From NCBI GenBank assembly GCA_965603825.1, contig CBFDEM010000021.1:1-64000 (forward strand): a stretch of DNA of 64,000 nucleotides. Direction: 5' to 3'. The notes below the pieces were generated by a model. It made no database searches and was not told where the DNA came from. It saw only the letters and a program-made list of their open reading frames with translations. The DNA is from Blepharisma stoltei ATCC 30299 (Eukaryota > Protista > Ciliophora). The position numbers and the translations under genes are program-made. This document shows positions 1-64,000 of this stretch, one piece after another; the stretch's first letter is position 1, and every line of letters begins with the position of its first letter.

Positions 1-2332
1 CTAAAACACCCTAACACCCTAACACCCTAACACCCTAACACCCTAACACCCTACACCACCCTAAACCCCTAACACCCTAACACCCTAACACCCTAACACC
101 CTAACACCCTAACACCCTAACACCCTAACACCCTAACACCCTAACACCCTAACACCCTAACACCCTAACACCCTAACACCCTAACACTCCTAACACCCTA
201 ACACCCTAACACCCTAACACCCTAACACCCTAACACCCTAACACCCTAACACCCTAACACCCTAACACCCTAACACCCTAACACCCTAACACCCTAACAC
301 CCTAACACCCTAACCCACACCCTAACACCCTAACACCCTAACACCCTAACACCCTAACACCCTAACACCCTAAACTACCCTAACACCCTAACACCCTAAC
401 ACCCTAACACCCTAACACCCTAACACCTAACACCCTAACACCCTAACACCCTAACACCCTAACACCCTAACACCCTAACACCCTAACACCCTAACACCCT
501 AACACCCTAACACCCTAACACCCTAACACCCTAACACCCTAACACCCTAACACCCTAACACCCTAACACCCTAACACCCTAACACCCTAACACCCTAACA
601 CCCTAACACCCTAACACCCTAACACCCTAACACCCTAACACCCTAACACCCTAACACCCTAACACCCTAACACCCTAACACCCTAACACCCTAACACCCT
701 AACACCCTAACACCCTAACACCCTAACACCCTAACACCCTAACACCCCTAACACCCTAACACCCTAACACCCTAACACCCTAACACCCTAACACCCTAAA
801 CACCCTAACACCCTAACACCCTAACACCCTAACACCCTAACACCCTAACACCCTAACACCCTAACACCCTAACACCCTAACACCCTAACACCCTAACACC
901 CTAACACCCTAACACCCCTAACACCCTAACACCCTAACACCCTAACACCCTAACACCCTAACACCCTAACACCCTAACACCCTACACCCTAACACCCTAA
1001 CACCCTAACACACCCTAACACCCTAACACCCTAACACCCTAACACCCTAACACCCTAACACCCTAACACCCTAACACCCTAACACCCTAACACCCTAACA
1101 CCCTAACACCCTAACACCCTAACACCCTAACACCCTAACACCCTAACACCCTAACACCCTAACACCCTAACACCCTAACCCCTAACACCCTAACACCCTA
1201 ACACCCTAACACCCTAACACCCTAACACCCTAACACCCTAACACCTAACACCCTAACACCCTAACACCCTAACACCCTAACACCCTAACACCCTAACACC
1301 CTAACACCCTAACACCCTAACACCCTAACACCCTAACACCCTAACACCCTAACACCCTAACACCCTAACACCCTAACACCCTAACACCCTAACACCCTAA
1401 CACCCTAACACCCTAACACCCTAACACCCTAACACCCTAACACCCTAACACCCTAACACCCTAACACCCTAACACCCTAACACCCTAACACCCCTAACAC
1501 CCTAACACCCTAACACCCTAAACCAACACCCTAACACCCTAACACCCTAACACCCTAACACCCTAACACCCTAACACCCTAACACCCTAACACCCTAACA
1601 CCCTAACACCCTAACACCCTAACACCCTAACACCCTAACACCCTAACACCCTAACACCCTAACACCCTAACACCCTAACACCCTAACACCCTAACACCCT
1701 AACACCCTAACACCCTAACACCCTAACACCCTAACACCCTAACACCCTAACACCCTAACACCCTAACACCCTAACACCCTAACACCCTAACACCCTAACA
1801 CCCTAACACCCTAACACCCTAACACCCTAACACCCTAACACCCTAACACCCTAACACCCTAACACCCTAACACCCCTAACACCCTAACACCCTAACACCC
1901 TAACACCACCCTAACACCCTAACACCCTAACACCCTAACACCCTAACACCCTAACACCCTAACACCCTAACACCCTAACACCCTAACACCCTAACACCCT
2001 AACACCCTAACACCCTAACACCCTAACACCCTAACACCCTAACACCCTAACACCCTAACACCCTAACACCCTAACACCCTACACCCTAACACCCTAACAC
2101 CCTAACACCCTAACACCCTAACACCCTAACACCCTAACACCCTAACACCCTAACACCCTAACACCCTAACACCCTAACTACCCTAACACCCTAACACCCT
2201 AACACCCTAACACCCTAACACCCTAACCCTAACACCCTAACACCCTAACACCCTAACACCCTAACACCCTAACACCCTAACACCTAACACCCTAACACCC
2301 TAACACCCTAACACCCTAACACCCTAACACCC
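1..2332 (+). repeat. Telomeric repeat array (CCCTAACA)n, ~290 units, C-rich strand on +
   Basis: Continuous 8-mer tandem repeat from base 1, ending abruptly at ...aacaccc|aatttaat. CCCTAACA is the known telomere unit of heterotrich ciliates (Blepharisma, Stentor). Confidence 0.98.
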
Positions 2333-3273
2333 AATTTAATTAAATTCCAATTTTAATAACAATCGTTGTCTGCTGAATAGCAAATTAAATTTACAATTTT
2401 CAATTAAAACTTTTTTGCGCAGTGCATGACTGCAATTCCATGTTTTCTCCTTTCTATTTTAATTATCCTTTTATAGCACTTATTAAATTACTAATCAAAA
2501 TATTTTATTAAGCCAGAGAATATTAAATTTTCTTCAAAATTATCACTTATTTCCTATTAAAAAATAATTTACTTGATCTTTAATCTATAGACACAAAAAT
2601 TAATATGAGCTTTTGAAATGATATTAAGAGCAGTTTACGAGAGAAGAAATAGAATAATTATTCAAATTAAAATTATTCTGGTGCATTGCCCTTATAAAAC
2701 TGAATTAAGTTTTCGAGTTCTACTTATGAATCAGTTATTAGGAGACTCTCGATATATTATCTATAAAATAGTAAAAAAACACTAAATTCGTGATTTATTT
2801 TAAAATAATTATGGACCACTAACTTAATAAAAAGTATTTGGAACCAAAATTTAACTTAATATAAATAGAAATTTTTGTTTCTATTTCAATCATTGAGGCT
2901 TAAAAGCATCCTTATTATTAGCCTTTTAATTTTCTAAATTTTTATCTCCATCGTCTCAAATTTAAGCAATTTGTGGAAATTCCAACAAATGCTATTTGAT
3001 TTATCAAACCCTCTTTCATTTTTAGGACTAGACAATTTACACATCCAACCGAGAAAATTGGAGTAGTCTCTTTACGAAGCAATATTAAATAAATTATACA
3101 TAAATCAATATTTATATAAAAACGCAGTTCTCTAAGCTTCCATTGTCTTTTATAGTGTTAAATGATATTCATTAATTATAGTCTTTAAGATGTCAAAAGC
3201 CACACAACACTGAAGGGTCAGAATCAAACTAGTGATGCAACGAGTATTATCGCAAGGAAATAGCCGAACCCAC

Positions 3274-6200
3274 CTAAATAAACTGCTCCTGATCTGGCCA
3301 GAACTTTTCAATTGTAGCGTTGTCATCTTTTATAATGTTACAAGTTTCCCTTTTTGATGATGGATGTTGACAACTTTGATAGCTTAAGGATCCACTTTCA
3401 GCAATATTTGAAAATTTTTCTTTGCTGTTTTTCTTCTGTTCATATGTGAGCCAGTAGCTTTCAAGGATTTTCATTATTGCACCAACACTGCTCATTATTC
3501 CAAAAACTGAGCCCAGAAGTGTGCTAATAAAGATACCAAATGACTGAATGTTGTCTCTGGTAGTATATAAGCCATTAGAGCTCACAGTAAGAACAATATC
3601 TAAATAAGAATTGCTGGCCAATCCAGTTCTAAATTTGACTTACTCATAGGTGCGAAATTGAGAGCCTTTCACTGAGCTTGATTCAAGAGTTGAATGATAG
3701 CCTGTATAGGTCTCATCGTTTTGAAATTTTCTATAGTACTAAATAAGCTATACTGAAGGAATCATGGTATAATATGCTATTGAGGGCTTTGAGCCCAAAA
3801 AGATACGGTTGCTGTCAGGCAAAATATATGTTGAGTAGCTGCTGCTTTGACTTGGAATAGATGATGTCGAAGTTACATTAGTTAAAAATCCCGAAGTATA
3901 TCCTATGTAATTATTCATTGCGTATGAAATAGTTGCTTGGCTATTTATAGTGCAGCGACTGCATGAGAGTTCTGTAAAACAGTCGCTATTATAAAATTTG
4001 CAGCTAAAGCTGCTTCAAACTCCATCGACATTTGATATGGAGTAAGCTATCTCTGGCGAGCAGGTATCATTGACAAGGCAGGCTCCTCCATAATTAAGTA
4101 ATATCGCGACTATGGTTAAATTTGATTCGAACTAAGTATTGCTTACCCTTGATACTTCATTCTCAAGAACCACTAAAGGAACCAAGCTTTTTACCTCAAC
4201 GACATTATTGACAATGTAACCTGCAATTCCATTGCAAATAATCATAACAGCCAGCACCATAAAAACAATAGAAAAAATGCCCCCTAAAGAAGATTGCTTT
4301 AGATACATGACCTGGTTGACAAAGTGGTTATGACTTGCCGAGTATAAATCAATAGAGATCAAAAATTTCTTTTTTTGGTTCAGAATAAGCAAAACAACAA
4401 TTAGGGCTAGTCCAATAAGGCCAATAGTTAATTGTGTGATGAGAGTGTATTTTCTATACTCACCGTTGTTTCCTTGAAATATAGATGGCTGAACTGAATC
4501 ATCCTGATAGGAATTTTCCTGAACTGAGTAGCTGCTGCTACCAGGTATGCATGTAGCCCCTCCTGGGCAATCTAAGCAATAAGCAGCTCCTGGCTTGCGA
4601 CTATATGTATTTTCCTCACAAGGATAACACATGCCGTTTGTGCTTGCCCCATAGTTTGGATTGTATTTACCAGCATCACATTTTTGGCAGGTTGTTGAAT
4701 CATAGACATCTGAATAAGTCCCTGGAGGACAGATTTCACATGAAGAAGTTCTCATTGACCCTGGGCTGCATTTCCAATAGCATTCTGAAATTTCTTCACA
4801 GTCAGACATTAAATCTATTTTAAAAAATCGATTTGTAGGTACCTCATGCCTGAGAATTTGGCCTAGAGTAGAAGCCCCTCCGTGAATATATATATAATTT
4901 TGGAAGTAGGAATAAGCAGCTGCGAAGATGAAATTTGGCAAATTCCCAATCTGTGTATGATCAGCCGAAGATGTGTTAAAATAAAAAATTTCTGATTTTG
5001 GCACAAAGTTATTGGACTCACCTCCTGCCACAATAACCCTACTTTTCAGTTTAAAAGCAAAGGTACCTTTTCTGCTTCATGACAAATCAGCTCGATCATC
5101 ATAATATTTCCTTCATGTGCTGTTTGTAATATTAATACTGTAAAATTCATTCAGTGGCATCTCAGAGTCTCCTTCTCCGTACATTATATAAACGATGTCA
5201 TTAGATGTTGTTGAAACTCGGCAAGAACAATATGCAAGAGGCCCCGGACCGCCTGAATTTTGAGAGTCTATGAGTGTATAAGTACTTGTGACCAAGTCAT
5301 AAGTCCAAAATTCGTCTGAGAGGCCAGAGTTTGTCACTCCTCCAAATATCATCAATGAGGTCTCATGCAAAATGATGCATGCTCCTTTTCTTGGAGATGG
5401 AGAATTTTCAGAGGTCGGTAAAGAGCTCCAAGAGCTTGTTGTTGCGTCAAAAATGAAGCCGTCGTTTAGGTAGCCGTCATCGTTTTGTCCTCCTCACACA
5501 GCCATAGTGTCTGCATATGAAGACGATCCATGCCCATATCTAGCAGAAGGAATAGATCCTGTTGCTTGAATAATATGTCAGCTCTCCAGACTGGTATCAT
5601 AGGCCCACAAATCGCTCAAAAGTGCGCTGTTATCAGCTCTACCTCCAAATAAAAGCAAATATTTTCCGACATTTTGCATAGAGTGGTACATTCTTGGACT
5701 TGGGGAGATATCATTAGGGTAAAAATTATAAGTAATAGGTGATTTCGACAAATCAAAAACAAGCAGACAATTTAGAGTGTTCGAATTAGAAATCCCACCA
5801 AATGAATAGAGCTGCGAATTGTAAAGAGTAAGCCCATAATTATAAATAGATGTATAGTCTTGAGAGGAGTTAGAAGTAACTGGTATTTTGACTCAGTTAT
5901 AATCTGTGCTCGTTAAATTGACCATGTATCAGTCTTCACTCACATTATTCAATTTGCTTGACCAGCCAGTAAGTAAGAAGGCAGCCTTATCAAATAAAAT
6001 GCTTCCTTGGAGCATTCTTGAAGTATAAGTTTGGACTGAGGTGATATTAGTCCACTCTAAGCTGCTAAGATCATATTTATAAAATGCTTGTGCATAAGGA
6101 TACCCATCATAAATAGCTTCCCCAGCTGCTAAAAATAAAAATCCTTCATAATAAAATAATGAAGCTCCTAATGCTTTTTGTGGAACGACTCCTTGCTTTG

Positions 6201-6778
6201 GAAGGTTCGTTCAGACTCATTTAGAAGTATCAAGTCTGTGATAAAGGTTACGTGAAAAGTTCATTATCAGATTCGATAGAAGTTAGTCCTCCAAAAACAG
6301 CAAAAAAAAGAACCCCGCCACTAATATAAGAAGTGTAAGCAAATCTGGACCTTGGGTAGGGAATATCACCAGACGTGATGATTTTATTCCACATACAGCT
6401 TTCCATTTGAAAACTCCACAAGTCATTCAAGAGTCCAGATTCTGTCATCCCGCCGAATACATACAGGATATTTGCAGAGAGATCGGCAAATGAGCCGCCG
6501 TTATAACGAGAAGCTTAATAAATAATACCAGGGTAAACATCATCAGCTGCTGCGAGTCGTCTCCATAGGCTTGTTGTTACATTAAAAACCCAGAGATCAT
6601 TATATTCGCTGTCTAGTTGGTAATAGCCTCCAAACACACTGATCAAGTTCAAGCTTGGAAAAGAATTCATCAAAGGGTAGATTCTCGGAACAGGAGGAGG
6701 GTTAGTAGAAGGGATTCTTTCAATTGATAGAGAAGCTAAAGTTCTGATAAGCAAGAAACTTAAAACGGATAGCCTCAT
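3274..6778 (-). CDS. Kelch-repeat (~12 repeats) cell-surface protein with Cys-rich GCC2/GCC3-like repeats and 3 predicted TM helices, 1142 aa, 5 tiny introns
   Basis: One open frame after reading TGA as Trp and removing introns 6514-6528, 6236-6251, 4132-4146, 3739-3753 and 3629-3643 (3429 nt, 1143 codons). Signal peptide, repeated FGG...NDLW kelch motifs, CPPGTYS/CDAGKYN repeats, ends in TAG. Confidence 0.9.
3629..3643 (-). other. 15-nt spliceosomal intron GTAAGTCAAATTTAG
   Basis: Contains an in-frame TAA; removal restores the frame; an intron sits at the same position in the paralogous pseudogene (7450-7464). Confidence 0.9.
3739..3753 (-). other. 15-nt spliceosomal intron GTATAGCTTATTTAG
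   Basis: In-frame TAGs; GTA...AG with A at position 10; removal restores the frame. Confidence 0.85.
4132..4146 (-). other. 15-nt spliceosomal intron GTAAGCAATACTTAG
   Basis: Ends in an in-frame TAG; coding frame continues beyond it. Confidence 0.88.
6236..6251 (-). other. 16-nt spliceosomal intron GTAACCTTTATCACAG
   Basis: Removal joins ELFT to LDTSKWVW and completes a kelch repeat; paralogous pseudogene has an intron at the same site (7619-7633). Confidence 0.9.
6514..6528 (-). other. 15-nt spliceosomal intron GTATTATTTATTAAG
   Basis: Removal gives YPASRYNGGSF (kelch P-x-x-R motif); paralogous pseudogene has an intron at the same site (7894-7908). Confidence 0.9.
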
Positions 6779-7280
6779 TTGATAATATTTATTAAAATTA
6801 CTAATTTGTCAACAATAAATAATTCAATTGCTCATTTATTAATATTCTAGTAAGGTAATCTAATATGAGTTGCCTGCTCCTTATGACTAATGAAATCGAT
6901 TTTCCATTACTTTAAAGTACTTAAGGTCAAGCTATAGCTGCTTGCGAATTATAGATATTAAATACTCTATCTCTTGTCGCTAAAGCGCACAATCGCAAAA
7001 TTCTTAATATATTCGTGCTGAACAAATTAATATATATTTTACAGAAATTATTTTAGCCTCATATAATCAAACGTTTACCAAATATTGAGGAGATAGTGTA
7101 TTTATCCTACCAAAATATATTATTAAGATATAGACAGAAAGCCAAACTAAATACAAGAAAGGGTCTCATCAATTGCATGATGATTATTTGCTACTGCGCC
7201 TCAGGATTAAACTTATTTCCACATAAAACATATATTGAAGATCATTGTGCTGCTTATTAAAAGCGCATTTAAACAATGTT

Positions 7281-8140
7281 ATTTTCTAGTAGCTTCGGTA
7301 TCGCCCCAATACTCCCCATAATTCCGAATAAAGATCAAAAAAAGTGTTAATAAAGATATTAAACGTCTAAACTTGATTTCTGTTGTGCACAGTCCATCTG
7401 AGCATTTAGTCAAACAATCTCTAGATAATAATAGTGGGCTAATCCTAGTCTAATTGGAAAATACTGATAAGTATGAAGCTCTGATCCTTTATTAGTGCTT
7501 TGGTTCACAATTTTGTGGTAGCCTGCATTGTGTTCATGTGTTTGAAGCTATTTATAGGACTGAGGAATATCTCCTTCTTAGGGCATTTTTGTATCATTTT
7601 TAATTATTTGTGTTTAAACTAAATAGCCTTTACATAAAAAGTTCATACCAGTGCAGAGCGAAGTCATGCAACCGAAAGCAGTAAATTTCAATGAATCATT
7701 ATAATTAAATCAAGAATATCAAAATTTTTCTATTGGAAATAGGAGGTCTCCAGTTGATTTAATATGATCCAGAAGAATCCTTGCATATCAAAGCATCATG
7801 AATCGTTCAGAGGGCCCAAATCATTTATTCCTCCGAAGATGTGCAAGTAATAATCATCTTCATCAGCAAAAGAGCCTCTGTTATATCTTGGTGCTGAATA
7901 ATAAATACCTGGAAAAATTCCGTCAGAAGTTGAGAGCCGACTCCACTAGCTGCTGGATACATTAAAGCTTCATAGACCATTATGACCACTTCTCCATTGG
8001 GAGTATCCGCCATAAATAACGATTTGGTTATAATTAGGAAAGGAATCCATCAGGGTATAAGCTCGAGGACCACGCTGATCAATCAAGATTGCGCTTGTAT
8101 ACAAAAAGAGAACGGAGAGAGCTACAATTATAATATTTAT
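7281..8140 (-). pseudogene. Internally deleted pseudogene paralog of the adjacent kelch gene
   Basis: 5' part translates PRAYTLMDSFP...YGGY...FPAPRYNRGSFAD...FGG (cf. PRIYPLMNSFP...FGGY...YPASRYNGGSFAD). 3' part includes SDGLCTT...LFGIMGSIGAIPKLLE (cf. SNGLYTT...VFGIMSSVGAIMKILE). ATA in place of the start codon, TAG at 7946-7948, frameshifts, three position-conserved 15-nt introns, ~2.4 kb missing at ~7560. Confidence 0.88.
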
Positions 8141-8390
8141 TTATAAAATTAGCCGCTTTTAGTGTCAAAATAAGATTTATTCGCAAACTTGGAAAAATTA
8201 ATTATTGACTATCGAATTTGCATTAGATTGAGCTTGATGGGGTTCAGAATTTTTTAAGACTAAGTCATTACTAAAAATTGCTCAAGAGTTTCAAATAATG
8301 CCAAATAATTATAAAATACCGAAGCTTATACTTTTAATATTACACTGTATTATTTGAATCTACATTAATTAATCTACATTGTAGCATAGG

Positions 8391-9005
8391 TTAAGAAATC
8401 ATCTCTAACTTCCTCTTTTGCAAAATTTCCATTTGTACTTTGTTATTTCCGTGCATCAATAAATAAATTTCTTGCTTTTCAATCCTATTAACTCTCCCTA
8501 AAAACCTGAAAAATCGTATAAGAAATAAAAGGACAAACCCTGTGGAGATGATGACCAATGTGGTTAGGATAGTGAAAGCCACATCTTCCACGATACCAAT
8601 GATGACCAGCCTTAAAATAGAAGCACCAAGTTGGTATAGAATATAAATCGACAAAAATGTTCTATTAAGATGGTACCCAGCCAGATATCCATTTACTGGC
8701 ATTATAATCAAAATGATGAGATAATAGAATTCCGATAGAAAATATATGAAACATAATAAGCAGTCAATTATTGAATAAACCTGTAGGAATCTTGCATATC
8801 AGATGATCGTCGTATATTTGGCATTGTACTGCTTTTCTAGCTTCACCATTGAAGGATCATCAAGAGAAATAGACTGAAAACCACTCTCACTTTTTTGATG
8901 GTGACTTGGCTGGCTTGGAGTTATTTCAGGGCTTCTATCTGAATTTGAGCACGCATCAGTGTCAATAAATTCTTTTTGCTTTTCGGGAGATTTTTCACTA
9001 TCCAT
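8391..9005 (-). CDS. Uncharacterised multi-pass (about 4 TM) membrane protein, 204 aa
   Basis: ORFs 8799-9005 and 8391-8711 join in frame through one TGA (Trp); acidic/Ser-rich N-terminus followed by hydrophobic helices; TAA stop. Confidence 0.75.
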
Positions 9006-9160
9006 TTTTGCAATTAATTTAAATTTGGATTTCTGGGAAATTAATGGAAGATAAAAATAATGAGCGGGGCCGTTATTCGCTCTTCTGACTAAGACTTAAT
9101 TTTAGGTTTTCTATAAAGAGAGGTTAAATAAAGTATAAATCTTAAACATAATCATAAAAA

Positions 9161-10513
9161 ATGAAAAACAATTCAAAAGTCTTCTTGGACATAACAATTG
9201 GCAAAAAGGCTTCAGGCAGAATAGTAATCGAGCTCTTCAACGACACAGTGCCGTTTACAGCAGAAAATTTCCGCGCTTTGTGTGCAGGTGATTATGGAAA
9301 ATCAAAATCTGGGGTTTCTCTTACATACTTGGATAATCTTTTCCACAAAATAGTCCCAGGAAAATACTGCTCAGCTGGAGATTTCATCCACAATACAGGA
9401 CAAGGAAGTGAATCAATATATGGAGGCTTATTTCCTGATGAGAACTTCACGTTAACTCATTCACAGCCTGGCATGCTCTCAATGGTCAATAAAGGACCTA
9501 ATTCAAATGGAAGTGTTTTTTTAATCACTTTTGCTGCATGTCCTGAGCTTGATCACAAGTATGTCGTTTTCGGGCAAGTTGTTGAAGGTCTATCAGTACT
9601 CAAAGAAATCGAAAAAATCCCGACAGAAAAAGATGGGAAGCCAAAAAAGCCTGTCAGAATTTTTAACTGTGGAGAGATTGAGGACGGGCGAGAACACATA
9701 AAATTTGAAGAGTTCAAGGACCAAATACAAATTTATAGAGCCTATTTGGAAAGGAAAGCACAGAAGAAAGAAGAACACTTGAGGCTTTACTATGAAATGA
9801 TTAATAGAAGATCAGATGAAGGAAAACAAGTTAATGAGCCAACAAATCAAATTAACGAGCCTGAGCAAGAAAGCAGTGAAGAAAATGAAGAAGAAACAGA
9901 TGAAGGCCAGGCAAACGATAAATTAAAAGCACTGATGGCTAGGCTTAAACAAGCACGAAAGCAAAATGAAATCGCAGTTGTTGAGGATAGCAACAGAAAG
10001 AACGACCCGAATTGGGAAAAGAAACAAAAACGAAAAGAATGGGAAGAGCAAGAGTCTCAGAGAATTCAGGCTCTTGAAGATATGGGGATTACTACAGATA
10101 AAATGTACCTGACAGAAAATATTTCAGACGTCAACTATGCAGCTCAAAAAAAGCGAAAAAGAGGCAAGAGGTCTGCATATGGATGGGACGTTTTCAACAA
10201 CAATGCTCTAGAGCAAGGGTATAAGCGAAGAATCAATAAGCTAGAGTTCAACCCAGAAGAATACAAGAAGCAAATGGAAGATCCTGAGGCTTCAAATGAA
10301 ATCAAGCCAGAAAAGCTAGATATGATGTCTGAAGAGCTTGAAAGAGAAACGGAAAGAAGAAAGAAATTTTCAAGAAGAAGACCTTATTATGAAGATATGG
10401 ACATCAGCTTTATCAACGAAAGGAACAGAGTTTACAATGTGAAGCTCCAAAGACATTTCAAAGATCATGCCCAGGAGCTGAAAGGAAATCTGGAAAGAGG
10501 AACAGCTTTATAA
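9161..10513 (+). CDS. SYF2: Cyclophilin (PPIase-like) - SYF2 splicing factor fusion protein, 450 aa
   Basis: N-terminal cyclophilin motifs (VFLDI, GRIVIELF, TAENFRALC, SIYGGLFPDENF, VVFGQVVEG). C-terminal SYF2 signature GWDVFN...KKFSRRR...FINERNRVYNVKLQR...NLERGTAL. Confidence 0.92.
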   Translation: MKNNSKVFLDITIGKKASGRIVIELFNDTVPFTAENFRALCAGDYGKSKSGVSLTYLDNLFHKIVPGKYCSAGDFIHNTGQGSESIYGGLFPDENFTLTHSQPGMLSMVNKGPNSNGSVFLITFAACPELDHKYVVFGQVVEGLSVLKEIEKIPTEKDGKPKKPVRIFNCGEIEDGREHIKFEEFKDQIQIYRAYLERKAQKKEEHLRLYYEMINRRSDEGKQVNEPTNQINEPEQESSEENEEETDEGQANDKLKALMARLKQARKQNEIAVVEDSNRKNDPNWEKKQKRKEWEEQESQRIQALEDMGITTDKMYLTENISDVNYAAQKKRKRGKRSAYGWDVFNNNALEQGYKRRINKLEFNPEEYKKQMEDPEASNEIKPEKLDMMSEELERETERRKKFSRRRPYYEDMDISFINERNRVYNVKLQRHFKDHAQELKGNLERGTAL

Positions 10514-10630
10514 TGCTTATTAATTTTTATATATTAAGCTAATATCATTTAATATTTTATAATCAATTTAAGTTTAAAATTCTCAGCAATTTCGAACATT
10601 CAAAATTTGAGTTGCAAGGTTTAAATTTAA

Positions 10631-12136
10631 TTAGTTTAGTTTATTTTGATAAAAAAGATTTATAAGGGTATTTTCATCAATTGAGAATCTCTCTTTCAGC
10701 TCATCAATAACTTGCTTGCAGAGAATGAACTGACTCTCCCCTTTATCCAATCTATAAAACTGGGGAAGATAAAGTATATCCCTTAATTTTATGATTTCTT
10801 GATGATCACTGGTAGCTGCACTGCTTTGAAAATTTAAAACTTCCATCAGTCTCTCAGTGAATTCTAGCGAATAATAGATAAACTGCGGCTTCGGAGTGGA
10901 CCTTCTTAGACGTAACTCATACCCTACTCCTTCCCTCAATGCTCTTTCTGAAACAGCAACTAAATGCTTGAAATGGCGAATAATAAGTTCAGCTTGCAGC
11001 TCATAAGTCCCTATAAAAACTCCTCTGAAGAGCCCAACAAAACCTAGTCCTGGAAGATCTGGGTGGATGGTATTCAAAAATCCTGTGATTGGAATGACAT
11101 TATCATGGCCGTCATAATTAATGATTTCCAATATCTTTTCATCCAAGAATGTCAAATCAACCTCAAAGCCTGTGCATACAATAACAGCATCGGCCTCTAC
11201 TTCATTTCCGTTTTCTAAGACCAGCCCACTTTCATTTAAGCTTCTTAGCTTACCTTTTTGAATTTGGATTTTATTTTCTTCCAGACATTTCTTATAGTTA
11301 TTGTTTACAATAGAAAAAAATGACGAGTTATGATCTTCATTCGGAACAACCAAGTTATGATGGCCTGGATGTCCTGCCAATAGCACAAATCCTTTGTCTA
11401 TTTCTTTTCCAATTTCTTCTGGACTCAGAGAAGCCAAGGGCCTTTCAAGTGATTTTGACTTAATAAAAAAGTCAATGGGTATACCTTGGTAATATTTTGG
11501 AAGCAAACGATGAGGCTCTCTTACAATTTGAATTACTTCTCCTGCATGGCTTGACAAGTCTTCAGCGATATCGCAGGCACTTGTAGAAGCACCAATTACA
11601 GCTACTTTTTGACCTATAAATGGCTTTGGATCCCTATATTTTCCGCTATGCAAAACTTTTAATTTTGATAAATGGCACAAATTGCTAATAGGGAAGAGTT
11701 CTTTGGCGTGAAATCCATTGGCTATTATGACATAAGGGAATTCTTTTTCGAAAATTTGGCCAGATGAAACGTTTTGCCATCTGACAAGATAGCCTGAGTG
11801 GATTTTATTTACGTAAATAGCCTTGCAGTTAAAGAGAAAATTATCTATAAGAGCATGCGCTCTGGCATAGGCTATGAAATAATCCATAACTTCTCTATTA
11901 GTTGGCGTTGGCGAGGTCGCTGAGGGCCATGGCATATCTGAAAAGCAGGTGAAATATTTGGATGTATTTGTACTTAAGCTGTTTCATACTCCAATTTCAT
12001 CATTGGGGTTTCGCCATATGCCTCCAAGCCAACTTGATTTCTCAAGGACGACCGGAGTTAGCCCGTAATCCATAGCTATTTTGCAAGAAATTAAACCTCC
12101 TGCACCGCCGCCTATAATACAAATTTCTTCAACCAT
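10631..12136 (-). CDS. Flavin-containing monooxygenase (FMO family), 501 aa
   Basis: Extends upstream of the ORF track through one TGA to MVEEICIIGGGAGG (FAD GxGxxG); LGGIW, VLHSGKYR FMO motif, VIGASTSACD NADPH motif, VCTGF. Confidence 0.93.
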
Positions 12137-12558
12137 CAAATACAGTATTAATGAAAACGCTTATGAAATTTCCTTAATTAATTTAGGAGTTATTTTTACA
12201 TAAAATGGGTTATCCTAAATAATTTTATAAGACACTTATCAGATTTTATATTTATACGCAAAAAATTGCACACTTTTCGAATAAACATCTGAATAATATT
12301 GAATTTAGGGGGACAGCTTTGCCAATTCTTCAAAATTCCCATTTTACATAATGTTTACAATTGGCGACAAAATTAATTTTCATCAATTTTCAATTAAATG
12401 ACTCAAGGAATTTTGTGATCACATTATTAGGCTACCTTGTATAAGAGAAGGGTAATTATCGCTATATGATTATAAAAATTATTTCAATTTATATTATTTA
12501 TATAATAATTAGTTAGGCCTGACTCTTAAAAGGTATCATACATTTCAGATATGAGAAG

Positions 12559-15500
12559 CTAATTTTTTGGCTTTAAGGCTTCCAGAATTACATCAATTTT
12601 CCCTTCTTGGCTATTCATTTGCTTTTCTAAACTACCTAATCTTTTATTTATCAGATCAAACTTTTCATTTATAGCTTTCTCGCTATTATTCTGAAATTCA
12701 CTCAAGCTTGTCTTTAGGCTTTCGATCTCTTCTGAATATTTTAATCTATCTTCTTTCTTCTCCCTTCTCTGCTTAAAATAATCGCATTTCTGCAGATAAG
12801 TTCTTTTTCCAGTTTTTCTGGCTCAATACATCAGCGACTCAAATTCAATAATGACATCAAGCATTTCTTTGTAGTCCATTGATTCCTGGCTTTGCTGAAA
12901 GTCGTCAAAAGATTTCCCAAGAATTGAGATCAGAAGATTCAGCATCAATATTACATTAATAATAGACGCCAGAGAAAAAATCCAATATTCAATCCAATTT
13001 GCACCATCGTTATTGAAGGCTCCCATGTCTAATTCAAAGCTCAATTTTCAAGCAGATCGAAGGTCGAGCTTGCTGGAGCTGGCTATATAAAGCACTGCAA
13101 AGCCAAAAGTAGAGTAAAGAAGGATAAGCAGGAAGGTAAGAGTGTCAAAAGCAGCTTTTATGATTAGTCTAACGTAAAACCTTGTCTTATCAAAGGTTCT
13201 GAAGTAGACTAAGCCTCTTAAGAAGTTGGTCATCACTGTGAAAAAAGAAAGGACTTCATAAAAGTTCCCTGTTGCGCCAATAATGCTTCAGACATAGCTT
13301 AAGATCAGTCTTGATATATCTAGGTAGTTTAGTGAACTCAAAAAGTAAAATCGTTTTGATGAATAAAGCTGCAAAAATTCATAAACCAGCAATAAGAAGT
13401 TCACGATTCAAAATGCAATAAAAAGCCCAATGTCTACATCCCCATTCATTCCAAGGATTCAAGTTAAGAAGGCAATATTTAAAGCATAAATAGCTGTTAA
13501 AATAGCATTAAATTTCTTAAACGAGTCCCACTTCATTCTGATAACTGACTGGATAAAAGCAGTTGTATATATTTCTATAATCGGGCATTTGTGGATAGCT
13601 CGTAAGAATTTTATACTATCTCTTGATCCATTTTGAAAATTTCAGTTTAGAGAGCTGGTTCAAATTTGCACTAAGAATTTGCGGTTGCTGCCTGAATAGT
13701 CCTTATCAAAGACAAAATCTTCTATTTGAGGCAAAATCGTGGGTGAGAAAATAGTGATTGGTAGTTTTCTTCGAGGAGTAGCCAAAAATATGAAGTCTTT
13801 GCTGTCCATTTTCCGGAATGCTGATTCGAGAAAAGGGAGTACTTGAGGAGAATGAGCGTCCAGAAGTTTGATAATATCGTCTCGTAAGGCATGCATAGAC
13901 TGCTCCAAGACATCTTGAATTTTGCAATTTATAATGTTATTTAGTAGATGGTCCAAGCATTCTCTAGATTGCCGCTCAATTGCGTAATATAAAGGGCTTC
14001 TATTGAAATTGTCCCGAAACATTGCTGCGCCTAGGTCTTGGGCTTTTCTTAATAAGTCAGCCAAATCATAGAAACAATAGTAATGAAGGAGGTTTATTTT
14101 CATCGGGCCAATTTCGGCAGCTATCATAGCAGTTTCAGGGACTACTCTGTTGATAAGCTTTTTCATGAAAATATGATTTGATATTCCTGAGTCATAGCCA
14201 TAGACCTTCAATAAATTTTTCTTGCTTAATGCGTTTTGTTTCCGAATAACAACTTCATCTATTTTTCATACCCTGACTGTTTTATCTTTCGAAGACGTCA
14301 CAAAAAATTTATCATTGCTTGCTATTTTTATGCAGCAAATAGCCAATTCATGCCCTTTCAGGACTCTCTCTTGCCTTCTTTCTTTTATATTCCAAACTCT
14401 TACAGTGCAATCGTCTGATCCAGAAACTATATATTTGCTATCATTTGTAATTTCTATACATCTCACTCTTTTTTCATGTCCTTTCAAAACGGCGATCTGC
14501 CTTCTGTCATAAAAATCCCAAATTCTGATTGTTTTGTCATTCGAACCAGAAACTATGAATTTTTGGTCCCTTGTCAGCTGAAGACACTTAACTTCATTTT
14601 TATGCCCTTTCAGAACTGTAACAAGTTCAAACGTAAACAAGCTCCAAATGATAATATTATTATCATCTCCTCCAGAAATCGCAAAATTATTATCTTTTGA
14701 TAATTGAAGACAGGTAACATGGTCTTCGTGGCCAATTAGTACTGAGATTTCTCAAGAGGCTTCGATGCTCCACACTCGAAGAGTGTAGTCTCTTGATGCC
14801 GTGATTATCTTTTGGCAATCCTTAGTTATCAAGAGAGCTGTTATGGTGTCAGCATGCCCAGATAAGACAATTTCGTAGTCTGGCTCGACGACATTCCAAA
14901 TTCGGACTTTATTGTCAAGTGATGCAGAAACTATATGGAAATTGTCAGAAGCAATTTGGAGTAAATGAACTTTGATTTCAATTTTTCTCGTGGTTCCTCA
15001 CAATTTCATGTTGTTAAGCCTCCAAATTTGCAGCTTATCTTCTGATGATGCTGAAATGAGAATTTCACTGTCAGGTGATAGAGATAAAGCTGTGACCTCT
15101 CTTTCATGGCAGCTTAAATAGGCAATTTTTTTATGCTTTTCTGAGTTTCATATCATAATTGTATTGTCTGTTGATCCTGCAGAAAAAATAAACCTGTCGT
15201 CATTTGTGATCTGCAAGTGCCTCACTTCGCCTTCATGCCCAGAGAAAACAGTTTCCTTTGACCGCTCTTCAGTTCTCCAGATCCTAATAAAATAGTCATA
15301 TGATCCGCAAATAATAAACCTGTTGTTTGCAGTGATTTTCAAAAATTTGTGTTGGGCATTATTTCCCTCTAGGGAATAAATATGCCTTTTGGTGTTTAAA
15401 TCTCAAACTCTTACTGTAGAATCAGTAGAAGCTGATATAAGGTATTTGCTGTCACTTGTGGTGTCCATACAAGTTATATCATCTTCATGCCCTTCTAGAT

Positions 15501-16407
15501 TGAATTTTTCATCTGGGTCTGAAATACTTCATACCCTAATAATGCTGTCAGATGATCCAGTAATAATCCACTTATCATCTTTCGTGATGTTTAAGCAGCT
15601 TATCTGTCCAGAATTGTTTTCCTTGAATTCGAGTTTGGAGTCCTCAATCCCTCATAAATACAGAGAGGTGAAGTTGACAATGACGACAGCAGTTTTGCTA
15701 TCACTTGTCGTTTGAAAAAAAGAAATAAACTCGATCTCAGTGATTGCTTTGACAAGAGATTTAGTTTGCACGCTTCAAAGTCTGCAGGTGCCATCATCAG
15801 AGTTCGAGATAATAAATTTCGAATTTTCAGTGATTTTTACTAACTTCACCTTATCAGTGTGTCCCTGCAAAAAAGTCAGCTGGTTGCTGTCAAGGGCTCA
15901 TATGTATACAGATGCATCAGCAGTGCCAGCAGCGATAAATTGGTTGTTGCAAGATATATCCAAGGTTAGCACAGAAGAATAGAGATCTACGCTCGAAATT
16001 CATGATTCATTAAGAAGGTTCCAATATTTGACTGTTCCATCATAAGTCCCTGAAGCCAGATAGCGATGATTGGCTGACGTCTTTAAGCAGCTGATTCCTG
16101 CAGAGTGCTTGCCATTAACATATTCAAAATCAGAGTTTCACATAAATGAAAGGCATTTGGCATCAAGCCAGATTTCTTCAACGTTTTCATCATTTACTGC
16201 AATTTCTTTTTCAGCCACTTTTTCAATTAAGCTTTCACGCTTGGTTTCTAAGTCTATGAGCTTAATTTCACCTATTTTGGTTCCTATTACACAAAGGTTG
16301 TCAGTAGTTGTGATGCTTTCAAAAGGAATATCGAATATTTGTGGCTTGAGAAATTCATTAGCTGCTATGTCGATATCATCTATTGTCATAGCTAGCGGAG
16401 AAATCAT
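12559..16407 (-). CDS. WD40-repeat / ankyrin-like / TRP-type 6-TM cation-channel-like protein, 1282 aa
   Basis: Six track ORFs share one frame, linked by TGA codons; about 14 or more GH...SGSxDxTIRIW repeats; ankyrin-like DNFNRSPLYYAI; six hydrophobic helices ending MLNLLISILGKSFD (TRP S6-like); C-terminal coiled coil; TAG at 12559. Confidence 0.87.
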
Positions 16408-16880
16408 TTAATAATATATTAATGAATATTAGCAAATACTTTATTTTAAGTCTTCATAAGTAGATTGGGCTTTTAAGTTATAAGGTGCAAAATCTGAATA
16501 GATTCTACATATACTTTGATTTTTCCTATATATATAATAACTGATAATATAACTTTAAGCGCAGTTGCTAATTAATTTCTTGCATTTAATATTAAATTAT
16601 AAAGTGACTTTGCATGAATCAGAATATAAATTGCTTTTGGCAAATTTACTTATATAATTAATTCCAGTTGGAATTATTTTTAAACTAAAAGCACTGTGAT
16701 GGGCTATTCTAATCGAAAAATAATTTAAATTGCAAAATCTTAAGTGAAAGACATAAAAGACCTGCATCATATAGCAATCGATGGAAGTGTTTCCTAACCC
16801 CATCAAGCATAGCTTTCAAAAGTTACTTGAAGAAAGTTAATATTGATTACTAAGGAATTAGAAATTAAAAAATTACACTT

Positions 16881-19800
16881 ATGAGTTTCTTTATAATTTT
16901 CTTTTTTGCTCAAGTATTTGGAATCGATATTGCTTGCAACATGAATAAATGCTCTCCGAACACTGTAATGCATAAGTAGAGAGGAGATAAATCGTGCGAT
17001 GCTGATTGCATGTTTTCTTATTGCAATTATGACTCAAGAGAAGCTTATCAAGTAACCAGTGATATTAAAAAATCAGACTGCTATGGAAATCCATGTGACG
17101 TGAAAAGCAAATGAGAATGTTATAGAAATGGAGCGAGTATCCTTGGAGATGGAAATTGTGACGAAGCCTGCAATGTTCAAGAATGCGGGTTTGACTTTGG
17201 AGACTGTGGGTACTGCGCTCCATCATGTAACTAATATTTAGGCTATAAATCAATGCTCGGAGGAACATGCGACGTTGAATGCAATACAACTTCTTGCTAC
17301 TATGACTATGGAGCATGTTTGGACTGCTCTTCTGGATGCACTTCTTCTATATGAGGAAATGGAGAATGCAACCAAGAATGCAACAATAAAGAATGCAACT
17401 TTGATAATGGAGACTGTTTAAGCCAAACTTGTGCACCCAACTGCTATCTTTGAATGCTAAACAACACCATTTGTGATGAAGCTTGTCAGGTAGAAGAGTG
17501 CCATTTCGACTATTTTGACTGTGATTGCAATTCTGGATGCTTTTCTACCTTGCTGGGCGACGGAGAATGCAATGAAATCTGCAATACTGAAGCCTGCAAC
17601 TTTGACGAGGGAGACTGTGGGTATTGTGCAAGTGGTTGCTTCTTAGAAACGCTAACAAACGGTGTATGTGACGAGGCTTGCAATACCTTCCGCTGCAAGT
17701 ATGATTATTTCGCTTGCAAATGCAATGATGACTGCCAAGCTGAAGATTATGGAAAGTGCAAGCTAGAGTGCATGGTAATGGACTGCAGTTATGATCAAGT
17801 AGGTATTAACCCTGAAAAGAGATGCCAGAGCGAAGATTTAGTTTGATATTCCATTTTCCAACAGTCTCTCAAAGCCAATTTTGATATCCCAGTCAGCTTT
17901 GATGATTGTTCAACAGCATCCTCTTCCCAGTGTTCTTTATCCATGTCAGTAAACTTTGAGTCATGCTACTCCGAGTGTTATTATAGAGAATGCAATTATG
18001 GACTGTGCAGCTTTACAACTGGCTGTGATCTTATTCCTGATAGTGATAAAAATTTAATGTGCACTATTTGCAATGGAGATTGGCTCGATAACTGCTATTC
18101 ATGATATACTGATGGGGATGTTTTATTTTTGATGGGCCTTGGAGTTATGCATCATAGCAAATATCTCTCAGCGGGCCTGCCAGATTTCTATATTTATCAT
18201 GTCACCTCTAATCAAGCAGGGTCGACTCCTTCAGGAGACGGTAGCCCATATTTTCCTTTTGAAACACTTGATTATGCGTTAGAAAAAATATATAAGCTTA
18301 GAAAAACAATGAACTTTATATACTTAGCAAATGATGGAGAATACACTTTAAATAATTGCGAAACATTTGGTTCTTATAGTTGGAGCTATGTGGTCAAGAC
18401 CTATGATGAGAACAAAGTTAAGATAAAAATCAATGGGTGAAGTGCAAGCACATGCGAAATTTCTAAGAGTGTAACATTTGAAAACGTCATTTTTGACGGC
18501 TCAGAACAATACGTTACGTGCAATGACACTGCTTATTGTGAATATTGTTCGTACAGCACCTACAATGAAACTAATGGCTATTGATATAACGATAGAAATC
18601 AGCCTTCTTCTCAAAATTTACCTATAAGCAATTGCAAGAATCCGAGAACAAGTCTTTTTTTAATGCACAATGCTCATTTTACTCTGAAAAACGTTGAAAT
18701 CAGAAACTTTCGATTTAATTTCAGTTATATTATACAAGGAAGTGGCAATTTAAAACTTTTAAATGTTAATTTTGATAATGTCCAACTTAGTGGCTCAGAG
18801 GAAAACGCAGTTATTTGCGGAAACGATCGATATGGAGACTTGGACATAAATTATATCGGAGGCAGTGTGACGAGGCTGAATAACGGTTATGAAATCGATG
18901 ACCCAATAGATCTTCGAGGATTTTTATATACAATATACATGACTACCATTATAATTAGAGATGTAGAGTTCAAATATAACTTAGTCGCTAGAAAGCCAAA
19001 CAGTTCTTTGTCTACTGCTTCCTTAATTTATTTCAAGACTATCAGAAGTATTGAAATAGGCAACTGTACTTTCATGTACAATTATTGTGAAACTGGTGTG
19101 ATCTACTCAAAGCTAGATCTTAGCGACTACGAAACTGACTATAATGAGACGAATTATTTGTACTATGTAATGCGGACACACATTTATATACATGATTCTA
19201 GATTTATTTCAAACTATGGGAATCTTGGGATAGTTCATATTGAGTTTTTGTATAAACTTTTAAATGTCCATTTTGATAATGTCACTTTTGAGTCGAATGG
19301 TGTGGACGGTGACTCTTTGGTTTATATTTACAATCCGAATATTTTAGAAGAATACAAAACGGAGACCTCTGCAAGCATAGTCGTCCCTAATATAGGAACA
19401 GCCTCTGTAATCTTATCTCCAAGATGATGCAAAATCAATAAGGTGACTTTCACAAATAATCATGCCTCAAGTGCCATCTATGCTTATAACTTAGTGAATT
19501 TTCAAATCCAAGATTTGGTGATTAGCTCCAGCGGGTCCTCAATTGAGGATAAAAATATAAACACTCTCCTGCTTGACTATTTTATTGAAAATCGAGACAT
19601 TGAAGACTTATATATATCCAAAGGAAAATCCAATACGAAATTTCCTGATTGCAATTTTATGGTTTCCATTATAAATCCATATAAATTAAGCATTCAAGGA
19701 TTGACTATGCTAAATAATATTTGCAGAAAATCATCTCCAACATTTAAAATTTATAACTCAGACATAAGAAATCTAACCTCGATTACTTGCTCAGGCAATA

Positions 19801-22800
19801 TTGGATATGGGCAATTGCCTGTTTGCCTTTATTTCACAGGACTTTTCGATAGGAATATAACAAATTCAGAATTTATAGGAAATACAAACTACTACAAATC
19901 TGGAAACGGAGTAATTGCAATTGAAGGCGAAAATAACATATATCTTACTAATTGTTCATTTGTGAGCAATTCTGCAAATCAAGTTCCTTTATATTTATCC
20001 GGCCAAAGCGTCTATATTGATTCTTCTAATTTCGAATCAAATGAATCCAAGCGCGGGAATGGAGGAGGCTTGTACTTCATTTCTACCTCTTTGAATAATC
20101 CTGGAACACTGATGATTTCATTAAGCAATTTCACTAATAATTCAGCCAATTCTAATGGTGGGGGCATTTTCATAGAGAAAAAATCAACGTCTCTATTAAC
20201 ATTGGAGCTTTTAATTTCACAATCAAATTTTAAAGGAAACCAGGCTAAATATGGCTCTGCTTTATATATTGACAACTCTATTATCTTGACTTTAAATTCA
20301 ACCATAGCTGATTCAAAAATTTTAGAAAATGTATCAAAAATGTCAGGAGCAATCTCACTGTACTTTTTCAGTGGTATTTTATCTTTTAAATCTTGCGAGT
20401 TCTTAGAAAATACTTCACCTAGTATGGCCGCAGTTTTGCACATTGATATCCCACAAGATACCTATACTGTGCGTTCAAAAGTATATATTGATTCATCAAC
20501 TTTTTCAAATAATGAAGGTAATTTCATAATTTATGTCGATAATCAAAACAGAAACTCATCAGTTGAAACCAGAAACTGCTTATTTGAGTACAACAAAGGA
20601 ATTGTTATCTCATTAAATTATGACTATTTTATCGAAATTGGATCAATTTTCCGATATAACTCAGGGGTCTATGGGACATGTTTTTTCCTCCAAAATTCTG
20701 CGATATTATATGCAAACTCCGAGTTTTTGAATAATACAAGCAGTGACTCAGGAGGGGTCATAGCTATGAGCTTTAAATCACTTTTCAATTGCGACAATTG
20801 CACTTTTAGCAAGAACTGAGCTATAAAGGGAAAAGGTGGCGTTTTAGTAAGTGAGCAAGATTCTCAATTTTTGATATCAAATTCAAATTTCTCAGAAAAT
20901 TCATGTGGAAATGATGGGTCAGCAATTTTTTCTTTTAATTGCAATACCACAGCCTCGTTAATAACTTCATCCACTTTTTCTGGCAACCACGCACAAGGCT
21001 CAGGTGTAATAGCATTTATTAGCTCAAAAATGACTATTTCCTCATCTTATATTGGCGGTAACTCAAATAGTGGATATTCGTCAGGGATTAAATTGATATA
21101 CTCAAATGCTAATATTTTGGATTCAAAGTTTATAGGCCAGACCAGTATCTCAGGTAATTTTATTTATGCTCTTGCAGAGAGCAATGTTAATATTCAAAAT
21201 ATCACCTTTTCTGGTGGGTATTCAAAAGAAAGCGGCGGGGCAATCTATTCTAGTGCTAGCACTGTCTCTATAAATTCTTCAGTCTTTACTGATTTATCAT
21301 CCCCAAAAGGCGGTGCAATTTACTCTGCTTTTGATAGCACAATAACTATAAGAAATTCAGAATTTTTTAATCTCACTAGTTCCTCTACAGGAGGTATCAT
21401 TAACGCTAATCAAGCGAACTTGATTATACAAAACTCAAAATTTAAGCAATTTTACTTGACAGGGATTTATGGGAAAGAGCTAAAGAAATTAGAAATTTCG
21501 GACTCAGAGTTTAGAGATGGCTATGGGTATGATGGCGGAGTAATATTCTGTGACTCATGCAACAAAATTAATATCAAATCATCAACTTTTGACAATAATA
21601 GTGCTACTTTGTATGGAGGTGCTTTATTTTTGACTGCTAATAGTGAAGAAAAAGCAAGTCAAAGCATTTCTTCATGCAGATTTACTAATAATATTGCTCA
21701 AAACGGAGGCGCGATATACTCAAATGAAGTTAGCCTAAGCATATCCAGCTCTGACTTCACTCAAAATAAAGCCATATCTAAACAAGATACTGAAGATTTT
21801 GGTATTGGAGGAGGAATCAGGATAGGCTGCCCAAGTACTCAAGCCTGCAAATTTAAACTCCAAATGAACACTTTTACAGACAACACAGCAATGCATAAAG
21901 GTGGAGCTATTAGTTGAGACGACAATCTGCCTGAATTCGCAAATAACTCATACACAAATAATGCAGCTGAGTATGGAGGAGACATTGCTTCTTACCCTGT
22001 CAAGTTAATGCAAGTAAATGAAATGGGAGCTTTAGAAGACTATAACAGTCGAAGACTCAATGATTTTGTGTCAGATATTAATTTGACTGATATTGCATCA
22101 GGGCAAAGCATCAAAAATAAACTTGTGGTTGCTTTAGTTGACAACATGAACAAAGTCATAGCAACTGATGATTCAAGTGAAGCAGAGCTAAAAGCAGTCA
22201 ACTCGACTACACAAATTTCTGGGAAAATCAAAGTCAACGCTGTCAAAGGGATTTTCAACTTTTCTGAATTTGTCATTTCAGAAGATCCCGGGTCTGATAT
22301 ACAAATAATGGTCACTTCTTCTGCAATTGATACAAGTAAAATAAAAAAATCTGGGGAAACTGTATTTAGTAAAAGCTTGGTTTTTAACGTGAATATGCGG
22401 AATTGCAAGATAGGAGAAGTCAGCTCAGGGAAAAACTGCGAGATCTGCCCTGCTGGGTTTTATAGCTTAAATCCAAGCTTAATGTCTTGTTTGGCTTGTC
22501 CTAACACAGCTGAATGCTATGGAAATTTTTCAATGGTCCCTCGGCCTGGGTACTGGAGAGACAATATGTATACAGATAAATTCTGGAAATGTCCCCATAC
22601 TTCAGCCTGCTTGGGTTCTCCTGATAAAAATAATATTTCTTATACTGGTGAATGTGGAGAAATGTACAAAGGCAATAAATGCCAATCATGCAAAACCGGG
22701 TACACTCACACAGCAGACAACAAGTGTGAAAAATGCCCAAGCAAGGTAAATAACATTTTGACTACGTCAGGTATTACTTTACTACTTATTATCGTATCAT

Positions 22801-24053
22801 TTCTTATTGTAAAAGTTACAAGACAGTCCGCTTTCAAGCCGAAATCACATGTCTCAATCTATATAAAGATATTTTTGAACTACATCCAAATGGTGATTTT
22901 AGCCTCGACTTTTAAGCTAAAGTGGCCAGACGAAGTCGTAGAAGTTTTTAAAATTCAGTTGCAGTCTGACTATGTGCACCAGCAAATGTATTCATTTCAG
23001 TGCCTTTTCCAAAGCAATAGCTCACAAAGTCTGGTTTATTTCAGGACTCTTATTATTGTGGCTTTGATCCCAGTCTTCATGGTAATTTTATCATTATTCT
23101 TTTGGCTTGTTTTTAAGTGCATTAAAAAATCAAAATCGACTTTCTGGGATGATTTTATATCGACATGTATCATTTTGCTATTTTTGATTCACCCTAATAT
23201 TGTAAAAACAATGTTTGCATCAATGAACTGCACTGAAATAAATGATGGAGAATATTGGCTAGAAACGGATCTTGATATTAGGTGCTGGGACCATGACCAT
23301 ATTTTTTACGTGCTAGTTGTCTCTTTGCCATCTATTGTTATATGAGGAATCATAATGCCAACTATCTGTTTGGTGAACCTTATAAGGAATAAAAACAATT
23401 TAAACGATATAAGTGTGAGGCTTAGGTATGGATTTCTGTTTAATGGGTACAAAGAGCAGCATTTTTACTGGGAATTTATAATTTTATATAGCAAAATCAT
23501 CCTTATTTGTTGCTCTGTGTTTCTTACGAGAATATCTTTGTCACTCCAAGCACTGATTGTATCAATATTATACTCAATTTATCTGCGTTTACAGTACTCA
23601 AATAACCCATACAATGAAGACGTTTTGAACCAAATGGAAATACGTGCTAAACTTGTATGTGTGGTTACCATTTATAGTGGACTCTATTATTTGATGGGGT
23701 CTCTTGGAAATGTCGCGAGCTATTTCTTATTTATTCTAATAGTCATTGCGAATTTTTACTTTTTAGTCTACTGGGCTTGGTATCTCTTGAAATCGATCTT
23801 CAATAAGATAAATAAACATGTGACTGAATGGAAAAATAGAAGCAGGGTAAGCAATCAGCCAGAAGGAAGCAACTTAAAAATTGAGGGTGCGGAAGACTTA
23901 AGTGGCGTTTTCAGCAAAAAGATTAATGTTTCAATTTCATCAAATGAGAAATTTTTAAGTGAAAGCCAAATTTTGAATATGAGCAATGATCCGAGTGATC
24001 CGGAACTTATCCATATTGAAGTCGAAATTTCTGAAGAAGCTAAGGAGGAATAA
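16881..24053 (+). CDS. Giant surface membrane protein: signal peptide, LNR (Lin-12/Notch) repeats, Pmp/pectin-lyase-like beta-helix repeats, Cys-rich region, multi-TM C-terminus; 2380 aa, 2 tiny introns
   Basis: Seven track ORFs share one frame, joined by TGA; introns 16965-16979 and 17227-17241; repeated GDGxCDEACNxxxCxFDxGDC (LNR), FxxN...GGAI repeats, CPAGFYS, about 8-9 TM helices; TAA stop. Confidence 0.9.
16965..16979 (+). other. 15-nt spliceosomal intron GTAATGCATAAGTAG
   Basis: Ends in an in-frame TAG; removal gives CSPNTRGDKSCDADC (LNR-like). Confidence 0.85.
17227..17241 (+). other. 15-nt spliceosomal intron GTAACTAATATTTAG
   Basis: In-frame TAA; removal gives YCAPSCYKSML, matching the neighbouring repeat YCASGCFLETL. 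Confidence 0.9.
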
Positions 24054-24192
24054 AAACTTAAATATAGGGGCTAAGATTTATAGTAATAAAAATAGGAGGA
24101 TTTGATTTATAATTCAATAAAATCAAGTTAGATTTATAATTTTCTGCCAGTTTTATCTAGTTCTTAAAGAATTTTAATAATAAATTTACGAT

Positions 24193-27100
24193 TTATGTTT
24201 CTCTAACTTCATATACGATACTCCTAAGTGCGAACGCAAACCTGAACAAATTCCACATATCTCTGCCTTTTTTCCGATACAGCAGACTTGGGTACTTTTT
24301 CCTTTGAAGGTAAAATCCTGCGAGCATAATAGCTATCCACCCAAAAACTAAAAAAGCATAATACGCTATAGGATTCCCACCAATCCCTAAATTTCAAGTT
24401 GAAATTAAAGCTAGCCAAACAACTGCGATTAAGCTCAGAACCTGCCACAAATGGAATCTCCCATAGTTATACGATTTAATTTTCACAATAATTGCAACAT
24501 AAATCATCATTATCACAATGAAAATTACTCCATGGCTGATATTGCTTGCTCTTTTCAAAGTCTTGGCTAATACAACCAGCAAAGTTTGAGCTACCGATTT
24601 CACCATCAAATAGCCAGGTATCGTTTTCACATGCAAGTTTCCCTGCAATTCCTGCCAAAGAGGTCTATAAAATACTGCTAGAGGCTCATAGACTAAAATA
24701 GCTACAAAAGAAATGATAGCATAAACCAAGTGACTGTCTTGCCAGCAAAATGCATAGCAGTCTCTCAAAAGAAAGCTATCTGTAAAACTATCTCCAATTG
24801 CCTCATCACAAAGGAACACATCAAGACAAATTGATATAAATGGCATAAAGCAAAGATTCCCTAATATAGGCATCAAGTTTTCAGCTAGAATATCTATATT
24901 TCTAAAAATCCATACATCTTCTCATCTATCATGCAATTTCAGTAAAACAACCACACAGAAAATAATTCATACCCCAATCCAAGCCAGCACAATGTCAACA
25001 ATTATATAGAATCCTCCATCCCTCAGCTTAAAAACTTCTTCAAGATCAACTGTCGATATATTGATAAACGTTGATATTAGTGAGGGTAAATAGTAAGGAC
25101 CCATAGAGGCAAATTGGAAGAACTCTATTGGTATTGTGATTGCTACAATAAAATCATCAACAGACATTTCTTGCTTTTCTCCAAAAATTTCGACTGGGAT
25201 ATTCCATCACTTCTGCCATATAAATCATGTTATGGCTGAAGTGATAGCTAAAACGATTAGGCAAAGCCCAACCATAAGTCCTCTTCCTTTAGAAAAAGTT
25301 TGTATATCTCGATCAGGGAAAGGGCATTTATCGTTTATTTCTCTTAAGTCGCTTGGTTTGGCTGATGTCCCATCAGGATAAATCAAGGGATTCAAAATAT
25401 ATATAAGATTTGTACTGAAAGGCTTTAAGTAGCCTACTGGGTAGATCGCAATGCTCCCATTTTTGTCGACCTTCATAGATTGAATGGTGTACATTTGGAA
25501 ATTTCTATCGTTACTCTCAGATTCAATAGATGCAGGGCCCATACACCCTTCAAATTTTGTAAGCCTTATTACTGACATTAATTTTCAAGGATCAGTATAA
25601 TCTTGGCCTTTAGTTATCATATAATCTAATGCCTTTGCAATAAAATAAACAGCATCATAGTAAGCGCAAGCATATAAATTAGGTTCTTTTTTATATTTAT
25701 CTAGATACCTACTAAACGCATCTTTTCCAACTTCTCCAACCCAATTAGAAAATACTAGTGTGGTCATTGACGCTCCGATCTCTAATCTTTTATGCAAAAA
25801 AGCGTCATTATTTGCAATGATATCAAAAATATCCCAGGTTGCAATATAAATATAGATATCTCCTCTTCTCAGTCCTACATCATAAAATTCTTCCAATGCA
25901 TATAGACACATTGGGCACTGAACCATCATTAAAACTAATCTTGCCCTCGAATTGTAAATTTCTTGAAACACATATTTATAGTCATTTATAGAGTTCCGAT
26001 CTAAATTCGGATATATCATTCTGGCGCTTTCTGCGTTAACAATATCAATTCCTGCAGCTTCCACAGTATTTTTTACAAGATTATAACTTGTCAACCCTAC
26101 AGTATTATTTGAATAAATTATTGCTACTTTTCTCCATCCCATGGCTCTTATAAACTGCACACAAGTGTTGTAAGCAAAAGGGGTGAGCATTCTGACATAC
26201 ATGGGGTAGTCCTTGATAGAGCTCAATAAGGTGCTACCGTTTATTGCTCCGACTGATGGAATTGTTATATTCGCTTGTTTAAAAAATACCAGTGAACCAA
26301 TCGCAACTGAAGAACCATAGCCTGATAGGTGTGCAAGGCCTAGCTTATCTATGTCTTTTTGATAGCAGGATTTAAGGAATGCGGCATTATAAATACTGAC
26401 TCCACAATCAAAGTTAAACATTTCCAATTGGAAGTTCAATAGGATCTCGCTGCCTTCATTGATTTTGTCTATACATATGTTTGATCCATAAGAGCTGTGC
26501 AGAGCTGTATAAACGTTTTCTGAGCCAGGATTCGTAATGCCTGCATTTATGCTTATAGGTAAGATTTTTCTATTAGACTTTGGTATAGAACTTGATTGAC
26601 CTAAAAATGTTAGATTGCCAAAAATAGACACGTTTCTATTGATAATTGTGCCTACAGTGATCCTTTCTCCATTTTGAATATTCACTATGGAAAATTTAGG
26701 GATCCGGTAGTGATTTGGCATTTCCAAATCAAGCAATCTTCTTATTTCCTTAGCGTCTTCTACATATGCTATTAGAGAAATAATCTCTTTTATCGATGAT
26801 TTTAAATATTCCTCTAATGAGTTCTCATATTCATAGCCTTTTTCACTAATAATCAAAGCTCCATCAATTTCGCATTGATATCCACTTTCTTGATTTAAAA
26901 CAATCCCATTTCCTCTTGTTAAAAGCTTTGCTTTTATCAATGATTTTTGCAAATCTTGTGATTTCTCATTTTCTAATAAAAAATAGTAAAGTGTTATTCC
27001 AGCACTTACAACAGAACGACTAACTAAACCATCAATGTCTGTTAAAGATGCAATGGTAAAACAATCAAATCCTGATGAGAAGACAGAATTTTCATTTTTT

Positions 27101-27555
27101 AGACTATAACTTTCCTCATCCAAGAATACTGCTCCCTGGGTTCAATTGAAATAGCTCAGCAACGAAGCAAAAGCGTCTATTTCTTCTGAGGGTGGAAGAG
27201 TAAGTGAATAAGTTGATTTCTCAACATATTTTGAATTCTTCTGATAAACTAAGTGAAATAAAGAATAGTCATCACAAATTTTAGAGAGAGATTGTTGAAT
27301 AGCAGGATCCCTTGACAAGTCTAGAAGGACGAGAGAATTTGGGTATTGTGAAATGCAGTTAATAATAGCAGAATAGCTGCAATTATGCCAATCTACTAGA
27401 TCACTGAAATTTTGAGTTAAATCTGATTCTAAGATTTTGAATCAAAAACTATTTATAGATTTGTATTCATTGCCTAGCTGTACAGCAATAATTTCAAGAA
27501 AAGCACAAATCTTGAACACTACAGCAAATAGAGTAATTAGGTGTGAGTTAACCAT
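24193..27555 (-). CDS. Venus-flytrap (ANF-receptor / periplasmic-binding type 1) multi-TM receptor-like protein, copy 1, 1120 aa
   Basis: Single frame with TGA=Trp; signal peptide; VFT motifs YPMYVRM, MGWRKVAIIY, YYDAVYFIAKAL, FEGCMGP...NDR; about 9 TM helices; TAA at 24193. Confidence 0.88.
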
Positions 27556-28695
27556 TATCCTTTTTATAATAAGGCAAATAAAAAATTATTAAAATCATAA
27601 TTTCTTAAATTAAAATAAAAAACTACAGCCTGTGTATATTGTTTTACAGTAAAACCTGCATTTCTAGCAAATTTTTATAGTTTAGTGTTTAGGGATCAAT
27701 ATTTACTCAACTCAAACATTTTTCAGAAAGATAAAGGTTTGCAAAAATTAATAAATTAAGATTCTTGATGCTATCATTATGTTGTAACTCAGAGCCTATA
27801 ATAAGAACAAAATTCCATAAGTGTCACTTTAATATATAGATTGCATTGGCAATTATGCCTCTAACACTAATCAAATAATGCTTAAAAGGTTAATATTTAA
27901 GTCTAATCCATAAGGAAGAGATCGTAAATTTTATTTTCTTCAAATATTAGAAGATGTGCACTCATATATTGCCTTAGCATAACTCTTTAATTATACTTCT
28001 AGCCTTCATGCCATAAGCTAGAAATTCGTTCTTAACAAAAATTTGACTCACAATTGTTAGACCTTCAATTGCTTCCAAGTTGAACTCTCTTTTCAACTAC
28101 CAAACTTTTGGTGAGTCGCCTTTATAATTTGCGACCAGAAGTTCCGTTGACTAGTTAGAGGTTAGGAATGCACTCCTGGCTGGCATTTATAGTTGCTCTA
28201 TTAACTTAAACTAATTCAATTCCAACAGAATTAAGCTGTTTGCATACCTTTTAAAAAGTCAATTTTAATCTCTTAAATTGAATTGATTATAAATGCATAA
28301 AGTTCTCTTTCTATTAATCTGCATCCTATTCTTTCTAAAATTCTGTGCATTTAAATATAAAAATTAATTCGAATTGCCTCATCTGCTAAGCTTATTTGAA
28401 AAAGAATATGCAAAATGGTGACGTCGATTTAAAGTTTATAATTAAAATGTGAAAAAAATCTAAGAAATGAATATTCGATTTAGGCGAATAATAATAAATA
28501 CGTCATTTAGCAATAAAGACTTAGCTTATTAGCTAACTTTTATACAAATCTTATTTCTTTTTAAGCTTAATTATTCCAAGCATCAAAAATCTCGAAACCT
28601 ATTGCTTTAATTTTGGCTTAAAATATTGACACTTTTATTAGACAAAATAAATCAAAAACTAATTTTGTCATAAAATTTAAAGCTTAATATTAAAT

Positions 28696-30029
28696 ATGGT
28701 TCACCAATTATCGATCTGCGTCTTCTTTATCCTTTTTGCTTTTTCCTATGGAGGGTCGTTTTCTTACTGCACAAATTTTATTTTAACAACACCTTACTTC
28801 GATTCAACGAATGTAAGGTTCAATAGCCAGATAAATGACGGTAAATATGTTACAACACACTATAACCAAAAAAGTTCTGTAGTATCACCTGCTGTGAGCT
28901 GTTCATCAACTTATATGAATGCATATCAATGGTATTTGGATGCAGATTATACTGGATGCACTTCGTTAAGTGACTTTGGGTTAGGGTTGTGGGTAAACTT
29001 TGAGTCAACGAAAGGGACTTTATTGATGAAGATTGGTAATTTTGGAGGGTACACAAATACTTATCAAGTAAACTCAGATGCTGATGGGACTTTGAAATTC
29101 ACGTTTAAAGTAATATCGGATAATATTGACGTTGATGATTTTTCCATATCTGTTCCATTGAGTAATTTTTTATTCAGATACTTGGACTTTACTTTTGTTT
29201 CATTGGATAGACAGCACTTTTGAAATTTTTATGCCAGGACAAGCTATGATTTCCAAGACAGCATCTGGTGCTTATCCCTTTGCCAAACCTGATAATGGGG
29301 ATTGGCAAATTGGCTATGGTATAAAGGCAAAGATTTATCAAATTTTAGGATTCAAATCGGCAACAATAAATACAGATTTTAGTATTATTACGTTATCTGA
29401 TGGCACAAACTCTCTCGATGTAAAAGTAACTTGTCCAACGACTTGTACAGACTCAGCTTGTCATCCGACTCAAAAATGTCTCAGCCAAACAAGCGACTGT
29501 TCTAATTGTGATACAACTGGGTGCTTGGCATGCACCACAAACACTCGTAACAAGGCAACTTACTGCAATATCATCACCTGCGCTGCACATTCTGTCTGCT
29601 CACCAGTTGGTGACTTCATGGCATGTGAGCATGGCTATTACCTTTATAAACCTTTATCTGGAGATGCCGTTTGTACCCGTAATTTTTAATTTAGAATGCA
29701 AAGACTCATGCACTTCTTGCGATAAAGGTAAAGGTTGCTTCCAATGTGCTGATGCTATTGCAAAAGATGGGACGACTTGCAGAGTCGATTCTATTGGCTA
29801 TTATGTCAGTCTTGAAGGCACAAATATCAAAATTGATTTTGGTAGTCCTCTTGTATCAGCTTTAAATATTGTCTCTCTTACAGCTAAGTCAAGTCAAGGT
29901 GTAGCAATTGATACATCTCAGTGGACTGTAAATGCATGCGCTGTAGGAGCAACAAGCTGCACTATCGTGACTAACTTGGATATCAATAAACTACCAATCA
30001 CTTATGACTTCGAGTTTGCTCAAGCCTAG
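28696..30029 (+). CDS. Secreted LamG/concanavalin-A-like plus Cys-rich (furin-like) repeat protein, copy A, 433 aa, 2 tiny introns
   Basis: Introns 29162-29177 and 29679-29694 (both 16 nt) join three track ORFs into 434 codons. Signal peptide, FGLGLWVNF and VPLNTWTLL (LamG-like), CxxC repeats, no TM or GPI-like tail. The domain call is from motif resemblance only. Confidence 0.85.
29162..29177 (+). other. 16-nt spliceosomal intron GTAATTTTTTATTCAG
   Basis: Explains the frame change; identical intron in the paralog at 32310-32325. Confidence 0.92.
29679..29694 (+). other. 16-nt spliceosomal intron GTAATTTTTAATTTAG
   Basis: Explains the frame change; removal gives VCTQCKDSC. Confidence 0.92.
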
Positions 30030-30137
30030 AAGGATAACTAATCTTTCTCTTTAATCCTTTGACTAATTAAATAATTAATAACTTCTTTACTTATAATTAA
30101 AGATATGGCATATAAAACTTAGCCAAAAGAGACTTAT

Positions 30138-30793
30138 TTATGCGTCTTCATCAATCATATATATTGTGCTTCTTATTTAGAACGAATTTAAATAATCCAT
30201 GGATATTTTTAACTTTTTTTCTATAGAGTAAACTTGGGTATTTTTTAAACTGCAGATAAAGTTCAGCTAGAACAATCATCCAGCTCCCAAAGCAACAAGA
30301 AATACTATAGACAGCAAGGCAAACTAAGCAACTGACCTCAGACTTAAAATTGACACAAATTAAATCTATCATAGTTATATGGCTTAATCCTTGATATAAC
30401 TCAACGACGAAAAAAAAGCGTTTATTTCTTCTGAGGATGGAAGATTAAGTGAATAAGTTGATTTCTCAACATATTTAGAATTCCTCTGATAAACTACACG
30501 AAATATAGAATAGCATCACAAATTATAGATATTGAAATTCAGGATTTCTTGATAAATCTAGGAGGACAAAAGAATTTGGGTATTGTGAAATACAGTTAAT
30601 AATAGCAGAATAGCTGCAATTGTGCCACTCTACTAGATCACTGAAATTTTGAGTTAAATCTGATTCTAAGATTTTGAATCATACAACTATTTATAGATTT
30701 GTATTCATTGCCTAGCTGTACAGCAATAATTTCAAGAAAATTACAAATCTTGAACACTACAGCAAATAGAGTAATTAGGTGTGAGTTAACCAT
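30138..30793 (-). pseudogene. Chimeric receptor remnant: 5' end of receptor copy 1 fused to 3' end of receptor copy 2
   Basis: 30398-30793 matches 27153-27555; 30138-30390 matches 33295-33587; several indels and frameshifts. Confidence 0.9.
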
Positions 30794-31840
30794 TATCCTT
30801 TTTATAATAAGACGAATAAAAAATTATTAAAATCACAATTTCTTAAATTAAAATAAAAAACTACAGCCTGTGCATATTTTTACAGTAAAACCTGATTTTT
30901 TAGCAAATTTTTATAGTTTAGTGTTTAGGACATCAATAATTACTCAGCTCAAACATTTTTCAGAAAGATAAAGGCTTGCAAAAATTAATAAATTAAGATT
31001 CTTGATGCTATCATTATGTTGTAACTCAGAGCCTATAATAAGAACAAAAATTCATAATTATCACTTTAAAATATATATTACATTGGCAATTATGTCTTCA
31101 ACACTAATCAAATAACACTTAAAAGGTTAATATTAAGTCTAATCCATAAGGAAGAGATTGTTAATTTTATTTTCTTCAAATATTTGATATTTGAAGATGC
31201 GCACTCATCTATTAGCTTTAGCATAACTCTTTGATTTATACTTCTAGCCTTCATGCCATGAGCAAGAAATTCGCTCTTATCAATAATTTTTATCACAATC
31301 ATTTGACTTTCAATTGCCTCTAGTTAAACTCTCTTTTCAACTACTAAACTTCAATTAAGTCGCTTTTATAGTCTACGACGAAGTTCCTTGATTAGGTCGA
31401 GGTTAGAAGGTACTCCTGGCTGACGTTTATAATTGCTCTATTAACTTAAACTAAAGCAGAATTAAGCTGGTTTGCATACTTTTTGAAAAACCAATTTTAA
31501 TCTCTTAAACTGAATTAATTATAAATGCATAAAATTCTCTTTCTATCAATCTCCATCCTATGCTTATTGAAATTCTGTGCATTTAAGTATAAAAATTAAT
31601 TCGAATTGCCGCATCTGCTAAGCTTTGTTGAAAAAGAATATGCAAAATGGTGACGTCGATTTTAAGTTTATAATTAAAATGTGAAAAAAATCTCTTATTT
31701 CTTCTTAAGCTTAATTATTCCAAGTATCAAAAATCTTGAAACATATTACTTGTAATTTTGGCTTAAAATATATAGACTTTTATTAGACAAATAAAATCAA
31801 TAACTAATTTTACCATAAAATTTAAAGCTTAATATTAATT

Positions 31841-33173
31841 ATGGTTCACCAATTATCGGTCTGCGTCTTCTTCGTCCTTTTTGCTTTTTCCTATGCAGGG
31901 TCGTTTTCTTACTGCGCAAATTTTATATTTACATTACCTTACTTCAATCCAAATGGTGTAAGATTCGACAGCCAGCTCAATGACGGTTTATATGTTATGA
32001 CATTCCCTACGCAAACGAGTTCCGTAGTTCTACCTACTTTGAGCTGTTCATGAATGCATATGAATGCAAATTCTTGGAGTTATACTACAGATTATTCTAC
32101 ATGCTGTTCGTTAAGTGACTTTGGTCTAGGGATTTGGGTAAACTTTGAGTCCATCGCAGGTTATTCGTTTATGACAATGGGAAATATATATGGAGGTGGA
32201 CCAACTTATTTACTGTCCTCAGATACAGATGGGACTTTGAAATTTAGATTTATAGATTATGCGGGTCAAACAGATAGCTTTAATCAGTTTACAATACCTA
32301 TTCCCATGAGTAATTTTTTATTCAGATACTTGGACTTTACTTGCGTTCCATTGGATAGGCAACACATTCGAAATTTTTATGCCAGGACAAGGAATCATTT
32401 CCAAGATATCAGTTGGTGCTTATCCCTTTGCCAAACCTGATACTGGAAATCTGTCGTTTGGCAATGGTATAAAGGCAAAGCTATATCAAATTTTGGGATT
32501 CAAATCGGCCACAATAAATACAGATTTCACTATCATTACGTTATCTGATGGCACAAACCTTCTCGATGCAACAGGAACTTGCCCAATGACTTGTGCAGAC
32601 TCAACTTGTCACCCGACTCAAAAATGTCTCAGACTAACAAGCGACTGCTCCAGTTGTAATCCAACTGGGTGCTTGGCATGCACCACAAGCACTCGTGTAA
32701 AGGCAACTTACTGCACTACCAAGATCTGCAATCCACATTGCATCTGCTCACCAGCTGGTGACTGCATAGCATGTGACTATGGTTATTACCTTTATAAGCC
32801 TTTATCTGGCGATATCGTTTGTATCGGTAATTTTAATTTAGAATGTAAAGATTCATGTACTTCTTGCGATGCAGATTGCTTTGAATGTGCTGATGCTATT
32901 GCAAAAGATGGGACAGCTTGCAGAGTCGATTCTATTGGCTATTATGTCAGTATCTCAGTTCCAAATATCCAGTTTGATTTTGCTCATCCTCTTGCATCAG
33001 CTTTAAATATTGTCTCTCTTACAGTTAAGTCAATTCAAGGCATAGCAATCGATACATCTCAATGAACTTTAAATACATGCGCTGTAGGAGTAACAAGCTG
33101 CACTATCGTGGCTAATAACCTGGCTGAAAATCAGTTACCAATTGACTTTGGCTTCGAGTTTGCTCAAGCCTAG
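31841..33173 (+). CDS. Secreted LamG/concanavalin-A-like plus Cys-rich repeat protein, copy B, 433 aa, 2 tiny introns
   Basis: Paralog of 28696-30029; introns 32310-32325 (16 nt) and 32827-32841 (15 nt); two TGA=Trp codons; ends FEFAQA-TAG like copy A. Confidence 0.85.
32310..32325 (+). other. 16-nt spliceosomal intron GTAATTTTTTATTCAG
   Basis: Identical to the paralog intron; explains the frame change. Confidence 0.92.
32827..32841 (+). other. 15-nt spliceosomal intron GTAATTTTAATTTAG (in frame, no stop codon)
   Basis: Homologous to the 16-nt intron at 29679-29694, one T shorter. Confidence 0.82.
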
Positions 33174-33294
33174 AAGGATAACTAATCTTTCTCTTTAATC
33201 CCTTTGACTAATTAATTATTAATAACTTCTTTACTTATAATTAAAATATGGCATATGATAGCTATTGGATTTTAAATTCTATTTTAAAAGAGAC

Positions 33295-36200
33295 TTATGC
33301 GTCTTCATCAATCATATATATTGTGCTTCTTATTGTAAAAGCAAATTTAAATAATCCATGGATATTTTTACCTTTTTTTCTATAGAGCAAACTTGGGTAT
33401 TTTTTAAACTGCAGATAAAATCCAGCTAGAGCAATCACCAGCCATCCAGCTCCTAAAGCAGCTAGAAATACTATAGAATTCCCACCAAACCCTATATAAA
33501 ACGTAGACAGCAAAGCAAGCCAAACAACTGCAATCAGACTTAAAAATTGCCACAAATTAAATCTATCATAGTTATATGACTTAATCCTTGAAATGATTGC
33601 GATATACGTCATCATAAGTATAACAAACGCTACCCCATGACTAATATCGCTTGATCTTTTAAGTGTTTTTGCTAATACTATCAATATTGTCTGTGCGACT
33701 GATTTTACCATCAAATATCCAGGCACTGCTTTTACATGCAAATTTTGCTGCAGTTCCTGTCAGAGCGGCCTAAAAAACACAGCAAGAGGCTCATATACTA
33801 AAATGGCTACAAATGAAATAATCGCATACATCAAATGTTCCCCTTTTCAACAAAAAGTATAGCAATCTTTTACTAAAAAACTGTCTGTAAAGTCTTCACC
33901 AATAGACTTATCACACAAAAACACGTCAAGACATATCGATATAAACGGCATAAAGCAAATATTTCCAAGCACAGGCATCAAATATTCCGCTATCACTCCT
34001 AAATTTCTAAAAATCCACAGTTCTTCTCACCTTTCATGCAGTCTTAATAAAACTATTACACAAAGAACTGCCCATATTGCAATGCAAACTAGTACAATAT
34101 CAGTAATAATCCAGAACACCCCATTTTGTAGCTTAATTACGTCTTCTAGTTCAATTGTGGACATGCTGCTTAAATTTGACAGGATTGAGCCGAATACAGA
34201 AAAATTAGGCCCCATTGAGACAAATTGGAAGAACTCTATAGGTATTGTTGCCCCCACAATAAAATCGTCTGTGGATATTTCTTTTTTTTCTTCAAGAATT
34301 TCTACAGATATATTCCACCATTTTTGCCATATAATAAAAGTTATTATAGAGGTAATCGCGAAGACCAAAAAGCAGAAGCCAAACATAAGCCCTCTTCCTT
34401 TGGCAAAAGTTTGGATTTCTCGGTCAGGAAATGGGCATTTACCGTTTATGTTTCGGATGTCGCTTGGCTTAGTCGAAGATCCATCTGGGTAAATTAAAGG
34501 ATTTGTAATGGATAATATTTGTGTGCTATATGGCTCTAGGTAGCCTACTTCATAAACTTCTGAAGTACTGTTGGAATTAAGCTTGACAGCTTGTATTGGG
34601 TAGAGTTGAAAAACTCTGTCATTGCTTCCTGGGTCAATAGAGATAGGGCCTGTGCATCCATTAGATTTTATCACTCTTATGGTAGACATCAGCTGATATG
34701 GGTCAGTATAATCATGGCCTCTATTTATCATATAATCTAAAGCAGTAGCAATAATATAAGCTCCATCAAAATATGAACAAGAATCAAAGTTTGCCGTGAT
34801 ATTATATTTTTTCCAATAGTCATTATATATGTTCTTCCCTATTTCTCCAACCCAGGCAGGATAAACGACTCTTGTCATAGAAACGCCGATTTCTAATCTT
34901 TTATGTGCATAGCCATCATTATCAGAAATAAAGTCTAATGGATCCCAAGTCCCTGCAAAAACATATAAGTCGCCTTTTCTTAATCCTAAATCATATAGTG
35001 ATTCTAGTGCATAGTTGCACAAAGGACACTGCAAGACCATAATCAATAGCCTTGCTTTAGAATTGACGATCCCTTGGAATAAGTTTTTATAGCTTTTAGT
35101 GGCTTCTCTGTCTAGATCTGGTGGGATTGCCCTTGTATTTTCTGGATTTATCAGCTCGATCCCTATACTTTCTGCAGCTGTCTTCATTAAACTGTAAGTC
35201 CAAAACCCTCAAGAGCCGTTTTCATATATAATAGCAGCTTTTTTTCATCCCATAGCTCTTAAAAATAGTATGCAGACGTTAAAAGCTACAGGTGAAACCA
35301 TTCGGACGTACATAGGATAATCTTTAGTTGAGCTTAATAAAGGGCTACCGTTTACAGACCCCACAGACGGTACCGTTATATTTATTTCTTTAAAAAATAA
35401 CTGTGAGCCAATTGTAACAGAAGAGCCATAAGCTGCTAAATGGGCAAGACCCAGCTTGTCTATATCTTTTGTAAAGCAGGATTTAAGGTAAGATTTATCA
35501 TAAATAGTGACCCCACAGTCAAAGTTAAACATTTGTAGCTGAAAATGTGATAAAATATCGTGTCCTTCATTAATCTTATCAATACATATATTGGCTCCTC
35601 ATGAACTTTGTAAGCCTGCATCGGTATCTGCTGAGCCAGGATTTGTGATTCCTGCATTTATACTTATAGGCAAAATCTTTTTACTGGACTTAGGGATTAT
35701 GGTTGATTGTCCTAAAAAGGTAAGTTTGCCAAAAATAGCCAAATTTTTATTAAAAATTGAGCCAGCAATAATCCTATTTCCATTTTGTATATTTACTATT
35801 GAATAACTAGGCGGGCTATAATGGTTTGGCATTTTTGTGTCTAGAATTGCCTTGATATCTCTGACATCTTCTAATGATAATATACTAAATATGAGCTCTT
35901 CAATTGAAGTTTTTAAATAATCTACTATTGAAGTATCGTATTCGTGGCCAATTTCTGTTATTATTATTGCTCCATCTATGGTGCAACCATACCCACTTTC
36001 TTGGCTCAGCACAATCCCACTTCCATTTGTCAATAATTTTGCGTTTTTCAATGAGTTTTGTAAATCTATTGATATTTCATTATTAACAAAAAAATAGTAA
36101 AATGCGATCCCAGCTCTTACAACCACCCCATTGACTAAATCTTTAATATCAGACAATGATGCTATTGTAAAATAGTCAAAATACGCTGAATAATTTAAAT

Positions 36201-36672
36201 ATTCAGCTTTCTGGTTGTATTTTCCCTTGTCCATAAAAACTGCTCCTTGATCTCAATTAAGATAGCTCAATAAAGAGAAAAATGCGGTAATTTCTGATGA
36301 AGGAGAAGGGGATAACGAATAGGTTGATGGTTCAAGGTATTTGGAGTGAGACTGATAGACTAGATGGAATAAGGAAAAATCAATGCATAATTGAGAAATT
36401 GATTGTTGGATAATGAGATTTGTGGAGAGATCTAATAGGAGTAAAGACTTTGGATGCTGTAAAATGCAATTTTTAAGGGCTGAGAAGCTGCAAATGTGTA
36501 ATTCTACTGATGAGTTAAAGTTTTGAAATATTTCAGGTACAAAGATTTCATATGGAAGGTTTTCTATGTATTCATAAGGGTTCTTAAAATCCACGACGAT
36601 AACTTCTAAAGCTTGGGAAAATTTGAAAAATTCAGCCCACAGAATGGATATACCAATGATAAACCAAGACAT
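33295..36672 (-). CDS. Venus-flytrap multi-TM receptor-like protein, copy 2, 1125 aa
   Basis: Five track ORFs in one frame, joined by TGA; full-length paralog of 24193-27555; TAA stop. Confidence 0.88.
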
Positions 36673-37611
36673 TTATAAATTCATAAAAAAAAATTTAAAA
36701 TAATAATCAGTTCTTTTTATCAGTAGAGCTCAAAATTTGAACGTTATGCATTCAGAAAATTAAGCAGATTATAATTATAAAGTTAATTTACCATTTGACT
36801 CGAAAATAATTAAATAGGCAGCCCAAAAAAGTTATTTAATTGATATTATTTCTGGCTATCATAAAAGTTTACAATAACGAAAGCTTCATCAGCTTCATTG
36901 AAGTTTTTTACACCTTAAAGCAACTGTAAAATTTCAGAGATCGATAAATTCGATAAGATTTATTTAGTGCTTTATTAGAGTGAAAACTCAAATCATCTCA
37001 GTATTTTATAAATATTCAACTTTTCATTATCTTAAAATGATGGTATACGCCAATAATGCTTATATTTGAAGACCTAAAATATATTCTTTTGCATTGCAAG
37101 TTGAATTGGAAATTTATATAACTCTAATTAGCGGCTCTAGCGTATTTATCTCGTCATAAACAGATTGTCTAGTCTTAGTCTTAGATTACTTATTTATTTT
37201 TAGAAAAAAATCTATATTACAAATTTTTGGGTTTTACTAATGGTTTATTGCTAATCAAGAGAGGAAGATTAGTCTGCAGATCAAGATAGCTCATATTGAA
37301 AATGAATAGATAATATAAGGCATTTAAGTAAAAAAATCGACTAAAATTGTCTTCAAGTCTTAGAGCCCATAGCTATAAGCTTTTCAGCCTTAAGCACCTT
37401 TATTCCTTAAAGCTAAATTTCTTTGAGAAAAATACGTAAGATAACTAATTTTATCATTAATCTGTTTGCTCCATATTGCAAAAAGTTTTGATATATAGCT
37501 ATATATTTAATCTATAAAAACTCAGTAATTTAAGTCATTTTCTACTATAATTGCCAATATTAACTATTTTGATAACTTATTATATATTAAGAGGAAAAAT
37601 TTATAAAAAAG

Positions 37612-40314
37612 TTAAAGCCATTTTAATCATTTATCATATATACTGAGCCTCTAAATGCAAATGCAAATCTAAATAGTCCACGCAAATCTTTACTTTTTTC
37701 CGATAAAGTAGGCTAGGATATTTTTTAATTTGCAAATAAAGACCTAACAGAGCAAGTACTAGTCATCCAATACTTAAAAAAGCAAGATATGCTATAGAAT
37801 TTCCACCAATACCTAGATAAAGTGTAGAGATTAAAGATTTAAGATAAGAGTATGGCCACGGCCCCATCGTTGCAAATTGAAAAAATTCTATAGGTATTGT
37901 GGCTGCTACAATTAAATCTCCTATAGACATTTCTTGCTTTTCCCCGAAAATCCCAGCAGGAACATTCCATCATCTTTGCCATATAAAATATGTAGTGACT
38001 GTAGTAATAATAAAAACGAAAAAAGAAAGCCCAAATAGAAGTTCTCGCCCTTTTGTAAAAGTGCGAATTTCTCGGCTAGGGAAAGGGCACTCACCGTTTA
38101 AGTTTCTTATGTCGCTTGGCTTAATTGATGTTCCATTAGCATAAATTAATGGATTTGTAATAGATAGCATTTTTGTGCTGAATGGCTTTAAATCTCCAAC
38201 TCAATAAATTTCTGTGTTTCCTTTGCTATCGACTTTAAGAGCTTCTATTGGGTATATCTCATAAATTCTATCATTGCTATCAGGATTGATTGAGACAGGG
38301 CCTGTGCATCCAACAAATTTTGTCTGTCTTATTATTGACATTAACTTCAGTGGATCTGTATAATCTTTTCCAGTGTTTATTAAATAATCTAAAGCCTTAG
38401 CAATCAGATATGCACCATCATAATATGAACAAGTGAAATCGTTTACCGTGTCATTCGTTTTTAAAATTCACTTTAAAGCACCCTGACCTATTTCTCCTGT
38501 CCATCTTGGTGCATTAACTCTAGTCATAGCTACCCCAATTTCTAATCTTTTGTATAAATAAGTGTCATTGTTAGAAATATAATACAGAGGATTAAGGGTT
38601 CCTGCAAAAACATATAAATCGCCTTTTCTTAATCCTAAATCATATAAATATTCTAACACGTAATTGCACAAAGGGCACTGAATTAATATTATTAATAGCC
38701 TGGCTTTTGAATCAATAACTCCTTGCAGTGCAGATTTTGCAGCTTTAATGTCTTTTCTTTCAAGATTTTCTGGTATAATTCTTGAACTTTCTGAGTTTAG
38801 TAGCTTAATTCCTAAACTTTCAGCAGAAACCTTCATTAAATTATATGAAGAACTTCCTCATATGCTATCCTCATATATAATGGCAGCATTTTTTCACCCC
38901 ATAGCTCTTAAAAATACGATATCAATGTGCAATAGAAAAGGTGTGAGCAATCTCACATACATTGGGAATTTCTCTTTAGAACTTAAAAAAGGGCTACCAT
39001 TGGCAGCTCCTATTGAAGGAATCACTATGTTTGATTCTTTAAAAAAATTGTATGTACCAATCGCAACTGAAGAGCCACCTGGCATTATATGTGCAAGGCC
39101 TAATTGGCTAATGTCTTTATTAAAACATGTTTTTATATAAGCTTCATCAAAAACAGTAGCTCCACAGTCAAAAATAGCCGTACTAATATGGAAATTCTGT
39201 AAAATATCATGACCTTCATTAATTTTTGCTATTGAAGCAAATGCACCAAGTGAGTCAATATCTGCTGAATCAGTGTCAGAGCCGTCTGGGTTTGTAAATC
39301 CTGGATTTATACTTATTGGTAACACTTTTTTGTCAGATTTAGGTATAGTACTTGAGTTCCTAAAAAAGTTATATTGCCTGATATAACTAAATTTCCATTC
39401 GTTATTGATCCAACAATCACTCTTTGGCCATTCTGTATATTTATAATAGAAAACTCAGGAGAAGCATAATGTTTTGGCAATTTTGAGTCAAAAAATGTTT
39501 TGACGTCTTTTGAATTTTCAGCTTCTAGTACTAAAGAAATAATTTCTATGATTGTAGATTTTAAATATTCTTGTGATGAAGCGTCAAATTCATGGCCTTT
39601 CTCTGCTATGATCAAGACTCCTTCAGTATCACATTCATATCCACTTTCTTGATTTAAAATGACTGCACTTCCGCTTGTTAACAATTTTGCATTTTTTAAG
39701 GCAATTTGCATATTTTTTGATTGAAGGGTGTTAAGGAAAAGATAGTAAATGGTAGCTCCAGTCCTTGCAATAACTCCATCAATTAGGCCATTAGTATCTG
39801 TCATAGTTGAAACAGTATAATAATCAAGCTCGGATAAATATTGCAAAATTTCATCTTTAAAATACTTAGTATCCTCGTTTAAAAAGACAGTACCTTGACT
39901 TCAATTAAAATATCTTAATAATGACAAAAACGCACTTAAATAATCAGAAAATGAAGAAGTCAACGAGTAACTTCATTTTTCTAAATATCTGAAATTATTC
40001 TGAAATACTAAATGTATTAAAAAATAATCCTGGCATATTTGAGAAAGCGAATTTTGAACTATTAGATCTTTTGAATAATCAAGCAGTAGTGAAGAGTTTG
40101 GGTGTTGAGAAATACAAAATAAAATAGAGGAAAAATTGCACTTGTGCCATTCTACAGAGGCATTGAAAATTGTTAATAACTCAGGTGAGGGAAATTCACT
40201 TCAAAGCGATTCTTGGGAATCGCCTGGGTAGTCCACCACAATGGTCTCTAAGGAATTGCAGAATTCAAAAAATATAATAAGTACAACAGCTGCTTTAAAA
40301 GCTGATAAAGCCAT
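37612..40314 (-). pseudogene. Venus-flytrap receptor copy 3, probable pseudogene
   Basis: Paralog with ATG at 40314; single-base deletions at ~39357 and ~37693, and an in-frame loss of ~224 codons of the TM region at 37824-37834. Confidence 0.8.
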
Positions 40315-41482
40315 TTATAATCATTCAATATTCAGGTGAAAATTAGTTTTGATTAAATATATATATAAAAATGTACTTGCTGATAATTTATGCAAAATTA
40401 AATTATTCAAAATTTATTGAGCTCCTTATCCTTGATTGAACTATTAAGTGAAAACCTCATAAGAGTTATTTATCAAGGTAAGTATATTATCCAATCAAGG
40501 AATACCATGGAATTTTAATCAACTAAAAAGCACTAATTTAAGTTTATGAATAAATCTTTTAAATTCCTAGATGCCACCAATTAGTTTTAGAGTCTTGAAT
40601 AAAATAAAAAAATTTTAAATGTAACCAATTTCGAGCTGTTTAATAACTTACGAGTAAAACCATTGAAAAAATCATTATTTTTTTTGGGTCTATTTAACTA
40701 ATAAATTAAAAAATTTGGCCAACCATTGTTGCAATATTTTAGCTAAAACTAAGTGCTTTGATGCAGTTCTTATGGCCTTTCTAATGATAAATTTTAATAT
40801 GGATGCCAGTTTAAATTTATCTAAGTCCTTTAACTACAATCAATATATATATAATTGCAAGAATATCCAATTAAAAGAGATAAATAAATTATATTGATTT
40901 TTCAAAAACTTGTTTTAAAAATTTTTTGGAAGGTCTAATATTCATTTTGTTTAGAAATTTTATTACACAAAAAGTCTCTTGAGCCATAAAATGCATTGGA
41001 AAATTCATAGTGTAACTTAAGTTGAAATTACTCTTATTAAAACTTCAAATCCGATGCTTCATACGAAAGAATCTTCAACTGTACAACGAGTCGTCTCCTC
41101 CATGGTCGCTAAAATTTCAATTGCCTCAAGCCCCAACCAGGGCTCCCTTTGAACTGCCATTAACCTCTAGATAGTTTCTCTTTGACTCAGGAATCTTGAT
41201 CTCGTTTATTTTTTCACTGAATCAGTATAAGGGGTTTACCTCTTAACGAGACCTGCCATTTAAAATGTCAAGGCAGAATAAAAGATTAAAATATTTAGCA
41301 ACTAGATAGCCTGGAGGCGAATTTATCTAAATTGCATGAGATTAACTTAATTAAAATAATTAATGCAAAATCCGAACTAGCATTTTCAAGCTAATCTAAT
41401 AATCGTTAAGGTTGAAATTATAATTTAAATTAATTTTTCAAATAATTAATACAATTAATTTGGTAATACAGAAACTCAATAT

Positions 41483-41665
41483 TTATCGTACATCGGTATC
41501 AGTAGAACATGTATCATCTGATGACTGTGAAGCTGCTTGATTAAGTAAAACAACAGAATAATATTGAGTTTCATAATCAATCGAAATGCTTGGATGATTA
41601 GCTACGCTCCTTGAGTTAAGAACTTCGAAGCTTATTTCGTCAAGCTTAGAACATCGGCATCCCAT
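41483..41665 (-). CDS. Putative 60-aa small protein with N-terminal dual-acylation motif (MGCRCS)
   Basis: Higher-GC ORF in very AT-rich flanks; Gly2/Cys3/Cys5/Ser6 pattern; TAA stop. No homolog recognised. Confidence 0.5.
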   Translation of the reverse strand: MGCRCSKLDEISFEVLNSRSVANHPSISIDYETQYYSVVLLNQAASQSSDDTCSTDTDVR

Positions 41666-42342
41666 TTCCGTAAAAAATTATCTATTTTTTAAATATTTGT
41701 CAGATTAATGGAAAATAGATCAGGATTTAACCAAAGATATTTTGTTTTTTCGAAAGCTTCGAGAACGAAGTTAAAAAATTTAGATATAAGCAATATATTC
41801 CTTCTAGAAATCATTATTGTAGGCTCTATTTATAAATTTGCTTAAATGCTATTGATAACAGTGCTAGTGGCTCATATCATTGATAACTCACATATAAATG
41901 GCAACTTGACTGTTCGAAAAATTGTAAAAATAAACTCAAATTTTTATAATAATTTTTTATTGCAATTTTACTAAGTCGACTTGTTCTTCTCTTATTTTCG
42001 GAAGATTGATTTTTGATATGCTTATTCAGCTCTCTTACTTTTTTTTTAAAAATAAATTAATATGAGATTAACGAATTTTGTTTTATTTAAATTCCCTTTA
42101 ATTATATTGATTTTGAAAAAGATTCCACTTAACCAATTACTTTATAATAATTAGAAAAATCATTTTAAAAGCTAATCTTGCAAGAGTTGATATTTTTTAT
42201 TCAAAATAACTAAATTTCTCAATTTAAAAATATCCAAAAACAACCCATTTGAACTGATCTTTATATTAAAATTGCAGCTTAATAATAAAATGTAATGTCA
42301 ATTATTTTCCCAAGCATAAATCAGTAAGTCTAAACAATTTAA

Positions 42343-43206
42343 ATGGAAGATTTGCAAATTGGACCCTTTGAGCCTATGATTGAAGGCATTCTAGATGGGA
42401 TCTGGAGTGTTACAGAAGATGTTGAAGGAAATGTATACGCAGTCTGCCAAACAGGCTACGTTTATTCCATAGTCGATCGGCAATGTCAAGAGCTCTACTA
42501 CACTGGTGGGCAGCCAAACTCCTTATGCTTTGATGGAAACAATACCGCTTACATCGCAGATATGGCCCATCAACGAGTTTTATGTCACACTGACAACGAG
42601 GGGAAACAAGAAGTAACTGAAATTGTCAAAGATTATGAAGGAAAACCTTTATTAGGTCCAAATAGCTTAGCATTAAGCGAACAAAACAACTATTTATACT
42701 TCACTGACAGTGGACCAATAGGAGAAACCTCAATAGCTTCCCCATCTGGCAGCATTTTTGCAGCAGATCTAGAACTTTTGGTCTTAAAACCTTTAGCACT
42801 CAATTGTTTAGCTCACCCTACAGGAATTGCAATAAGCTCAGACGGGAAAACTATTTTTGTGGCAGAAATGTATAGAAATAGGATATTGAGGCTGAGCCAG
42901 AACCCAAGTGGTGTACATCATATGAGTGTTTTTTATCAATTTTCAGGAAGATTAGGACCTTCTGCATTAGCGATTAGCGAAAATGGGCTTCTTTATGTTG
43001 CAAATTATGATTTTGCGGATTATTCGAGAAATGGACTGATATCAATCCTTAATATGGAAGGACAATTGCTGAATACAGTCACTGTCCCGAATGCTCCTGA
43101 AATCACTGGGCTTTATTTTTCAAAAACAAAGCCTGGAATTCTTTATATAACTGAATCAACCACAGCAACAGCTTATAGAGTGACTGTTCCTAGCGACCAC
43201 GCATAA
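42343..43206 (+). CDS. SMP-30/gluconolactonase/regucalcin-like six-bladed beta-propeller, 287 aa
   Basis: GQPNSLCFD, GPNSLAL...LYFTDSG, HPTGIAISSDGKTIFVAE, GLLYVA blade motifs. Confidence 0.88.
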   Translation: MEDLQIGPFEPMIEGILDGIWSVTEDVEGNVYAVCQTGYVYSIVDRQCQELYYTGGQPNSLCFDGNNTAYIADMAHQRVLCHTDNEGKQEVTEIVKDYEGKPLLGPNSLALSEQNNYLYFTDSGPIGETSIASPSGSIFAADLELLVLKPLALNCLAHPTGIAISSDGKTIFVAEMYRNRILRLSQNPSGVHHMSVFYQFSGRLGPSALAISENGLLYVANYDFADYSRNGLISILNMEGQLLNTVTVPNAPEITGLYFSKTKPGILYITESTTATAYRVTVPSDHA

Positions 43207-43468
43207 ATAAAGATAAAGGGAAATTACCTAGATATTTTAACTAAAAATATAATAAAATTTAAATGCTTATATTTCATATAGAGATTTTCATTTTGTGATA
43301 TTAAATTTATATTGCTTATAATCAGTTTAGTAAACTTTTATGCCAATATTTAGGACGAAATATTATAGAGCTTGCGCTATACTTATTCTTTTCTAATGAG
43401 AGTATATAATGAAATAATTAAGAAACTTAAAGATTGGATAAATTAAAATTTAGGTTGAATAATAAAAA

Positions 43469-43539
43469 TGCACCATCCGGGACTCGAACCCGAGCCGGTA
43501 ACTTGGGAGGCTACCATCATACCCCTAGACTAATAGTGC
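43469..43539 (-). tRNA. tRNA-Gly (anticodon CCC)
   Basis: 71-nt cloverleaf: acceptor GCACTAT/ATGGTGC, anticodon stem GTAGC/GTTAC with loop CTCCCAA, T arm TCGGG-TTCGAGT-CCCGG; followed by a TTTTT Pol III terminator. Confidence 0.95.
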
Positions 43540-43876
43540 AGGCAGTTTATTATAATTTCTTCATGTTATATACTCTACTTTCTCAATTCAAAAGAATCAG
43601 GGAATTTTAATTAAATTTTCGTATTTGAATAATTTTAATCTATTCTTTTACGTAAAATAGATTATAAATTAAATACTTATTATCTGAGCTTTGAGCTTAA
43701 ATTTTTGCAAATTTTTATGAGCTAGCTTAAGTCAACATTTCTTTATCAGCTAATTCTTTAGCCTTTTATGGCTTTTTTATAATAAGATTATCGCTGCATT
43801 TTATACAAATTTATTATTCCAATCCCTAATTTATTCATCCAAATCTGCATTTAGAACATATTGAAAATCTAATAAA

Positions 43877-45727
43877 ATGGATTTAAGAGAATATTCAGAA
43901 TCAATTCTAACAAACCTCAAAAACTGTGAAGATGAAAACATGGCAGAGATTCTAAATCAGCAAGAAGACCTCGCTCATTTATATATGGAAATGTCTGCAT
44001 CCGGTAATATTTTGCTGAACATTGAAGAAATGCTTACTAAATTTGAGAGTGGGCTAGGTAATATCAGCAGTGAAATTAAGTCACTGCAATCGCAAACTCT
44101 GAATTTAAGTGTACAGATGAACAACAGAAAAGACTTAGATAATAAGCTGAAACACTATGTCTCACAAGTGATGATTGCCCCAGAGCTAACTAATAAATTG
44201 CTGTATTCAGAAATAGATGAAGGCTATATTATTTTTGTGAACCAATTAAAAGAAAAACTTAAGTACATTAAATTCCAAGGGAAAATAAGATATCAAGACC
44301 AAGAAATAATACCTCCCTCTATGAAAGACATTATCCCTGTCCTACGAAATATCTCTGACAAAGTGACCTGAAAAATCAAAAATTTCATATGAAATTTTAT
44401 CCTTTCTATCGTAAAACCCAGAATTAACATGACTTTATTGCAAGAGAGTATGCTTAAATACAAAGACTTCCTGCAATTTTTAAGAGAAAATTCTCAAGAA
44501 AATTACGTTGAGCTTTGTATGAAGTACACAGAAGCAATGTCGTCAGTCAATTTTAGCTATTTTAAAGCATATATGGCTGGGATAAAGAAAAAAATAAAGG
44601 ACGACTCCACAAAGCTAGACGTAATAATCAGCGAAATTTCAGACCATTCTCTATGAAAAGTCCGTGGATTTGAATTAAATAATCGCCATTCTATTATTGA
44701 CTCATTAGAAACTTTAGAACCTATTACAAGTGACAATAAAAAAGAGTCATTTTACATAGAGCGGCTATTCCAAAGTGCCTGCATATCTTTAATGAGCTCT
44801 TTTCAGGAAAGTTTTGCATTTACTTTAGACTTTTTTGGACTTAAGCCAGAACAGTATAATCCAATTTTTGGTGATATTTATATACAGACTTTTCAAAATA
44901 TCATTGATACTTTTGCGTTGTTATTTTCAAATACATATGATGTGCTAGGACTTTTATTGGTATTAAGAATCAATTCTGCCCTTGAATATACAATTGAGAA
45001 GAAAAACATGACAGCTCTCCTAAGCTTTTTTGAGAGAGTTCGCATGATTTGTTGGCCTCGTCTGCAGTTTCTTCTAGATACCAACCTTCGGGAGATGGAA
45101 AAAGCATACTATCTCCGTGCCACTGATATCACCCTGCATCCATTAACGTCAAGATTTACCCAATTTATTGTGTCACTACACAAAATATCTCCAACAGACG
45201 ATATGTTCAGACAGCGTCTTGCTTTATTTAAGCGAGCCTTAATGCACTCTTTGACAAGACTCTCCCAAGACATTTCAGATGAGAAAAATAGGACTGTTTT
45301 CCTTATAAATAATTTGGATTATTTAATTACAGAATTTAATGACCAAGGCTTAGTCCTTTCTGATGATTTTTTGCAGCTGGAAGGGGATCTCAACAATTTA
45401 ATTGAAATTTTTTTAAAAATGCAACTGAAAGAGGTTTTCGGAGCTTTAATGGGGATTATAGAAAACCCTGAAAAAGCGAGTCCAGAAGATGTAGAAACTG
45501 TGCTTAAAGATTTTAATATAAACTGAAAAAAAGGGATACATCTGCTAGAAGTCATAGAAAAAGACCTTTTTACAGGCAAAGAGATCCAAAAAGACATATT
45601 GCGGCGTACTTATACCACTTTTTTAATGGACTACAACGACTTCGTCGAAATCATCAAGCGAAGCTACCTCCATTTATCAAACTTATTAGTATCCGCACGA
45701 GGAATAATGGCAGAAACACAGCGTTAA
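43877..45727 (+). CDS. VPS52: GARP complex subunit Vps52, 616 aa
   Basis: Single frame with TGA=Trp; DLREYS, EEMLTKFESGLGNISSEIKSLQ...NRK, YDVLGLLL, WPR, HPLTSRF, VFLINNLD, FNINWK match Vps52 family features. Confidence 0.9.
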
Positions 45728-45743
45728 GAAGAAGATAATTAAC

Positions 45744-46979
45744 TTACTTCCAGAATCTGATAGCTCTTGGCTGGACTCCTTCCACAGTTGTGTTTTCTTC
45801 TACATTGCACCAGTAGTCGTTAATGAGTTTTTGGTCGTCATCACTGTTAAGGTCGAATTTTTTCCTGTCATAGTACTCCCACTGTGGGTGTTCCAAAAGC
45901 TCTGGTGGGACGTCTTGGCCTCTCCAGCACAAGCAGCCTTTAATATCTAAGTTTCCGTCAGCTCCATAAATTCCGAGAGTTCCAAAAGACCATCTTCTAA
46001 GTCCTTCCATTCTGTGTAAAAATCCGTCTAAGAGGTTTTCAGTCAGGTACAAGACTTGGCACTCTCCTTCTAATTTTTGGTATTTGAAGTACCAGACACT
46101 CCAGCCTTCTTTATCAACTTTTTCCCAGAAGTGGTGGATTATGGATCTCTTGTCAGCGCAGTTGGCGTAGATCTTTTTCCATTCATCAAGGACAAAGGAT
46201 GTAGGAGGGAGTAGCTCAAATGGGTGGACTTTTTTCTCTTCTTTTTCTTCCTCTTCTTCATCTTCTGCCTTTTTCTTTGGTTTTTTGGCTTCTTCTTTTG
46301 GTTTTGGTTTCTCTTTGACCTCTTCTACAGGCTTAGAGACGGCTTCTGGAGCTTTTAAGGCAACCTTGGCAAGCTTGGCAGGTCCCCAGACTTTTTGGAA
46401 TTCAGGAAGGGAAGATACACTTAAGAACCATTTGGCGACGCCTTGAAGTGGCTTTCTGTAAGGTTCGTCAAAAAGAGCTCTGAAAGCCCAGACAAGGCTT
46501 GAGGCGACAGCGACGTCAGCTAATGTCAAAGCTTGGCTGACCAAAAAATTTTCCTTTTTGAGCCTTTCGTTGATGATGAAAAGGAACTTTTTGACGTCAG
46601 TTTGGGCTTGTTTGAGGGTAGCGTCACAGGTAGGGACTTTTCCGAAGACAAAGTTGAGCCAGGTGTGGAGTGGCTTTTCGAGCTCATCGTGGGAGTACTC
46701 AAGCCACTGGTCAACTTCGGCCTTGTGAATAGGATTGGCTGGGTATAAAGCGGATCCACCGACTGCTGCAAGGTATCTGATGGCTGAGCTTGATCTGGCA
46801 ATGCTACCTTCAGGGGTCTCGAGGACAGGGAGAGTCTTAAATACAGACTTGGCTGCGAAGTCTTTGGATTTTAAGAGAGCTGGGTCAAATGGAGGAATCT
46901 CGAGTTCGACTCCAGCGAAAGCAGCGACGACTGCGATTTTGTTGCCTTCCCAATCACCGACCTGAGTGTGTAGCTTCAT
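45744..46979 (-). CDS. EEF1G: Translation elongation factor eEF1B gamma, 411 aa (true start MKLHTQ at 46979)
   Basis: GST-like N-domain (LPVLETPEG, AIRYLA, VDQWLEY, LTLADV), Lys/Glu linker, EF1G C-domain (HPFELLPPTSFVLDEWKKIYAN, FWEKVDKEGWSVW, WRGQD). The track's upstream extension is AT-rich and non-homologous. Confidence 0.95.
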   Translation of the reverse strand: MKLHTQVGDWEGNKIAVVAAFAGVELEIPPFDPALLKSKDFAAKSVFKTLPVLETPEGSIARSSSAIRYLAAVGGSALYPANPIHKAEVDQWLEYSHDELEKPLHTWLNFVFGKVPTCDATLKQAQTDVKKFLFIINERLKKENFLVSQALTLADVAVASSLVWAFRALFDEPYRKPLQGVAKWFLSVSSLPEFQKVWGPAKLAKVALKAPEAVSKPVEEVKEKPKPKEEAKKPKKKAEDEEEEEKEEKKVHPFELLPPTSFVLDEWKKIYANCADKRSIIHHFWEKVDKEGWSVWYFKYQKLEGECQVLYLTENLLDGFLHRMEGLRRWSFGTLGIYGADGNLDIKGCLCWRGQDVPPELLEHPQWEYYDRKKFDLNSDDDQKLINDYWCNVEENTTVEGVQPRAIRFWK

Positions 46980-47258
46980 TTTTATCCACAGAGTTATAAG
47001 GTCAGGGAAATATGGAAAGTGATAGAAGCGGATAAGAAAATTTGTGAAAAATTGGGAAATATAAGGAAAAAGGATTTTGATATTTTTTGTGTGAGTTTGG
47101 GTTGGGAATATATAAATTATTTTTTGGATATTGAAATGAATGTTGTCCATAAATAATGCAAACTTGTTTAAAATGAACTATTATATTAATAGTAAAGCTA
47201 TAGAAAATTTGGGGCAGATTAGGCGTTAGAAAATTATATTGGTATATAATCATATTTT

Positions 47259-47386
47259 GGTTATAAATTGTGTCAGAAAAAGTCTGCATAATAGGAGGAG
47301 TAAGAGGAATTATTAACTCAAAAATTGCTAAAGACTATGGTCTAATTCCTTATGTTCTAGATAAATCTGAATCCTGGGAGGACTAA
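47259..47386 (+). pseudogene. Duplicated 5' fragment of the downstream FMO gene
   Basis: Matches 47613-47745; ATG changed to GTG, small deletions, ends in TAA. Confidence 0.85.
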
Positions 47387-47623
47387 GAAAATAGATTTTA
47401 AATCAAATGGAGAATTCTGAATTTAATGCCGATTTTAAACTAAATTAAATCATACTAATAAGGAAAATAAATTGTTTATTAGTAATTGAAATGATAATTA
47501 TACACAAAATAATCCAAATTAATTTTCTATGATAAATCAATACTAGATGTAAAATAAAAATCTTGATGCAAATTATATATATTCGCAATTATTCATGAGA
47601 AATGGAGAATTCGGTTATAAATT

Positions 47624-49105
47624 ATGTCAGAAGAAGTCTGCATAATAGGAGGAGGCGTCAGCGGGATTGTTAGCTCTAAGATTGCTAAAGATCACGGACT
47701 AATTCCTTATATCCTAGATAAATCTGAATCCTGGGGAGGAATATGAAAAGACTCTCCAAACAGCATAGGAGTCTGGCGAAATTTAATAACCAACACTTCT
47801 AAATACCTTTGCAGCTTTTCTGATTATCCCTGGCCTGAATCTACTCCTACATACCCATCTAATCAAGAAGTTCGGGATTATTTTGCATCCTATATAAATC
47901 TGCGTTCATTAGAAAGCTATTTTCACTTCAATTGTAAGGTCATTTATGTGGGAAAACAAGAATCAGGATACTTGGTAAGGTGGGAAAATTTATTGACTAG
48001 AGAAATTTCTGAGAGGCATTTCCCTTATGTTATTGTAGGGACTGGGCTATTTGCAAAAGAATATTTACCATTTCAGGTCCCTGAAAATTATCCTCAAGGA
48101 AAAATCGTCCATAGTGGACAATACAGAGATCCTAGTCTTTATTCTGGACAAAGAGTAATTGTGATAGGTGGGTCTATGAGTGCTTGTGATATAGCTGAAG
48201 ACCTTCTGCCACATGCAAGAGAAGTCATCCAAATAGTAAAAAACCCTTACATTCTTTTCAAAAGATACTATAATAACCTCCCAATTGATTTTTTCAGTAT
48301 GACAAAATCTGTATCAAGTTTGACTAAAAATTTATCTCATCAAGAAAAGCTACAATTAATGCTAGGTTTTTACGATAAAGTTACTGAAAACTCCAAAGCC
48401 TGCCCCAATCTTCATATAGATTTTTCGACTATAAAGTCCCCTTATGTCGGAATTACTAACAACTATAAAGATCTTGTAGAGCAAGACCGTATCCAAATAA
48501 TAAAAACAGGAGTTTCCAGCATCTCAAGCTCAGGATTAGCCTTAGATAATGGAGAAGTAATAGACGCAGACACCATTTTCTTATGCACAGGCTTTGAATC
48601 TGACTTAAGTTTCTTAGATGCAGAAATTCAGCAAAAAATCAGCTATTCTCCTCATGATAAACTTATCCCTGTCATTGGGTTTATGAATACAATACACCCA
48701 GAACTCCCTGGCCTTGCATTTTTAGGCATGCAAAGAGGAAGCTTAATAGTAAAATTTGAAATGCAAGCAGAATTCGCTATCAGATTTTTTAAAAATCTGG
48801 TAAACTTGACAGAGGAAACTATAAATTCAGGAATTCGTTATGAATTTGGGGTTAGAAATGCAAACCCAAGGCCTCAGTTTCCATACCCTCTTCTTGAATA
48901 TTTAGATAACATTGTAAATTTGATGGGCTTTAACAATGCAAACCAAGATGAAGATTTAATTAATTTCAGGGAAAATGTCATATATATACCTCAGTTATTC
49001 CGCCTTGATAGAGGTGAAGCCCAAGTTTCTCTTGCCAGACAAGTGATTGCAGAAATCAAAGAAAAATTCCATATAGAAAACAGCTTATATGAAAATTTAA
49101 AATAA
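47624..49105 (+). CDS. Flavin-containing monooxygenase (FMO family), 493 aa
   Basis: MSEEVCIIGGGVSG, WGGI(TGA), IVHSGQYR, VIGGSMSACD, LCTGF; paralog of 10631-12136. Confidence 0.93.
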
Positions 49106-49121
49106 ACTTTTATAATTAATT

Positions 49122-51197
49122 ATGAAATTACGAAAAGAAACCATCAAAGTCTGTGTCAGGATGAGGCCTCTTCTCCGTCCATATGAAGATGAAGACGTCT
49201 GGACAATAGACCAGTCAAGAAATTCAATCTGCTCCATATCGAATCCGCTATTATCACCGCCCCTTGACCTTTCTCAAATTTCTTTAAATTCCTTAAAAGA
49301 AAGAGATGTGAGGCGCCGCTACACAGATTTTTTAGGGACCCAGCAATTTAATTTTGATAAAATTTATTCACCCTCAGACACTTCTCAAGGAATTTATGAG
49401 CAAACTTGTAAACCCATTGTGCATTCAGTTCTAGGTGGCTATAACGGTGCAATCTTTATGTATGGACAGACTACATCAGGTAAAACATATACAATGCTAG
49501 GAACGCCTGAATTGCCAGGCGTTTTGCCTTGTGCAATTCGAGATATTTTCAAATTAATTTCTTCAGAATCTGACTATGAGTTCAATATATGGGTGAGTTA
49601 TTTAGAAATTTACAATGAGCAAATCAATGATTTATTGTCTCCTGGGTCCAGTAATTTAAAAATTAAAGAAGATAAGCGCTTTGGGGTGCAGATTGTAGGG
49701 CTCACTCAGCATCAGGTATGAAGTTTTGACCAGGTAATCATGATCATGAATTTTGGAGAAGAACATAGGATGTACCGAGAAACGAGCATTCATGAACATT
49801 CAAGCAGGTCACATACAATTTTTAGGGTGTATGTTGAAAGTGTAGATAAACAAGGGAAAAGAACTTTTGGATGCTTAAATTTGATAGATTTGGCTGGCAG
49901 CGAAAGACTGAATGAATTCGAAGTAAAGGAACAAGAACAGCTAGGAGAAACAGGACATATTAACAGGTCTTTATTTGTACTTGCACATGTGATTAATAAG
50001 CTGGCTGAAGGGAAGCAGCAACATATCCCATACAGAGATTCCAAACTGACCAGGATTCTGCAACAAGCCTTAGGCGGGAACTCTTTAGCCGTTATTATTT
50101 GTACCATTTCTCCAGCCGGCATGAATTTTCACCAAACTTTATCCACCCTAAGATTTGCAACTAGGGCCAAAACAGTTCAAAATGACCCTCAAATAAATGA
50201 AATTACAGACGATTCTTCATCAATCCAACAATATAAGCTTGAAATTGACAAACTTAAATCAGAACTAGACATAAATAACCAAACCTTAGTAAAAATTGAT
50301 AAGCAAAACAAAGAGCTGGTAAAGCAGCTGCAAATTTATATTGACGAAGCAAATACCTATAAAGAAGCCTTAAAAAATTCGCATATAGCTAGCGAAAATT
50401 CTGATAAATCAGGAGAAATAAAGCAGCTGCGTGAAAAATATAATGCTTTGGTCGGTATGTTTGAGGAAGAAAAAGTCAAGAAAAACCTGCTTGAAAGTGA
50501 GCTAAAATCCCAAAACAAAAAATTCGAAGAATTCATGCAAAATCATAAAGAGACACAAAAGCAGCTGGAAGACTACTTAAAAGGCCAAAGGCCAGTTGTC
50601 CAAGTTTCTGAAGGGAATTTTATAGAAAATATTGTGGCGACTATCAACACTGAGCTTACCAAAGAGCTTACAGGCAATAAAATATGAATTAATAAAAGCA
50701 AAGAGCTATGTGAAAGCTATTCATCTGAAATTGCTGCCTTGCAAGACAAATATTCAATTATTTTATCAAAAATCCTCAAAGAAGCTTTACCTCCGCAGTC
50801 ACAAAATTCAGAAAATGAGCTGCCGAATTCTTCAAATATTTTCCAGGACATCCATATAAATTTCACGACTGTTTTAGAAGAGTTTTTGAGGTCTGCCAAT
50901 TCCTCGTCTGATTTAACTGAAATTATGATAGAAAAATTAAAAAAACAGCATGAAAACCTGTCTTTACAAATAGAAAATAGGTATGAAAAAGCAAGAAGCT
51001 CATTGGAAAATTATTATCAAAAACAAGTGACCAGGCCTGAATTAGATGCAGCGACGATAACGGGACTGACAGCGCAACATAGTGAGCAGCTGCAGGACTT
51101 GAGGAATCAGTATGAGAATTCTATGCAGATTTTGGAGGAAACGTATCTGGATACATTAAAAGTGCTGGACGAGTTTTTGTCTGCTGAAGGTAGTTAG
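49122..51197 (+). CDS. Kinesin motor protein, probably kinesin-7/CENP-E-like, 691 aa
   Basis: YGQTTSGKTYTM, SYLEIYNEQINDLL, SSRSHTIF, LIDLAGSER, HIPYRDSKLTRILQ; three ORFs joined by two TGA; coiled-coil tail; TAG stop. Subfamily is an inference. Confidence 0.92.
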
Positions 51198-51300
51198 ATA
51201 TAATTAATAATCTATGAAGTAAGGTACATAATTTCTACCAAATCTGATTATGCTAATCTAATGTTTGTCATTTAAATATTATTTTAATTAAAAACCTAAA

Positions 51301-53013
51301 TTAAAAAATATACCATTTTGAGTAATTTTCATTTTCAATAAAACACTGGTGGGTTATATCAATTTTCTTGGTGTCCAGCTCTTTTTCTGACGCTGTAAAA
51401 GGTATAAACAAATTAAATAATCCAGTATTGTCGTCTTTACTAAAAGTAAAATTAGTATAACCCCTTAATAAACATATTAGCGGATCAAACATAAATAAGC
51501 AAGTTCCATTTTCCTTCATAATTCTCATCATATCCACCAAACTTTTCCTTTTTGCAGTTTCTTTTTTTATTTGAAAAATATCGTCTAATTCTTCTTGAGA
51601 TGTGGAATGAGAAGAAAATTCAATATAATGCTCAAGGAGATATTCATTTTTATTGACAAATTTAGGGACGATTGAAATTGTCAGTTCTGAAGCATTGTCG
51701 GATTTTTCGAGTAAGAAACGAAGTAATGCGTTTAAGAGAAAAGAATAGAGTGTATTGTCACCAAATAGACTTGTAGGGTATTCGCTTGAGCGGATGAGGG
51801 AAATTGAGATTTGCTTTTGGGAAGCTCTATGAAAAAGCATTTCTATTACATTGTGAATTTCGACAAAAAAGTCAAAAAAATCGCTTTTGAATTCTACTTT
51901 ACGCAAATAGTAACCCTGGAACAAAAGCAAGCCTTTCAGCTCAGTCTTCAATAAATTGATCCCTGCAAAAACTTTTGTATTATAAAGCTGTTCTTTCCTA
52001 AAAATTTTCAATAATTTTTTCAAAAGCTGATCTACCAGAATTTCAAGCGATTTGTAGCTTCTTATAAGCAGAAGTCTATTTAAAACCCCCAAAGAGACAT
52101 CAATAAAAGCAACCCTAATGCTTTCTTTATTATCCCATTTCACAGAATCAGTCCTAACATCAAATCCTATATTTTGTATCCCTTCAGGATTTATATCAGT
52201 TATATTTTTAAATACCATAAATTCCTCATTCCCAATGTCTTGTTTTAGGGATTTAGTAAATGTGCTTTTTGCCCACGAGGAAAAATCTTCATCAAAAATA
52301 TCCTGGAATTTGCAAAATTGAAGAAAATCTGAGGATTTTCCATTCATTTTGGCAATTGATAAAGCTTTAGCGTTATAGTAGTTGATATTTCCTTCTTTGT
52401 CGAGGACATAAATAGCTGAATGAGAGGTATCCAGCACTATTTTAAGCTCCTCAGCTTTATTTTTGGTAATTGCGTATAGAGTTCAAATATCTCTGAAATC
52501 CTTTTCAAAAATAGCACTAATTATGGTATAAAAAATAGTCGTGAATATCATTCCATAAATATTTTGTCCAGTATAGCAGAAAACAACAATGGCTTCAAAA
52601 ACACTATAAAATAAGGTATATTTTCATTGCTTGATACACAAAAAAGTCAAGCAAAAGCAGGGGAAAAACACTCCAATATTTTCACATAAATTGCTTGTCT
52701 CTATATTTCTTATATGAAATTGAATGCAAGCAAATTCTGCTATTAAACGTTTGAAATGGACATTGAGATTTTTATGCTCAAAAAAAGGAACCAGAGAAAT
52801 GACAGAGAGGGCAATTGTTTCATTTCAAAAGTGCCATAAGCTTGCTGAAAGCACTGAGAAAAAAATAAAGCTTATTCAGGTATTTCCATACAAATTTGTT
52901 AGCCAGCTTCTTGTCTCCTCTTGGAAATGATTTTCTATTGATGGCAGTAGGAATTCCAATAGCATGCTTTTGGTAAAGCAAGGTTGTTTAGATCCAGCAG
53001 ACTCCATTGACAT
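51301..53013 (-). CDS. Membrane PAS-domain protein with degenerate histidine-kinase-like domain, 570 aa
   Basis: Frame extends through four TGA to ATG 53013; TM region, PAS-like LDTSHSAIYVLDKEGNINYYN, HK-like VIEML...KQISI...PTSLFGD, but no H, N or G boxes and no receiver. Confidence 0.72.
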
Positions 53014-53351
53014 TATAAAGCTAAAAATTGTATTAAAATTTCTTTTATAGGATTAAATAATTAAAGTTTGGATTGAAAGCAAGCCATGTTTAAAATCCAA
53101 ATTATATTAGGGGCAAAGAGGATCTGCTTTGATTAACTTTTAAGCCAATATTATAATAAAATGGCATTTTAAGATATTTTGATAGTAAGTTCGGATAATT
53201 TTTAAGCTTTTTAAATAAATTTTTTAAAGCAAATGCAATCTCTGAAAAAATTTAAAGCTGAAATGCACATCTTTTTGATAAATAAACCGTTTTATTTTTT
53301 TTTAAAATTAGGCAAATTTAAATTTTATAATGAAATATAAAGAAAAAACTA

Positions 53352-55496
53352 TTAATTTAAATGCTTCTTGATAATCCTTATGATTTCTTCAGCTGGAGAA
53401 GGCTTTATCATATAATCAACCATCCCAGACCTTATGCATTCTTTTCTGTCTTCCTCAGAGCTATATGCAGAATATCCAATTATTTTGGGCAGTTTTTCGA
53501 TAATTCCTTCTTTATGGTATTTTATTATTTGTGATGCTGCCTCAATTCCGCTCATTTCTGGCATTTCGCAGTCCATGATAACAATTTTGCATAGGTTAGC
53601 TTTTGAATTATGGCTAAGAAATTTATTGACTGCATCTTTACCGTTGCAGGCTTCTTCATAAGTCCAGTGTTGTTGAGATATAATTGACCCTAAGACCATT
53701 CTATTTAATTCATTGTCATCTACTATTAAAATATCATAATTTCTATAAGAACTTTGAAAGGAGTACCTTTGTATGTCTATGTGAGCGCTGTTTTCATTTT
53801 CACTATTAATCTTTGAGCTTGTACCTACTTCTGGAAAAGTATTTAATGGACTTATATCGATAGAAAACATGAAAAATGACCCTTTTCTTAATTTTGATTT
53901 TACCTTTATAGCTTTTTTACCTAATTTTATGGCTAAAAAATTCGAAATGCAAAGCCCGAGCCCACAGCCTTGTGGATTAATTGAGGAAATAAATGGTGAA
54001 TTAAATTCAGAAAATAGTTTTCTTTTGATTTCTTTTGAGATTCCAATTCCTGTGTCTTTTATAGAAATTTTAAGCTTGTTTTTTAAGCTTAGTCAGCAGC
54101 AAATCTCAATCCAACCTTCTTTAGTGAATTTCAAAGCGTTGCTGAGCAGATTTAGTATGATTTGGCTTAATCTCAGCTGGTCAGTGTAAATAAGCTCCGG
54201 CAAAAAGGGGTCAATTCTTGTTAATAATGAAATTTTCTTCTTTGAAGCTTGGATCTTAATTAAGCTACATGTATTTTCAATAATATTTCGTATATTACAA
54301 TAACATTTGTGGACAGAAAAAACTCCAGCAATTATTTTTGAATAATCAAGTAAATCATTGATTAATGATAGCATCAATTTCGAAGAAACTGAAATAATTT
54401 TTAGCTTCTCAACTTCACTTTCATAGTCACTTTTAGGCCTTTTTTCTAGTATATCATTTACAAAAAAATCAATAGAGTTTAAAGGTGTGCGAAGTTCATG
54501 AGAAACTGATCTTAATAAGACCGTTTTCATCCTATCATTCGCAGCGCTTTTTTCTAGTTCTAAGATTAAATTAATATCTCTTGCAACCAAAAAAAGTGCT
54601 CGTTTAGTTTCCCAAGCCACAATTTTGCCTTTTCACTCAATATAAATATCCCCAATTAGAGTTACTCCTAAGCTGATTTCTTCATCATCTAGAACTTCAA
54701 AAGCATAATCTATATCATCAATGAGTATATTTGAAGTAGGAAATCCCGAAAATTTTTTCCCTTCACAATACTCATATTTGGAAATTTCCCAAAATAGGGA
54801 TCCATTGTTACTTTCCAAAAATCTATGCATGCTTGAGCTACAAAACTCAACCTTATGATTTTCTGATAAAATTAAAATTCCGTCTGAAAACGCTTGTGTT
54901 ATCAGCTTAAATTGGTCTTTTGAGCATTCCAGCTCTTTTTTCAGCATAAAATACTCATTTATAAATTTAGATCTATATGAGTTTCATATATTGAACACGA
55001 TAATTATTGCGAAAATTGCAGCAAAAAGCTCAATATTGATAGGAAATTTCAATGATCCAAAAATGGTGTCAAAAAAGTACCAAAGCAATACGTGCTTTAG
55101 GAAAAGAATATTCGCGAAAATTTTGCTGCGAATAAGCGGCAGCTGGAGTTGGATTGTAAGTATATAAGAAAGCAAGTGAAAAACCCCGGACTCGTCTTTT
55201 ATGATGTTTCGTGATATTATAAATGCGGCTGTGCTATATATTTCTATGCAGAGCACAGCGATTGTAGACTTGGCGATTGTTGATTTTCTGCTGAAATGCT
55301 TTATAATCCAAAAGGATGGAGAGCAAGCTGTGAGGACCGAGATGATGCATCCTAATATGTTTAAATAAGAGCTGAAGATGCGATATAGACTTACAGCAAC
55401 TCCTAAGAATAGAGGCACAGCTAGAGTAAAGCAAACCAATAATTTATGCATATAGCTAAATTGTTCTTCCCACCAATTTCTTTGTATTTCATGCAT
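53352..55496 (-). CDS. Hybrid sensor histidine kinase (TM - PAS-like - HisKA - HATPase_c - receiver), 714 aa
   Basis: SHELRTPLN, NLLSNALKFT, DTGIGI, GCGLGL, receiver VDD...MDCEMP...KP; four ORFs in one frame, joined by TGA. Confidence 0.93.
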
Positions 55497-56093
55497 TGAA
55501 ACCGTATTATTAATTACAAATTCTGCCTTAAAACATTGAGTTTATTTAAAATAAATTTCAAAAATTTATATCAGAACTATCATATATTGATTGCTATGGA
55601 TTGATGATAAAAATATAAATATTTAATTTATATGCCAATGATAAATATGTTTATAAGAATTAAAAATAAGGCGAAACTATAAATCGAATGGCAAGCGGAC
55701 TGACTTGAATTGCTTTATATTGAACTGGGCTGATAAAAAGTGCATTAGTATAGTTAAATGATGATAACTCAATAATAATTAAATTGAATTATAGATTGAC
55801 CATTGGCTTAAGAATGCCGCTGCCTCTACCTGTTAGGCTATTCTAAATTAAAAGCCAAGAGAAATAAAGGATGAGTGATTAATGAATTAGAACTATGAAA
55901 GGAACCGAAAATAAAACTGAAATTTTCAGATCGTGATTTTAGACTTTTCTAGATATTATGAAAGCTCATTTTTACTTAAGAGTTTTTGATAAGCATTTTT
56001 ATTAATAAATTTCTTAATCTCTTCGTAATTTTATCTCAATACAGCTTAATACAATTTATATAGGCAATTTTCAACATAGGTATAAAATAAAAT

Positions 56094-58751
56094 TTATTTA
56101 TTATAATGATGAATTTTTTCAGTAACTCTCATAAAAACCTCTTCAAGGCTTGCATTGCTTAACCCCCAATTTTCAATTAATTCAGAAATTTCATGATCTT
56201 CTTCAATCATTTTATAGAGTTTTAAAGCTTCTTCTGGCAAGTTTCTTGAAATGGAAATCACCAAGCTTCCTCCACTATTATCTACTAAATGGGCATTCGG
56301 AATTGAGGAACTGATATAGCTTCATAGCTTATGAGTATCTTTAGAAAAAAGCTCAACTTTATATCCTTCTCCAAAGGTATTTTTTAAATATAAAGGAGTC
56401 CCTATACATTTTATTTTTCCATCGACCATAACTGCGATTTTGTCAGATAAAACTTCAGCTTCTTCCATTGAGTGTGTGGTCAATACCACGACTTTATTTT
56501 TTTTCATATTTTTAATCAATTTCCACACAAATCGCTTTGAAATGGGATCCATCCCTGTAGTGGGCTCGTCCATAAAAATAATCAAAGGGTTCCCTACATT
56601 AGAAATGGCGACAGACAGCCTCCTTCTCATCCCTCCACTATATTTCCCGACTGGGAGATTTGCAGCATCTTCTAGGCTAACATTTTTTAAAGTGTCTGAT
56701 ATTGATTTTTCTCTGATATTTTCTGGGATATTTTTTATGATAGAAAATAATTTTAAATGCTCATAGCCTGTTAACTCGTTCCATAATATATCAAATTGAG
56801 GGCAATAACCCATAATCCTATATGTTTTATCCATATCGTGGCTTATATCATAATTTGAGATATAAGCGGTGCCACCAGTTGGAGATAGAAGTCCTGTGAG
56901 CATGCTTAAAAGAGTGGTTTTTCCAGCACCATTGTGACCGATAAGGACTAAAAGTTCATCTTTTTCTATAGACAAATTGATAGGTTTTACAGCTTCTATA
57001 TCATCACTAGAAGAAAATAAATGCTTTTTATAGGTTTTATATATCCCTTCAATGCGTAAACCCTCATTTTTTTCTTTAATTTCTTCTATTGAGTCCTCCA
57101 ATATTGATTCCTTTATACTGACCATTTCTATATGTTTATTTAACTGTTTTTTAAGCCTCCTTTTGCATCCCCAGTACTCTTTAGTAAACATAAATCACAG
57201 CTGGCTATATAAAAATTACTCAGATTTTCCTCTATTACTTGACAAAATATGGTCAAAATACCAAGCCAGCACAAGAAATAAAAAAAAATCAAAAATTTGG
57301 TCATACATAGAATCAATGCTAGGTTTAATATAATATTCATACCCATTTATATAGCCAACTCTCGGCTGCGAAAAATCCTTCATAGAGTATTCAGTCCCTT
57401 CTTCAAATCTGCGCTCGTCAAAATTTGGGTGTCCTCCAGCTTTTCCGCCAATATCAGAATAAATTTTTGAAAAATTATACCCTGGGTAATAAGAAAAAAT
57501 CCACCTTATTCAATAAGTCCAGCTTGGTAAATCTTTTACATGAATTAATTGCATAATTAGATGGCTTTCTAAAATAGATTGCATTACAATTCCAGTTAAT
57601 AGAAAAGTATAGGAAATTGTATAGGCGACTTTTACGGATTTTAAAATAGTGGAAAGACAAAACCCAAGCATAAGCATTGAAAGGGTAAATAGTTCGAAAT
57701 TCATCAATTGGATTCTAAATAAATTTTACAGATAAGGCGAATTCATAAAGACATCAAAATCAAATAAATAAGCTGAAAAAATTAAACAATTCGTAGATAA
57801 TAAAGAAATGATAAAAGCAGTGATAAACCAAGATATCCAAAAAGCAGAGCTGGAGACACCCATCACTGCAAGCCCATGCCTTAATTTTAATTCTTTTTCT
57901 TTTACAACTTCACTAACGATCATACCAAAAATCAAAAGTGGTGGGATAAAAAAAAGCATTGGCCCGACCATCGCGACACAGTCATAATTTTCAACAAACC
58001 TGTTTCCTGCTTTAGGAAAGGACTGGAATGAAGCTTCAATGTTAGGGATTTCTGCACCCTTAAGTTTTGCACTATATTTTAATATTGCACGATCAATCGC
58101 AATTTTAACTAAAAGTACAGACTGATCAAGAGGGTCTGGAGCATTTTTATCAAATAGGTTAATAGAAGTTTCTGTCAAGTTATATAGAATATTGTACAAA
58201 TAAACTGAAAATCCATTAGTGTTTTGGCATGGAATTTCTTTAATAAAATCATTTCTAGGCAAAATTAAAGATTCTGTGCATAAAACGACCCCAATTTTAG
58301 TTTTATTCATATTCTTTAAAAAATACTGGCCAAAATCATCAGGCTTCTTAGCAATTTTTACGTCTTTGCCGATTTTTAAATTAAAATCTTTTGAGACTGA
58401 GTCTATGACAAAATCAGCTCATTCTTTATTTTCCCCTGAAATTCAAAATCTTAAAGTTTCACAATCTTTTCCAACACATTTAGGGATTTTTGCAGTGCTT
58501 TTTATTGGTGGATTTATTTCATAATCTCTAGATAGTAAAGATTCAGACAAGTTTTGGAGTCCTACAAGATAAAGACACACTAAGAAAGGGGAGAATATAA
58601 GGATGAGAGTTGTGATATATTGTCGGCTAAATAACAAATAATTTTTTCAGCACAAAATTTTGGTTTGTAGGAGTAGTTGACGTGCTGAATCTGAAAAGTA
58701 TGAATTTCTGGTATCAGCTGAGAGGAGTTTCTGACTAGAAAATTCTTCCAT
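56094..58751 (-). CDS. ABC transporter subfamily A, half-size (one TMD and one NBD), 875 aa, 2 tiny introns
   Basis: QTKILC(TGA)KN...R ABCA N-terminal motif, VKEKELKLRHGLAVMG, GHNGAGKTT, GYCPQFDILW, YSGGMRRRLS, MDEPTTGMDP, LTTHSMEEAE; introns 57715-57729 and 57205-57219. Confidence 0.93.
57205..57219 (-). other. 15-nt spliceosomal intron GTAATTTTTATATAG
   Basis: In-frame TAA; same position as the paralog intron at 63736-63750. Confidence 0.92.
57715..57729 (-). other. 15-nt spliceosomal intron GTAAAATTTATTTAG
   Basis: In-frame TAA; the frame continues into the next TM helix. Confidence 0.88.
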
Positions 58752-59100
58752 TTATTATGAGAAGAATAAGTTATTTTGATTTCTCAGTTATAGAGTTGAT
58801 GTTGAAGCAAAAAATTCTTTGCAGTAATTTGTATGATTATTTTCATTTATCTTGTCTTTTTTCATAATTTTTTGAACAATTTTTGGCTTATTTTTTTGAG
58901 AATCAAAAGCCACCCTTTATATTTTACATAGACATTTATAACTTATGGAATTTTATTATGCAACTGTATTTGTATATTGCGAAAAAATTAATTATAAATT
59001 AAATCTGAATTAAATGTGTTTATAATTATATATTTAACGATTTTTCAGGAATTATTTTTTAATTTTTTGTTATAATTTTATGATATTAATTCAATTATTA

Positions 59101-61896
59101 TTACCGATATCTATCTTCTGGCGAGCCGAAATCCCTAAACCCCATCAAATCTGCTGACTTTCTCAATGAATTAAGCACATTTCCTCTCTGGCTCTTCACA
59201 GGTGACTCATCTCCAAAATTCTGAGTCACTGATAAGAAATCTTTAAAAATTTGTGAATTTCTTATAATAGGAATTGCAGCCAAATCCATTAAATATTGCT
59301 GGCACGCCCTTCTCCTTTCATTAAGAACTACTGGTCTTTTTGTATTAAACAACGAGCTTGAGTTATTATTTAAAAACAAATTATCAGTATTAGGCAGCTG
59401 GACATCTGGAAATTCCCTTTGTAAAGAAGAATGCAAATTGCAAAGCGCTTTATATCGTTTGGTAATAGTCCAGGTTTGGCCTTTATATGTTATAGTTATA
59501 ACGTATTCTGTAAATGGTTTTTGGTCTACAGGGTCTTTTACCATAGATTGGCTGACCACAATGCTATAGAGGCCTTGCTCTTTTAAAATTCCTTCTTCAT
59601 AATTTTTAGCACAAACTGTTATGTGGGCATTAAATAGCTTGCTGCTGATAGTTTCTTCACAGTATCTGCATTGCAGTGCAGAAGAACTGTTGACGATATT
59701 TTGCATATTTTTTAATTGCTCGATCTGCTCCTCAAGTCTTTGGTATCTCTCGTCGTTTTCTTCAGTAGGCTGAGTAACTTGTGGAGATTTTGATTGCATA
59801 GCCATGATTAAATTTTCTTGGAATCTTTTATTATCTTCTATTTGTTTTTGTAAGTTTTCTATCTGTAATTTCATAACGTTTTTTTCATCATTTCACTCAT
59901 TTGGTAAGGAAATTTCTTGGACTTTTACTGGATTTTCTTTCAATTTCTGCAGCTCTTTGTCTTTTAATTCATTCTGTTCTATAGCGTTTCGCAAATTAGC
60001 TTTCATTTCTCTGAAAGCCATATCAAAATCTTCCCTTTTTTCTTTTAAATCTGCATTTTCTCTGCTTTTTCAGGCTAGTTCTTGCTTTGCTAACGCCAGC
60101 TCTTTTTCTAGCTGATTAATATCAGTATTATACTTAATCTGCAGCTCATTATAAAGTTTTAGTGTTTCTTCATATTTTGCTTTCCATTCCCCGCTTTGTT
60201 CTTTATGGTCACTTTTTAGCTCTCCCAGCCTTTTTTCATATTTATTTTCCATCCTTTCTTTATCCTCTTTAAGCTGCTCCACTTTAAGCTCTAAAGCTGT
60301 CTGAGAAGCTTTTAATTTATAATTTTCTGATTCTACCTCTTGCAGTCTGGTCTTATAATACTCTTTTTCTTTCCCAAATTCTTCTTTTTTAGCGTCAAAA
60401 GCAGTTTTAAAAAATTCTAATTGGCTGCTGATTTTTCTATTAGCATTTTCATGCTCAATCATGGCGTTTCTGTTTATATACTCAGCAGCTTCAGTCAATA
60501 AATGGGCAGAAATTTCTTTCATTTTAAGCTCAGCTGCTACACCTTGTGGGCCTGATTTTTTGATCTCGCTCAGCTTTTTTTCAAAATCCCTTTTAAATAC
60601 TTGAAAATCTGTATATTCATTTCTTTTTAGTTTATCTTGCATTTCTATTGTTAAATCATTACAAATATTTTCACATTTGTCAGCTAATTTTCGCTCATTT
60701 TGACTGTTATAATAATTGAATTTTTCCAGCAATTTTTTTTTAAGGGCAGCTTCAAAAGCAGATGTGTCGTCACCTATAGCTTTTTCTTTAAGCATTTTCA
60801 TAGCGCGGGTTTTGCATTGTTTGTGGAGAGCTTTCAATTGGCTTGGATTTTTTATTTCTTCAGTCAGGATTTCTTCTTTAAACATATCTTCATACTCTTG
60901 GATTGCATTTTCTACCTGTTTTTGGCACTCTGAGTTGCATACAGCCTGCCAAGCGCCTTCAATTGTAGGGACTGCACCTCGATTTATAGCGTCCACATAT
61001 GATTGTGCTAGCCCAGCAAGTAATTCTCCTGTCAGATCTTTACTATTGAAGCTTTTTACTTTGACTCGTCTGTAAATTAATTTTTTCAAATTTTGTTTTT
61101 CCCTTACAAATTCAGGCCGTAATGCAGAATCTGGGACTTTATCAAGCTCTTGAAGAACCCTCTCGTCTTCTGAAGGCCTCACAAGTGTAAAACAGTCCCT
61201 GTCCCTGAAAAAATGCTTCAGCAGCTTCCTTACCCTATTTTTCGCTTCAATAGCATCACTTACTCCTTTTTGCAGCTGTAAAGAATTTTCCAAATATTCT
61301 TTGCTTGTTATAGGATTTCCTGCAGGGTCTATCAGCTGCAATGCAAAATCTCTCAAAACCCACAAAAAAGAAGGAAAATACGCTGAGACTTCGTCAACGT
61401 CCAGTCCTGAGTCACTTGCCCTGATCTGTAAAGATTTTGTTAAGTTTACTATAAGACTGAGATTTGTCAATGCATTTTCATCAATACTCCCAACTGAATT
61501 ATAAATAAAATAAGAGCTAAGTAAGACTGATAGCATAAAAATCCTGGTATCATGATTTGCATCTTCATCGAAAGCGCCTAAGCCTTCACTGTCTATAACT
61601 AATAAAGAAACGTCTTGGCCGTCGACTGCTTTTACTGGAATAGGCTCACTTCAGATTCATAAACCCTTGGTGCAAGGGTTTATAGTAGGTCCAACCCCAA
61701 ATCCAGGCCCTTCTACATCTAGAATTATTTTATTCAGCATATAACTTTTCCCTGTTCTGTATTTTCCTGCAACTGCTACTACAGAGACTTTTGTTTTTAT
61801 TGAGTTTAAAAAATTAAGACCTTCTGAAGTTAATCTGAAACCTTCGCGTTCTTGAAATAAAATAAGAGGAATCGCTTGCCCATGATTTCTTTCCAT
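59101..61896 (-). CDS. Guanylate-binding protein (GB1/RHD3-type GTPase) with long coiled coil, C2HC zinc finger and C-terminal PX domain, 931 aa
   Basis: GKYRTGKS, CTKGL(TGA)I(TGA)S, DSEG, FLWVLRDF, LVRP; CRYC...H...C; PX-like FTEYVITI...KRYKALCNLHSSL...FP...ERRRACQQYL...FL. One frame with four TGA. Confidence 0.9.
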
Positions 61897-62006
61897 AATA
61901 ATTGATAAATAATAAGAATTTAGACTATTTTTATGTAATTTTAAATATTTTGGCTATTTTTTGTATTTTTGCAATAGTTTTCTAACTATAATAATTTTTT
62001 GGCAAA

Positions 62007-62606
62007 ATGGTAAATTTTATATAGGGAAAAGCAAGGAAAACCAGAAAATTTGCCCAAGTAAAAAGAATTATTTCTATGAATGACAAGAGAAAACAAGCAA
62101 AAAAAGAAAAAGATGAAGAAGAAAAGCCAAAAGAGGAGCAGGAAAAGACTCATGTAAGCAGAGAGCCTTCTCACCTTTTCTTTTTGGCAAATACAGCTTT
62201 AGGGCCACCATACCACATTTTATTAGACACAAACTTCATCAATTTTTCTATCCAAAACAAGCTTGATGTGTTTAAATCGTCAATGGACTGCTTGCTGGGC
62301 AAGGTAATTCCTTGCATTTCTGAATGTGTTATTGCTGAATTAGAAAAACTTGGGAAAAAATATCGTTTGGCACTCAGAATTGCCAAGGATCCACGGTTCA
62401 GAGTTTTAAGATGCACACATAAAGGAACATATGCAGATGACTGCCTTGTAGATAGAGTTACGCAGCATAGGTGCTTTATCGTAGCGACCTGTGATAAAGA
62501 CTTAAAAAGAAGAATCAGAAAAATCCCTGGAGTCCCTATTATGTATATTTCCTCTCACAAATATACAATAGAAAGAATGCCTGACGCCCTTGGAGGAATT
62601 AAATAA
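62007..62606 (+). CDS. FCF1: rRNA-processing PIN-domain nuclease FCF1/Utp24, 194 aa, 1 tiny intron
   Basis: ATG, intron 62010-62024, then [14 protein letters not shown]; [48 protein letters not shown]. Confidence 0.96.
62010..62024 (+). other. 15-nt spliceosomal intron GTAAATTTTATATAG directly after the start codon
   Basis: Removal gives the conserved FCF1 N-terminus [11 protein letters not shown]. Confidence 0.93.
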
Positions 62607-62627
62607 TTATTTTTCAGATTAAACTAA

Positions 62628-64000
62628 TTATTTGTAGTGATGGATTTTTTCAGTGACTCTCATGAAAACTTCTTCGAGGCTTGAGTTGCTTAACCCCCAA
62701 TTTTCAATAAGATTTGCGACATGTGAATCTTCAGACTCAATAAGCTTATAAAGTCTTAGCGCATCCATCGCTTCTGTCCTAGGAATTGACACAACTAAGC
62801 TTCCTCCGCTCATATCAACCAGGTGAGCAGTCGGAAAATTAGCTTCAATATAATTCCAAAGCTTTTGAGTGTCTTTCGAAATCAATTCAATTTTATACCC
62901 TTCTCCGAAATGATTTTTTAAATATAAAGGAGTTCCTAAACATTTTATTTTGCCGTCAACCATCACAGCGATTTTATCAGCTAGAACCTCTGCTTCTTCC
63001 ATAGAATGAGTCGTTAATATAAAAACTCTGTCTTTTTTCATTTTCTGTATCAATTTTCATACAAAGCGTTTTGATATAGGATCCATCCCTGTCGTGGGCT
63101 CATCCATAAAAATAATTGAAGGGTTTCCGATTCCTGAAATTGCAACAGAAAGCCTTCTTTTCATGCCACCGCTGTATTTTCCTACTAATAAATCCCCAGC
63201 ATCTTCAATATCTACTTCCTTTAGTTTTTCTAATACTGTATTGACCCTTCTTTCCTTTGAAATATTTTTTATAATACAAAACAGCATTAAATGTTCATAG
63301 CCTGTCAGTTCGTCCCACAAAATATTAAATTGAGGGCAATACCCCATTATATTGCAGATTTTGTCCATGTCGTGGGAAATATCATAGTCTGCAATGAAGG
63401 CTGTGCCATTAGATGGGGATAATAGTCCAGTCAGCATACTCAACAATGTCGTCTTTCCAGCACCATTATGTCCTATAAGGCCTAAGAGCTCTTCTTTTTG
63501 TACTGATAAATGCATTGGCTTTACAGCTTGAATATCTTCGCTTGAGGACCATCAGTGCTTTTTATAGGTTTTGCAGAGGCCTTCAATTCTTAGACCGTCG
63601 CTGCTTTCAGATTTATCGTCATATGAAATTTCTGAGTCACTCAGACTGACATTTACCATTTCTATTTCATGGAGGAGGCGTTTTTTGCGTCTTTTGCAGC
63701 CCCAAAAGTCTTTGGTAAACATAAAATAGATAGGACTATATAAATTTTACTCTGATTTTCCTCTATTAGATGGTAAAATGTGGTCAAAAAGCCATGCCAT
63801 AGTAACAAAAATAAAAAAATTAAAAATTTGGTCTTGCATAACCTCAATACTTGGAGGAATATAAAACTTAAAACCTTTTATATACCCCGATTTCGGCATC
63901 CAAAAATTCTCATAAGCATACTCACTCCCAGACTCCCAGCGCCTTTCAGCATAATTTGGATGACTTGACGCCTTAGTCGCAATATCATAATAAATCAGCG
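62628..64000 (-). CDS. ABC transporter subfamily A paralog, 3' part (5' end lies beyond the window)
   Basis: Close paralog of 56094-58751; Walker A/B, YSGGMKRRLS, SLEEVF; intron 63736-63750. Confidence 0.92.
63736..63750 (-). other. 15-nt spliceosomal intron GTAAAATTTATATAG
   Basis: In-frame TAA; position shared with 57205-57219. Confidence 0.92.

Follow-up and report, generated by a model that had tools for sequence, protein, structure and literature searches.

Two adjacent genes of Blepharisma stoltei ATCC 30299, here called A and B, encode related proteins that differ far more in one part of their coding sequence than in the rest of it or in the non-coding DNA around it. This difference is probably due to partial homogenisation of the two duplicates, which would have left an older core in place, together with fast evolution of loops, and not to a simple burst of selection. 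Both genes lie in the window, i.e., the whole stretch of 64,000 nucleotides that was analysed (positions 1 to 64,000 of contig CBFDEM010000021.1), and the features of the duplicated region are collected in Table 1.

Table 1. Features of the duplicated region, in positions of the window
Feature	Position	Strand	Description
X1	24193..27555	-	~1120 aa; head-to-head with gene A
Duplication unit A	27146..30397		5' part of X1, 1.1-kb divergent promoter region, gene A, 3' fragment X2'; from self-BLAST and unit alignment
Candidate conversion tract	27392..27812		420-bp block, ~98% identical to 30629-31049; the longest four stretches of identity (53-74 nt) all fall in it
Gene A (public record P0002)	28696..30029	+	433 aa, code 4, identical to public protein; exons 28696-29161, 29178-29678, 29695-30029; introns 29162-29177 and 29679-29694 (16 nt each); stop codon TAG
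Variable core of A	28771..29161	+	codons 26-155; counterpart in B 31916-32309
X2' fragment	30100..30397	-	3'-terminal VFT-receptor remnant, homologous to 33298-33594; silent
Duplication junction	30391..30397		7-nt microhomology, here TTGATAT
Duplication unit B	30391..33594		5' fragment X1', promoter region, gene B, 3' end of intact X2; from self-BLAST and unit alignment
X1' fragment	30398..30823	-	5'-terminal VFT-receptor remnant, homologous to 27153-27585; silent
Gene B (public record P0001)	31841..33173	+	433 aa, code 4, identical to public protein; exons 31841-32309, 32326-32826, 32842-33173; introns 32310-32325 (16 nt) and 32827-32841 (15 nt); TGA read in frame as Trp twice, at 32051-32053 and at 33063-33065
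X2	33295..36672	-	1125 aa, X1 paralogue; tail-to-tail with gene B

Tandem duplication and expression of the gene pair

Alignment of the two units shows that the pair arose by a 3.2-kb tandem duplication, with breakpoints inside both flanking Venus-flytrap (VFT) receptor genes, X1 and X2, at 7 nt of microhomology; both parents of the junction (27146-27152 and 33588-33594) read TTGAAAT. The product of X1 has a signal peptide, an ANF_receptor (Venus-flytrap) domain (Pfam 68.3 bits) and a C-terminal multi-pass membrane region, and X2 shows 60% identity to it over the 518-aa stretch of X1, Venus-flytrap domain included, that served as query. In RNA contigs from four runs of one 2022 study, only the two gene bodies were covered and exactly the four introns were missing, indicating that A and B are transcribed and spliced as modelled, and no contig was found over positions 30057-30991, where the receptor remnants lie. 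The preliminary description had taken both copies for intact genes encoding 433 aa each, and the gene models, the spliced contigs and the B. stoltei public records, which match letter for letter, concur in this. Both proteins look secreted, as had been proposed, because an N-terminal signal peptide is present and no hydrophobic segment follows it. All 25 cysteines of A are retained in B, and N-glycosylation sequons number 0 in A and 1 in B.

Domain architecture of the A and B proteins

In both proteins the signal peptide precedes a LamG_3/ConA-like jelly roll (residues ~20-235), which is joined by a cysteine-rich, EGF/furin-like stalk (~240-345) to an end domain formed by a small beta-sandwich (346-433). 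The N-terminal domain can be assigned, as a divergent member, to the Laminin_G_3/ConA-like jelly rolls, the fold suggested on first inspection; profile comparison, AlphaFold modelling and Foldseek concur in this. Scores against Pfam Laminin_G_3 (PF13385) were 27.4 bits for A and 25.2 bits for B, both just under the gathering cut-off of 27.6, and the paralogues scored 17-25 bits or gave no match. Exon-by-exon Pfam scans yielded no match, since the LamG domain is split by intron 1. Positions 65-200 of a family profile match more than 100 distant proteins (E 1e-13 to 1e-3), and the 8 of these matches that were checked all carry Laminin_G_3 at the matched place (104-138 bits). An AlphaFold2 model of the LamG domain, built on a 44-sequence alignment, contains about 15 strands at a pLDDT of 73.6 and a pTM of 0.76 (an earlier full-length fold based on 4 sequences reached a pLDDT of only 46), and every Foldseek PDB match examined was a ConA-like jelly roll (probability 1.00, TM 0.55-0.60).

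The resemblance to known Laminin_G_3/ConA-like domains comprises profile homology over ~110-150 residues and the jelly-roll beta-sandwich, whereas residues 20-90 of A and B belong to an extension peculiar to the family, which can scarcely be aligned. The best Foldseek matches were clostridial NTNH/neurotoxin Hc-N, the Trypanosoma cruzi trans-sialidase lectin domain and agrin LG (E 1e-7 to 1e-5, with the TM scores above taken by query); at 7-13% identity this is a likeness of fold only. A and B lack the other domains of these proteins, and there is no pointer to a toxin function. The word 'lectin', when applied to A and B, is a label of the predicted fold and not of an activity. For the end domain, a structural search of the Atlas returned only generic small beta-sandwich likenesses, e.g., T9SS sorting-domain-like or CopC-like (TM 0.5-0.6). 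The stalk has CxxC-rich repeats, as do Giardia VSP-type and other furin/EGF-like families; the longer relatives P0017 and P0019 have sub-threshold Pfam VSP scores, and UniRef labels some family members EGF-like or TNFR-Cys. In contrast to VSP-type families, the stalks of A and B gave no Pfam match, a membrane anchor is lacking and the variation is not centred on the stalk.

Uneven divergence between the two units

Upon re-alignment, 61 of the 129 aligned positions within residues 26-155 differ between A and B, close to the earlier manual count of about 63 of 131, and all of the clustered radical patches listed at that time are present. This variable core covers the first two thirds of the LamG_3-like jelly roll, counted from its N-terminus; nucleotide identity is 61-76% within it and 82-89% elsewhere in the gene, and the spread of divergence along the unit is uneven far beyond chance (chi-square, 100-column bins, P=3e-19). 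Intron 1 is identical in the two genes and intron 2 differs by one T, as reported before. However, intron 1 is unchanged even in a third copy of the gene, the decayed copy C on contig C60, and so intron identity is no gauge of age.

The preliminary description went too far in calling the duplicates young and their 3' flanks and signal-peptide DNA nearly identical. There are 4 differences over the 75 positions of signal-peptide DNA, and an identical 50-nt tract spans the stop codon, but the remaining 3' flank has only 79-92% identity; the 5' flank has 76-99%. Mean non-coding divergence is 0.096 (~10%) and patchy (identity 76-99%), and this non-coding divergence is itself unevenly spread (P=8e-5). 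For recent gene conversion between the units, the block at 27392-27812 is a candidate tract, judging from the length of its identical tracts (longest-tract test, P=0.008 under a uniform spread of differences).

Synonymous divergence and the third copy

It had been argued that coding DNA which diverges faster than its own flanks points to diversifying selection. For A and B this argument fails, as synonymous divergence in the core rises with dN and omega stays the same. Maximum likelihood (ML) estimates were dN 0.37, dS 0.63 and omega 0.59 for the core and dN 0.155, dS 0.22 and omega 0.70 for the remainder of the gene. By bootstrap, dS was 0.51 (0.34-0.75) in the core versus 0.23 (0.16-0.33) in the rest (P=0.0015), a difference for which a deeper genealogy and a locally higher mutation rate are not separable on the ~76 synonymous sites that the core holds. 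At conserved residues, 8 of 25 fourfold sites had changed in the core and 8 of 89 in the rest (P=0.007). Omega ranged over 0.59-0.76 in the core and 0.63-0.70 in the rest, and the bootstrap detected no difference between them. An omega well below 1 combined with equally raised dS in exon 1, which the preliminary description had itself named as evidence against its reading, is for the most part what was found. Because core dS is raised as much as dN, the data point to a mosaic history of A and B by gene conversion and not to selection alone.

When copy C was included, the rest of the gene gave the tree (A,B),C with 48, 53 and 101 sites unique to A, B and C, respectively, whereas the core gave a star tree with 37, 58 and 40 unique sites and a dS of 0.43-0.47 in each pairwise comparison. 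The core branches of all three copies (dS 0.215-0.255) are somewhat longer than a strict star tree with the inferred age would give. Segments thus differ significantly in divergence and the genealogies of A, B and C conflict, which is the pattern by which concerted evolution is recognised; no single conversion tract is proven and no conversion event was directly seen.

In the mechanism that we propose, the tandem duplication of the 3.2-kb segment, with its ends in the neighbouring VFT receptor genes, was followed by mosaic evolution of the two units. Conversion or unequal exchange would have homogenised the promoter region, the part encoding the signal peptide and the 3' two thirds of the gene over and over, and the LamG core, spared this homogenisation, would have kept a deeper divergence. 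Within the LamG domain, framework strands are held by purifying selection and loops seem to evolve at the neutral rate or faster, and in a sister subfamily one class of loop and linker sites appears to be positively selected.

Probable selection on the LamG loops and alternative explanations

Strand-versus-loop mapping of the LamG domain indicates that A/B differences are biased to loops over strands (49% vs 32%, P=0.018). Omega was 0.36 for strands and 1.26 for loops, the latter not significantly above 1 (P=0.24), and no omega significantly above 1 was obtained from A and B alone. An independent pair, P0004/P0005, also had a loop omega of 1.26, again not significantly above 1, with an omega of 1.0-1.2 over the LamG domain and uniform dS. 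Site models applied to six intact paralogues of the sister subfamily, which is ~35% identical to A and B, favoured M2a over M1a (2dlnL 110.6) with 17% of sites at omega 4.5, values that may be inflated by the recombination evident among these paralogues, whose gene segments yield differing ML topologies. The M2a signal persisted when each segment was analysed on its own tree (2dlnL 27-58) and was strongest in the LamG loops; 18 of the 29 sites with P>0.9 fall in LamG loops or the linker. At positions homologous to selected sites, A/B differences were weakly enriched (50% vs 34%, P=0.14). The earlier proposal of diversifying selection on LamG loops is hence not carried by the comparison of A with B on which it was built, and it is likely to be correct within the family. 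A and B are probably extracellular binding proteins whose LamG loops would set ligand specificity.

It is unlikely that diversifying selection after duplication acted by itself, in which case a young pair would have one genealogy throughout the unit and positive selection on the LamG binding loops alone would have made the core diverge. Selection on protein leaves synonymous divergence unraised, yet dS is raised 2.2- to 2.8-fold in the core, divergence at the fourfold sites of conserved residues is 3.5 times that in the rest, core omega equals that of the remaining gene, and the core lacks the sites that group A with B. These observations have to be set against the contrast between loop and strand omega, the loop bias of A/B differences and the family M2a peak in LamG loops, all of which selection alone would produce, and against the branch to copy C, which is alike in core and rest (0.155 vs 0.160) and fits an acceleration confined to A and B.

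Somewhat less probable again is relaxed constraint, with one or both copies drifting towards a pseudogene like C and the core being merely the least constrained part. An omega of 0.6-0.76 along the entire gene, a similar omega on the branches to C and the abundance of decayed copies in the family (C, L010 and L008) agree with such drift, which leaves the raised dS unexplained and is hard to reconcile with two ORFs that remained intact through ~250 substitutions, with in-frame indels only while the flanks carry many indels, or with the retained cysteines, the low strand omega, and the transcription and splicing of both genes. Overwriting of the exon-1 core of B (or A) by gene conversion after a recent duplication, with a distant third paralogue as donor, would account for the 3' half of the core, where B stands apart with 32 unique sites (vs 17 and 18), and for an 88-bp upstream segment common to A and C and missing from B, but it is quite improbable, as the 41-Mb somatic assembly contains no donor nearer to the core of B than A is (49% vs at most 41% identity) and the three cores are about equidistant at synonymous sites.

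A Blepharisma-specific gene family

A and B are tandem paralogues within a lineage-specific, unannotated multigene family, as judged by sequence comparison, with at least 22 loci for the LamG domain and at least 65 loci for the end domain, many of them in tandem or subtelomeric arrays and many decayed. Relatives were found in Blepharisma only, and beyond the genus just distant LamG domains were detected; the combination of LamG domain, cysteine-rich stalk and conserved 90-aa end domain was likewise seen only in Blepharisma. Literature searches revealed no described ciliate LamG family, in keeping with the preliminary description, which had recognised none. Dating of the pair by another species yielded no orthologue of A and B, and the MMETSP transcript P0006 falls in the P0004/P0005 branch (61% identity) and not with A/B (41%).

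LamG paralogues are interleaved with VFT receptors, head-to-head at A, again at 775-921 kb of contig C21, and on contig C16. The idea that they are a diversified set of secreted ligands or adaptors read by the co-amplified receptors, with binding cores held distinct because conversion is selected against, and that they serve in the recognition of prey, microbes, self or mates, must at present be considered highly doubtful.

Comparison with known systems and implications

A known secreted protein of Blepharisma is the mating glycoprotein gamone 1 (blepharmone), which has regions variable between species, is encoded in B. stoltei by a 305-aa ORF without UGA codon and with a UAA stop, has a Stentor homologue and carries 4-6 N-glycosylation sequons, six of them in strain ATCC 30299 (PMC10892320). 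A and B likewise look secreted but have 433 aa, 0-1 sequons, a TAG stop, two UGA codons in B and no relative found outside Blepharisma. Identity of A or B with gamone 1 is ruled out by length, sequons and taxonomic range, i.e., by features and not by alignment.

In some multigene families, e.g., MHC class II with exon 2 set against its introns, conversion homogenises the flanks and the ligand-binding exon stays diverged. The binding-domain exon of A and B similarly out-diverges adjacent non-coding DNA, and old synonymous sites, patchy divergence and conflicting segment trees are further points of likeness. Unlike MHC class II alleles, A and B are paralogues in a ciliate somatic genome, and balancing or diversity-preserving selection is only hypothetical here. 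The case of A and B cautions that coding DNA more diverged than its flanks is by itself no proof of selection where duplicates exchange sequence.

The class to which Blepharisma belongs is among the first to have branched off within the ciliates, and to our knowledge next to nothing has been learned of the proteins that it uses for extracellular recognition. In the family described here, birth-and-death evolution goes together with partial concerted evolution, and the loops of the lectin fold are probably under positive selection; adjoining an equally expanded family of VFT receptors, it supplies candidates for prey, microbe or cell-cell recognition.

Structure and expression of genes A and B

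Translated under code 4, the models of the neighbouring genes A and B agree in every letter with the public records P0002 (A) and P0001 (B), which are filed under Blepharisma stoltei. Both copies are intact, as stated in the preliminary description. Its account of the introns also holds: intron 1 is the same in both genes, and a single T separates the two versions of intron 2. In the published somatic genome of ATCC 30299, introns are 15-16 nt long and UGA codes for Trp (PMC9942806). Intron 1 has the same letters in A, B and pseudogene C, a third copy on contig C60, the genes being 77-81% identical, and these tiny introns seem to be strongly constrained and bad clocks. Transcript contigs from four runs of one 2022 study are confined to the gene bodies, lack precisely the four introns and leave the A-B intergenic space uncovered, indicating transcription of both genes and splicing in agreement with the models. 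A short low-depth transcript was seen on the minus strand of the promoter region of both units, where a loose poly(T) end at 31145 hints at a poly(A) tail on that strand. No conserved open reading frame was found in this transcript, and nowhere in the flank is divergence higher than in its segment (76-85% identity). The telomeric array of CCCTAACA repeats (2.3 kb) at the window start places A and B 26-31 kb from the chromosome end.

Features of the locus and related copies (contig C21 unless indicated; the window is C21:1-64000)
Feature	Position	Strand	Description
Telomeric array	1-2330
X1	24193-27555	minus	flanks duplication units; ~1125 aa
Duplication units	27146-30397; 30391-33594
Promoter-region transcript	28000-28234; 31145-31453	minus
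Gene A, exons	28696-29161, 29178-29678, 29695-30029	plus	433 aa, code 4
Gene B, exons	31841-32309, 32326-32826, 32842-33173	plus	433 aa, code 4
Intron 1 (A; B)	29162-29177; 32310-32325		16 nt; also in C (L003)
Transcript contigs	28715-29974; 31871-33181
X2	33295-36672	minus	flanks duplication units; ~1125 aa
X1, X2, X3	24193-40314		Venus-flytrap receptor genes
Copy C surroundings	C60:626847-633552		L023, L024
L010	C64:383740-387159		broken
L008	C52:634648-638082		broken

A and B belong to a LamG-type family

The signal peptide is the sole strongly hydrophobic stretch of A and B, N-glycosylation sequons number 0-1, and all 25 cysteines of A are present in B. Against Pfam Laminin_G_3, full-length A and B score 27.4 and 25.2 bits (cut-off 27.6). 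A profile of four family members was searched against 1.84 billion representative proteins and returned 16 close relatives, of which all that were looked up came from B. stoltei, an MMETSP transcriptome or a metagenome fragment. The same profile aligned with more than 100 distant proteins at positions 65-200, and the 8 of these that were checked all had a strong Laminin_G_3 domain at the matched place. A domain model from 44 sequences (pLDDT 73.6, pTM 0.76) matched ConA-like jelly rolls in Foldseek, and together with the profile homology this bears out the LamG/ConA-like fold proposed earlier. The family is undescribed, as had been suspected, and limited to Blepharisma as far as the data reach. 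The identity of A/B with gamone 1 was rejected.

After the LamG domain comes a cysteine-rich stalk, and then a conserved beta-sandwich end domain of 90 aa. The stalk and end domain also occur after other, longer N-terminal regions in P0017, P0019, P0022, P0027 and P0033 (B. stoltei, 541-939 aa), which points to a C-terminal module common to several architectures. Sequence searches, those of the assembly (41.46 Mb, 64 contigs) among them, used single exons of A/B, P0001 and P0002, or one stop-free stretch of B exons 2-3 including the in-frame intron 2; joined coding sequences were used for distance calculations only. At least 22 loci of the somatic genome carry a LamG exon, and the end domain occurs at 65 or more; many of these loci are arrayed.

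A single duplication explains the layout

Self-comparison reveals a tandem duplication flanked by X1 and X2, whose products combine a signal peptide and a Venus-flytrap (ANF_receptor) domain with a multi-pass membrane tail. In the A-B interval, remnants of X2 (3' part) and X1 (5' part), both silent in transcript contigs, meet within a 7-nt microhomology. A single microhomology-mediated duplication with breakpoints within X1 and X2 explains the entire layout. Such receptors occupy at least 83 genomic loci, and a first look gave 253 candidates. On C21 (861-905 kb; region 775-921 kb) receptor and LamG-family loci are interleaved, and on C16 a receptor locus lies within 8 kb of a LamG-family locus; this co-clustering may reflect common paralogue-rich regions or a functional link.

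A probable mosaic history of the variable core

A and B are 68% identical as proteins, and residues 26-155, the core, are highly variable as described, differing at 61 of 129 aligned positions. The flanks and signal-peptide DNA are less alike than claimed (the 3' flanks and the signal-peptide DNA were called nearly identical): mean non-coding divergence is 0.096, identity is 76-99% per 100 columns in the 5' flank and 79-92% in the 3' flank, and 4 of 75 signal-peptide positions differ. Flank divergence is uneven (P=8e-5), and a 420-bp block across the silent X1 remnant is 98% identical between units.

Divergence of A and B in the core and the rest of the gene
Estimate	Core (codons 26-156)	Rest
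ML dN	0.367	0.155
ML dS	0.626	0.221
ML omega	0.59	0.70
Bootstrap dS (95% interval)	0.51 (0.34-0.75)	0.23 (0.16-0.33)
Bootstrap omega	0.72	0.63
Changed fourfold sites at conserved residues	8/25	8/89

Both dS (P=0.0015) and fourfold-site change (P=0.007) are significantly higher in the core, with no difference in omega between core and rest. The variable patch therefore represents deeper overall divergence and not an omega peak, and the core-flank contrast does not support diversifying selection in this pair.

Copy C, at C60:629 kb and 23 kb from the contig end, is embedded in a copy of the B-X2 and X1 promoter regions that is scrambled and in part inverted. Copy C has decayed through frameshifting deletions of 13, 11 and 1 bp and loss of cysteine codons. 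The copies group as (A,B),C over the 3' two thirds of the gene, with 48, 53 and 101 sites unique to A, B and C. The core is a star (37, 58 and 40 unique sites) with the longest branch leading to B, and pairwise dS is 0.43-0.47 in all three pairs. No paralogue nearer than A to B's core was found in the genome. The pattern is most simply read as partial homogenisation between units that spared the core; the local mutation rate may instead be raised there. The contrast is best explained by mosaic history, in which tandem duplication would have come first and partial conversion between units would have followed, superimposed on a LamG domain whose loops change at a neutral or faster rate.

Selection on the LamG loops

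Differences between A and B in the LamG domain are skewed to loops, and omega is 0.36 for strand codons and 1.26 for loop codons, the latter not significantly above 1. The independent pair P0004/P0005, both on C64 and 83 kb apart, has uniform dS (0.23-0.39), LamG omega of 1.0-1.2 and the same loop omega of 1.26. 

Gene models for eight loci of the sister subfamily, the P0004/P0005 branch, comprise six intact and two decayed copies. Read with the exon layout of the intact neighbour, L010, the 90% identical tandem neighbour of the P0004 gene, has 4 stops, and L008 is two bases off in length and has 8 stops; both are publicly annotated as truncated, L010 at 216 aa (P0010) and L008 at 218 aa (P0015). 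Under GY+F3X4, omega was 1.16 for LamG loops, 0.84 for LamG strands, 0.93 for the stalk and 0.60 for the end domain (below 1, P=0.008). Site models were run in custom codon-model code, whose M0 likelihood equals that of IQ-TREE exactly (-6101.519). For the six intact copies M2a was preferred over M1a (2dlnL 110.6) and assigned 17% of sites an omega of 4.5. The posterior exceeded 0.9 at 29 sites, 18 of them within the linker or LamG loops and 1 in the end domain. ML trees differ by segment, indicating recombination among paralogues, a known cause of false positives in site models; the preference for M2a was stable with ungapped columns and with each segment on its own ML tree (2dlnL 27-58). At homologous selected positions, A/B differences are weakly enriched (P=0.14). 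Positive selection on the LamG loops is likely for the family, with no significant signal in the A/B pair itself.
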